64,000 bases of DNA. It comes from Hypanus sabinus (Eukaryota). The stretch is from positions 44,144,001 to 44,208,000 of the forward strand of contig NC_082721.1 in NCBI RefSeq assembly GCF_030144855.1. The letters run 5' to 3'. Shown in pieces: positions 1-64,000 of this stretch (the first letter of the stretch is position 1; each line of letters opens with the position of its first letter). Made by a program: the position numbers and the translations under genes. Under the pieces are notes generated by a model. That model was not told the origin of the DNA. It saw only the letters and a program-made list of their open reading frames with translations, and searched no databases.

Positions 1-563
1 GATACCTGGGAAGCTGTAATCTATATATTACAGCATTGATTATCCTTACAATCCTCTCAACAGAGCCCGATGAAGCCAAGAGCTTCCTTCCAGGATTCTA
101 TAAGGGGAACAACTTGGGTAGACCCACAGAAAAGTAGTATCCAGTCATTTCCTCTCGTTTCCATAGAATTGCTGCCTCATTTAAGTGATCCAGAGTCCTC
201 TTGGCTTTAAGCCATCGCTGTTTACAGCACTCGACAATCAATTTAACAAACAGAACACTACATTCACTTCCTGCTCAGGAAAGAGGATGCTTAAACCCAA
301 ATTGACTTTTGAAAGGACACATGGTAGCCGAAGAATGATGAAGTGTTGAAAGAGCTATCTCTTCCCAAGTTAAATGTTCACTTCCAGAGGATTGGTCTCC
401 AGAAAGCAGGCTCCCGAAATGGTGAATTCCAAGTCTTGGTTATTCCTCTCAGTCTGACCATTCATCTATGGATGAAAACTGGAAGAAAGGCGAGAAGTAG
501 CTTCAATAAGGTTACAAAATGCTTCTGAAACTTGATCACCTATTTGTCCCTTATTAGGGAGAG

Positions 564-885
564 AGAACACCTGTGGTACGTCAAATTACCAAGTGAAGTA
601 GTACTCTTTGGGGTACTGAAGGTCTGTGACTTTTGTCTTTCTTGCTACTTGCTCAAGTGCTCGCTAGAGGGTGCTGATGACATTTTGCTGGTAGGGTAGG
701 GTGGGGAGTTGTTGCCTTGCTGTTGCATGTGCTGGGGGTTTTTGGTGTTTTAACGATTTTACTGTCATTCACTCATTGGGGCATTCCTCTGTTTTCCTGG
801 TTGTTTGCGAACAAAAAGAATTTCAGGATGTATATTGTATACATTTCTCTGACATTAAATGTAGCCATTGAAACTATTGAAGTAA
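564..885 (+). repeat. Interspersed repeat fragment with a reverse-strand homolog at about 50645-50900
   Basis: TCAGGATGTATATTGTATACATTTCTCTGACATTAAA at about 824-860 is the reverse complement of about 50661-50697. Confidence 0.5.
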
Positions 886-2529
886 ATTGTGAACTCCCAT
901 GAGACACAATATCAGAAGGAAATCCATGCACCCTGAACAGGCCCTGCAATAAAAGTCCACAATTTCACAGGCTGTGGGCAACACAGTGAGGAAAATATTT
1001 ACAGGCCTTGCAAAGTCGATCAACAACAACGAAAATAACAGCACAGGAGCATGAAGTGGGAAAACCCAAGATAAAATGCAAAGAGAAATGGGACCAGGGC
1101 TAGAGGGGATGGGGTTGGAAAGAAGAAGACGCTGGGAGAGGAGAATTGGAATTTTTTGGAATGTGTACAAATGTCAAAATTTTGGACAAATGATCTGACG
1201 TCCTGATTAACACCAGACCACAAATATTCTCTGTTCTAATGAATTCAAGGGTACGTGAACCTCCAGAGTGGGCTATTATCCTGGGCACATTTGAACACAT
1301 TCGCCCAAATTTCAGGAGGCAAAAAAAGGTGACCAAGGGGAACATTGCTGGAAACTATATTACTGTTCTTGAGTGCATTTATGCTTGGAACAAAAATCTG
1401 AAAAGACAGGGGACAAACGTTTATTTTCTAGAAGTATCAACTCTAGCCTATCTACTGAATCGGGGCTTGGGAGGTTGCCGGGATCAAATTGCCAAGATAA
1501 AGCATCAGGCTTTAGGTTCTTGGAACCCAGACAATAAGTAATGGCACTGTTAAAATGGCTAAAAGCAATGCATTCTCGTCATAAGCTCAAATCTTCTGAG
1601 CTTATGACCAGCTCCTTCAAATTAGTGCTGCCCCTCTTATGGGGTTAGTTTCACTGTCAACAAATCATAGCTATCCATATCATAATTGGATTGGGAAGGG
1701 AATAAACATTCTGGAAAGTAAGCACAGGGATATAATTTTTTATTATTGGTGGAAAGTTCAAGAAGGTGGAAGCCTAGTGATATCTATCTTTAAGGATACA
1801 GTAACAAAATGGAGAGAGTAACTTGATATGTTACCGATCAGAGTGGATGGAAGTGTGAGTGAGATTCCAGGTGTTGGTATAACATCGTTCCTTCATCCAT
1901 ATTAATAACTTGCATTTGGGTTCAGAGGTCACAACTTTCAGATTTACGGCTGGCACAATAAATTTAGAAGCTGATGATAATAGACATTAAGACCCAGGCA
2001 GGCTTGGAGTCCCTTCACTACAAGCTGCCTATCTACTGAGTGACAAATCTGCCACACTGAATCCATAGCAGATAGATTGTGAACGTACATGGGAGTCGGC
2101 ATATGAGGCTCCAGGACAAATGCAGAAATTTTGCCTACATGCTAATGTTCAGGTTTGTTCTGTTCATCAAAAACAGGCAAATATTATCCAGCTAATTTGT
2201 CTCTAATCTGTCTACTCACACTCTTCAGGAAAGGAGAAAAAGGCCAATTTCAATGTAGTGCAGAGTGAGTGTGCCAGTTTGACTTTGAAATGCTTTCCTT
2301 CTCATATATTCAGCTGGGAATTGAATACCTCCAATTGAGAGGGCAACAATTGAATCAATGATCCATATCATTGCTTCCTGTGAACATACGTAAAATAATC
2401 AGTACCCTCCTTTTTCAAAAGAAGTCTTATTTAAATAAACACACACTTCATGTCTTTGTGAACCGGACATGCAAACAAAAACACACCTTATATCCTCAGG
2501 CAGAATGTATACAGTGAAATGAACAGTTG

Positions 2530-3545
2530 ACGTTACATGCTGCGAGCCTGCATCAGAAGCTGCCAGAATTAGGAAAATTGGGTGGAAGTGATTGGGTGGA
2601 GGACAAGCCGACAGCTGATAAGTGACACCAGGTACGGTAGTAAGTTGGGGTAGCAGTGGTTGATGGGTGGATTGGGCAAAGGGTTAATGAGATAGGAAAC
2701 TTATAGAAGGTTACAGTGGACAAAAGATCAAAGGGCATGGGGTCACAAAGGCAGATATTAGTCATGAGAGCAGAGGAGGAGAAGAGAAAGGGTGAAAGGG
2801 TAACCTGAAAGGGAAAGATAAAAAGTGAAGGGGAGAAGAATCTCCTGATCTATACAAAGGGTTAGAAGATACTGCAAGTTAGAACAACTTTTGTTCTTGC
2901 CTTGAAGTTTGAAGCTAACCAAATGGAAAAAGCGGTGCTGCTCCTTTTCACTGAGTTTGGCCTCATCATGGCTGCAGAGCAGTTGAATTGAAATTGTTGC
3001 TGCAGAGAGATCCTGGCTTTCTTGGAGAGCAGAGAGAAGATTCTTGATGAAGTGTTCTCACCAATATAGAGAAGTCGGTACTGAGAGCAATAGATGACAC
3101 AGACAGATTCACAGTTGAAGCATTTCCTCACGTTCAAGGACTGTTTGAGGACCTGAATGGTGAGGATGGAGGAGTAGCACTTGTGACAGTGGCAGCGATA
3201 AGTGCCAGGAGGAGGATTAGTGGTGAAGGATGGGTAGACAAGAGAAAAATGTAGGAGCAATCTCTGAGGAAAGCACTGAAATGTGTCTGATGATGGGATA
3301 TTTAACTAGGTGTTAGATTTACAAAAAAATTATATGCTGGATGTAGAGTCCAAATAGAAAGAATGACCTATCCCTGTTACAGTGGTGATAATATTTGCCA
3401 TCAGCAGATTTCTGTAGAATGTGGGTGAGGGCAGTGTCAATGATAATGGAAATACCCCTTTTTATAAACAAATGAGGACATCTCACATCTCCCATGTTCT
3501 AGAATGGAAAGTTTGGGAACTGATGCGGCATTCATGCAAGAACTG
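2530..3545 (-). mobile_element. Penelope-like element fragment (GIY-YIG endonuclease region)
   Basis: ORF 2862-3260 contains FNCES.CVIYC...LLYIGE, a GIY-YIG-type motif. It is similar to the copies at 32350-32918 and 39700-40435. Confidence 0.65.
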
Positions 3546-3549
3546 AGAA

Positions 3550-4945
3550 AAAGTACTTTTACATGTAGAAGAATTGAAAAAGGGAGCTATGTTGTTGTGG
3601 CCATTACAGAGACTTGGATGTTGTAGGTGCAGGAATGGCTACTTCATGTGCCAGGCCTTCAATGCTTCAGAACGGCCAGAGAGGGAGGCAAAATAGATGG
3701 ACGTGTGGCACCTTTGATCAGAGTTAATTTCACGGCTACAGAAATGGAGGAGGGGTTGCCTACGAACTCCCTGTGGGTGGAAAATAGGAATAGGAAGGGG
3801 TCAATAACCCTACTGGGTGTTTTCATAGACCACCTAACAGTAAAAGGAACATGACAGAGCAGATAGGGAGACAGAATCTGAAAAGGTGTAATAACAAGGT
3901 TGTTGTGGTCTGCGATTTCAATTTCCCAAATATGGATTGGCATCTCCCTAAACACAGTGGTTTAGATGGGGAGGAGTTTATTAGGTTTGTTAAGGAAGGT
4001 CTCTTGACAAAATATGTAGATAGGCCTAAAAGAGTAGAGGCTGTACTTGATCTGGGATTGAGAAATGAAGCTGGTCAGGTGTCTGGTTTCTCAGTGGGAG
4101 AAAATTTTGGAGATAGTGATCACAATTCTATCTCCTTTACCATAGCATTGGAACTGACAAGTTAGGGAAACGTTCAGTTGGAGTAAGAGGAAATATGAGG
4201 CTATCAGGCAGGAACTTGGAGCATAAATTGGGAACAGATGTTCTCAGGGAAACGTACGGAAGAAATGTGGCAAATGTTCAGGGGATTTTGCATGGGGTTC
4301 TGCATAGGTACATTCCAATGAGACAGGGAAAGGGTGTCAGGGTACAGGAACTGTGGTGTATAAAGGCTGTTGTAAATCTAGTCAAGAAGAAAATAAGATT
4401 ACGAAAGTTTCAAAAAACTAGGTAATTATAGAGATCTAGAAGATTGTATAGATAGTAGGAAGAAACTTATGAAATTAGGAGAGCCAGAAGGCACTTTGAC
4501 AGACAGAATTAAAGAAAACTCCAAGGTATTCTACAAGTATATGAAGAGCAAGAGGATGAGAGACTAGGACCAATCAAGTGTAACAGTGGAAAGTGTGTCT
4601 GGCACCAGAGGAGATAACAGAGGTACTTAATGAATACTCTGCTTCAATACTCACTACGGAAAAGGATCTGAACACTCTGCTTCAGTACTCACTACGGAAA
4701 AGGATCTGAACAATTGTAGGGATGTCTTACAGTGGACTGAAAAGCTTGATCATGTAAATATTAAGGAAGAGGATTTGCTGGAGCTTTTGGAAAGCATCAA
4801 GTTGGAATCAGTCACCAGCACTGGATGGGATGCACCACAGACAAACTGTGGGAAGCGAGGAAGGAGATTGCTGAGCCTCTGGCAATGATCTTTGCATTAT
4901 CAGTGGAGACGTGAGAGGTTCCCGAGGATTGGAGGGTTGCGTATG
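3550..4945 (+). mobile_element. CR1 LINE ORF2 (endonuclease to pre-RT), 5' piece of an interrupted copy
   Basis: Motifs VVVVCDFNFPNMDW, AVLDLGLRNEAGQV, GDSDHNSISF and EIAEPLAMIF..EDWRVA, broken by frameshifts. Confidence 0.88.
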
Positions 4946-5184
4946 TGTCACGAGGAGGGGGGACAAGGGTGCTGGGAGAGGACCCACAAGCAGAACACAA
5001 GCACGTCTTTCTTAGGTCCAAGAAAATAGCGTTTATTACTCACTATACAGAAAAAATTCTGAAATCAAGGAGGACAAAGAGGAACACGGACCTCGGACTG
5101 GGGGACTAGGGACTTGAATCGCCGCAGACCTGGGTCTTGGAAACTGGGAACTGGGATTGCTGCTGCCATGACTTTGACAATCAG

Positions 5185-8100
5185 AACATGGACAGCCGCG
5201 GACCTTGGACTTGGAGAGCGGGAACATGGACAGCCGCGGACCTTGGACTCGGAGAGCGGGAACATGGACAGCCGCGGACCTTGGACTCGGAGAGCGGGAA
5301 CATGGACAGCCGCGGACCTTGGACTCGGAGAGCGGGAACATGGACAGCCGCGGACCTTGGACTCGGAGAGCGGGAACATGGACAGCCGCGGACCTTGGAC
5401 TCGGAGAGCGGGAACATGGACAGCCGCGGACCTTGGACTCGGAGAGCGGGAACATCGACAGCCGCGGACCTTGGACTCGGAGAGCGGGAACATCGACAGC
5501 CGCGGACCTTGGACTCGGAGAGCGGGAACATCGACAGCCGCGGACCTTGGACTCGGAGAGCGGGAACATCGACAGCCGCGGACCTTGGACTCGGAGAGCG
5601 GGAACATCGACAGCCGCGGACCTTGGACTCGGAGAGCGGGAACATCGACAGCCGCGGACCTTGGACTCGGAGAGCGGGAACATCGACAGCCGCGGACCTT
5701 GGACTCGGAGAGCGGGAACATCGACAGCCGCGGACCTTGGACTCGGAGAGCGGGAACATCGACAGCCGCGGACCTTGGACTCGGAGAGCGGGAACATCGA
5801 CAGCCGCGGACCTTGGACTCGGAGAGCGGGAACATCGACAGCCGCGGACCTTGGACTCGGAGAGCGGGAACATCGACAGCCGCGGACCTTGGACTCGGAG
5901 AGCGGGAACATCGACAGCCGCGGACCTTGGACTCGGAGAGCGGGAACATCGACAGCCGCGGACCTTGGAGAGCGGGAACATCGACAGCCGCGGACCTTGG
6001 AGAGCGGGAACATCGACAGCCGCGGACCTTGGAGAGCGGGAACATCGACAGCCGCGGACCTTGGAGAGCGGGAACATCGACAGCCGCGGACCTTGGAGAG
6101 CGGGAACATCGACAGCAGCCGCGGACCTTGGAGAGCGGGAACATCGACAGCCGCGGACCTTGGAGAGCGGGAACATCGACAGCCGCGGACCTTGGAGAGC
6201 GGGAACATCGACAGCCGCGGACCTTGGAGAGCGGGAACATCGACAGCCGCGGACCTTGGAGAGCGGGAACATCGACAGCCGCGGACCTTGGAGAGCGGGA
6301 ACATCGACAGCCGCGGACCTTGGAGAGCGGGAACATCGACAGCCGCGGACCTTGGAGAGCGGGAACATCGACAGCCGCGGACCTTGGAGAGCGGGAACAT
6401 CGACAGCCGCGGACCTTGGAGAGCGGGAACATCGACAGCCGCGGACCTTGGAGAGCGGGAACATCGACAGCCGCGGACCTTGGAGAGCGGGAACATCGAC
6501 AGCCGCGGACCTTGGAGAGCGGGAACATCGACAGCCGCGGACCTTGGAGAGCGGGAACATCGACAGCCGCGGACCTTGGAGAGCGGAACATCGACAGCCG
6601 CGGACCTTGGAGAGCGGGAACATCGACAGCCGCGGACCTTGGAGAGCGGGAACATCGACAGCCGCGGACCTTGGAGAGCGGGAACATCGACAGCCGCGGA
6701 CCTTGGAGAGCGGGAACATCGACAGCCGCGGACCTTGGAGAGCGGGAACATCGACAGCCGCGGACCTTGGAGAGCGGGAACATCGACAGCCGCGGACCTT
6801 GGAGAGCGGGAACATCGACAGCCGCGGACCTTGGAGAGCGGGAACATCGACAGCCGCGGACCTTGGAGAGCGGGAACATCGGACAGCCGCGGACCTTGGA
6901 GAGCGGGAACATGGACAGCCGCGGACCTTGGAGAGCGGGAACATGGACAGCCGCGGACCTTGGAGAGCGGGAACATGGACAGCCGCGGACCTTGGAGAGC
7001 GGGAACATGGACAGCCGCGGACCTTGGAGAGCGGGAACATGGACAGCCGCGGACCTTGGAGAGCGGGAACATGGACAGCCGCGGACCTTGGAGAGCGGGA
7101 ACATGGACAGCCGCGGACCTTGGAGAGCGGGAACATGGACAGCCGCGGACCTTGGAGAGCGGGAACATGGACAGCCGCGGACCTTGGAGAGCGGGAACAT
7201 GGACAGCCGCGGACCTTGGAGAGCGGGAACATGGACAGCCGCGGACCTTGGAGAGCGGGAACATGGACAGCCGCGGACCTTGGAGAGCGGGAACATGGAC
7301 AGCCGCGGACCTTGGAGAGCGGGAACATGGACAGCCGCGGACCTTGGAGAGCGGGAACATGGACAGCCGCGGACCTTGGAGAGCGGGAACATGGACAGCC
7401 GCGGACCTTGGAGAGCGGGAACATGGACAGCCGCGGACCTTGGAGAGCGGGAACATGGACAGCCGCGGACCTTGGAGAGCGGGAACATGGACAGCCGCGG
7501 ACCTTGGAGAGCGGGAACATGACAGCCGCGGACCTTGGAGAGCGGGAACATGGACAGCCGCGGACCTTGGAGAGCGGGAACATGGACAGCCGCGGACCTT
7601 GGAGAGCGGGAACATGGACAGCCGCGGACCTTGGAGAGCGGGAACATCGACAGCCGCGGACCTTGGAGAGCGGGAACATCGACAGCCGCGGACCTTGGAG
7701 AGCGGGAACATCGACAGCCGCGGACCTTGGAGAGCGGGAACATCGACAGCCGCGGACCTTGGAGAGCGGGAACATCGACAGCCGCGGACCTTGGAGAGCG
7801 GGAACATCGACAGCCGCGGACCTTGGAGAGCGGGAACATCGACAGCCGCGGACCTTGGAGAGCGGGAACATCGACAGCCGCGGACCTTGGAGAGCGGGAA
7901 CATCGACAGCCGCGGACCTTGGAGAGCGGGAACATCGACAGCCGCGGACCTTGGAGAGCGGGAACATCGACAGCCGCGGACCTTGGAGAGCGGGAACATC
8001 GACAGCCGCGGACCTTGGAGAGCGGGAACATCGACAGCCGCGGACCTTGGAGAGCGGGAACATCGACAGCCGCGGACCTTGGAGAGCGGGAACATCGACA

Positions 8101-9810
8101 GCCGCGGACCTTGGAGAGCGGGAACATCGACAGCCGCGGACCTTGGAGAGCGGGAACATCGACAGCCGCGGACCTTGGAGAGCGGGAACATCGACAGCCG
8201 CGGACCTTGGAGAGCGGGAACATCGACAGCCGCGGACCTTGGAGAGCGGGAACATCGACAGCCGCGGACCTTGGAGAGCGGGAACATCGACAGCCGCGGA
8301 CCTTGGAGAGCGGGAACATCGACAGCCGCGGACCTTGGAGAGCGGGAACATCGACAGCCGCGGACCTTGGAGAGCGGGAACATCGACAGCCGCGGACCTT
8401 GGAGAGCGGGAACATCGACAGCCGCGGACCTTGGAGAGCGGGAACATCGACAGCCGCGGACCTTGGAGAGCGGGAACATCGACAGCCGCGGACCTTGGAG
8501 AGCGGGAACATCGACAGCCGCGGACCTTGGAGAGCGGGAACATCGACAGCCGCGGACCTTGGAGAGCGGGAACATCGACAGCCGCGGACCTTGGAGAGCG
8601 GGAACATCGACAGCCGCGGACCTTGGAGAGCGGGAACATCGACAGCCGCGGACCTTGGAGAGCGGGAACATCGACAGCCGCGGACCTTGGAGAGCGGGAA
8701 CATCGACAGCCGCGGACCTTGGAGAGCGGGAACATCGACAGCCGCGGACCTTGGAGAGCGGGAACATCGACAGCCGCGGACCTTGGAGAGCGGGAACATC
8801 GACAGCCGCGGACCTTGGAGAGCGGGAACATGGACAGCCGCGGACCTTGGAGAGCGGGAACATCGACAGCCGCGGACCTTGGAGAGCGGGAACATGGACA
8901 GCCGCGGACCTTGGAGAGCGGGAACATGGACAGCCGCGGACCTTGGAGAGCGGGAACATGGACAGCCGCGGACCTTGGAGAGCGGGAACATGGACAGCCG
9001 CGGACCTTGGAGAGCGGGAACATGGACAGCCGCGGACCTTGGAGAGCGGGAACATGGACAGCCGCGGACCTTGGAGAGCGGGAACATGGACAGCCGCGGA
9101 CCTTGGAGAGCGGGAACATGGACAGCCGCGGACCTTGGAGAGCGGGAACATGGACAGCCGCGGACCTTGGAGAGCGGGAACATGGACAGCCGCGGACCTT
9201 GGAGAGCGGGAACATGGACAGCCGCGGACCTTGGAGAGCGGGAACATGGACAGCCGCGGACCTTGGAGAGCGGGAACATGGACAGCCGCGGACCTTGGAG
9301 AGCGGGAACATGGACAGCCGCGGACCTTGGAGAGCGGGAACATGGACAGCCGCGGACCTTGGAGAGCGGGAACATGGACAGCCGCGGACCTTGGAGAGCG
9401 GGAACATGGACAGCCGCGGACCTTGGAGAGCGGGAACATGGACAGCCGCGGACCTTGGAGAGCGGGAACATGGACAGCCGCGGACCTTGGAGAGCGGGAA
9501 CATGGACAGCCGCGGACCTTGGAGAGCGGGAACATGGACAGCCGCGGACCTTGGAGAGCGGGAACATGGACAGCCGCGGACCTTGGAGAGCGGGAACATG
9601 GACAGCCGCGGACCTTGGAGAGCGGGAACATGGACAGCCGCGGACCTTGGAGAGCGGGAACATGGACAGCCGCGGACCTTGGAGAGCGGGAACTTGGACA
9701 GCCGCGGACCTTGGAGAGCGGGAACTTGGACAGCCGCGGACCTTGGAGAGCGGGAACTTGGACAGCCGCGGACCTTGGAGAGCGGGAACATGGACAGCCG
9801 CGGACCTTGG
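5185..9810. repeat. GC-rich tandem satellite: about 20 copies of a 38-bp unit, then about 120 copies of a 32-bp unit
   Basis: The monomer is GACAGCCGCGGACCTTGG(ACTCGG)AGAGCGGGAACAT(C/G). The 32-aa and 38-aa periodicity of the translated ORFs equals three monomers. Confidence 0.98.
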
Positions 9811-9904
9811 AGAGTGGGAACGTGGACAGATGCGGCTATGACTGGGACCCTGGGGACTGGGACTGCCGCGGCCCTTGGACTTTGAGACTAGGACCTTGAT
9901 TCAC

Positions 9905-9990
9905 CGCAGCCAGAAACGTGGACACCATGGATCCTCGTAGCCAGAAACATAGACACCATGGATCGCCATAGCCAGAAACGTGGACACCAA
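9905..9990. repeat. Three diverged ~31-bp repeats flanking the satellite
   Basis: AGCCAGAAAC(G/A)T(G/A)GACACCATGGATC occurs about three times and loosely resembles the satellite monomer. Confidence 0.7.
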
Positions 9991-10501
9991 AACACAGGAC
10001 GAGGAACATTGAGCCCGGACTCCTCCTTCAGATGAAGCATAGAGCCGGAACTTTTCTTCAAGGGGACAGACGCGGACTCAGGGCATGAACATTGAGCGAG
10101 GACTCTGCCTTCTGCTGAGGCACCGAGCCGGGACTCCTCGAGGGGTAGACACAGAAAAAGGGTATGAGCGCCGAGTCAGGACTCCGCCTTCAACTCACCC
10201 CTGGCATCTTGACCTTGCCGGGACCCACTATGGCGAAGGAAAGCGAATTGCTGGTACTCCGATACAGGCTGGATAACTCTGGCTTGTAACGACAGCAACT
10301 TGGTAAGACTTCTTAACACTCTTGCCCCGAATGGCTAAAGCCAGGGGCTGATAAGCTGCCGGTTCGGGTCGAGAGTAGATCACCTTAATTGCCAAGCTCA
10401 AGGGACACGTGAAACAGAATTAGAAGGGAACAACGAGTCAATGGTCCGGATCGTAGCGCAACCTAACTAAATTTAAAGGGAAACAAATCTGGACCATGAC
10501 A

Positions 10502-12203
10502 GTATGTTTTTCCCTTATTCAAGAAAGAGAATAAAGATAGCACTGGAAATTATAGAACAGTGAGTCTTACTTCAGTGGTTGGTAAATTGATGCAGAAGAT
10601 GCTAAGAGCCAGGATTTAAGAACATTTGGAGAGATATAATAAGATTAGGAATAGGCAGCATAGCTTTGTGAAAGGTAAGTCGTGCCTTATGGGCCTGCCT
10701 GTGTTTTTTGAGCATGTGACAGAACACATCAATAAAACTAGAGCCATAGATGTAGTGCATATGGATTTCAGCAAGACATTTGATAAGGTACAACAGGCAA
10801 GGATTATTGAAAAAGTAACAAGGCATGGAATCCAAGGGAGCTTGCTTTGTGGATCCAGAACTGGGTTGCCCACAGAAGGTAAAGTCTCGTTGTAGACAGA
10901 TCATATTCTGCACGGAGGTCAGTGACCAGTGGTGTGCCTCAGGGATATGTTCTAGGACACTGTACTCATCCTGATTTTTATAAATGACCTGGATTAGGAG
11001 GAGGAGAGATGTGTTAGTAAATTTATTGATGACACAAATGTTGTGGGTGTTATGGATAATGTGGAGGACATTAATAGCAAGACGATTGGCAGTGTGCAGG
11101 ATCAGAGGGATCTTGGGGTCCGAGGCCATAGGACACTCAAAGCTGCTACGCAAGTGCTTAAAAAGGAATATGGTGCATTGGGCTACATCAATATTGGGAT
11201 TGAGTTTAAGAGCTGAGAGATAATATTACAGGTTTATAGGACCCTGGTCAGACCCCACTTGGAGTACTCTGCTCAGTTCTGGTCATCTCATTACAGGAAG
11301 GACGAGCAAACCATTAAAAGGGTGCAGAGGAGATGTACAAATATGTTGCCTGGATTGGGGAGCATGCCTTATGGGAATAGGTTGAGTGAACTCAGTCTTT
11401 TCTCCTTGGAGCGACGGAGGATGAGAGGTGACCTGATAGAGGTGTACAAGATAATGAGAGGCATTGATCGTGTGGATAGTCAGAAGCTTGTTGCCAAAAC
11501 TGAAATGGCTAGGACAAGAGGGCAATGTTTTAACCCTTACATACTGTTTATAATCTATTCCTTCACAGTATAGTCCTTGTCAATTTTGACCCAGCCCCTG
11601 AAATCTCTCCTAAGTACCAGATTTTGAATCACAGATCTATTAAGAATGTATAAATGGCCTACCTGATGTTAATAAATGGGTAATCAATCCTTAATTAATG
11701 TTTCAGAGATCTAAAATCCATTTCAACAGATATGGGTCAAATTTGACCTGGAGAAGCCTCTATGTACAAAAATTTGTACCACCTGTACAAATATATAACA
11801 TTTTTAAATATTTTCATTTTTGCACATTTTGGATCACTTTAGGAAAAGTCATCAAATCCCGGCTAAAAATGATAGTTAGGTGATTTTACTGCCGTCGAAT
11901 TTCAAAACGGGTCAAATTCGACCCGGAAATTACGTATGGGTTAAGGTGCTTGGAAGGAGGTACAGAGGAGATGTCAGGGGTGAGTTTTTTATGCAGAGAG
12001 TGGTGAGTGGGTGGAATGGGCTGCCGGGGGCGATGGTGGAGCCGGAAAGGATAGGTCTTTCAAGAGACACCTGGATGGATACATGGAACTTTGAAAAATA
12101 AAGGGCTGTGGGTAAGCCGAGGTAGTTCTGAAGTAAGGACATGATCGGCACAGCTTTGTGGGCCGAAGGGCCTGTATTGTGCTGTAGGTTTTCTATGTTT
12201 CTA
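10502..12203 (+). mobile_element. CR1 LINE RT and 3' end, continuing after the LTR insertion and itself interrupted by a MITE
   Basis: HSFVKGKSCL, DVVHMDFSKTFDKV, LFSLERRRMRGDLIEVYKIM and a (TTCTATG)-like tail near 12190. Confidence 0.9.
11534..11940. mobile_element. piggyBac-type MITE
   Basis: TTAA at 11530-11533 and 11941-11944 flanks CCCTTACATA...TACGTATGGG termini. Internal GGGTCAAATTTGACC palindromes are present. Excision restores the CR1 sequence. Confidence 0.8.
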
Positions 12204-12273
12204 ACATAGGACACACTTGTCCTTCCCCTCCCTCCCTCACCACATTTATTCCAGCGTGTCCCCTATTCCATTC

Positions 12274-12311
12274 CCGTCCTGATGAAGGGTGTCGCCCCGA
12301 AACATCGACTG
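12274..12311 (+). ncRNA. Minimal hammerhead ribozyme motif in a Penelope terminal repeat
   Basis: CCGTC-CTGATGA-AGGGTGTCGCCCC-GAAA-C-ATC-GACTG contains the core boxes, a stem II hairpin, an NUH triplet and near-complementary stem I arms. Confidence 0.6.
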
Positions 12312-13631
12312 TTTATTTATTTTCATATCCATGCTGTCTGGCCTGCTGCAGTTGCTCCAGCCTTTGCGTGTATGCGCTAAGTAAACATATTCCTGCGTTA
12401 GCTGTTGCCTTCCTGAACATATTGACTTTAGGGGACACAGAAGTTGTTATAAAGGGAAGCGAGGTCATTATGAAACCCTACCTGCTAATCATGGCGTGGA
12501 TCCTCATGGAAGTCTCCACTAACAAAACGGCGACTGTCAGTTGTAAAGCGGAAGTGATACATTGCAGAACCAACAAGTGAGGACTCGCAGCGTGTCAGCA
12601 TGTTGCATGCCCGTGGATGGATGCACAGAGACTATCGGACCTCCAGTCTCGGTGTCACCCTCCTTCGTCCCCAACATCCCACCGGCACCACCAATGACAT
12701 GGACATGCCAGTTTAAGGAAAAAACACACCTGGTTTACGGAACTTTCCATCCCTTTCCGCCCCGGGAAAGCAGACGTACAAGGTTGGAAACTTAGTTGAC
12801 CCTTCCTGAGGAGAAAGCCACTGACAAAGTCATTTATTCTGAGCCAGTATTTCAAGTAGTAGCCCATCTTGGAAAATCCTCCCTTTATCCGGGGATAGGA
12901 ACTTTGGAGCTTCTGTCGGCGTTTTGACCTTTCTGTTTTTTTTTCCGGAATGTGGTTGCTAACCCCATGACCGATCCTCCTTCTTTCCCAGCCCTGTTTG
13001 GGACCCTCCATCCGGAGTTACCGGAGTAGAATGTTGGTGCATTTAACTCGGCAGCAGGAGCATCTTTACAGGAACAGCTCAAAAAGCAAAGCTTTCCGGA
13101 GAAACCAGCTGCCCATATTAGAAAATGGAATAGCCTGTCCATACATGTCAGATTGATTCCATCAGAATCACTCCACGGCATCTACAATTTAAATATTTGA
13201 AGGACATTAACAGGGCAATGTTTTGTACGTTGGGATCTTTTCTTATGCCGGGTCACGACTAGTGCTGGAATTGGAAATAGGTACAAGGACATGGAGAGAG
13301 AGCCATCCCTCCCCACTCCGACCTCCTTCTCTGTTCGCTTGGAAGTCTCTTTTTCTCACCTCAACAATTCCGTCTACCCCCAGGGCTGTCTGTTTCTCTG
13401 TCGATGTCTCACACTCTCTTCCTCACTCCACCGCCCCCTCCTTCCTTCCCTCGCTCCCTCCTTCCCTTCTCCACCAATTGCAAGACTGTAGGATTTCAGA
13501 TTGCCGGACTTCTTTTGTAGGAGCCGTTCAGGCCAGCGCGAGTCTCCTCCCTCCTCCCACCCAAATGAGAATGTTAAGCGCACACAAGAGTAAAAGACTC
13601 AGACACGGAAATCATTCCTGCACTGAACATC

Positions 13632-13637
13632 TTTATT
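13632..13637 (-). terminator. Polyadenylation signal of the Ig light chain gene
   Basis: AATAAA on the minus strand about 340 nt downstream of the C stop codon. Confidence 0.65.
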
Positions 13638-13974
13638 AGCAGTTTATGGCCGTTGCCACCTGTCAGTCTGATGCTGCTGAGAAATCATTAACAGACGCAT
13701 GAATAACTTCAATCAGATCCATCCTTGGTAACAGAGAAAACAATTCACCAGCTGATGTTTCTAATGATGACAAGTAACAGGCCCCTTTTACCCCACGTAG
13801 CTTCTCCGAGAATGAAGCGGAACAAAATCAGTCTGAGTGCAAATATTATAACACAATGGAAACCACAGAACTCTGGTCAGAGTTCGGAGTACAGTGAAGA
13901 GAGTGGTAGAGGGAGGTGAAAGATGCAAAAAAAAATCTGTTCGAAGCAAACAAGTACGAGGCCACGGCTCTGTT

Positions 13975-14297
13975 TTAACAGTTGGACTGTGTGACTGTTG
14001 CGGATGTTGTCGAAGCCGTTCCGAGATTAACCACGCAGGAGTATACCTTGCCACTACTCCAGTCTGCGCCGGGCACCGTCAGGTAGCTGCTGAGACTGAA
14101 AGTTCTGTCCGTGTTCCGCCTCACTGCGCTGGTTGTCACCTCACGGCTGGTTGGACTCCCGTCCACTGTCCAGCTGACGACAGGGAAGCCCACCGACAGC
14201 TTACTGACCAGGCAAACTAAGGTGCCGGTTCCTTTAGCAGAGATCTCCTTGGCTGACGGCCCAAGCAGTTTCACTGAAGGATCGGGGAGCTGTTGAT
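13975..14297 (-). CDS. Immunoglobulin light chain constant exon (sigma-type CL)
   Basis: Acceptor tcctcttgttccccatccAG precedes 14297. Phase-1 join G|AT gives DQQLPDPSVKLLGPS..TLVCLV..VSW..TFSLSSYL..YSC..SNC-stop, with both Ig cysteines, the Trp and a terminal Cys. LSVGFPVVSW in place of FYP resembles sigma C domains. Confidence 0.93.
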
Positions 14298-15442
14298 CTG
14301 GATGGGGAACAAGAGGAGACATGTGTCAGGTCAATGAAGATCTCGCGATATTTCACAGGTGGATGGTAGTGCGAGAGAAAGATTTCAGCTTCCAAGAATG
14401 CGGCCCAGGGTTTTGTCAGGGTGCAAGTCAGTGTCGCTGGAGGGCAGTGCGCTTTAGTCAACACTGAAGGACGGGACGTTTGTGGCCAAATCCTGCAGAG
14501 TCGCTGGATTACAGCATCACCAGTTCGGTGACATCACTTCCAGCTCTTGGGATCTTCCTCGGCCTGTGCCAACAGTGACACGTTCCTTCCTTTTGTTCCA
14601 TCTACTCATCACCAATGCGCCCCCTCCCACCCGTATCACCCACAACTGTAATGTGAGTAAACCTATTTCTGCGCTTACCCAGAGTGCAGGGCAACTTGTG
14701 CGTGGTCCTGACTTTCACAGAGCTGGTTTAGGGAAGGTGGGTGAAGGAAGTTGGGATTCTCCCCAGACCCAAAGCTCTGGCCTGAGTCTGTTTAGCGACC
14801 GGATTCACTGAGCGGCCGTACCCCAAAAGGAACAGTGCTCAATTGAAAAGGTGGCAGGAGAGAGGCGGGAAGGACGAGGCAATTGGATGGTTGTCTGCGG
14901 GAGTGTTCTACCCTGACCGGCAGAAATGGAAGTTCAATGAAAGTTGGAGGGAGGCTTCACGAGAGCTTCCTCATACAATAACTTGAAACTTGTAGTTCTG
15001 TTGTCTTGACAACCGTGGTCTACATCTTATCCCCAGTGATAACTCGGGACTCATTCTGAGAAGCTGGAAACTCCTCACCCTGACTTCCAACAACCAGAGT
15101 AAAAGCGGCCAAGCTGATAGGATTGAAACCGCGCAAACATCGAGTCGGGCGGACAATTTCAGAAACGAAATATTAAAATACAGATGCCAGGGACACAAAA
15201 TACGGCACCAGAGAGAAAACACAACTGAAAAAAGAGCTTGTTTAAAGAGGATACCAATTCACACACAACTCTACATTCACTTAACACAACTCAATCGTCC
15301 CACGATATGTGGCATGACTGGATCGTAAATTTGCGTTTTCATTAACAAATTCGCCAAGAAAGAATAATGTATCAATGATTAATTGCCAGGTGATTATATT
15401 CATGCAGCTAGTAATTGCAGGTGGGATTTCCCTGTCACTTAC

Positions 15443-15799
15443 CTGTAACGAAGAGCTTGGTCCCCGGGCCGAACGCGAAGCTACTGGGCGATGAAACCCA
15501 TTTTCCGCAGTAATAGACGGCAGCGTCATTCAGGTCCACATTTTTTATGTTTAACTGGTAAACGGTGCCGGCGCTGTTGACTGTCGACGTGAAACGGTCG
15601 CTGCTAAAGCCAGACCCATAAGTCGGGGCGCTGAGCGAGTGATGGTAGTACAGGATCCATTGTGGATCCGTTCCCGGTGTCTGCTTGTACCAAGATACGT
15701 AATAGCTATCCTTTGTTCCGATGTTACATTCAAGCGAGGCTGTGGCTCCTGGACTCACCGACACGGTCGGAGGCTGTGTCAGAGTCTGGGAGTCTCCAG
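15443..15799 (-). CDS. Joined V-J exon of Ig light chain (sigma-type VL plus JL)
   Basis: Acceptor ttttttttacAG at 15801-15800 and donor GTAAGT at 15442. Reads GDSQTLTQPP..LEC..WYKQ..ILYYHHSLSAPTYGSGFSSDRF..DAAVYYCGKWVSSPSSFAFGPGTKLFVT with no stop and no RSS between V and J. The long CDR2 ending GSGFSSDRF is sigma-like. Confidence 0.95.
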
Positions 15800-15906
15800 C
15801 TGTAAAAAAAAAACAGGAATTCAGCTTTAACCATTGATTGTTTAACGTGCCCCCGAAAGCCCACGTCAACAAACGCTGGCGGTGCAGTCATGCCGCCTGT
15901 ACTTAC

Positions 15907-15955
15907 AGCCCAGCCACATTGCCAGAAACAAGAAAAAGCACAACGTCCGTATCAT
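15907..15955 (-). CDS. Ig light chain leader exon (MIRTLCFFLFLAMWLG)
   Basis: ATG at 15955, 16 hydrophobic codons plus 1 nt, then GTAAGT donor at 15906-15901. The phase matches the V exon (T|CT = Ser). Confidence 0.9.
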
Positions 15956-16034
15956 TGCTGTCCGTCAGCTTCCTACGTCCCTTCAGCCGATGGATCTGTG
16001 ACAGACTGTGGCCGCCGTCGCCAATGGTACCTAC

Positions 16035-16076
16035 TTATAGAGCCGTTCATACAAGGGAGGAAACCCATGCAAATCA
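16035..16076 (-). promoter_or_regulatory. Ig light-chain promoter: octamer/decamer and TATA-like box
   Basis: TGATTTGCAT on the gene strand (octamer 16074-16067), about 110 bp upstream of the ATG, in the light-chain orientation. TATAA at about 16039-16035. Confidence 0.85.
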
Positions 16077-16099
16077 GGGCGACTCACACTGACCAACCA

Positions 16100-16330
16100 G
16101 AGCATCACACACAAAATTCCCGAGGAACTCAGCAGGCCAGGCAGGATCTAGGAAAAGAGTACCATCGCCGTTTCGGGCCGAAACCCTTTGGTAATATTTG
16201 TCTGTTTCTCTATCCTACGCCGGATTCACGCATTCAATCTCTATTCACTCCTTCCCAAGATGCTGCCTTTCCTGCCGAGTTCCTCCGGGATTTTGTGTGT
16301 GTTGCTCGGATTTCCAGCATATGCAGATTG
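16100..16330. mobile_element. Short inverted-repeat Penelope-derived element next to the IgL promoter
   Basis: CACACACAAAAT..GAGGAACTCAGCAGG on the left is mirrored by CCTG..GAGTTCCTCC..ATTTTGTGTGTG on the right. It belongs to the same family as 39355-39590. Confidence 0.65.
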
Positions 16331-16897
16331 TCTTTTGTTTCTGATCAACTAGAACAAAGGATTTGAAACCTTCCTATTCACCATCTCACACCATCAGGAT
16401 GAGGCGGTGTCACTGGCGGAAAAGAGCAAATCAGTTGATAAAACAAAAGTGTATGACCAGACTGTTCTGTGTCTGATAGCTCTCAAATTTGCACAGAAAG
16501 AAGCAGATGCAATGGTCCGTGTCCTCTTTTGTCCCCAGCAAATGTGTAACAGACAACCCTCAGGTCTACAGGTTGCGGACCCACACGAAGTGCTGCTGGA
16601 AGCTCGGTGGGAGACTGATGAACGCTGCCGACTGCGCAGTCCAGCAGTACGTGCATTGTAGTCGGTGCAGCCAAAGTTAAAATTGCACAGGCTGGAAAGT
16701 CTCTTCATCAATTAAAGGTGAATGTTTACACAGTTAATGAATTAAATGTTTACACAGTTTCATCCCTGGATTTGAAATAAAAAATAATCTTTCCCCCTTA
16801 TTTCCCATATTCAGTTCTAGCCACTTTCCATCCCTCACACATCCAGATACAACGGAGCAGACAGTTCAGACTTCCTGTTTCCACACAAATCATTCAG

Positions 16898-17072
16898 ATG
16901 TTGAGATCAAATCCACCCTGACTGTTAGAGGGATTGAAGTCCGTCTGAATGTGGAGATGGAATCTGTTCTGAGTAACAGTAAGGTGCAGAAAGCTATTGT
17001 GTACATTGGTACAAGCAGACAGTGGGAACAACTCCACGATGGATTCTCCGGTATTACTACACACACACAGTG
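16898..17072 (+). pseudogene. Degenerate, truncated sigma-type VL pseudogene, opposite in orientation to the intact gene
   Basis: GAAAGCTATTGTGTACATTGGTACAAGCAGACAGTGGGAACAACTCCACGATGGATTCTC (ESYCVHWYKQTVGTTPRWIL) closely parallels the intact V (DSYYVSWYKQTPGTDPQWIL). An FR1-like STLTVR..VRLEC lies upstream with a frameshift and stops. It ends in CACAGTG at 17066-17072. Confidence 0.75.
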
Positions 17073-17127
17073 ACCCGATACACAGGCAGAGTTATTAACC
17101 CTTTGGGAGAGGGAGCCTCTCATCATA

Positions 17128-17380
17128 GGCACTATGGTAGCGTAGTGGTTAGCTTGGGGCGATCTTGTGTAAAACGTTTAATTCTGGCACTGGCTGTAAG
17201 GAGTTTCGACATTCTCTTCGTGAGTGCCTACATTTACTTCGGGTGTTCCGGTTACCTCCCACATTCCAAGGACGCACAGGTTAGTAGGTTAACTGGTCAT
17301 TGGAAATGTTCCTTTGATTATGCTCGTGTTAAATAGGTTGTTTGGGCCGGAAGGACCTGTTCCATCGTCTCTCTAAATAA
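17128..17380 (+). mobile_element. tRNA-derived SINE (V-SINE/HE1-like)
   Basis: A-box-like GGTAGCGTAGTGGTTAGC head and a TCCGGTTACCTCCCACATTCCAAGGACG core. Confidence 0.7.
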
Positions 17381-17682
17381 TTAAACAAATAAATCAATAC
17401 CCGTCCATGTCGGTCTCCAATCCCACATCGGATTGACCACTCGGCTGACCGGTCCCATTGAGTTTCCATAAGCACGAATACAACAAATATCAACAAATAT
17501 ACAAGGGAATCAACAACATTTTTTGGTGGGTGGACTTGGGGAGGGGAGATTCAGGCAACAAGTCATTGCATAGTAATTTTGTTTTGAGGGTCGTCTTCAC
17601 CTGTTCCTTGAGATAGTCTGATAAAAAGGAACAGGAGGTGTTGCCAGCTGGAGCAGCTGGGTCTCTGGTGTTTCGTGTTCGA

Positions 17683-17942
17683 GCAACAATAGTCCTTGCC
17701 CCAGGCTGAATGTTTTGTGTGCAGCAGGTTGCTGGAGGTTCTCATCCTGCAGCTAAAGTTAATGAAGGTAGTAGGAGACAGGTTGATTACCATACAGCCA
17801 GACGAGCAGACAGATTGGCCCCAGGATTCCCCTGAGGACACACTGGTCCCTGACTGTATGATATTCAGAGTACTGATTGGGAGTCATCTCCTGGGCTAGA
17901 GGATGAACATATTGTCCATGGTGTCCATTGTGCATTTGGATC
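17683..17942 (-). pseudogene. Possible highly decayed lambda-like (type II) VL pseudogene
   Basis: Frameshifted motifs occur in V-domain order and spacing over 260 nt: DP..SSSPG, NPG..LVW, FS...TSSNLLH, NIQPG..DYCC. The comparison is to remembered shark lambda V sequences only. Confidence 0.4.
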
Positions 17943-18379
17943 CATTGTGCAGGGAGAGAGTAGAATGATCTCCAGAGGAACAAGAGAGAAGGTTCTTAAA
18001 GTTAGTGATAACTTGTGTTTACTGTGGCACAGACATGATTCAGGGCAGGTATGTTGTCTCTATGGTGTCCCGGTCACTAAACCCTGTTCAGTGATTTCAC
18101 TGGAAAATCTGAAATGGGGAGAATGAACGGGTACCAATTTCTTCAAACATTTCCAAGATGTTTGGCTTTGTGGTGTAAATTGGCCAAGGGTTCCAGATGA
18201 GTGTCAGGATTTGAAGGGAATAGTGGAGAATGCAAAGGGATTAGTGCGGGATTAGTGAGGGAAAGCACAGGCACAGTACACTGGAGAGCCTCTTTCCATG
18301 CTTTATGACTGAATGCAGTCAGAATTGAGGCCAGTCAGAATGGAACCAGAGTGCCAAAGCAGTAAGTAGAGAGGGTGTG

Positions 18380-21300
18380 GAGGAAGATGCTGCTGAAACC
18401 TCAGGCAAAGTTTGGAATCAAAATGTTGAACATGGTGCAATGAATGTCCCGAGCTGTGTATATTTCAATGCTACAGGTTTCAAAGGAAAGGTGGATAATA
18501 GTGCTGGAGATGATTTACAAATAGAGGTCATGTGTAGTGACGAGAATATGTTGATGGGACAAAATTGCCGTCAAGAGAATGGGTTGCAACAAAAAGGCAG
18601 ACAGAATCGAAAAGGGTGAATACAGGACTGAAGATGTTGTATTTGAATGAAGAATAAGGTATTACAGTGGGGTAAAATAAATTACAGAAAAATGAGAGAG
18701 GAGCAGGCCAGAATTCATTGAAAAAGAATTTTTCAGGGATGACGGCAGAGCAGCAATGGCTGTAATTTCTGAAAGCAATTTCAGAGGCATAGGAATTGTA
18801 CATCCCAAAGAGGAAGATTTATTTGTAATGAAAGATGAAACAATTGTGGCTAACAAAAGAGGTCACAGCCAATATAAAAGCTAATGAGTGGGTATAAAAT
18901 AGAGCAAATGTTAGTGGGATGTTAGAAGATTGGGACACTTTTAAAAATCAACAGAAAGCAACCAAAAATGTCATGAAGAAGTAAGGATAGAATATGAAAT
19001 TAAGCTAGCCAAAAATGTTAACGAGAATACCAAAAGAAACTTTTGGTATCCAGAAGTGCAAAAGAGAGGCACTGTGGACATCAGACCTCTACAAGACAGT
19101 GCTGGAGAGCTTGTAACTGGGGACAATGAATTGGGGGTTGAACAGAATAAATGTTTTGCATCAGTCTTCACTTTGGAAGGCACTAGCAGTATGGTGGAAG
19201 TTCCAGGTGTCAGTGCTCATGAAGGGTTTGAAGTTACCATAACTCTAAAGTAGGCTCTTGAGAAACTGAAAGGTCTGAAGGTAGATATATGCCACGTAGA
19301 CCAGATGGTGTACACTCAAGAGTCCTGAAAGAGGAAGCATTAGTGTTGATCTTTCAAGAATATTTCGATTTTAGAATGGTTCTGGAAGACGGGAATATTG
19401 CTAATGTCACTCTGCTCTTCAAGGAGGAAGAGAGGCGGATTAAGAGAAATTATAGGCCAGTTAGTCTCACCTCAGAGGTTGGGAAGATGTTGGAGTCAAT
19501 TGATAAGGAAGTGGATTTGGGGTACTTGGAGGCACATGATAAAACAGATGGTAGTGAGAATGGTTTCATACAGGGAAAATCTTCCCTGACAAATACATTT
19601 GAATTTTTTGAAGAAATAACAAGTGGGATAGAGAAGGGTAAATCAGTTGATGTTGTGTGCTTGGATTTTCAGAAGGCCTTAAACAAGGTGCCTCACATGA
19701 GGCTCTTCAAATCAAATCAAATCAAGTCACTTTTATTGTCATTTCGACCATAACTGCTGGTACAGTACATAGTAAAAATGAGGCAACGTTTTTTCAGGAC
19801 CGTAGTGTTACACGACACAGTACAAAAACGAGACTGAACTAAGTAAAAAACAACACAGAAAAAAAACTACACTAGACTGCAGACCTACCCAGCACTGCAT
19901 AAACAGCACAAAAACAGTGCAGGCATTACAATAAATAATAAACAAGGCAATAGGGCAGTAAAGTGTCAGCCCAGGATCTGGGTATTGAGGGGTCTGTTAG
20001 CTTGGGGGAAGAAACTGTCACACATTCTGGCTGTGAGAGCCTGAATGCTTTGGTGCCTTTTCCCAGAAGGCAGGAGGAAGAAGAGTTTGTCTGAGGAGTG
20101 TGTGGTGTCCTAAAAAATGCTGTTTGCTTTGAGGATGCAGTGTGCTGTGTACATGTCCATAATGGCGTGAAGAGAGACACCAATGATCTTCTCAGCTGAC
20201 CTCAGTATCCGCTGCAGGGTCTTGCAATCCAAGATGGCACAATTTCCAAACCAGGCAGTGATGCAGCTGCTCAGGATACTCTCAGTACAACCCCTGTAGA
20301 ATGTGATGAGGAGGTGGGGGGGAGGTGGGAGATGGACTTTCCTCAGCCTTCGCAGAAAGTAGACACGCTGCTGGGCTTTCTTTGCTATGAAGCTGGTGCT
20401 GAGGGACCAGGTGAGATTCTCTGCCAAGTGAACACCAAGAAATTTGGTGTTCATAACGATCTCTACCAAGGAGCCATCGATGTTCAGCAGGGAGTGGTGG
20501 CTCCCCGTCCTCCTGAAGTCAACAACCATCTCTTTTGTTTTGTTCGCATTCAGATTTTAACAAGCTATGAGGTCATTGTATCCCAGGAAAGATAGTAGCA
20601 TGGATAAACCAGTGGCTGGTTAGGAGGAGGCAAAGATTGACATTAAAGGGAGCCTTTACTGGCTGGCTACTGGGAACTAGTGGTGTTCCACAGGGGTCTC
20701 TGCTGGGTCCGATTCTTTTTACGATATATGTCAATGATTTGGATGATGGAATTGATGGTGTTGTTGTAAAGTTTGCATAAAATATGAAGACAGGTGGAGT
20801 GGCATGTAGATTTAAGCAAGTACAGAAGCTATAGAAGGGAGTTGGAATGATTCAGAGAATGGGTAAAGAAATAGCAGTTAGAATAAAGTGTTAGGAACTG
20901 GATGGTCCTGCACTTTGGTAGAAGAAATGAAACAGTTGACTATTTTCTAAATGGAGAGAAAATACAAAGAAACTGAGGTGCAAAGGGACTTGGGAGACAT
21001 TGAGCAGGATTCCCTGAAGGTTAATTTGCAGGTCGCATCTTTGGTGAGGAAGGCAAATTAATGTTAGCATTCATTTCAAAAGGACTACAATCTAAAAGCA
21101 GGGAGATAAATTTGATACTTTATAAAGCACTGGTGAGGCCTCATTTAGCATATTGTGTGCAGTTTGGCGCCCCTAATCTTAGAAAGGATGTGTTGAAACT
21201 GGAGAAGGTTCAAGGGAAGTTCACAAAAATGATAACAGGTCATATACAGATCACTTGCTGGCTCTGGGCCTGCATTCACTGGAATTTAGAAGAATGAGGG

Positions 21301-21665
21301 GTGACCTTATTGAAATCTATTGAATGGTGAAAGGCCATGATAGTGTATGTGAGAGTCAAAGACCAGAGGACACAGCCTCAGAATAGATGAGTGTCCTTTT
21401 GGCATGGAGATGAGAAGGAATTCCTTTAGCCAGATTTTGGTGAATCTGTGGGATTCTTTGCCACAGGAAGCTATTGAGGACAAGTTGTTATGTATATTTA
21501 AGACATAGGTTGGTTGAATCTTAATTAGTGAGGGTATGAAGGAGACGGAGAGAAGGCAGGAGATTGGTCTGAGTGCAATTTGGATCAGCCACGATGAAAT
21601 GGTGGAGTGGACTTGATGGGCCAAATGGCCTAATTTTGCTTCTATATCTTATGTTCTTACAGTCT
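18380..21665 (+). mobile_element. Decayed CR1 LINE ORF2, interrupted by a Rex1 fragment
   Basis: DGNIANVTLLFKE, NYRPVSLTS, VDVVCLDFQKALNKVPHMR, LYKALVRPHL and a 3' tail near 21650. Confidence 0.88.
19706..20555 (-). mobile_element. Rex1/Babar-type non-LTR element, 5'-truncated, inserted in CR1
   Basis: KEMVVDFRR, FLGVHLAENLTWS and KKAQQRVYFLRRLRK, with a (TTTGA)n tail at about 19706-19725. The CR1 frame KVPHMRL|LNKL resumes after it. Confidence 0.85.
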
Positions 21666-22329
21666 TACAGAATTGAAGAAAAGTGTAGGAAGCATGAAAT
21701 CAGTTGTGGTGATCCCAGGATTACTTCCTTTGCTTTACTCTATTGTTTCAAAAATGCAGGATAGAGGCGCTAAATACTTGTCTGAATAAATGGAGCAGGA
21801 GGGAGACTGTAGACACATGGATGATTGAGTGCAAATCACGGGGAGGTGCAGTCAGCCCAGGCCAGAAAGAAGAACCAGAGCTGGGTCCAGTGCCTTCATG
21901 GGAAGTTTTAAGAGGAAGGAAGGAAAGAGACACTGGAAAAAATAGTGTAAGGGAGGATAAAATTTGCAACAAAAAAAAAGTATCAAGAGATCTTAATAGT
22001 TCCAGAGCAGAAATAACATTTTTTTTTCAGAAGGCAGATTATGAGAAAATATAAGAAGCTCCACAACACATGAATAGTGTACCTAAACTTTTGAATCTTA
22101 TTCAACAAGGTTGTTGAGCTGTAAGGGTTTATGAAGTTTAAAACATTTCAACTTAACTTTTGATGTATCTGAAGTGAGAAATGTGTTCTGAAAAGACCAA
22201 AATTTTGGTTGAGCAACACACATACAAAATGCAGGAGGTTCTCATCAGGTTGTAGGAATTGGAGGCTTGTTTGACTCAATGACCTGGACATCTATGTTGG
22301 CTGGAGTCAGTTCTTTGTGCTTTGGCTTT

Positions 22330-25195
22330 TGGTAGGACATCCATGTCAAACAGGTCAAAGAGTAGCATCTAAACTAACAGTGGTCTACCTGTCCTCCAGT
22401 TTCAGGGGTTCTGCTCAGCGCCTACAACACAGACTGGACAAAAAAATTGTTACGGAAATAACGATGAAGAATCCTTCTTTATCTCTGTGTGACAGTATTC
22501 CTGAGACTCTACCTGTGACTTCCATGTCTAGAAGTAGTGAAATGTGGGAGGATGCCACTGGCATGATGAAGGAAACTCCAAACACCACAAAGACCAACAT
22601 TGCTTTTTGGAATGCACAAAGCATGTACAATACTGGCAAACTGGAACAAATATCTGCAGAAATGCACTGTTACAGTCTACATATACTGGGTGTCAGATGG
22701 ACAGAGTATTGTAGCAGAAACTGGTCAAACAGTTTTATGCAACAATAGTGGCAGCAACTGGTGAAACAGTTTTATGCTCAGGAAGGGAAGATGTTCAGCA
22801 TCATGTTGGTTTAGTGGTCATTTTGAAGAAAGGCATTGGGAAGTGCTTGCAGGAGTGACAACAAATCAACAGTAGGCTGATTAGAGTCAGGCTGAAAGGA
22901 AAGCATGTGAATGTAACTGTGATCTAATGTTATGCTCCAACTAACGATAGTGACATTGAAGAAAAGGATGTTTTCTGAAAACAGCCACAATTAGAGATAG
23001 AGTTATCATCACGGGGGATCTAAAAGACAAAGTCAGAAACATACCTCACACTTCACTTGGGCCGTGGGTACTTATGGATATGGAACAATGAATAACAAAG
23101 GTGAAAGACTGGTGGAACGCTGTACCATAAACAATCTGGTCATAGGAAGGACCTTCTTTCCACACCATGAAATCCACAAACTGACATGGTGTTCATCTAG
23201 TAGACATGACAAGAACCAGATTGACCATCTGATAATCAATGTTATGTGGAGATGATCCTTGCAGGATCTAAAGGTGAAGAGAGGAGTACATACAGGAAGT
23301 GATTGCCACTTTGTCATAGCAGTGATGAAAGTCATATTGAGAATCATTGCGACAAGAACTCATATACAAAGATATTATGGTGATAAATGTGAGATCTGCC
23401 TTCACCATTCAGGTTATGAACAAATTCCAGGCCTTGCAAGACCTTAACAAGGATGTGTCAATAGATAACATCGAAACAATATGGAACTGGATTGCCCCAG
23501 TCTTCAAGGAGTGCAGCGAGTCTTTTCTAGGATACAGAGCTTGAAAGAAGAACAAAGATACAATTGTAAACATGGACAGCCTGACAAGAAAAATGGAAAA
23601 TAAAGCAGTAAATGTCAGATTTCAAGAAATACTGATTGAGCTGAAACTTCAACTGGCACACACGGAATCTAATAAGAAAGTTAAGAGTCTTGTAAGAAAG
23701 AATAAGAGATTCCACGTGGAAGACCCTGCAGAGGAAGCCAAAGCAGCAGCTAATCGACGCGATCAAGGAAATAAATACAAGGTTTAAAAATTGGTAGGTT
23801 CCAGTCAGATCCACAGATCCCAGGAGAGATAAGAAGAGCCTACTTTTCACAACTGAGAAAGAGCAAGAAGCACGATGGGCAGAGAATATCAGAGAATTAC
23901 TGCATAGATCACCTCTAAATGAGGAACCTGACACAAAAGATGCAGCAGTGGACCTCGACATCAACACAGATCCACACAAGAAAGAAGAGATTGTTGCTGC
24001 AATTAAATCAATAAGGAAGAGCAAAGTTCCCGGACATCACTATTTGAAATCTGAACTGTTCAAACAGAACCAAAAGTTGCAACAGCCATCCTACAACCAT
24101 TCTTTGCCACAATCTGGACCTGGGGACAAGTGCACAAGAAATGGACAAAAGGAATATTATTAAAATCCCCTAGGAAAGGAACGATAAATACTTGCAACAA
24201 CTGGCATTGCACCACACTTTTGTTAGTGCCCAGCAAGATGCTCACCAAAAGCATTGTCCAATGGATTACACATGCTGTTGACATGTGTCTGAGGAAGGAG
24301 CAAGCTGGCTTCAGGAAGAACAGAGGCAGTGTCCACCAGGTCTTCACGCTATGTATCATCATAGAAGAGTGGCAGAAACAAATGTATGTGAATTTCATGA
24401 CTTTGAAAAGGCTTTTGATAGCATCTGCAGGTAGAGACTCTGCCTAATATTCAGAACATACAGTTTCCCTTCTAAAGTTATCCAGTTTATCATTTCTATG
24501 CTAATTTCACCAACACATTTTGGGATTGCAATTGAGCTTTTAATGCAAGACAGACAAGCTTGTGTGATGTTAGAGATATTGTTTAACATGGTGATCAACT
24601 GGGTTATGAGGCAAACAATGAAAGATAATCAGAGAGGCATCAGGTGGTCCCTATTCTCTACTTTAGAAACTTGGTTTTGTGGATAACCTCACATTACTAT
24701 CACATACACACCAGAAATTGCAAGAGAAAACTCAGACCCCTGTGTACCTTCGGTGGACAGGTTGGACTTAGAGTCAGCCAGAGAAAGACTGAGACCATGT
24801 CATCCAATGTTGAGTCTCTTCCTCATATCAAGGAATCTGGTCTCTGCATGATCTTCCATATTTTCTGGCCGAGAAAGATCTGCAACCACACCCTATTCCT
24901 TCAGTGTCATCAGGAGGGCATGGCCACTATCTTCATGAGGAAACTGGAGATGAATTGGACATGTGATGAGACTAGAGGTCAACTCCATCATCAAGACAGA
25001 ACTTCATTGGACCCCTGAAGGGTGGAGGAATCAAGAGACTATAGACAACATGATGCTGCACCATAGAGGCAGAAATGAGGACCCTGAATCACACGTGGGA
25101 CACAATAGAGAAGATGGTCAAGCATACACAGAGACTGAAGACCCTCATTGCTACCCTAAGCTCCAGCAACATAACAGGCAGTACGTAAGGAAGTA
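22330..25195 (+). mobile_element. RTE-clade LINE, near full length and decayed
   Basis: APE motifs IAFWNAQSMYNTGKL, C.APTNDSD and NQIDHLII. RT motifs LRKEQAGFRKNR and LFNMVINWVMR. Confidence 0.85.
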
Positions 25196-25910
25196 AGTTA
25201 ATGAAATCAGTCTTCATTTGCAAGGAAATGACGTGAGTCTTATCAAAGTGAAATCAGTCATCTTCACATTTCTAAATTAATCTAATTTAAGTGCAACATT
25301 GACCATCATGACATTTTCCAATTTCCAAGCCTCTCTGTGTGGAAGAGAAAGAAAAAATGCCAGATGATGAAATTCAAGTAAACTGTGCCCACCTGGGTGA
25401 GCTACATGAAGACGTATAACAGAGATTTCAGTATATTCTCCCCATCCCATTTCCCAATTAGTTTATTGCACGGTCCTGAACACTAGCAATTAACAGGAAG
25501 GATAAAGGGAGAATTGATCTCACTATAAAATTTTGAACTGAAGCTGAGGTTCATAGCAAAACTTTTGGCTGAAGAAAGAAATCACTGAATGCGAACCTGC
25601 ACTGTTGAAAAAGGTCAAGATGTTCTTTATTACCTTTACAACATCATATCAAGTGACGTGCAGTTACAGTGCAGTCACCCAATGTCTTTCAAAGCAATGA
25701 AATAGACCGCAAGTTACAGAACATGGGGTTCTGAGTCAGCTTCTGAATGACATTGAGCCTGATGTTGAGAAACTGATAATCACTGCTTTGCCCATCCATC
25801 CCACTGAAAGGTGAAAAAGCTCTGAAGTACTGAATAGTTGCACTGTTAGTGTCTCTCTGAACTTATTGATGAAAATTGTTTTTACTCTAATTACTGAAAA
25901 TAAAAAGGTA

Positions 25911-26720
25911 CAGTGGGTTCCAGTTAATTGGGATGCATCAGGAATAGTATGTAGTGGCCCAATTAAACGGATACCCCAATTTGTGGATGTTTCATGGAAA
26001 TAGATAAAAATGCTTAAAAATTCAAATATCATTTATCTGTATAACAGATAATGTATTGAAATGAAATGCAGAACAAATCTGAAGACAACCAAATTACTTT
26101 AGCTGTATTAAACTGTTTATTATTTTCTAATAGTTATTGATGGAGGAACTAATCCAGTGTATGCTGCCATGTTCTTTTCATTGACTATAAATGAGCAATA
26201 TCAGCACAGACACCTAATACAGATAACGGACTGCCTTCATACAATGCTTTAATGATTGCATCCTCCAAATTTTCATTTTAATTGTAACATTCAAGATATC
26301 TGTTGATACATTCACATTCTTTGTAGGTCCTAACTTGTTGAAGTAGTTACATTGTTTCTTTGTCAGTCCTGGCTGTATTTGCCACCTCAAAGCTAATTAA
26401 GCAAAACAGTAATGGACTGTATTCCTGCTTACTGCTCACCAGCTATCACTGACAAAAATCACTACATTTTGAACATAAACACAAGCGAGTGAAGCTACTT
26501 AAAAACTGTTCACTCTCAGCACAATTTAGTGCTTAATGCCCACAAGACTGATGCTAGTTAAACATGGTTCAAACCAGTGTCCTGTCCCAATTAAGTCAAA
26601 AGTGTCTCCACTAAACAAAGGGTATCTCGCCTATTTTTTTAATTTGGTTTACGTTCTTAAAAAGTAATCCCAAATAAGGAGCTGCCCTAATTAACTGATG
26701 AGCTAATTAACTGGAATCCA
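25911..26720. mobile_element. pogo/Tigger-like non-autonomous DNA transposon
   Basis: TA-CAGTGGGTTCCAGTTAATTGGG on the left and CTAATTAACTGGAATCCA on the right form inverted termini. Confidence 0.6.
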
Positions 26721-28189
26721 TATAGCTTTAAATAGTTTTTTTTTTAACGTGGATAAGGGGGATTGAAGTCTTAACCAACAGAGTTGTACATATTTATTAG
26801 TATGATAGATGGATGGATACTAAGAATATTTTTCCAACTAAATGAGTGCCAACAATGAGAGGACATTAGAATCAGGTAAGAGGTATGATACTGAGAGAGA
26901 ATCTGGATAAGGATTTGATTCACTCAGAGAGTAAAAGTTCACACAGCAATCTTGCATCGGCTGATAAATGGCAAATAATATTCACATCACGGAACTGCTG
27001 GACTGGGATCGTGTCCAATAAATGTGTGTATGACATCGTACCCTCGGCATTTATTGCCATCAACATCTCTGAGCCAACTACACCCTATGTATTGGGGATC
27101 ACCATTGATTATCAATTCAAAAGGATCAGCTATATGAATATTGCTGTTATAATGCAGATCCAGGACTCATTCACCTGCTTTAACAAAGCCTTTTCACCAT
27201 TTCTGGGGTTAAAGAGAAGAGCAGGATGAAATATCTTGTTCAGGGCGTTGAATTAACAAACATCTGTGGCAACAACAGGAAATGAGATGTTATTTTAAGG
27301 AGAGGGATGGCCCAGAACTGAGACAAGACATTTACACCTGTTTTTCTACTCAAATATCAGTTTCTGTTCCAGACGATGGTATTTTAAGACACTTGGCTGT
27401 TAAAGGGACAATATCCCTGTTGCTTTCCTTCTGTGGCAGTCAGAAGAACAATTGCCTCACAGATTGTTCCATATCAGTTTGCTGAATCACTTCACAGATT
27501 TATAGACTGAAATCTGGGGAAAGAAACTTTGATTGATGCTGATTGTTTCAATGGGTATCAATGAATACATCCCCATTACATTGTCTACATATATTTGTTT
27601 TCCATTGACATCAAAGATGATGTGTTGCTTTAAAGTTTTGCAGAAATTTGGGAAAGTCTGAGCTTAAACTGAATGAATCAAACAAATGAAAAGTGTGGGA
27701 AGGGAGGGGTAGAGAGAGAAAGAGATAAATAGGGGAGTACAGAAAGAGGGAATGAGAGATGGATGCTTACTGGTCTGCTGAGATCATCAATCATTTTGTG
27801 TGTGTTGCTTTGATTTCCAGCATTTGCAGATTTTCTCTTGTTTCTAACTGGACTTCTAATGGGTTATTCAGTTTTAGAAAGTTACTTGTTCACAACAAAA
27901 AGGATAAAGGATTGATAGGTTATAAGTGAATGGAATTCAATGCAACATGTAATATTGACCAAACGATGTTCTTCAATGCTTGTGTAAGCCATTCAGAGTT
28001 TGTATTCCAATGGATAGTTCAAAACAGAATGAATTAAAAACTGCAATTTTCAATGAGTATTCATTAAATTAAATTTTGAATGTTAAAGTTATTTATTTTG
28101 ATTTGCTGCCATTAAATCAGTTTTTGTGTCTGCATTTCTGCACTTGCTGTATATTAGGAGGAACTCTGCAAGTTGTTCAGATAATTGTA

Positions 28190-30190
28190 GAGAGGATTTA
28201 TGAGCATTGAAAACAGCATTTGGAAAATAATATTCTGATTGTGGATAGTCTGCATGGCTTTGTGAGAATCAAGTCAAGTCTCATGAGTTGCATGAATTGT
28301 TTGAGGATGTGACAAAGCACATTGTTGAAGATAGAATAATGGATGTGGTAGAGATGGACTTCAGTAAAAATATATCTAGGGACTTTTGTAAAGTGTTTGT
28401 TACGGTTCTCCATGGTAGGCTCATTAAGAAGTCAGGAGGTATAGGGTCCAAGGAAACCTAGCAATGTGCACATAGAATTGACTTCCCATATTGCAGAAGG
28501 TTGTTTTAGAAGGAAAGTTTTCTGCCTGAATGTACGTGACACTTGTGTTTCCACAGGCATCTGCTCGGGGTTCTTGCCCCTTGTGCTTGTTATAAATGAC
28601 TTGTATCAGGAAGTGAAAGGGAAGGCTGGTAAGGTTGTTGATGATGAAAAGGGTAGAAAAGTTGTGGACAGTGTGAAGTATTGTCGTAGTTGGCAATAGG
28701 ACATTGACAGGATGCAGAACTGGGCTGAAAGTTGACAAATGGAGTTCAACCCAGAAGATGTCAGGATATTCACTTTGGAAGCTGAATTTAAAATGTTTGC
28801 AGGACATTGTAGGCCAAAATAGGACAATGAACTTAAAACACTGAAGCAGAATTAATCCTGCCTTGTCCACGTAACTGTTTATGCTCGAACCAATCAAGAA
28901 TCTGCCTACGTCTTTTTTAAATATCCAATGAGTGGTCTGTCACAGAGCACTGTTCTAATGAATCCATAGATTCATCAACATCTGGCAAAGCAAATTAATC
29001 TACATCTCTGCCCTCAATGGATGTCACTCTATTCTGAGTCTGTGCCATCTGGTCATTGATTTCTCCAATTTAGGAAACATTCTCTACACATCCACTCTTT
29101 CTAGTCCTTTGCATATTCGAATATTTCAATGAGAGCACCAATCCTTGTTTGAAACTCCACCAAGTACAGGCTTAGAGCCATCAAACACTCCTTAAATGTT
29201 AACTCTTTTATTCCTGGAATCATTTTCATTGTCAAAACTGCTTAAAAACAAACTTGAAAGTTGCTGAGAGGCTGCATGAGGTAGTGTCATAGCATATGAC
29301 ATACTTCCAAATAATTAAATTCCAACTCAGAAAAGTATGTTTAATCCTCTATGACAAACCAACAATAAAATTATTTGACACATCCTTAATTTTTGTAAAA
29401 CAAAGTTGAACAAGACAAGTGTAGTTATATCAAATTCAAAAATGACATGCAAGGTGAGCGTAACTGGAACAAATCAAAGAAAGACGAGTGGTCAAGAAAA
29501 AATATGCATTTCCAACTCACCCCCTCACTCTGCTGCCACACCGATGAACAGGTACCTCTGTTTATTTATTTCTACTGATATCCAAACCCACGTGACAAAG
29601 TACCTTAACCCAGAGTGAGGATGAGCAACACAAATACACTACAGACAATCGGTAAATAGATACATGACACCTACAACTATGAACATCCTCTGAACCCTCT
29701 CCAATCACAGCACATCTTTTCTTAGATAAGGGGCCCCAAACTGCTCATAATACTCCAAACACAATCTGACCAAAACCTTGTAAACCTCAGCATTGCATAT
29801 GTGCGTTTACATTCTATTCCTCGCAAAATGAATGCCAACCTCGCATTTACCTTACATACCACTGACTCAACCTGCAAGTTAACCTTTAGAGAATCCTGCA
29901 CGAGGACTCCCAACTCTCTTTGCACCTCTCAATTTTGAATAGTCTCCCCATTTACAAAATAGTCTACACCTTTACTCCTTCAACCAAAGTGCATGACCAT
30001 ACATTTCCCTACACAATCTGCCACTGCTTTGCCCATTTTCCTAATCCGTCTATGTTCATCTGTAGACTCCCTGCTTCTTTAACATGACCTGCCCTTCTAT
30101 TCCTCTTCTTATCATCCACAAATATGACCATACAATCGTCAATTGCACATCCAAATCATTGACATATAATGTGAAAGGAAGCAGTCCCAA
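28190..30190. mobile_element. Cluster of decayed CR1 fragments in both orientations
   Basis: RT-region remnants on plus (28190-28800) and 3'-region remnants on minus (28830-29230 and 29680-30190, QRELGVLVQDSLKVNLQVES). Confidence 0.7.
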
Positions 30191-30329
30191 CACCAAAGAG
30201 GGGAGAGGAGGACTAATGTAGTGATAGGGGATTCCTTTTTTACAGGATTAGACACAAGATTTTGTGCATGCGATAGCGGCACCCAGTTGGTTTCTTGCTC
30301 CCCCTTCTCAGGGACAGGCACATCTTAGG

Positions 30330-30914
30330 TAGGTGTGCGGTTTTGGTCTCCAAATTTGAGGAAGGATTTCTGTGCAGTTTTGGTCTCCAAATTTGAGGAA
30401 GGACGTTCTTGCAATTGAAGGAGTGCAGTGTAGGTTCACAAGGTTAATTCCCGGGATGGCGGGACTGTCATATGTTGAAAGATTGGAGAGACTGGGCTTG
30501 TATACACTGGAATGTAGAAGGATGAGAGGGGATCTGATTGAAACATGTAAGATTATTAATGGATTGGACATGCTAGAGGTAGGAGACATGTTCCCTTTGT
30601 TGGGGGAGTCCAGAACCAGAGGCCACAGTTTAAGAATAAAGGGTAGGCCATTTAGAACAGAGTTGAGGAAAATCTTTTTCACCCAGAAAGTTCTGCATCT
30701 GTGGAATGCTCTGCCTCAGAAGGCAGTGGAGGCCAATTCTCTGGATGCTTTCAAGAAAGAGCTAGAATGAGCTCTTAAAGATAGCGCAGTCAAGGGATAT
30801 GGGGAGAAGGCAGGAATGGGGTGCTGATTGTGGATGATTAGCCATGATCACAGTGAATGGCGGTGCTGGCTCGAAGGGCCAAATGGCCTACTCCTGCACT
30901 TATTGTCTATTGTT
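30330..30914 (+). mobile_element. Younger 5'-truncated CR1 inserted into the ORF1 of an older CR1
   Basis: Intact ORF 30372-30770 (FWSPNLRKDV..RRMRGDLIE..KKELE), a tandem duplication of the 5' end at about 30334-30410, and a tail TTATTGTCTATTG. Confidence 0.85.
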
Positions 30915-32349
30915 TATGGCGTTCTAAGGAGGGAAGGTGAGCAGCCATGAATCTTGGTACATATTGGCACCAATGACATAGGTAGGAAAAGTGAGAAGAT
31001 CCTGAAGAGAGAGTTTAGAGAACTCAGATGAAAGCTGAAACGTAGTACGTCTGAGGTAGAAATCTCTAGATTGCTGCCTGTGCCATGCATCCGTGAGGGT
31101 AAGAATAGGATGATTTGGCAGATGAATGCATGGCTGAGAAACTAGTGTGGGGTCGGGTTTCTGATTTCTAGGTGATTGGAATCTCTTCTGGGGAAGACAT
31201 GACCTTTACAAAAGAGATGGGTTACAACTGAACCTCAGCTGGACCAACATACTTCCTGACATGTTTGGTAAAGCTGTTGGTTTGTGACTAAGCCATTTTG
31301 AAAAGGGTATGGAAACAGAGTGATATTGACTGTTGTATAACAAGCAAAAACAGCGTGTAGTCAGACAGTCAGGAAGGAGAGGCAGATGATAGGGCACTGC
31401 AGTGAGTGGGATCAGTTGTAGTGTAAAAGAAGGGCAAAATCAAAAAGGGTGATGGATACTGGACTGAATGTGTTACTTTTGAATGCAGGCAGGATACAGA
31501 ATAAGGTAGAGGATCTTGTAGTGTTGTTATTAGAGACTGGCAGATATGATATTGTGGGCATCACTGAGTCACTCATTGTAAAGAAAGGACAGCCAGGTTG
31601 GCCGAGGGAGTGGCGTCAATATTTTGCAAAAAAATAAAATAAAATCCTTAGAAAGAAATGACATGGGTTCAGAGAATGAAAAATACTTGTGGGCAGAGTT
31701 AAGAAACTGCAAGGGTAAAAAGAACATGATGTGAGTTATATAGAGGCCTCCAAACATTAGCGGGATATGGGTGACAACTACAACATGAGAGAGGAAAGGC
31801 AAGTCTAAAGCCAACGTTGCGATAGTCAAGGAGGATTTCAATAAGCAGGTAATCAGGGTGGTACTCGAACTGGAAAGAAAGGTTGTGTAGAATGCCTACA
31901 AAACAGCTTTTGTTAAGCCCGCTAAGGGATCAGCTGTTCTACATTGGGTGGTGTGTAATGAACCGGTTTTGATTCGGGAGCATAAGTTAAAGGAAGCCTT
32001 AGAAGCAGTGATTATAACACAATTGAATTCAGTCTGCAATTTGACAGGCAGTAGCAGAAGTCAGGTGAATCAGTATTACAGTGCAGTAATGGCCTGAAAG
32101 AGGAGATGACTCAAGTTAGTTGGAAGGGGTCCCTACCAGGGATAATGGCAGAGCATCAATGACTGGAGTTTCTGGGAGCACTTAGGAAGGCACAGGGTAG
32201 ACACATCTCAAAGATACAAAGGCATTCTAAAGGCATAATGACACAACCCTGGCTGATAAGGAAAGACAAAGCCAAGATAAAAGCTAAAGTGAAGGTATAT
32301 CATAGAGCAAAAGGTAGTGGGAAAATAGAGGATTAGCAAACTTTAAATA

Positions 32350-32918
32350 AACAACAAAAAAGCTGGATGAACTCAGCAGCATCTGTTGAAAGAAGCAGTC
32401 AACGTTTCGGGTTGAGACCCTTCGTCAGGACTAAAGAAGGAGGGGCAGGGGCCCTATAAAGAAGGTGGGGGGAGGGTGGAAAACCAATCAGAGGAAAGAT
32501 CAAGGGGTGGGGGAGGGGAAGCAGGGAGGGGATAGGCAGGAGCGGTGAAGAAGTGGAAAGCACTATGGGTAGTAGAAGAAGGCAGAGTCATGAGAGGTGA
32601 TAGGCAGCTAGAAGAGGAGACAGAGTGAAGGTGGGATGGGGGAAGGGAGAGGGAGGGAAATACTGGATGTTGGTGAATTCGATGTTCACACCAAGTGGCT
32701 GGAGACTACCCAGACGGTATATGAGATGTTGTTCCTCCAACCGAAGTTTGGCCTCATCATGGCAGTAGAGGAGGCCATGTATAGACATATCCGAATGGGA
32801 ATGTGAAGGAGAGTTGAAGTGAGTGGCAACTGGGAGATCCTGTCTGTTGTAGGTGCTCGATGAAGCGGTTCCCCAATCTGCGTCAGGTCTCGACGATGTA
32901 GAGGAGGCCGCCCCGGGA
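32350..32918 (-). mobile_element. Penelope-like 3' fragment inserted in CR1
   Basis: DLPVATHFNSPSHSHSDMSIHGL..RLEEQHLIYRLGSLQPLGVNIEF followed by the terminal repeat. Confidence 0.85.
32396..32433 (-). ncRNA. Minimal hammerhead ribozyme motif (best-preserved copy)
   Basis: TAGTC-CTGACGA-AGGGTCTCAACCC-GAAA-C-GTT-GACTG has an intact core, a paired stem I and stem II, and a GUU triplet. Confidence 0.65.
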
Positions 32919-35191
32919 GCACCGGATACTCCACTCTTCAAGAAGGGAGGGAGGCAAAAGAAAGGAAATCACAGACCAGTTGGCTCTACCTCAGTGGTTC
33001 GGAAGGTGATTGATGTTGATATGTTAATGATGTAGATTCAGGTACTTGGAGTCACATGATAAAATAGGTTAAAGTCAGCATGGTTTCCTTTAAGGCAAAG
33101 TTTTGCCTCAGAAATCTGTTGGAATTCTTTAAGGAAATAAAAAGCAAGATGGACAAAGGAAAATTTGGGGATGCTGTGTGCTTGGATTTTCAGAAAGCCT
33201 TTGACAAGGTGCCACACATGAGGCTGCTTAACAAGATACGTGCCCATGGTATTTCAGAAAAGATATTAGCATTGATGGAGCACTGGCTGATTGGCAAGTG
33301 GCAAAACTTGGGGATAAAGGGAACCTCTTCTGATTGGCTGCCGGTGACTCATGGAATTCTGCAGGGGTCAGTGTTGGGACTGTTCCTTTTAACATTGTAT
33401 GTCAATGGCTTGGATGATGGAATTGATGGGTTTATGCCCAAGTTTGTGGACAATACAAAGATGGGTGCAGGGGGGCTGCAGAAGGAATTAAACAGATTAG
33501 GAAAATGGACCAAGAAATGGAAGATGGAGTATGGCATCAGGAATTGTATGGTCATGCACTTTGGTGGAAGGAATAAAAGCACAGACTATATTCTAAACAG
33601 GGAGAAAATTCAGAAATCCAAGGTGCAAACCAACTTGGGAGTAATCCTGCAGGATTCCATGATGGTTAATTTGCAGGTTGAGACAATGATGAGGAAGACA
33701 AATGCAATGTTAGAATTCATTTCAAGAGGACTAAAGTAAAAAGGCAAGGATGTCACACTGAGGCTTTATGAGGCATTGGTGAATTACTGTATTCACTTGA
33801 AGTATTGTAAGCAGATTTGTGCCGCTTATTTAAGAGAGCAGGGGCGACATTGGAGAGGATCCAGAGGAAGTTGATGGGATAGGTTCCATGAATGAAAGGC
33901 CTATCAGAAGAGGAGCATTTGATGGCTCTGAGCCTTTTCTTCTTGCTTAAATTTAGAGAATGAGGGGGTGGATTCATTGAAACTTATTGAATGTTGAAGG
34001 TCCTAGAAAGAGTGGATGTGTTGATGATGTTTCCTATGGTGACAGAGTCTAGAACCAGAGGGTTCTGCCTCAGAATAGAGAGATGCCCATTTAGAATGGA
34101 CCACAAGTGAAATTTCTTTTGCCAGAGGGTTTTAAATCTGAGGAATTTATTCACAGGTCACTGTGGAAGACTGGTCACTGGGTGTAATTTAGGCAGAGGT
34201 TCACAGGTGATTGAGTAGTTGGAGCAGGAAAGGTTATGAGGAGAAGGCAGGAGAATGTGCTTGAGAGGGAAATGGATCAGCCATGATGATGCTTCTATGT
34301 CTTATGGTCTTATGTTCTTATGGATATGCACGTTCACCTCTCTTTTAATATTTATATATCTGAAATAACAGTTTGTATCCACTTTCATATTATTGGCTAG
34401 CTTTCATTCATATTTTATCTTTCTGCTCCAACGTAAATACTTCCAGTTTAAGATGGTGCATCTGAAGGCAGGTGACAACTTAATGATGGTTCTCAAAGAA
34501 AGAATTGCAACTAAATAATTTATTAATAACAGTTTATCTGTAACAAATTGTGGTAAACAATCTCCGCAAACAGTAAAGAGGTGAGCAAAGCTGAAGATGA
34601 CTCAAGGGTCAAGGCATATTCAAGAGAAGTGGTCGGAGTCGAAGAGGGAGCTGGAGTGAGCGGAGTGGGGAAAAGTCCATGCAGTGGAGTTTCCAAGCCT
34701 GTCCAACTAAATTGAGTCTGAGGAGTAATCGATGGAAAGGTTGGGTACTGATTGGAATATTGCAGCAGGGTCCAGGCCCAGAGGGAGTTTTTGTGACAGG
34801 GCTTAGATCCTAGAGCAAGAAATACCCCGTTGTTTGGATGATTTCATCATCAAACTGGAGGCATGGGTCAGGTCTGTTGTGATTGCTGCTGTGCTCTTTG
34901 CTGCTCCAAGGCTGAGGGGATGGGCCTGTACAGCTGCTCCAGCCTTCATGTCTGCGGGCCCCACAACGTTCTGCTTTGGCAGGTGATGAACTGAGCCTGC
35001 GGCTGTGGGCTTTGTGTCCATGGACTCACTTTCCTTCTGAACGCTGTTTACTTGCTTTAAGTATTTGCACAATTTACTGCTATTTCACTCTCTCTGAATA
35101 TTGAGTGTTTGTTTCATTTTTTCACATGGCCCTTTTGGGTTTCTTCCTTTGTGGCTGCCTCGAAGGAGACACATCTCAATGTTGTATAATA

Positions 35192-35805
35192 CGTGGGTGA
35201 TTGATAGGTTCGTGGCCTAAGGTAGAAGGAGTGAATTTTAGAAAATCTTGCACATATATTTTTCAACATAGCCCCCTCCTACATTTACACACTTAGTCCA
35301 GCAGTCGTGGAGCATACGGATCTTAGACCTCCAGAAAGTGTCCACAGCATGGGTGATTCATATGTTCATGGCCTAAGATAGAAGGAGATGAGTTATACAG
35401 CACTCATTACATGCAAATGCAGGTCAACTCTTTGAGCAATTGTGCAGAAAATTTGAAGTTAATAACTCATCTCTTTCTACCTCAGGCCACAAACTTATCA
35501 ATCATCCCTGATGAGTCATTAACTGATGAGTTATTAACTTCAAGCTTTCTGCATAATCACTCAAAGAGTTGAACTGCATGTGCATGTAAAGAGAGCTGTA
35601 TAACTCATCTCCTTCTACCTTGGGCCACGAATGTATCAATCACCCCTGCTGTGGACACTTTCTGGAGGTCCCAGATCCGTATGCTCCACGACCGCTGGAC
35701 TAATTGTGTAACTATAGGAGGGGATTATGTTGAAAAATAAATGTTATACGTTTTCTAAAATTTACTCCTTCTACCTTAGGCCACAAAATTATCATTTACC
35801 CCTCG
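35192..35805. mobile_element. mariner-type palindromic MITE
   Basis: Flanked by TA at 35190-35191 and 35806-35807. The arms are ~300-bp imperfect inverted repeats built from GGGTGATTGATA..GTGGCCTAAGGTAGAAGGAG units. Confidence 0.8.
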
Positions 35806-36114
35806 TATATACATACTTCAATCATAAATGTGCTTAGAATTTTTTTATGTATTTACAATTACCTGCTATTCATTTTTAAAAGCTTCCAAATCTTTTAATT
35901 TCCCATTAACTTTTGCAATCTTATTTGCCCTCTCTTTTGCTTTTATGCCTGTACTGTGCTGTCATGTTCTATTCCCTATGTTCTATGTAAAAATATGTAC
36001 AATATTTGCAAGTCAGTCTGTCAATATCTTACTTTTATGGTATAAACTTAGTAATGAAGGTGATTCAGTATATGTTCAAAACAAATTTAAGTAGGTTTGC
36101 TGATTCTTTATAAT

Positions 36115-36700
36115 TAATTTCTGGGATCTGGGCGTTGCTGGTAGGCCCAGAATCAATTACTCATCCCTTGAGAGAGGGGTGGTGAACGGTGGTCTTGCAC
36201 TGCTGTTGTCCATCTGGGGAAGGTTCTCCCACAGAGATCTCAGGGAGGATGTTACTGAAATTAGGTGAAGGATCAGCAATACATTTTCAGGTCTAGATGG
36301 TTTGCCATTTGGAGGGGAGCCTGCAGGAGGTGGTGTTCCTCTAAATCTTCTACACTTGTCCCAAACATTTTTACAGAATGCCAAGGACCCCTACCATTAA
36401 CAGAGAGGTACATGGACTCCAGAGTTGGAACCCCTGCTTTAGTGGTCGAGGTGATGATTTGGGAGGTGCAGTCATAGGAGGTGAATAAATAACTGAAGTG
36501 CATTTTGAAGATATTCTACACTGCAGCCATAGTGAAGTGGTTGTGGAGGGAATAATAGAGGAATTATTCCAAGTGATAGTAATCAAGAGGGTTATTGTGT
36601 CAAGGATAACGTCAAACTCCTTGAGAGTTGTTGCAACTGAAGTGGAGAGTATTCGGGTTAGTGGAGAGAATTCTTATATAAGTATATTTTTACTAATTTG
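36115..36700 (-). mobile_element. 3' portion of an old LINE or LINE-related SINE
   Basis: Its terminus resembles the reverse complement of CACCACCTTCTCAAG..CAATT remnants also seen at about 43125-43200 and 62460-62540. Confidence 0.45.
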
Positions 36701-37699
36701 CCATATTACATTGAACTGAAGTCCCACTCTACATCTCACCTTAATTTTCTGTTCCTTTGATTTCAATGGAATGGAAGCCAAGCTTTGGAAAAGTAAGTGA
36801 GTGGGAGGGGGCTAAATTCACTGTCACCCAGTTATCCATCAGACTTGTTTAACATTTCCTTCTCTCGGTATTCAATGAAAGTTCTGTCGGGTGAGGGGAC
36901 TCAGAAAACCAAACACGACACAATTTGTGAGACAATTTGTTTCATGGCTGCGACAACACAAGAATACATGAGATAATGTCCCTTTGAGCAGTCAAGTGTC
37001 TGACAGATATTTAAAGTAAAATCAGGTAGAACAGAAACTATGATATTTGGGTAGTGTGGTATAAAAAGCAGGTGTAATCTTCTTGACTCAACGCTGGGCC
37101 ATCCCTTTCCTTAAAATAACACTTCATTTCCTCCTGGGGCAGCAGATGTTTGTTATTTTCTCACCCAGATGGCTGCAGATCTGAGCTCCACCAAAGCTAC
37201 TTTTTTTAAATGATGGGGCAATTTTTATCGTTGAAATTAGATTATAATAATGGTTTCCACCATGTTAACATGGCTTATAATGGTCAATTTGTTTGCAATG
37301 TATTAGATAACTCTCCCCTTCCATTCATAACTTAGTCCTAGCTAATTTATAATACAGTAAACTGATTGGTGCAGGACCAATTCACCGCATTATTTCCTCA
37401 ACCAATCATCTTTCTGCATTAAAAGGAATTCAGTTGCCTTTCAATGTCCATGTTTTATATGAGGTATCAAATAATATCATAATAAATCATTTCAATTAAT
37501 AGAAAATAAAGGTCTCAATTTTCTATTGTTCATTGATAGCAAGTTGGTATGTGATAGTCAGATGACATTAGTACATCAGTATTAATTGTAATATCCATTT
37601 CTCTCTAGTATCATCATCATCATTAGGTGCTGTGTCGTATGATGTAGGTGATCATGGTCTTCCATCTGTCTTTAAACTGATAAGTTCTAATGATCACTG

Positions 37700-38770
37700 C
37701 CAGAAGCACTCACATCTACCTGATGAAATGCTTTGAGAGATTGGTCATCGCCAGAAAGAACTCCTGCTTCGGCAAGAGCCTGGACCCATTACAATTTGAC
37801 GTATCACCACAATAGGTCTGCGGCTGGTGCAAACTCAATGACTCTGCATGCAGCCTCAGATCACCTGGACAACATAAACACCTATGTCAGGATTCTGCTC
37901 ATTTACTATAGCTCACTGTTTAACACCATCATTCCAACTGTCCTCATTGAAAAGCTACAGAACCTGCGACTGCATACCTCTCTCTGCAATTAGATCCTTG
38001 ACTTTCTAACTGGAAAAACACAATCTGTGCAGATTGGTAATAACATCTCTTCCTCATTGACAATCAGCTCTAGTACACCTCTAGAATATTTGCTTAGCCT
38101 ACTATCCTACTCTGTCTCGACTCACAGACTGTGTGGCCAGGTATAGCTCAACTGCCATCTGTAAATTTGCTGATGAAACAACCATTGTTAGCAGAGTCTC
38201 AGATGGAGATGAGAAGGAGTACAAAAACAAGATAGACCAGATAGAAGAGTGATGTCGCAGCAACCACGTTGCACTCAATGCTTGTAAGATGATAGAGCTG
38301 ATTGTAGACTTCGAGAAGGTTAAGATAAGGGAACACAAACAAATCCTGAAGTGGAGAGAATAAGCAATTTCAAGTTCCTGGGTATCAAGATCTCTCAGTA
38401 TCTAACCTGGTCCCAACATATTGATTCAGATATAATGCTAGACAGTGGTAATTTTTTATTAGGAGCTTGCGGAGATTTGGATTGTTACCTAAAACACTTG
38501 AAAACTTCAACAGCTGTACTGTGGAGAGCATTCAGAGGCTGCATCCCTGTCTGGTATGGGGATGGGAGCGTTCTACTGTACAGGATCGAAAGAAGCTACA
38601 GTAAGTTGTGTAATTGGTCAGCTCCATCATGCGGTCTAGCCTTCATAGTATAGCAAACACCTTCAAGGAGCGATGCCTCTGAAAGGTGGCGTCATTGTTA
38701 AGGACCCACAGCACCCAGTACACACCGTCTTTTCATTCTTACCATCAGAAAGGAGGTACAGAAGCCTGAA
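37700..38770 (+). mobile_element. Rex1/Babar-type RT fragment
   Basis: YHHNRS.A, DHLDNINTYVRILLIYYSSLFNTIIP, KFADETTIV and KFLGIKISQYLTWSQH. Confidence 0.85.
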
Positions 38771-38786
38771 GGCCCGCGCATAAGTG

Positions 38787-38839
38787 CACACGCGCATGCG
38801 CACACAGACACAGACACACACACATATACACGCACACGC

Positions 38840-38882
<43 letters not shown>
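38787..38882. repeat. Compound (CA)n microsatellite
   Basis: Directly visible CA/CG run. Confidence 0.95.
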
Positions 38883-38883
<1 letters not shown>

Positions 38884-39354
38884 TCTTAAACAGCTTCTTT
38901 CCCACTGAATTCGAAAATTCAAAAAGGATTCTATTGCAAGGAGAATGTCTCAGTTTCCTTCTCTGGGAAACAGCTGCCAATAAAGGGATTTTTCTTGAGC
39001 TACACAAAATTCTGGAGAAATTCAGCAAGTTATTCTATTTGGATGGGGAGGAATAAATGGTCCAAGTTTGCCATTTATTAGGATTGGAAAGGAAGTTAGT
39101 AGAGGCCAAAATAAGGAAATGGTGGGTGGGATGAAATATGAACTGGCAGGTGATATATGAAACCAGGTGAAGCAAATGGTGGGCGAGTTGGGGAGGGAAA
39201 TTAAGTACGAATATGGGACATGATAGGTGGAATGGCTAAAGGAGGAGGAACCTAATCGAAGAGAAGAGTCTATGAAAATATCCACTGGATGTCCCCATAT
39301 GTTTCTGCTCTGTCTAGTCACTAAGATTAAATGGCAGCTCCTATCTCCAATGAA

Positions 39355-39590
39355 CAACTACACACCCAAAATGCTGGTGGAACACAGCAGGCCAGGCAGC
39401 ACCTATAGGGAGAAGCGCTGTCGACGTTTTAGGCCAAGACACTTCATCAGGATGAAGCGTTTTCCGAGTTTCTCGGCCCGAAACTTCAACAGCGCTTCTC
39501 CCTATAGATGCTGCCTGGCCTGCTGTATTCCACCAGCATTTTGTGTGTGTTGTTGTTTAAATTTCCAGCATCTGCAGATTTCCTGGTGTT
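39355..39590. mobile_element. Hairpin element made of two inverted Penelope terminal repeats
   Basis: CAAAATGCTGGTGGAACACAGCAGGCCAGGCAGCACCTATAGGGAGAAGCGCTGT is nearly perfectly mirrored at about 39490-39545. Confidence 0.8.
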
Positions 39591-39699
39591 TGTCCAATGA
39601 ACAACACCTGCTTTTACATGCAGTCAGATCCAATTGCCTTACCCTCTGAATGTTGTGTATGAATAGAATATTTTGAACCTCAGGATAATGACAAGTAAG

Positions 39700-40435
39700 A
39701 CAAATCCTTCAAGGTGAAGCAACACTTAACCTACAAATTTGCCAGTGTCACCTGCTGTACAAGGACTGAAACAGTCCTTTCATTTGAGGCAATGCTTCAC
39801 CTATGTGTCTGTCAGAGTCATCTACTGACAGCCCCCTTATGCTTCATTCATTACAAAAAGTGGGATTTCCTGCTGGCTAACCATTTCATTTCAGCTTCCT
39901 ATTCACATTCCAACATGTTAGTCTGTTGCCTCTATTATTGCCACAAAGAGGCCACACACACATTGGAGAAGGAATACCTCATATTCAGACTGGGTAGACT
40001 CTGTCCTGATGCCAGAGAAACATCAATTTCTCTATCTTCCAGTAATTTTGCACCTCTCCTCATCCCCTCTTTTTCCATTCCCCATTCTAGCTCCTCGCCC
40101 ACCCTCTCCATTTTCTAACTTGCTCATCTGCTCCCTCTGGTATCCCTTTGTTCTTTCCTTCCTTCCACAGTCCACTGTTTTCTCCTATCAGGTTCCTTCC
40201 CCATCAGCTTTACCGTCTTACTTCACTCCACAACCGCTGCAACTCTCTCACCTTTCATTTTACCTGGCTTCATCTATCACCTGCATTCCCCACCCCTACT
40301 TTTTTAATTGTGGCCACTGCTAACTTCTTTTGCAATCCTGATGTAAGCCTTGGCCCAAAACATGGACCATTTGTTCCCCTGCACAGATACTGACTGACTT
40401 GCTAAGTTCCTCCAGCATTATGTGTATGTTGCTCA
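39700..40435 (+). mobile_element. Penelope-like 3' fragment
   Basis: VKQHLTY, FLLANHF, TLEKEYLIFRLGRL.PD, a pyrimidine-rich 3' tract and a decayed terminal repeat. Confidence 0.75.
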
Positions 40436-40544
40436 AGATAAATCTGTTTACTGGCAAGGCCCCCAGAGAAAGGAACTGAGACATTCTCCTTTCAGCAGAA
40501 TCCTCACTAAAAACACCTTGTTATGGAGTCTTGATTGAAAATAT

Positions 40545-42730
40545 AAGGGAAGAAGTCAGTTGTTGTTAAGGAAGCAGGGAGTCTGCAGAAGAACGTAAAC
40601 AGATTAGGAGAATTGGCAAAGAAGTGGCAGATGGAATAAAGAGGAGGGAAGTGTATAGTCATGCAATTTGGTAGAAGGAATAAAAGCATAGAATATTTTG
40701 TAAACAGGGAAACTAGTAAAAAAACCAGAGGCCCTTGTGCAGGATTCCATAAATATTAACTTGCAGGTTGAGTCGGTGATAAGGAAGGTAAATGCAATGT
40801 TAGCATTCATTTTGACAGGACTGGAATATAAAAACAAGAATGTAATACTGAGGCTTCATAAGGCATTGGTGAGACTACATCTGGAGTATTGTGAGCACCT
40901 TCACAATTGTAGGACCCATGCATCAATTTATTGTCTGTCTGTAGTGTATTTGTGTTGTGCATCCTCACTCTGGGTTAAGGTACTTTGTCACATGGGTTTG
41001 GGTAACAGTAGAAATAAATGAACAGAGGAACCTCTTCACCTGCATGGCAGCAGAGCAAGGGGATGAGTAGGGAGCACATATTTTTTGTTGGCCACTTGAC
41101 TTTGAAGTTGATCCAGTTATGTTTGTGTCAGTCATCTTTGATCACATGAATTAAGGAAGAGTCGAATGATTTTATTATTGGTTAGTAATAAAGGATTAAG
41201 CATACTTTTTTGACTTGCAATTCAGTTAGTTGGAAGCTCATCCTACAGTATGATAATCTTCTCAAGTAATTTTAGTTTGTTTTCAAGTAGTTGCTGCAAT
41301 TAGAGTGATTCCAGGAAAGAACAGTTTAACTTTTGAGGGGTGTATGATGGCTCTGAGGCTGTACTTGCTGGAGTTTTGAACAATGAGTAGTTGTAGCATT
41401 GAAATCTATTGAATATTCAAAGGAATAGAAAGAGTGGATGTGGAGTCGATGTTTCCTATACTGCTGGAGTAGGACCAGAAGGTATAGGCACAGATTAGAC
41501 TGACATTCTAATAATAATTTTACCCTTCCTTCCACAATGCTGTTATTTTTCTATCATTCATTTGCCTATCCAAGGGTTTCTTAAATATCCCTAATGTATG
41601 TATCTACCTCTACCACCACTCTAAGCAGCTATTACTCTCTGTGTAAAAATCATATCTGTGATATCCCTCCTGCACCTTTCTCCAGTAACATTAAAATGAT
41701 AGGCCCTTCACTTTAGTCATTTAAAATCTAGGAAAGGTATCTGGTTAGCTACTCGATCTTTGCCTCATCATCTTGTACATCTCCTTAACTCCAAAGAGAA
41801 AAGCACTAGCTTGTTGCATCTATCTCATAAGAAATGCTCTCTCGTCCAGGCTGCATCCTGATAAGCCTCCTGTGCACCTTCTCAAAAGCTTCCATGTCCC
41901 TCCCATAATGACGTGAGCAGAACTTAACATAATATTCCAGTTGTGGTTTGGCCAAGGTATTTTAGAGCTGCAGCATTACCTCAGAGCTCTTGAACTCAGT
42001 CTCCTGATTAATGATGGGCAACACACCACATGCCTTTTTAACAATCCTATCGACTCAAAGCAACATTCAGTGATCTATGGACATGGATCCCAAGATCCCT
42101 TTATTCTTCTACACTGTTAAGAACCTACTATTAATCCTGTATTCTGCCTTCAAATTCGACCTTCATAATCACCTCACATTTTCTGGGTTGAATATCTGTC
42201 ACTTCTCCACCCAGCTCTGCATCCTGTCAGTGCCCCATTGCAAACTGTGACAAAGTCCCTAACTATCCACAACTTCACTCACGGTTTTGTAATCTGCAAA
42301 TCTTCTAGCCCACCCTTTCACTTCCTCATCCAAGTCATTTATAACAATCACAAGCAGCAAGGATTCCAGAACAGATTCCTATGGAACACTATGATCACCT
42401 ACATTCAGGCAGGAAACTCTGTATCTATTACCACCCTCCGCCCTCCAAGGGTAAGCCAATTCTATATACACACAGTCAGGTCTCATTGGATCCCATGCCT
42501 CCTAACTTTCTGAATGAGCCCATTATGGAGCATCCATAAACTCCATATAAACTCCATATATTTTCCACTAAAATCCATATATGCCACATCCATTGCTCTA
42601 TCTTCATTAAAGTACTTTGTCACATCCTCAAAGAATTCAGACAAGCTCATGAGACCTGGCTTGACCCTCACAAAGCCAGGCAGACTATCCATAATGTAAT
42701 TAGACTCTGCTTCTCCAAGAACAGTGTTTG
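40545..42730. mobile_element. CR1 fragments (plus 40545-40900 and 41340-41480, minus 41530-42730)
   Basis: QDSININLQVESVIRKVNA and LHKALVRLHLEYC on plus. RAMDVAYMDFS..IQKVRRHGIQ on minus. Confidence 0.75.
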
Positions 42731-42759
42731 ATAAGGTGCTCATTGACATGGAGAAGATA

Positions 42760-43030
42760 CCATCAGTGGTGGACATAGCCAAAATTGTCCTCAGCAGGTC
42801 TTCAGGATCCACAGATTCCCGGTGGACATTTTCTTGGGTTGTGGTCCACAATTGCATCCCATTTCTGGAGGGCATACTGTAAGCTGCTAGGAACAACAGC
42901 AAGTCTTTTATCTGGGTTTTACTCAGAGCCCAATGGCCAGATGGAGCAGACAAACCAAGATTTAGAAGGCACTCTAAGTTGTCTGGCCTCAAAGACCTGA
43001 TGAGATTAGAATGTACCAAAGAGTACTACC
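42760..43030 (+). mobile_element. Isolated Ty3/Gypsy integrase core fragment
   Basis: QVFRIH.FPVDI...GPQ.ASHFWRAYCKLLGTTASLLSGF..EPNGQMEQTNQDLE. Confidence 0.75.
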
Positions 43031-44597
43031 ATGGGCAGGTTCACTTCCAAATTACACAACAACCTGACAGGAAATAAACTTATGGATCTTAATTAAATCT
43101 AATTCCTGGATCTCCCCATTCACTAGTACTGTGGGAATAGCTTCTCAGAGAAATTGCGGAGTTTCAAGACGGCAGGTCATCACCACCTTCTCAAGAGCAG
43201 TTGATTCATTAAAGGCTTGACAGAGCCTTTAATATCCAATGAAGATACAATGCACTCTGGTATTTTGCACAGACTGAGAATCTGAGAAGGTTTCAAGGTG
43301 ATCTGTTAGCAGACTTTTTCAAAAAGCAACTCAGCTTCCTACATTGCACCTCCGTCCAGAAGAGTGGATATCCAGTCGATCCTACAATAAACAGAAGGTC
43401 ATTGCTGAAGCAGTTGAACATGGTTGGGTCGAATGCATGCATGAGGAACTGCTGCAGTGACATCCAGGGAATGGGATGGTTGACCACAGAATCCTCCTTT
43501 ATGTGATATATGAATAAAGTCATTGATGTGGTTTTGTTTATGACACCATGTTACCAGAACTCCTTGATGTCACAACTTGTCAAATGTTGCCATGATATTG
43601 TTGGATTAGAATACAGAGTGTTATTGTTGAGTTTTTGTGTATTTTTAGCTTTCTTTATCTTGCTGTCTATTTGTGTAACTACATGATTTTGGTAAGCTTT
43701 TGGTAATCAATAGTATATATCTTCCTTTGCTTCTGTAGTTTGTTTGTCTGCAGAGTTGGTCTGATTCAGTCAGTATCTGTTCACTGGTTTCTGATCGAAA
43801 CTTGTTCAGATCAGTTTGCAGTGTAAAAGGAAAGCATGTGCTCAAGTCGCTTAGTTACATTTTAATTTGCTTTGCTTGCTGGTAGAGGCTGCCCTCTAGT
43901 TTTACCAGTACTACAGTCACTCTCACCTAAACACTGGAATTCAGCTCTTTGGCCTATAATTGAATAAAGGCATTTATAGATCATAGAGTTATAGAATTGT
44001 ATAGAATAGACAAAAGCCCTTCAGCTCAATATCGCCATACTGAAATTTGTGCTTAGCTATAACAAACCCACATAGCTGCATTTAGCCTGCAATTTCCTAA
44101 CCATTCAAGAGTTTGCCACAAAGCTTCTTAGATGTGTTAGAGTACCCACATTCCCCACCTTGTGAGGCAACTGCTCCAAACATTCCCTGAGAGAAAAGCA
44201 TCACCTTAGATTCCTTCTAAATGTCCTTTCTGTCTAGATTTGGATTGTAATTCCACTGGAAAATTATCATTAATATCCTTTCTGTCTTCCTTATAATCTT
44301 CCATATGTCTTTCAGCTCACATCTACCAAATTTCTGTCATAAAAATATTCTTTGTTACCTCTTAAAAAGTCATTCAAATAATGAGACAGGATTTCCCAAA
44401 CAGTAGTGATTCTGACTATACCTGACCAGTCCCCATCTTTCATAAAAATGCTCTGACCTTTGAATTTTTTCACATAATTTCTCTTCCAATGATTTAAAAC
44501 TCTCTGGCCTGCATATCCCTCCCATGCTTCTTGAATAATAAAATCATCTGTGCTATCCAACAGTCATCTGGTACCTTACCTGACAATCGCCAATAGG

Positions 44598-45410
44598 TAC
44601 AGGAGTAGGCCATTCAGCCCCTCGAGTCAGCACCACCATTCAATGTGATCATGGCTGATCATCCACAATCAGTACCCCGTTCCTGCCTTCTCCCCATATC
44701 CCTTGACTCCGCTATCTTTAAGAGCTCTATCTAATCCTTTCTTGAAAGTATCCAGAGAATTGGCCTCCACTGCATTCTGAGGCAGAGCATTCCATAGATC
44801 CACAACTCTCTGGGTGAAAAAGTTTCTCCTCAACTCCGTTATAATGGCCTACCCCTTATTCTTAAACTGTGGCCTCTGGTTCTGGACTCCCCCAACATTG
44901 GGAACATGTTTCCTGCCTCTAGCATGTCCAATTACTTAATAATCTTATATCTTTCAATCAGATCCCCTCTCATCCTTCTAAATTCCAGTATATACAAGCC
45001 CAGTCGCTCCAATCTTTCAACATATGACAGTCCTGCCATCCCAGGAATTAACCTTGTGAACCTACGCTGCACTCCCTCAATAGCAAGAATGTCCTTCCTC
45101 AAATTTGTAGACAAAAACTCAACAGTATACTCCAGGTGTGGTCTCACCAGGGCCCTGTACAACTGCAGAAGTACCTCTTTGCTCCTATACTCAACTCCCC
45201 TTGTTATGAACGCCAACATTCCATTGGCTTTGTTCACTGCCTGCTGTACCTGCATACTTACTTTCAGTGACTGATGAACAAGGATACCTAGATCTTGTTG
45301 GACTTCCCCTTTTCCTAACTTGACACCATTCAGATAGTAATCTGCCTTCCAGTTCTTGCCACCAAAGTGGATAACCTCATATTTTTCCACATTAAACTGC
45401 ATCTGCCATG
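44598..45410 (-). mobile_element. Young 5'-truncated CR1
   Basis: Intact ORF 44932-45402 (MQFNVEKYEVIHFGG..LYRALVRPHLEY..RMRGDLIE). Confidence 0.9.
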
Positions 45411-48400
45411 CTAACTAAATTCAAAAATATCCATCAAAGACATAGAAATGTCTTGTGCCCCTCATAGCAGCCTGCAATACATCCCATTAGGCTTGGATAT
45501 TTACACACCTACTTCTTGCTCCAAAACCTCTAATACTTTCTCCTTCTAACTACTCAGATGCTCGGTAATATCACCTTCCCATTCCCTGAATTCTCCATCT
45601 GTCATGTATTTCTCCTCACAGAATACAGATGAGACATATCCATTTAAGACCTAACCCACATCTCCTGGCTCTGTGCAAAGATTCCCGTTTCCCTTACTAA
45701 AGGAGCAGTGTTCTCCCTAGTTACCCCTTTCACACGTAGCATACTTGTAAAATCCCTTGGCAGTCTCCTTCACCTTGTCGCAATCATGTTTATTGGCCTT
45801 TCTTTGCTCTCTTGGTATCTTCTACACTCTATCAGAATTAACAACAGTTTTCCCATTACAATTTTATAGAAATTGAAATCTCTTGCATTGCAGAAGCAGC
45901 ACAGTGAAAACATATAAAATTACTAGAAATTACAGGCGTAATTAATCCTGGATTCATGGACCATTTTGAAAACTGATGATGGTGTGAAGAAGTGGTTCTA
46001 GAATCACTGAGTATTCACACTGTACTTGTCCTGTGACATTACGAAAAAGAAGAGGGAATGTCCCAGACGGTGAAGAAGCTTAGCGAATGATGCCAAATTC
46101 TTTATGCACTGCTCCTTGAAAATGTCCTTATGGTGGGAGGGTTGTGCTCATGATGGTGTTGGTTGAGTCTACAGGGCTCTGCTGTGCAGCCTCTTTTAAT
46201 CCATCTGAGGATCTATAGCATATTGTGATACAACCAGTCAGAATGCTCTATTATTATGTCTATAGAAGTTTGCAGAAGTCTTTGGTGACATACCAAATCT
46301 CCTCAATCTCCTAATGAAGGAGAGACATTGCATGCCCTTTTTCATGACTTTATCAATGTTTTAGGTCCACAATGGATCCTTTGAGATGTTGACATCTAGG
46401 AATTTAAAGCTAGTCACCCTGCCACTGTTGATAACTCAATGAGTACTTTCTCTCAACTGCCTCTTTCTGAACTCCACAACTATTTCTTTGGTCTTGCTGA
46501 TATTGAGTATGAGGTTACTGTCATGACAACACCACTGAACTAGCAAATCTATCTCACTCCTTTATGATTCATTGTTGCCATCTGAGATATTACCACAACA
46601 GCTCAATTCCTCAAAAGACTCTCCCATATTGAGTTGTTGATACCAGCCATATGTTTCCTTCATTTTCTTCAACAAGTCTTAATATCCCATGTTAAAGATT
46701 TCCAAATATTGCCATTGTTTCCTTTCATCTTTATTAGAGCATTTTGTCCCTGAACTCCCACTGTCCCACTTTCAAAACAATGACATGTGTTGGAGGTTGT
46801 TCTACACACAAGCAACATTTCCCCAGAGTCAGTCATGTTCTTGGAATCACTTTCCCCAAATTATGGGCCTAAATTTACAGACCACTCTTTCCACTTTGCA
46901 AAGAAATTGTTATAAAATTCTGATTACTATAATCCTCTTGCTCATTCACCATTCTGTGATTGGATGGTATATCTGCTCTTCTATCTCACACTAACTTGTT
47001 TGAAAATCTAAAGCCAAATGTGGTTTAGAGATCAGATTATTGTTGTGTAAGTGCCACTTGAAACCATTGCCCATGATCACCTTCACCTTTCCTGAATAGT
47101 GAGAGGTGATTGGTTGGATTGTAACTAGCTGGATTGGACTTATCCTGCTTTTAGTGAATTTAAAAATGTGAACATTTCCCCATATTGTCAGTTAAACAAA
47201 AATCTTGTACTTGTCCTAGAACCCAGGATGCCTACCTCCACGCATGTTCACTCGCTACCTGCTGCAGACCTAGTGTGAGAGATTCAATATTAAATACACT
47301 GACAACTTGTAGTGGTGGGGCTCCAATGGACAAATGAAGTATACAACCAGGATACATTCTCCTGAAATTCTACTACTGCTATCCTCTCAGTTCACAGTGG
47401 CTTTGCTCCAACTGTAAATCTGGACATTAAATTCTGTAAACCCATGTGTGAGTTATTAATATACATGAAGTAAAAAAGTGGCCCTCGTACTGACCCGTGA
47501 CACGCTCACTAATACTTCCTTCCATTCTGATAAATAACTTGTTTTTGCTGCTCTCTTGTTTCTTTACTTCTGGATCCATCTTCAGGTCAGCCATACATTT
47601 CGGCACCAGCACCTATCTCAATCTGGCTTTCTCACATCTTGCACCTCACCTCCAACAACCTTCCCAAAGGAGTGGAAGATAATCCCCAGAGTGAACGTGA
47701 ATGCCATTAACACATGTCAGCACTCGAGAATCAAAGATACCGGATCTCAGTAGCCAATCTGCAGTACGCAGTTTACTGCAGCATTGATACACACGCAGAT
47801 GTTGGGCTGCAGGACATTGCTCACAGTTTTGTTGAGGAATACAACAGAATGAATCTTACATATAGCATCCACAAAGCAAAGTCTCTGCATCCTCCTGAAT
47901 TGATCAAGATGTGAACTCTGACCCCATCACAGGTGACACCACTTGTGGAAGGCAGATATTAAAGATATTTTATTTGAATGGGTAAGAGGATAGTTTAACA
48001 CCCAGACATTAATATGTCACATAACACACAGTTCACCAGCAGCAAAGATCCCTGCCCTCTAAGATGTATCTGAGCAGTCATCTCAAGACACCTAACAATA
48101 CCAACAGTATCTCCACAAAATCTAACAAGTTCCCTGCAAAGCAATGTCAAAATTGCCAGGAGAGATTATGATTAAAATAAATAAGCATATTCTTTTAAAC
48201 TATATGCGATGTGCAATGATAATGCTCACAGTATGGGCAGTCCTGTCAACAACATAGTTAGATGTCTCTCATCCCAGTATGGCAGTGTGCAGTGGGGCCA
48301 TGTTTATTTGCTTGAGTCTTCTCTCTCCCGAGTGACCTTCCCCAGCTTCCATAATCAATTTACAACAATTATTTAAATTAAATCTACCAAGCCTACCTAT

Positions 48401-49079
48401 AGAAAAATCAAATCCCATTTTGGCTTAAGCCAGTATTTAACATAAATTTATTATGTTAACCACATGAGTTTTTAAAATTTATGAATGGGAAAGAAAGATT
48501 AATTTCAAGAAAGGTAAGCTAAGCTGAACTACCTGTTTTTTTTTCAAGAAAGGTTGATTAAAAATTCATTCTCTACTCAAAAGAGTATTGACAATTATTT
48601 TTGGATTATTATATCTACAACTTACTGATCAAACTAATGTACCATGAACTGTAGAAATAATATTTTTTATGCAGGGGTTCCCTGAGACCTGAAAATTGTT
48701 TCAAGGGTTCCTCCAGGGATAAAAGGCTGAGAAAGGCTGCTCTACCTTCTTATCTTTCTTCCCCATTCCTGTTGAAGGGTCTTGGCCCAAAGCGACAACT
48801 GTTTACTCATTTCCATAGATGCTGCCTAGTCTACTGAATTCCTTCAGCAAATTATGTGTCTTGTGCGGACAAATTTGTTTAGCCAGAGGGTGATGAATTT
48901 GTGGAATTCATTGCCACAGACTGCTGTAGAGGACAAGTTATTGGGTATATTTAAAGCAGAGTTTGATATGTTCTCGATGTGTCAAGGACTGAAATGTTAT
49001 GGGGAGAAGGTAGGACTATGGCTTAATTCTGACTTTATGGTCCTAATTCGGCCCACAATGTTGTGCTAACCTTTTAAAT

Positions 49080-50330
49080 TACCCTAATAATAATCTATCT
49101 TCCCTTCAACAAAGCTGTTATCTTTGATCATGTTCCTATCTAAAGTTTACTGAACTGCCCCTGATGTAATTATCTACCTCTATCACCAACACTGGCAAGG
49201 CATTCCAAACACCCATCACTCTGTGTAAAAACACTCCTCAGATGTCCCGCCTGTATTTCCCTTCCATCATCTTAAAATAATGCCCCCACCCCCACATTAG
49301 TCATTTAAATCCTAGGAAAAAGTCGCCAGCTATCCACTCCATCTATGCCTCGTCATCTTGTACACCTCTATCAATATTACCTCTTGTCCTCCTTGCTCCA
49401 GAGTGAAAAGCCCTAGATTTTACAACCTGTCTCATACAACATGCTCTCTAGTCCAGACTGCATCCTGGTAAATCTCTCATGCACCCTCTCTAAAGCTCCT
49501 ACATTCTTCCTATAGTGAGGTGACCATAACTTTACACAATATTCCAATTGTGGTCTGACTACAAGGTTTTATAGAGCTGTAATTTCATCTTGCAACTCTT
49601 GAACTCATTCTCCTGATTAACAAAGGCCAAAATACCATACACTTTCTAACAAGCCTATCAACTTGTAAGACAACTTTGAGGTATCTATGGACATGGATCC
49701 CAATATCCCTATATTCCTCCATGCAGCTAATCCTGCCATTATCCCTGTACTCTGCCTTCAAATTTGACCTTCCAAAGTGAATCACTTCACATTTTCTGGG
49801 TTGAGCTGCATCTGTCATTTCTCTAGTCAGCTCAGCTCTGCATCCTGTCAGTGTTCCATTACCAACTAATAAACCCCCAACCTATCCACAACTTCAAGAA
49901 CTTCTTTTGTTATCTGCAAACCTTCGCGCTCATGCTTTCACTTCTTCATCCAAGTTATTTATAACAACCACAAGCAGCAAAGATCCCAGAACAGAGTCCT
50001 GTGGTCACCTACATTGAAGCAGACAATTCTCCATTTGTAACCACCTTCTGCCTTCCATGGGCAAGTCAACATAATGTACAGACAACTGAGTTTCCTTGGA
50101 TCCTTTGTCCCTTGTCTTTCTGAAAGAGCTTACCATGGGGAACCTTATCAAATACTTTACTGAACTCCATATATATTTTAACTTAAATCCATATACCTGT
50201 ACACTACATCAACTATTCTATCTTCATCATTGTGCTTTGTCACATCCTCAAAGTATTTAGCCAAGTTCATGAGACATTTGACAATTAAAAACCCATGCAG
50301 GTTATCCAGAATCAGACTATGCTTCTCAAA
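49080..50330 (-). mobile_element. Decayed CR1 RT and 3' region
   Basis: KCEVIHFGRSNLKAEY and DIGIHVHRYLKV remnants. Confidence 0.75.
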
Positions 50331-51479
50331 ATGCATCTTAAATGTTCATACATCCTGACTCTGAGAATCTTCTCCAATAATTTGCCCAAAAAAAGATGTA
50401 AAACTCACCAGTGACTTATATAGGCTAATGTTATTTTTCTAATTCCACCAGTCCAGGCAGCATCGTGGTAAACGTCTTCTGTACCCTCTCCATCAACTCC
50501 AATTTCTTTCTGTAATGGTGCGACCAGAACTGCACAGAATACTCCAAGTGCAGTCTGACTAAACCTTTTATAAACAAATTATGACTTTCTTTCTCTTATA
50601 CTCAATACTACTACAAATGAAAACATGCATGCCCTATGTCTTCAAAGGTTCAAAAGTTCAATTTAATGTCAGAGAAATGTATACAATATACATCCTGAAA
50701 TGCTTTATCTTCGCAAAATACCCACGAAAACAGAGAAGTGCCCCAAGAATGAACGACAGTTAAACGTGAGAACTCCAAAGTTCCCCCACCCCAGCTCGCC
50801 CCTCCCGCGCGTAAGCGGCGCCAAGTAACAACTGCCCCGTCCCCTCCACACACCCCCACCGGCAAAACAAAAAGCACGCCCGCTACCAAGCACCAGAAAA
50901 CGCAGACCTTGCAGTTAGGGTTATCCCAAAGACTATCGCAATTCATCCGGCATTTAGCAATCCACAGGTTCTCTCTCTCTCTCTCTCTCTCTCTCCCCCT
51001 GGGAAGGCAGAGGGAGGTGTCTCCTATTTTCACAGCGAGCGGGAGACATAACAAGAACCCGCTGGTTTATGATGTTAAAAAGTCCGTTTCATCGCTTCTT
51101 ACGAGCTCTGTACCCGAAGATCGCAAACATCTTGGGTCTTCAGTCCTAAAGAGAATTATCTTCCAGCCGCCCCGACGACACGAGTCTCCTGCCGTGAAAC
51201 TTCTGTTTATTTGTAGCTCTGTGCATAGTTGCTGCTCAATTTCATCAGTTATTCCGTCAATACGACGAGCTACAGATTTATTCCTCAAAGGAGTTGATTT
51301 TCAAATGCTAGTATCCATTTTGAGAACAGTGTTGAGTATGTCTGATGCATCAGGCATTATTCCTCTTTCACCAATTGTATGAGAATTTCCACACGCGACC
51401 ACCTCCCCCTCCCCCAGAGTCCTGAGCGCCCCGCCCCGACAACTTAGGATATGTAACCGCCTCCGTTGGGATCCGCTGC

Positions 51480-52340
51480 TGCAGGGTAATGTAATTGGTG
51501 GAAATGTGCATAATCCACCAACATTGAATTGGGGTTACTTTAAGAGACTGGACTGACGTGATGACGTAACTACGTAAAGGACTTCTGGCGTGCTTTGTCT
51601 TCAGTTTCTGGTGTTCAATAAATGAGTTGCTGTGGGTTTTTTTCTGAAGCATGAAGTGTCCCCGCCGTTTTATTTGTGTAAACCAGCATTAGTGACCTTG
51701 ATGCTCTGGGACGAGTTATTGAACATGTTGGCCAACGCGGTCACTTTGAAACTGCCTGAGTTTTGGAAGCAAAATGCCGTCGCTTGGTTTGTACAGGCCG
51801 AGGCCCAGCTCGGCCTGCGGGTAGTCACCTCCGACACTACCAAATATTTTTACGCGGTAGCATCGCTCAGTAATTCCACACCTGTGAGAGTGGTGAGTCT
51901 ACTAGAGCATCGGTCTGAACGCGATAAATACCGATCGCTAAAATCTCGCCTTTTACAGACATTTGGACCGTTGGAGTCCGAGCGCGCCAAACATTTGCTC
52001 TTCTTGTCTGGCCTCGGCGATGCTAAGCACCACATGCTGTCTCTCCTGAGAAATCACCATCCTTGTTTTTAAACAACTCTTCTTACACCAAATGCCTGAT
52101 CCAGTTTGCATAGCCCTTGCTAATGCACGTGATGGACTGCAGGGAGCTTGCTAAAATGGCTAATAGTCAATAATCAGCCAGGCAGCAGGGCATCAATCCT
52201 CCTCCCTTCTCCACCTCAATAAGCCCAGTCAGCAACGACCCAACGTAAGGACGCAGCAAAACAGACAACACTGATTCTGTGTTTTTACCACGCTCGGAAG
52301 TGCGAACTGCCTTGCAGCTTCGAAAGTGCCAATGTATCGG
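51480..52340 (+). mobile_element. Gypsy element A: 5' LTR (about 51480-51688), PBS-like TTAGTGACC, and gag remnant
   Basis: The LTR resembles 60398-60613 (shared ATGTGCATAAT, CACTTTAAGAG, AATAAATGAGTTGCT). The gag reads NAVTLKLPEFWKQNAVAWFVQAEAQ..DTTKYFYAVASL. Confidence 0.8.
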
Positions 52341-53723
52341 GACATGCATCTAAAATAATCATTAGAAGGGATAAGATGAAATATGAAAGCAAGCCAACTA
52401 ACAATATCAAAGTGGATAGTAAAAGCTTTTTCAATAAATAAAAGAGATGAAATTGTACATAGGACCGCTGGAAAATGAGGCCGGAGAAATAATAACGGGG
52501 GGGGGGCAAGAAGATGGCAGATGAACTAAAAGAGTATTTTGTATCAGTCTTCACTGTGGAAGACACTACCAGTGTGCCACATGTTGAAGGGTGTGAGGGA
52601 AGAGAAGTGAGTGCAGTTACTATTACAATGGAGAAGGTGCTTGAAAAGCTGAAAGATCCAAGGGTACACAAGTCACCCGGACCTGAACTGCACACTAGGG
52701 TTCTGAAAGAGGTAGCAGTAGAGATCGTGGAGACATTAGTAATTATCTTTATGCAACCCCTTGGGTCGCCTCAGGCTTGCTCAGCTCGTTCTCGTCTAGG
52801 GGGAGCAGCCTTCGGCCCCGCCAAACTGGGTAATCAGCTGGTGTGGATGTTGTGTGATGTCCCCGCCTCGCCCAAAAACAGACAGTACACCATATGCGAT
52901 TAAATGAGTACAATTTATAAAGGTTACTATAACTAAGTGATTAATAACGATACAGTATATATGAAGAGAAAATTAAAGAAAAGGCGCCAAACTTATCAAA
53001 GTCCAAACCACTTCGTGCACAGCCGTTGGAGCTCAATTACTGAAGTCTTCTGGCCACCATTCGCTCCCCTCCGAACTCCTCGACTCGCAGCTCAGGACCC
53101 TCCGAACTCCTCGACTCGCAGCTCAGGACCCTCCGAACTCCCCGACTCTCCAAACAGCTCAGGACCCTCCGAGTGGTCAACCAAGCACATCTAGCTTCAT
53201 CCCCCCCCCCCCTCCTCGGAGAATCTCCCGGCCTCGGACCCCCCTTTGGGGTCCGATCCTCGCCCAGTTTAGAGCATTGCGTACTCTCTCTCGACCCCCT
53301 CGCGCCGATCTGCCCAAAAGCCCGTCAACAAAAGCTTACAGACTCAGAAGAAAGAACATTAATCCCCATTTGTTTTACAAAGGAATACCATTCTCGTTAT
53401 CAGTAAATTAGCATTCCTGCTAGTTAACAAAAAGAAGAAACCCTCTTTACACTCTCCCTCCACCAAATAAAAGTCATGTCCTCATGACTACTAAATAACT
53501 CGCCACCTTTCCTGCCAACACACCGTAACCCAAGCACAAACAGTGACATCTTCTCCCCACACAGTAACCCTCACGCCCTGTTCCTCAGGCGCTACTTAGG
53601 CCAACTATCTGGGAGTTCCCTAACCCTTCTGAGGCCTCCGTACCTCCTCACCTAAACCCTTCAGGCTCGGACACAACTGGGGATACCTTGGGCCCACTAC
53701 CAACTCCTCTCTCAACCTCTCAC

Positions 53724-56003
53724 TCATGCCCCACACTGCACACAGCTAACCCTCCCCGCTACACCTGACTCAATGGGAGAAGGGCCAAAGGTCTCTTCCT
53801 CAATCGAGGGAAAGTCAGCAAAAGGCAGCATGTACCACACATCCAGCACATCATCCATCGAATCTGTATTCTTCCTCATTCCTGTGATCGGTAGCTGCTG
53901 TTTGATCTTCTCCAAACGGAAACACGTGGCCTGCACTGCTCCCGCAGTCTCTTCAGCCTCCTGTTCAGCATTCACTGCACTTCTCTCCAGCTTTTTCTTC
54001 CTCATGACTTCTTCCAGATCAACTTTCAGGTTTTGCACTTCATTTGAACTGTCGATGGTCACCTTCAGGTTCCCTTCAAGCCTCCGCTTCTCTCTTCTGA
54101 GATTTGTCTGTAATTTCTTCACCTCCGCAAACTCCCCTCTCCGGGTTCTCAGTTTGCTATTACCCTCAGTCAGACAACTTTCTTCATTCTCTCCAACTTG
54201 TAAGTCTTCCGAATGGTTCCAGATCACTTTCTCCAGTCTCTCCATCTTCATTTCAAACTTGGTTCCGTAGAGACAGTCACTCACGAGCTGCGACCTTCGC
54301 CAGCCCTGGCACGTGTCCCGAAAACACTTTAACTCGGTAGTTCTCAGCTGTTCCTGCAAAGACCTCACTTCATATTCTCCTGAGGCAAATCCAAACACCA
54401 AGAGATCATCCACATACACCAAAACTCCAAACGCCTCCACATCCCCTATGGTCTTCCACCTGCCCAGCAGGAAGGTTGCAAGGGCTCCAGATATGCCCTG
54501 TGGCATCTTTTCCGACCCGAAGACTCCTAGGGAATTTATAACGGCCGTCTTCTCCTTGTCGGCCCCACTCATCGGGATCTGGCAACATCCACTCCTCAGA
54601 TCCAGCACCTTAAACCATTTCACACCACTCAGACAGGCCATCGCCTCTCCGGCCCTCAGGGCCATATTTTGGTCACTGACAGTGCGCCTCTTCAACGCAA
54701 TACAATCCACACACACGCTGCCTACGTCTTCCACGGCTTCAGGGGCCAGTCGCCGCAACCTCTCTCTCTCCGAGGTGTCTTCAGCAGTCAACTCCGCTCC
54801 CTCGTGGTATTTCGCAGCGTCCACTAAGAGGGTCTCACCCTCAGATACTTCCCCCAGGCCGTACCGCCACTGGCTCTTGTTTGAATTCGGTATCAGCCCA
54901 ATGCTGCTACACACGTCCACACAAGCAGCTCGAAACTCTGGGTGCATCGACAATGCCTCCAAACAACGCTCACCCGCCTCTTCCGGGCAGGCCCCCAAGC
55001 ACACCAGCAGGATATTGGTTCTCTCTAGAACAGAAACGCTGCCCGTCTCAACAGGGTCCGGACACATCAGCATTAACGATTCATGAACCTCAGTCTCCTC
55101 CACATTTGCCTCCAAGAACTCCATTTTCACTGACCAACAACCGTCGTCTGGATAATCACCGGCACTGGTACCCCGAATCTCCAGTGTCCTCAATGTCGTC
55201 AAGGGTAAATGCTTCCAATAACGGTTATGAAACAAACTGTTCAGCAACTTAACCGGCGCCCCGGTGCCGAGGATGGCTTTAACTTGACTTCCATCCATCC
55301 GTAATAACACCTGTGCGCGTGACCCCTCTAAGCCTTCAGGAATAGAGTCTGTTCCTTTCGGGAGTTCCTTGGTACATTGCTGGGAACGTGCTCCCCCAGA
55401 GACCCCAAGCCGTTCCACCACTGGGCCTCCTCTAAGTTTCCCGACACCTCTCGAATCAACGGAACAACTGATCCCCTTGACAGATCCCCTTGGCACCACA
55501 AGCAATTTATCTGCACCCCTAGGCAAAAAGAGATACCCTAAAAACTTCCCACCAATCTCCTGCCACGGATATGATAAGCCCCCCAGCTGCGGCATTTGAC
55601 TTCCAGTCGAACCACACGCATTTTCCCACACTTTCCCAGAACTGGCAGCGGTCACTTCGAGGTAATTGCGCCCGACAGTTCTAACAAAGTCAGCAGCCCG
55701 CCTACTCAAACTTTCAACCCGTCCCTGTCGCTTTTCCTCAGCCAAGCACTGCCACTCACCCAACAAATGAGGGGTCCGCTCCGCCCACGCCTCCGCCCCT
55801 TTAGGGCTGGACATTATTCCTACAACCGGGTGGAGCTCACCACTGCTGAAACATCCCAACCTGTCACTCCTCACTCTCCAAATAGTACGGACAGCCCATG
55901 GTCCCACCACCATTTCGTCAGCACTAGTCGGAAATCGAACAACGACCTCCAGGCTAGCAACAGCAGCCACCCCACCCAACACACACGTAGCGATAACCAG
56001 CAA
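53724..56003 (-). CDS. Chimeric gag(PNMA-like)-protease-RT-myosin-rod ORF of Gypsy B, probably enzymatically dead
   Basis: 759 aa open. Gag-like [25 protein letters not shown], protease ILGTGA (DTG mutated), RT VLDLRSG..KMPQG..YVDD, then a coiled-coil segment and the family-type C-terminus DVWYMLPFA. Confidence 0.7.
53950..54240 (-). other. Captured myosin heavy-chain rod fragment (MYH16-like) inside Gypsy B
   Basis: [74 protein letters not shown] parallels the remembered sarcomeric MYH rod (DDLQ.EEDKVN.LTK.NSKL.T..KRKLEGDLK.TIDNLNEME..KLDLEEV.KK..LE..SVN). Confidence 0.7.
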
Positions 56004-58199
56004 TCACACACCCACAAAGGCACACCAACTCTTCGCCGCAGACACAATCCAAAGAGGGCGATCCCACAGCTTCCACAGAAGTCAACCCCGGACGAGCACC
56101 CCACAATGTAACCCCTTGGGTCGCCTCAGGCTCGCTCAGCTCGTTCTCGTCTAGGGGGAGCAGCCTTCGGCCCCGCCAAACTGGGTAATCAGCTGGTGTG
56201 GATGCTGTGTGATGTCCCCGCCTCGCCCAAAAACAGACAGTACACCATATGCGATTAAATGAGTACAATTTATAAAGGTTACTATAACTAAGTGATTAAT
56301 AACGATACAGTATATATGAAGAGAAAATTAAAGAAAAGGCGCCAAACTTATCAAAGTCCAAACCACTTCGTGCACAGCCGTTGGAGCTCAATTACTGAAG
56401 TCTTCTGGCCACCATTCGATCCCCTCCGAACTCCTCGACTCGCAGCTCAGGACCCTCCGAACTCCTCGATTCTCCAAACAGCTCAGGACCCTCCGAATGG
56501 TCAACCAAGCACATCTAGCTTCATTCCCCCCCCCCCCTCCTCGGAGAATCTCCCGGCCTCGGACCCCCCTTTGGGGTCCGATCCTCGCCCAGTTTAGAGC
56601 ATTGCGTCCTCTCTCTCGACCCCCTCGCGCCGATCTGCCCAAAAGCCCGTCAACAAAAGCTTACAGACTCAGAAGAAAGAACATTAATCCCCATTTGTTT
56701 TACGAAGGAATACCATTCTCGTTATCAGTAAATTAGCATTCCTGCTAGTTAACAAAAAGAAGAAACCCTCTTTACATTTATAAAGTCATTGGACTCTGGC
56801 ATAGTGCCAGACAACTGGAAAATTGAAAATGTCACTCACTCTCTAAGAAAGGAGGAAGGCAGCAGAAAGAAAATCATAGAGCAGTTTACCAGATCTCAGA
56901 GGTTGGGATTTTGTTAGAGTCGATTGTTAAGGATGAGGTTATGGAGTACTTGGTGACCCAGGACAAGATAGGTCAGTCAGCAAGGCTTCCTTAAGGTAAA
57001 ATGTTGCCAGATGAACCTGTTGGAATTCTTTGAGGAGATTATACGGGGGATGGTGCGGATGTTATATCTTTGGACTTTCAGAAGGCCTTTGACAAGATGC
57101 CCCACATGAGTCTGCTTACCAAGTTAAGAACCCATGGCATTACAGGAAATTTACTAACATGGTTAGATTATTGGCTGATTTGTAGGATGCAGCGAGTGGA
57201 AATAACTCCTCAGGGTTTGGTGCTGGGAGTACTTCCTTTTAAGCTGTATATCAGTGAGTTACATGATGGAATAGGTAGCTTTGTTGCCAAGTTTGCAGAT
57301 AATTGGTGCATGGGTAGGTAGTGTTGAGGAAACAGGTAGGTTGTAGATGGTCTCAGACAGATCAGGAAAATGGGCAAGAGATCGGCAAATACAATACAAT
57401 GTTGAAAAATGCATGGTCATGCACTTTGGTAGTAGAAATAAATCTGCAGACTATTTTCTAAAAGGGGAGAAAATCCAAAAATATTAGTTGCAAAGGAACT
57501 TGGTAGTCCTTGTACAGAACAACCTAAAGGATAACTAGCAGGTAGATGAGGTGCTGAAGGCAAATGCAATGTTAGCATTCATTTCAAGTAGTCTAGAATA
57601 CAAGAGCAGGGATGTGATGCTGAGGCTTAATAAGCTATTGATGAGGCCTCAGAATATTGATGTATTCCGAACAGTTTTAGGCTTCTTATCTTGGGAAAGG
57701 TGCTAGCATTAAAGAGGGTTCAGAGGAGGTTAACAAGGATGATTTTGGGAATGAAAGGTTTATCATACGAAGAACATTGGATAGCTCTGGATCTGGACTC
57801 GCTGGAATTTAGAAGGATGAGGGGAGGATCACGCTGAAACTTTTCAAATGTTGAATGGAATAGATGAGGAAGGGATGTTTCCAGTGGTGGGGGACTCTGG
57901 GACAAGAGGGCACACCCTCAGGATTGCGGGGCATCCTTTTAAAACAGAGGTGCAGAGAAATGTCTTTAGCCAGAGAATGGTGAGTTTGTGGAATGCGTTA
58001 TCTCAGGCAGCTGTGGAGGCCAGGTCGTTGAATATATTTACTGCAGAGCTTGATAGGTTCTTGATTGGACATGGCAGCAAAGGTTACTGGGCAAAGGCCG
58101 GAGAGTGGGGCTAATGAGGGGAAAAATTGAATGGTGGAGCAGACTTGATGGGCCAAGTGGCCTAATTCTTCTCCTGTGTCTTATGGTCTGTGGTCTTAT

Positions 58200-60613
58200 A
58201 GGCATCAGAGGCCTGTGCACACCATGGGTCATAGCATCCAGGGACAGCCTTATGGACACCCTTTCAGGGGGTACCTTCTTGTGTGACTCATGTGCTCAAG
58301 TGAGTGTGTTGTTACTCTTAGATTTTGTTAGATATTTACCTGGATGACATAATTGTCACCACATCATCCAGATCTGAACACGTATCTCATCCTCGTACAC
58401 ATTTGATATGCTTAAACCTACACGGATTGATAATTAACTCTGCTAAAAGCCAGTTTGGGTTGGCAACCATTGACTTTCTTGGCCATTGCATCTCTGCAGA
58501 ATGTGCAAAACCGCTCCTACCAAAAGTAGCCACCATTGTGGATGTCCCACTGCCCTGCGCTACTAAAAAAAAAACTACAGGATTTTTTAGTCATGGTGAA
58601 TTTCTATCACTACTTCATTCTGCTGAACTTCAGCTCCTACCATATAGTGTGCTTAAGGGCAATACACTTAATCACGTGCATGAATAGTCAGTGGACGTGA
58701 CCAGAACGTTTGATAATGCCATTCTGTTTCCAACATGACCCTACTGGAGAACCCGCTCCCCAACACACCTATAGCCATTACTACTGGCGTTTCCAACTAT
58801 GCTGTAGGTGTTGGTCAGGGGCGTGGGGCAGCCCCTCGCCTTCTTCCGTCGGCTGCTCCGTCCCTCCAATAGAAACTACGTTACTTTTGACTGTGAGCTT
58901 CTTAGTCTCGTGTCTGGCTGTCCGCAATTTTCATTTCCTTCCAAAGGGTTCGCAGAGTTCATTGACCACAAACTCCTCGTGCACGTGATGGCCAAAATAT
59001 CAGACCCTTGGTCTGCACGGCAGCAACATCACCCAGCCTACATATCAGAGTTCACAACTGATATACGACATATCAAGGGGAAAAATAATTCCGTGATTGA
59101 TTGCCTCTCATGGCCAGCCGTTGAAGCCATACATATAGGAGTTGACTGCCAGCATGGCAGCCAATCAAGCTACTAACCCAAAGGTCCAGGCTAAACAGCC
59201 AGCAGTCACGGGCCTCGGGTTATTTGACATTAATTCAGGGAAGCTGGGATTTCTCTCCTGCGCAATGTCTCAACCAGTCGCCCTCACCCCAAAGTGCCCA
59301 CAATCTGGAGGCGGCCGTTTTTTAACTCCATAGGTGGCCTCTTGCATCCGAGCCAGAAGGACACAAAAATAAGTGTGGCAAGTCCTCAGAAAGGATGTAC
59401 ATGATTGGAGTTCAGCCTGTGTGGAGTGCCAGTGGGCAAAAATTAAATGTAATAAAGAGGTACCATTGTTACCTTTTGAGAGCCATGTCAATGTGGACCT
59501 TGTTGGCCCTCTTCCTCCCATCACCCCACCCCTCCCCACTGCGGTTTCACACACATCCTTACCATGGTAGACATTACCACCAGGTAGCCAGAGGTCACCA
59601 CCTAGCATCGATGATGGCTACAGATGTGGTCTGGGCGTTGATCAGCACCTGGTTTGCTTAATTTGGCATCCTATCTGATAATTCCTCTGACCGCTGTCCC
59701 CAATCCATATCACACCTCTGGACTGCAATGGGTACATCATACCACGGCGTATCAATGGCTGATGTGAGTGGTTTCACCGGTTAAAGGCTGCTCTGAAGGC
59801 TTCCTGACTGCTGGGTGTTGGCATGACCGTCTCCCATGGGTCCAGCTGAGGCTCAGAAGAGCTCCAAAGAGGACTTACAGTCGTCTGTGGCTAAGCTGAT
59901 ATGTGGGAAGCCGTTACGAGTGCCAAGTGATTTCATTCCTGATGCCACAACAGCCTGGTCAACTTCTCAACAGCCATCCACCCTCCTCAGAAAATTCAAT
60001 TCCTCTTCACCCTACCTCCCATCAGCTGGCTAGGGTTCCTGTTGACCTTCATTTGTCCTCGTTTGTTTTCATGACCAGGATGCATATCAGCAGCCCCTTA
60101 AGCTCCCTTACTAAGGCCTGTTCCGACATTTGGAATGGGGAGAAAGATTCATATCATAGAGAAGAGGGGCAAAGCTGAATGTATTTTCAAACCTCACTTT
60201 AAACTAGCCCACCAAGATTTGGAAGATACCGCATATTTGGCATCACACCATGACTATGAGCGTGTCACCACACCCCTGGACAAGCCAGACGCACCTGCTG
60301 TTCCTCCACCCATGGAGCATAGGACCTGAGCCAGGCTACTGATCCGAGCTCCGGATGAGCTCACAATGTCAGTTTCAATGAACTCTTGGGAAGCCTAAGT
60401 AGGGTAACCTAATTAGTGCTAATGTGCATAATTTTCATAACCACTGACGTTCAGTTTTGGTTTCACTTTAAGAGGCTGGTCTGATGTGATGATGTAATTA
60501 CATTAAGGACTATTAGTATGCTTTGTGTTCTGTTTTTGGTGTTGAATAAATGAGTTGCTATGTTTTTCTCTTAAGCATAAGACATCCCACTGTTTTATTT
60601 GTGAAAAACTACA
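58200..60613 (+). mobile_element. Gypsy element A: decayed pol (RT, RNase H, integrase) and 3' LTR (about 60398-60613)
   Basis: IYLDDIIV, IDFLGHCISA, QPLAFF.R.L, FDCELL, FIDHKLLVH, ISEFTTDIRHIKGKNNSV and HVNVDLVGPLP. Confidence 0.85.
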
Positions 60614-60879
60614 ATAGTATTGACTGAAATCAGATCTTCCACAAAGGAAGATACATGGTTGTTGTGTATAGATCATTTAGTCTCAGGGTGACATTGCAAG
60701 TGTCCATCTCAGCAGGGCATGTTCAGCTGCTTCATCAAAGACCTTTTCCATTGTAAGGTCTTGAACCACAGCTGAGGTCACAGAGCACTGGCTAGGAGCT
60801 AATGTTACTCCACTGTTCAAGAAATGAAATGGGGATAATCCTGGAAATCTATGTGTTTATTTATCTAGTGATGCAGTAG

Positions 60880-61990
60880 GCCTTTTCGGTCCTTTGTGTC
60901 ACACCACCCCAGCAACACCCCGACAACCCGACTTAATCCTAACCTAATCACGGGACAACTTACAATGACAAGGTAACCTACCCGGTACATCTTTGGACAG
61001 TGGGAGGAAACCAACGCATTTGGGAAAACCCACTTATTTCATGGGGAGGACATACCGTTTCCATACAGATAGAAATACAGAAACATAGAAACTCTACAGC
61101 ACAATATGGGCCCTTCAGCCCTCAAAGTTGTGCCGAACATGTCCTTACCTTAGAAATTACCAAGGGTTACCCATAGCCCTCTATTTTTCTGAGCTCCATG
61201 TACCCATCCAGGAGTCTCTTAAAAGACCCTACTGTATCTGCCTCCACCACCAACGCCAGCAGCCCATTCCACGCACTCAGCACTCTGCATAAAAAAACTT
61301 ACCCCAGACATCTCCTCTGTACCTATTTCCAAGCACTTTAAAATGGTACCCTCTCATGTCAGCCATTTCAGCCCTGGGAAAAAGCCTCCGACTATCCACA
61401 CAATCAATGCCTCTCATCATCTTATACACCTCTATCATGTCACCTCTCATCCTCCATCACTTCAAGGAGAAAAGGCCGAGTACACTCAACCCATTCTCCT
61501 AAGGGATGCTCCCAAATCCAGGCAATAGCCTTGTAAGTCTCCTCTGCACCCTTTCTATAGTTTCCACATCCTTCCCATAGCGAGGCAACCAGAACTGAGC
61601 ACAGTACTCCAAGTGGAGTCTAACCAGGTTCCTATATATCTGTAACATTACCTATCAGCTCTTAAACTCTATCCCAAGGCCAATACACCGTATGCCTTCT
61701 GAAACAGAGAGTCAACCTGCGCAACGGCTTTGAGGTCCTATGGACTCAGACTCCAAGATCCCTCTGATCCTTCACACTGCCAAGTGTCTTACCATTCAGT
61801 GCGTGGAATGGGTGGCCGGCAATAGTGGTGGAGGCAGACACTATAGGATCTTTTAAGAGACTTCTGGATAGATACATGGAGCTTAGAAAAATAGAGGGCT
61901 ATGGGTAACCGTAGGTAATGTCTAAAGTAAGTACATGTTTGGCACAGCATTGTGAGCCGAAGGGCCTCTATTGTGATGTAGGTTTTCTAT
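60880..61990. mobile_element. SINE remnant (minus, about 60880-61070) plus CR1 3' fragments (minus 61070-61800, plus 61795-61990)
   Basis: GTGGGAGGAAACC SINE core and CR1 tail ATAGAAACATAGAAA. The plus fragment matches 11995-12200. Confidence 0.75.
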
Positions 61991-63325
61991 GATGTAGAAG
62001 AGGTTTACTATCTCTGTTGACTTGTTTAGGGGGCATGTCCTATAAGGAGAGATTGGATAAACTTCAGTTGTTTTCACAAGAGCACGGAGGTTGAAGGGAG
62101 ACCTAATCATTTATAAGATTATAAGAGGAATAGAGAGAGTAGGCAGTTGTTATATGTTTCCCAAGATCAAAATATCCTATACTGGAGGGCATATATTTAG
62201 GTGAAGGGGATAAGTTTAAAGGGGATGTATGGGGCAAGTATTTTACACAGAGAGTGATGGGTGCCTGAAATGAGTGGTTACCTATACGGAAAATAAGATA
62301 GAAACAAGTAAGAGGCTCTTAAGGAGCAAAGAATATAAATGAGGCATCAATGTGCAACGAATGGAGGGATATAGACATACACAATCTTGTCTTGGAAATA
62401 TATTGATGTAACTTCATTTTCACTGGTTCTGATTCCTGGATCTCTACATCCAATAGCACTGTCGGAATATCTTCACCAGAAGTCCTACAGAAGTTCAAGC
62501 GGGCAGGTCATCATCACTTTCTCAAGGTCAATTGGGACAACTAAGCTTTGACACAGAAATAAATACTCAACTAAAAGTGAGTACAGTAATTACGGTGTGT
62601 GGATTTACAGGAGAAGCTAGGTTTGTTCTCTTCAGGGTAGAGCAGGTTTCAAGGAGATCTGATAGTATTTTTTTCATTACCAGGAGAGAAGAAAGGGAGA
62701 GAGATTGGACATGATTCAAGAATCAGGAAACCTGATATGAAAGGGAATGGCAAAAGTCACATAAAAAAACTTCCATAATCAATAAGTAGTGTTAAATTAG
62801 AATGCACTGCCAGAGTTATAAGCACAGGAAGATTTAAGGATATGTACCTGAATCTGCAAGGTTCTGAAGAGAGGCTAAGGGGATGGGACTTGCTGTTTTT
62901 ATGACGTCAATGAGCTGAATATCATCCTTCCCCAAGGTAACCATTCACTCTATGTGATGTTGTGTTAGTTAGCTTCTCAAGTTGATCTATGATTCCGAGA
63001 TGGTGACTTCCCGCAACAGCAGTTAATAAGAATGATTATTGTCTGATATTTTCCACTGCCCCAATTGTTTCTGTTCTGTCTGCTCACTGAGATTAAATGT
63101 CAGCTCCCAGCTCCAATAAGCAAGTCCACTAGATTCAGTACTATTTCTTTTTGACTGTCAAGTTTCGGTAGTATCTTTCTTAAACCTGAAAACATTGGAT
63201 TCCACCTACTGTCTATGAAGTGACACACATTTTGTGTGACTGCAATTAATTCTTCCTTTTCCCCAGTTTAAACTTTGACTTATTAACTTTTATTTATCGG
63301 ATCTTAGAGGGGAATAGTTGTTATT

Positions 63326-63930
63326 ATGTCACAATCCTTAAGAAGTGGAAAGCAGCTTCCTGAATCCAGCAATGGAAACGGGAATACTTTGAAGGAAAAA
63401 TCAGAAGATATGCCTGTCTGGGCTGAGCGTTTAGAACATTCACTGATGGTTCTCAACAGGAAAATAGATAACAACACGGTAAAACTTGATCCTACCTCTC
63501 CTGATATGAAGTCGTCATAGGAGAGTTTTCAATTTGTGCAGGAAAATATTATTTCCCTGAATTCTGAACTTAAAGAGATGAAGCGTCAGATAGCGGATAT
63601 TTCAGCTCACTTGGAAAAGTCTCGACATAAGATTATCAATTTGGAAGCAAGATCTCGTCAGAATAATATTTGAATTGTTGGACTGAAGGAAGGATCTGAG
63701 AGTGGGGATTTATTGGACTATTTTGTTAAACTTTTCAATCTCTGTTTCCAGATATTTTACCTCAACCTCCCGATATCGAATGAGCGCATAGAATTTTCTC
63801 TTCAAAATCTCAAGATCCGAATAAGCCAAGGTCAGTTTAGGTCTGCTTTCTTCGTTTCAAAGTTAAGGACCAAATCATGAAATATGCAAGGAAATACAGA
63901 GATATTAAATTAATGTGTTCTGATATTTGA
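63326..63930 (+). mobile_element. Decayed L1-clade ORF1
   Basis: A coiled-coil N-terminus, then INLEARSRQNNI.IVGLKEGSESGDL, a frameshifted IERAHR-like motif, and KPRSV..FLRFKVKDQIMK. Confidence 0.8.
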
Positions 63931-64000
63931 ATGAGGTTTGAATGGGTTTAGGTCTGCTGAATATTTGTTATTTCAGAAAGAAAAGAAGCTTTGAAGATTT

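What the first reader, a model, noticed from the sequence alone, without database searches (positions are those of the whole stretch)
4946..10501. A satellite born inside a solo LTR: about 0.9 kb of LTR inflated to 5.56 kb
Seen: exact insertion boundaries (TSD GTATG, TGTCA..TGACA termini, CR1 frame restored on removal) enclose a 4.6-kb array. Diverged proto-monomers lie at both edges (5090-5185 and 9810-9990). The two unique ends are not direct repeats, so this looks like one LTR rather than a full element. Inference: a few LTR-internal repeats underwent runaway local amplification after insertion, giving a snapshot of de novo satellite birth about 3.5 kb downstream of an Ig gene.
Basis: partly seen in the sequence, partly recalled or inferred. 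Interest (0 to 1): 0.7.

Follow-up and report, generated by a model that had tools for sequence, protein, structure and literature searches.

The report
Jumping-gene end that seeds long minisatellites
A leftover end-piece (solo LTR) of a jumping gene beside an antibody gene carries a short repeat present in 140 copies, which likely multiplied long after the piece landed; many sister copies in the same genome show the same swelling, some larger, so this is an ordinary member of a repeat-prone family.

Summary
Positions 4946-10501 are a minus-strand solo LTR with target duplication GTATG, TGTCA…TGACA ends and 140 units of 32/38 bp. A paralogous Ig light-chain cluster shows the empty site. The 'de novo satellite birth' reading is overstated. 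The LTR belongs to a family of several hundred copies (median about 1.0 kb) that carries 2-4 units of this repeat plus three other repeat slots (31, 49, 79-82 bp), and each slot swells independently. In a sample picked without regard to length, 7 of 38 copies exceed 1.5 kb through an array. Elsewhere copies reach 6.6, 7.3 and 8.2 kb, and one array is 17.6 kb with higher-order blocks. In 5 of 6 two-LTR copies the paired LTRs differ strongly (864 vs 7,265 bp at most), which points to growth after insertion. The exact unit variant here is private to this locus. The family looks like a non-autonomous Tf1/sushi-type chromovirus derivative with a predicted self-priming site; the arrays would lie in R. 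No reads were available, so the array's length is unverified. Verdict: an LTR-derived minisatellite in the upper tail of a hypervariable family, a known kind of process.

The parts
4941..4945 (+). Left copy of the 5-bp target-site duplication GTATG
   Evidence: a single GTATG at the empty paralogous site L205
4946..10501 (-). Solo LTR (sense = minus strand), TGTCATG…CGTGACA, 5,556 bp
   Evidence: orientation from PBS and PPT flanks in two-LTR siblings
5032..5037 (-). AATAAA poly(A) signal, inferred R/U5 boundary region
   Evidence: only AATAAA on the element's sense strand; function inferred
5090..5194 (-). Degenerate, unhomogenised units at the left array edge
   Evidence: score 60 against shuffle maximum 38
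5195..5954 (-). 20 units of 38 bp (the family-length unit with private changes)
5955..9796 (-). About 120 units of 32 bp (6-bp deletion form) in alternating blocks of two SNP variants
   Evidence: 27-mer private to this locus
9797..9905 (-). Degenerate units at the right array edge
   Evidence: score 81 against shuffle maximum 38
9908..9989 (-). Second repeat slot, 31 bp x 2.6; expanded to 114 and 163 copies in siblings L045 and L058
10000..10200 (-). Third repeat slot, 79-82 bp, about 2.5 degenerate copies; up to 18 copies in sibling L041
   Evidence: boundaries approximate
10315..10326 (-). Predicted self-primer and 5' end of R, complementary to the family's PBS
   Evidence: 11 of 12 pairs here; 11-12 of 12 in 7 of 8 family copies
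10348..10354 (-). TATA-like box, changed in this copy (TTATCAG; most siblings TTATAAG)
10502..10506 (+). Right copy of the target-site duplication GTATG
4000..11570 (+). Decayed host LINE (CR1/L2-like, label recalled) interrupted by the LTR; outer ends not mapped
   Evidence: weak RVT_1 match E 1.7e-4, below the curated cut-off; uninterrupted in paralogs L204 and L205
13975..15887 (-). Neighbouring Ig light-chain gene: V and J in one open frame (15435-15887) and C exon (13975-14325); context only
   Evidence: V-set E 5e-20, C1-set E 4e-16

Best explanation
This is a solo LTR from a several-hundred-copy retrotransposon family whose LTR carries a few short tandem units, and here one of those units stands in 140 copies, likely through slippage and unequal exchange long after insertion. 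Shown: the boundaries, the empty paralogous site, the family, four repeat slots that vary independently, and unequal paired LTRs. Inferred steps: (1) a non-autonomous, likely self-priming Tf1/sushi-type element with about 1-kb LTRs and a 250-290-bp interior inserted into a LINE after the Ig cluster had duplicated; (2) LTR-LTR recombination likely left one LTR between the target duplications; (3) a 38-bp unit gained private substitutions and amplified, a 6-bp slip between two similar hexamers gave the 32-bp form, and out-of-register exchange or conversion spread two SNP variants in blocks; (4) edge units escaped homogenisation. The array is most likely neutral.
For: TSD, termini and unit map. 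Empty site in 2 of 6 paralogous Ig loci and no LTR match in any of the 6; flanks 81-86% identical; the right junction is unique. 58 two-ended siblings: median 1,064 bp, 15 over 1.5 kb, 6 over 3 kb, 2 over 5,556 bp; exact 5-bp TSD in 37 of 58. Further copies of 8.2 kb and a 17.6-kb array of 465 units. Length-blind sample of 40, 38 two-ended: median 1,017 bp, 7 over 1.5 kb and 3 over 3 kb through arrays. Paired LTRs 1289/887, 808/1749, 869/1474, 1919/954, about 864/7265 and 781/754; 3 of the 6 pairs have matching TSDs. Array 99% uniform against ends at most 91.6% like the nearest sampled sibling. Repeated multi-unit blocks in the L044 and L056 arrays. Precedent: PMC466953, PMC7004042, PMC6947457.
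Against: No reads hold this locus (best share 0.20), so length and block order rest on one assembly. One unit at an A/B block junction carries both variant letters and two others have single-base deletions, which could be consensus errors. This array is unusually pure and CpG-rich (4.2 CpG per 38 bp; only L075 is similar), which is unexplained. Only 6 of 22 loci examined gave a measurable LTR pair, and 3 of those lack a matching TSD at the computed ends. No copy with this LTR and coding domains was found. Slippage against unequal exchange was not distinguished at this locus.
Confidence: 0.82

Rival explanations
1. The array is real but its length or block pattern is partly an assembly product (two alleles stitched or over-extended).
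For: A hybrid unit at the 6853 block junction and single-base indels; extreme purity; no independent reads.
Against: The same assembly resolves a 17.6-kb sibling array with 54 distinct units in repeated higher-order blocks and no Ns. Variants change in orderly blocks, with ancestral-type units at both edges.
Confidence: 0.1
2. The long array arose during reverse transcription (out-of-register strand transfer within R) and was inserted already long.
For: The slots lie between the predicted start (10326) and the poly(A) signal (5037), where strand transfer occurs. Such transfers are hypothesised for Ogre repeats (PMC7004042, Discussion).
Against: That route gives two equal LTRs, yet 5 of 6 pairs differ. 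Units inserted with the LTR should have diverged as its ends have, but they are 99% alike. No other locus has this unit variant.
Confidence: 0.04
3. De novo satellite birth special to this locus, possibly favoured by or acting on the Ig light-chain gene.
For: Private unit variant; upper few percent of family lengths; 3.5 kb from an Ig gene; a CpG-rich 4.6-kb block.
Against: The unit is a family feature. Longer arrays occur at other sites on several contigs. The variant has not dispersed. Six paralogous Ig loci lack the LTR. This copy's TATA is changed.
Confidence: 0.04

Closest known systems
Human LTR10A/F VNTR (PMC466953; passages read)
   Same: LTR-internal tandem unit of about 30 bp, variable across copies, with expansions of several kb (one predicted over 11.6 kb in a tumour)
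   Different: LTR10 is an ERV LTR and its unit holds an AP1 motif with shown enhancer activity. Here the element is Ty3/gypsy-like, has four slots, the kb-scale arrays are in the reference assembly, and no function is shown.
Ogre retrotransposon-derived satellites of Lathyrus (PMC7004042; abstract and Discussion read)
   Same: Short element-borne arrays dispersed by transposition that occasionally expand; a continuum from short to long arrays
   Different: Those lie in the 3' UTR, not the LTR, and reach true satellite size in pericentromeres. Here the longest seen is 17.6 kb and the genome total is small.
Mouse Ms6-hm minisatellite in a MaLR LTR (listed in review PMC6947457; passages read; original not seen)
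   Same: Vertebrate minisatellite expanded inside a retrotransposon LTR
   Different: Much shorter unit (recalled) and a different LTR class
Tf1/sushi chromoviruses (PMC6317226 and bioRxiv 10.1101/2022.12.06.519325; passages read)
   Same: PBS complementary to a site just after the TATA box; interior starts with an MDPA-like gag start and ends like the integrase-chromodomain elements of this genome, which share the PPT and first LTR bases
   Different: No coding copy with this LTR was found; interiors are 250-290 bp (non-autonomous, TRIM-like, but with about 1-kb LTRs)

Membership tests
Solo LTR | TG…CA termini flanked by a 4-6-bp target duplication | tested here: met
Solo LTR | The same unit occurs as paired direct repeats around a PBS…PPT interior elsewhere | tested here: met
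   6 pairs, 3 with matching TSDs
Tf1/sushi chromovirus group | Self-priming: PBS complementary to the transcript's 5' end | tested here: met
   In sequence only: 11-12 of 12 pairs at TATA+26-28 in 7 of 8 family copies (one scored 9); shuffled PBS reached 11 in 2 of 20,000; 9 loci of other families scored 7-9. Start site not mapped.
Tf1/sushi chromovirus group | Three-duplex 'pretzel' RNA structure | not tested
   Only the central duplex was scored
Tf1/sushi chromovirus group | Integrase with C-terminal chromodomain in the same element | tested here: inconclusive
   rve, SH3_Tf2-1 and Chromo were found in elements sharing the PPT and LTR start, but their LTR bodies do not match this family
Tf1/sushi chromovirus group | RT phylogeny within the clade | not tested
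   No RT is linked to this LTR
Classical satellite DNA | Very long arrays (hundreds of kb or more), high genomic abundance | tested here: not met
   4.6 kb here; 2,154 exact family-unit motifs genome-wide; unassembled blocks cannot be excluded
Minisatellite / VNTR | Unit of 10-100 bp in a kb-scale, locus-specific array | tested here: met
Minisatellite / VNTR | Allelic length variation between individuals | not testable with these tools
   No run holds the locus

The most novel reading that the evidence does not exclude
An undescribed self-priming LTR family of cartilaginous fish acts as a genome-wide seed bank of four repeat units placed in R. Hundreds of dated, dispersed copies show every stage from 2 units to 17-kb arrays with higher-order repeats, so the family is a vertebrate natural experiment on where and how satellites begin, with paired LTRs as internal controls.
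Probability: 0.5. Interest if true: 0.45.

Novelty: new member of a known kind. Interest (0 to 1): 0.3.

Why it matters
The single locus is ordinary. The family is a useful system: identical starting units at hundreds of sites, two-LTR copies that fix the starting state, and paralogous empty sites let one measure how chromosomal position, recombination and unit sequence govern array growth and the onset of higher-order repeats in a vertebrate. It also supplies hypervariable markers, one inside an Ig light-chain cluster.

Tried and rejected
(1) GC-biased conversion as a general driver: across 60 LTRs, array length did not correlate with GC (rho -0.10, p 0.43), and CpG density fell with length (rho -0.36, p 0.005). 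Rejected as a family rule; this array and L075 are CpG-rich exceptions. (2) DNA transposon or MITE with short inverted ends: rejected, because the inverted repeat is only about 6 bp and paired copies with PBS and PPT exist. (3) Autonomous partner with the same LTR: none among 21 PPT hits, 30 of 51 gag-start hits or 6 PBS hits. (4) The first self-priming control (best match over 400 shuffled bases) did not discriminate; it was replaced by a position-restricted test. (5) Public runs: 14 listed, best share 0.20. Four were laid: they carry family-like pieces, one 144-bp piece identical to 9850-9993, but no listed piece bridges the junction or the array, so they say nothing on length. (6) Earlier scan findings: none. 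(7) Two long copies in the length-blind sample (L186, L190) were dropped from the array count because they hold non-tandem inserts, and 2 of 40 lacked a U3 end. The 58-copy sample is similarity-ranked and includes segmental duplicates (L064/L065; L009/L010/L053). (8) Literature: one search for elasmobranch + LTR retrotransposon + satellite DNA + tandem repeats returned 0 papers. Repbase and Dfam could not be searched, so the family may already be catalogued. No supplements were opened.

Full report
Observation. The element spans 4946-10501 (5,556 bp) between two GTATG copies and ends TGTCA…TGACA. TRF gives one array at 5210-9829 (period 32, 140.8 copies, 99% matches) and a small 31-bp array at 9908-9989. 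Parsed units are 20 of 38 bp on the left, then about 120 of 32 bp. Two SNP variants run in blocks across both lengths, with four single-unit indels. The edge segments 5090-5185 and 9810-9905 are degenerate units; 9906-9990 is not better than shuffles and is a separate slot. The host LINE frame continues across the insertion point.

Insertion. The neighbour is an Ig light-chain gene with V and J in one frame and a C exon whose stop lies 3,474 bp away. Germline-joined light chains are known in skates (PMC2192082, abstract), so a cartilaginous fish is inferred. The gene is one of 19 long matches within 1.2 Mb of the same contig. Of six paralogous loci fetched, two retain the same LINE without the insertion (L205 reads a single GTATG; flanks 81-86% identical) and none matches the LTR. 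The right junction is unique in the genome. The LTR therefore landed after the clusters duplicated.

Family. The two unique ends gave 1,013 and 599 first-look candidates. A 23-bp U5 motif occurs 202 times and is present in 31 of 58 sampled copies, so roughly 380 copies or more exist. Among 62 similarity-ranked loci, 58 two-ended copies have median 1,064 bp; 15 exceed 1.5 kb, 6 exceed 3 kb and 2 exceed this copy; 37 have exact 5-bp duplications. Two open-ended loci extend to an 8.2-kb copy and a 17.6-kb, 465-unit array whose U3 end is missing. In 40 copies picked by motif position alone, 38 were two-ended (median 1,017 bp); 9 exceed 1.5 kb, 7 of them through arrays, and none reaches 5.5 kb through an array. 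This copy is thus in the upper few percent but is not the extreme. Four slots expand independently: 32/38 bp, 31 bp (to 163 copies), 79-82 bp (to 18) and 49 bp (to 44).

Timing. A two-LTR form exists with a 250-290-bp interior (41 matches to the interior). The two LTRs of an element are identical at integration (established knowledge). Of 22 loci examined, six gave measurable pairs and five differ strongly: 1289/887, 808/1749, 869/1474, 1919/954 and about 864/7265; one is 781/754. Three pairs have matching target duplications. This copy's ends are at most 91.6% like any sampled sibling while its units are 99% alike. All 116 genome matches of its 27-mer lie in this array. Growth was local and recent relative to insertion, and it has not spread.

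Class of element. On the minus strand the interior starts with a PBS and an MDPA-like gag start and ends in a purine tract. The PBS pairs at 11-12 of 12 positions with a site 26-28 nt after the TATA box in 7 of 8 family copies; shuffled PBSs reached 11 in 2 of 20,000; nine loci of other families scored only 7-9. Self-priming is the mark of Tf1/sushi chromoviruses (PMC6317226 and bioRxiv 10.1101/2022.12.06.519325, passages). Elements sharing the purine tract and first LTR bases encode rve, SH3_Tf2-1 and Chromo domains, but their LTR bodies differ. So the family works like a non-autonomous sushi-type element; membership is likely but not shown by RT. With the start near 10326 and AATAAA at 5037, the repeat slots would lie in R. 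This copy's TATA is changed.

Mechanism. Small copy differences may arise at birth by out-of-register strand transfer in R (inference). The solo state likely came from LTR-LTR recombination. The kb-scale growth is best explained by slippage plus unequal exchange or conversion: one SNP crosses the 38/32 boundary, variants form blocks, edges stay degenerate, and the L044 and L056 arrays repeat blocks of tens of units. GC-biased conversion is not a family rule.

Against. No run holds the locus. A hybrid unit at a block junction and the unusual purity leave room for assembly error in length or order, although the assembly resolves a more complex 17.6-kb sibling array without gaps.

Comparison. Only 2,154 exact family-unit motifs are assembled, 290 of them in one array, so this is a minisatellite system and not a classical satellite. 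LTR- or retrotransposon-borne repeats that expand are documented: human LTR10 (PMC466953, passages), Ogre-derived satellites (PMC7004042, abstract and Discussion) and mouse Ms6-hm (PMC6947457, passages). One search found no paper on an elasmobranch case; repeat libraries were not searchable.

Verdict. Real feature, largely correct anatomy, known kind of process. The interest lies in the family as a natural experiment, not in this locus. Interest 0.3.

Noticed in passing
window 52752-56776 (minus strand): A second, unrelated two-LTR element with pol-like interior: LTRs of 700 and 670 bp, 98.8% identical, 4-bp duplication TTTA. The LTRs differ by about one 31-bp unit, so repeat change begins even in a young element.
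   Followed up: partly
window 13975-15887; G000:C35 42.94-44.16 Mb: Tandem run of about 19 Ig light-chain clusters; this one has V and J joined in the germline.
   Followed up: partly
L056 and L080-L081 (G000:C35 about 45.03-45.05 Mb): 17.6-kb array of the 38-bp unit with higher-order blocks of tens of units, the most satellite-like family member seen; its U3 end is lost.
   Followed up: partly
L075: 6.4-kb array, 160 of 167 units identical and CpG-rich like the window's. The two purest long arrays both gained TG-to-CG changes; unexplained.
   Followed up: partly
L132-L143 (G000:C1 9.28-10.51 Mb) and G000:C25 11.6-13.4 Mb: Related short-interior LTR elements recur at roughly 90-100-kb spacing, suggesting large tandem segmental repeats.
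   Followed up: no
L131: A 501-codon open frame made of a 15-residue repeat derived from integrase-region sequence of a chromovirus-like element.
   Followed up: no
window 4631-4712: 38-bp tandem duplication inside the host LINE, unrelated to the LTR unit.
   Followed up: no
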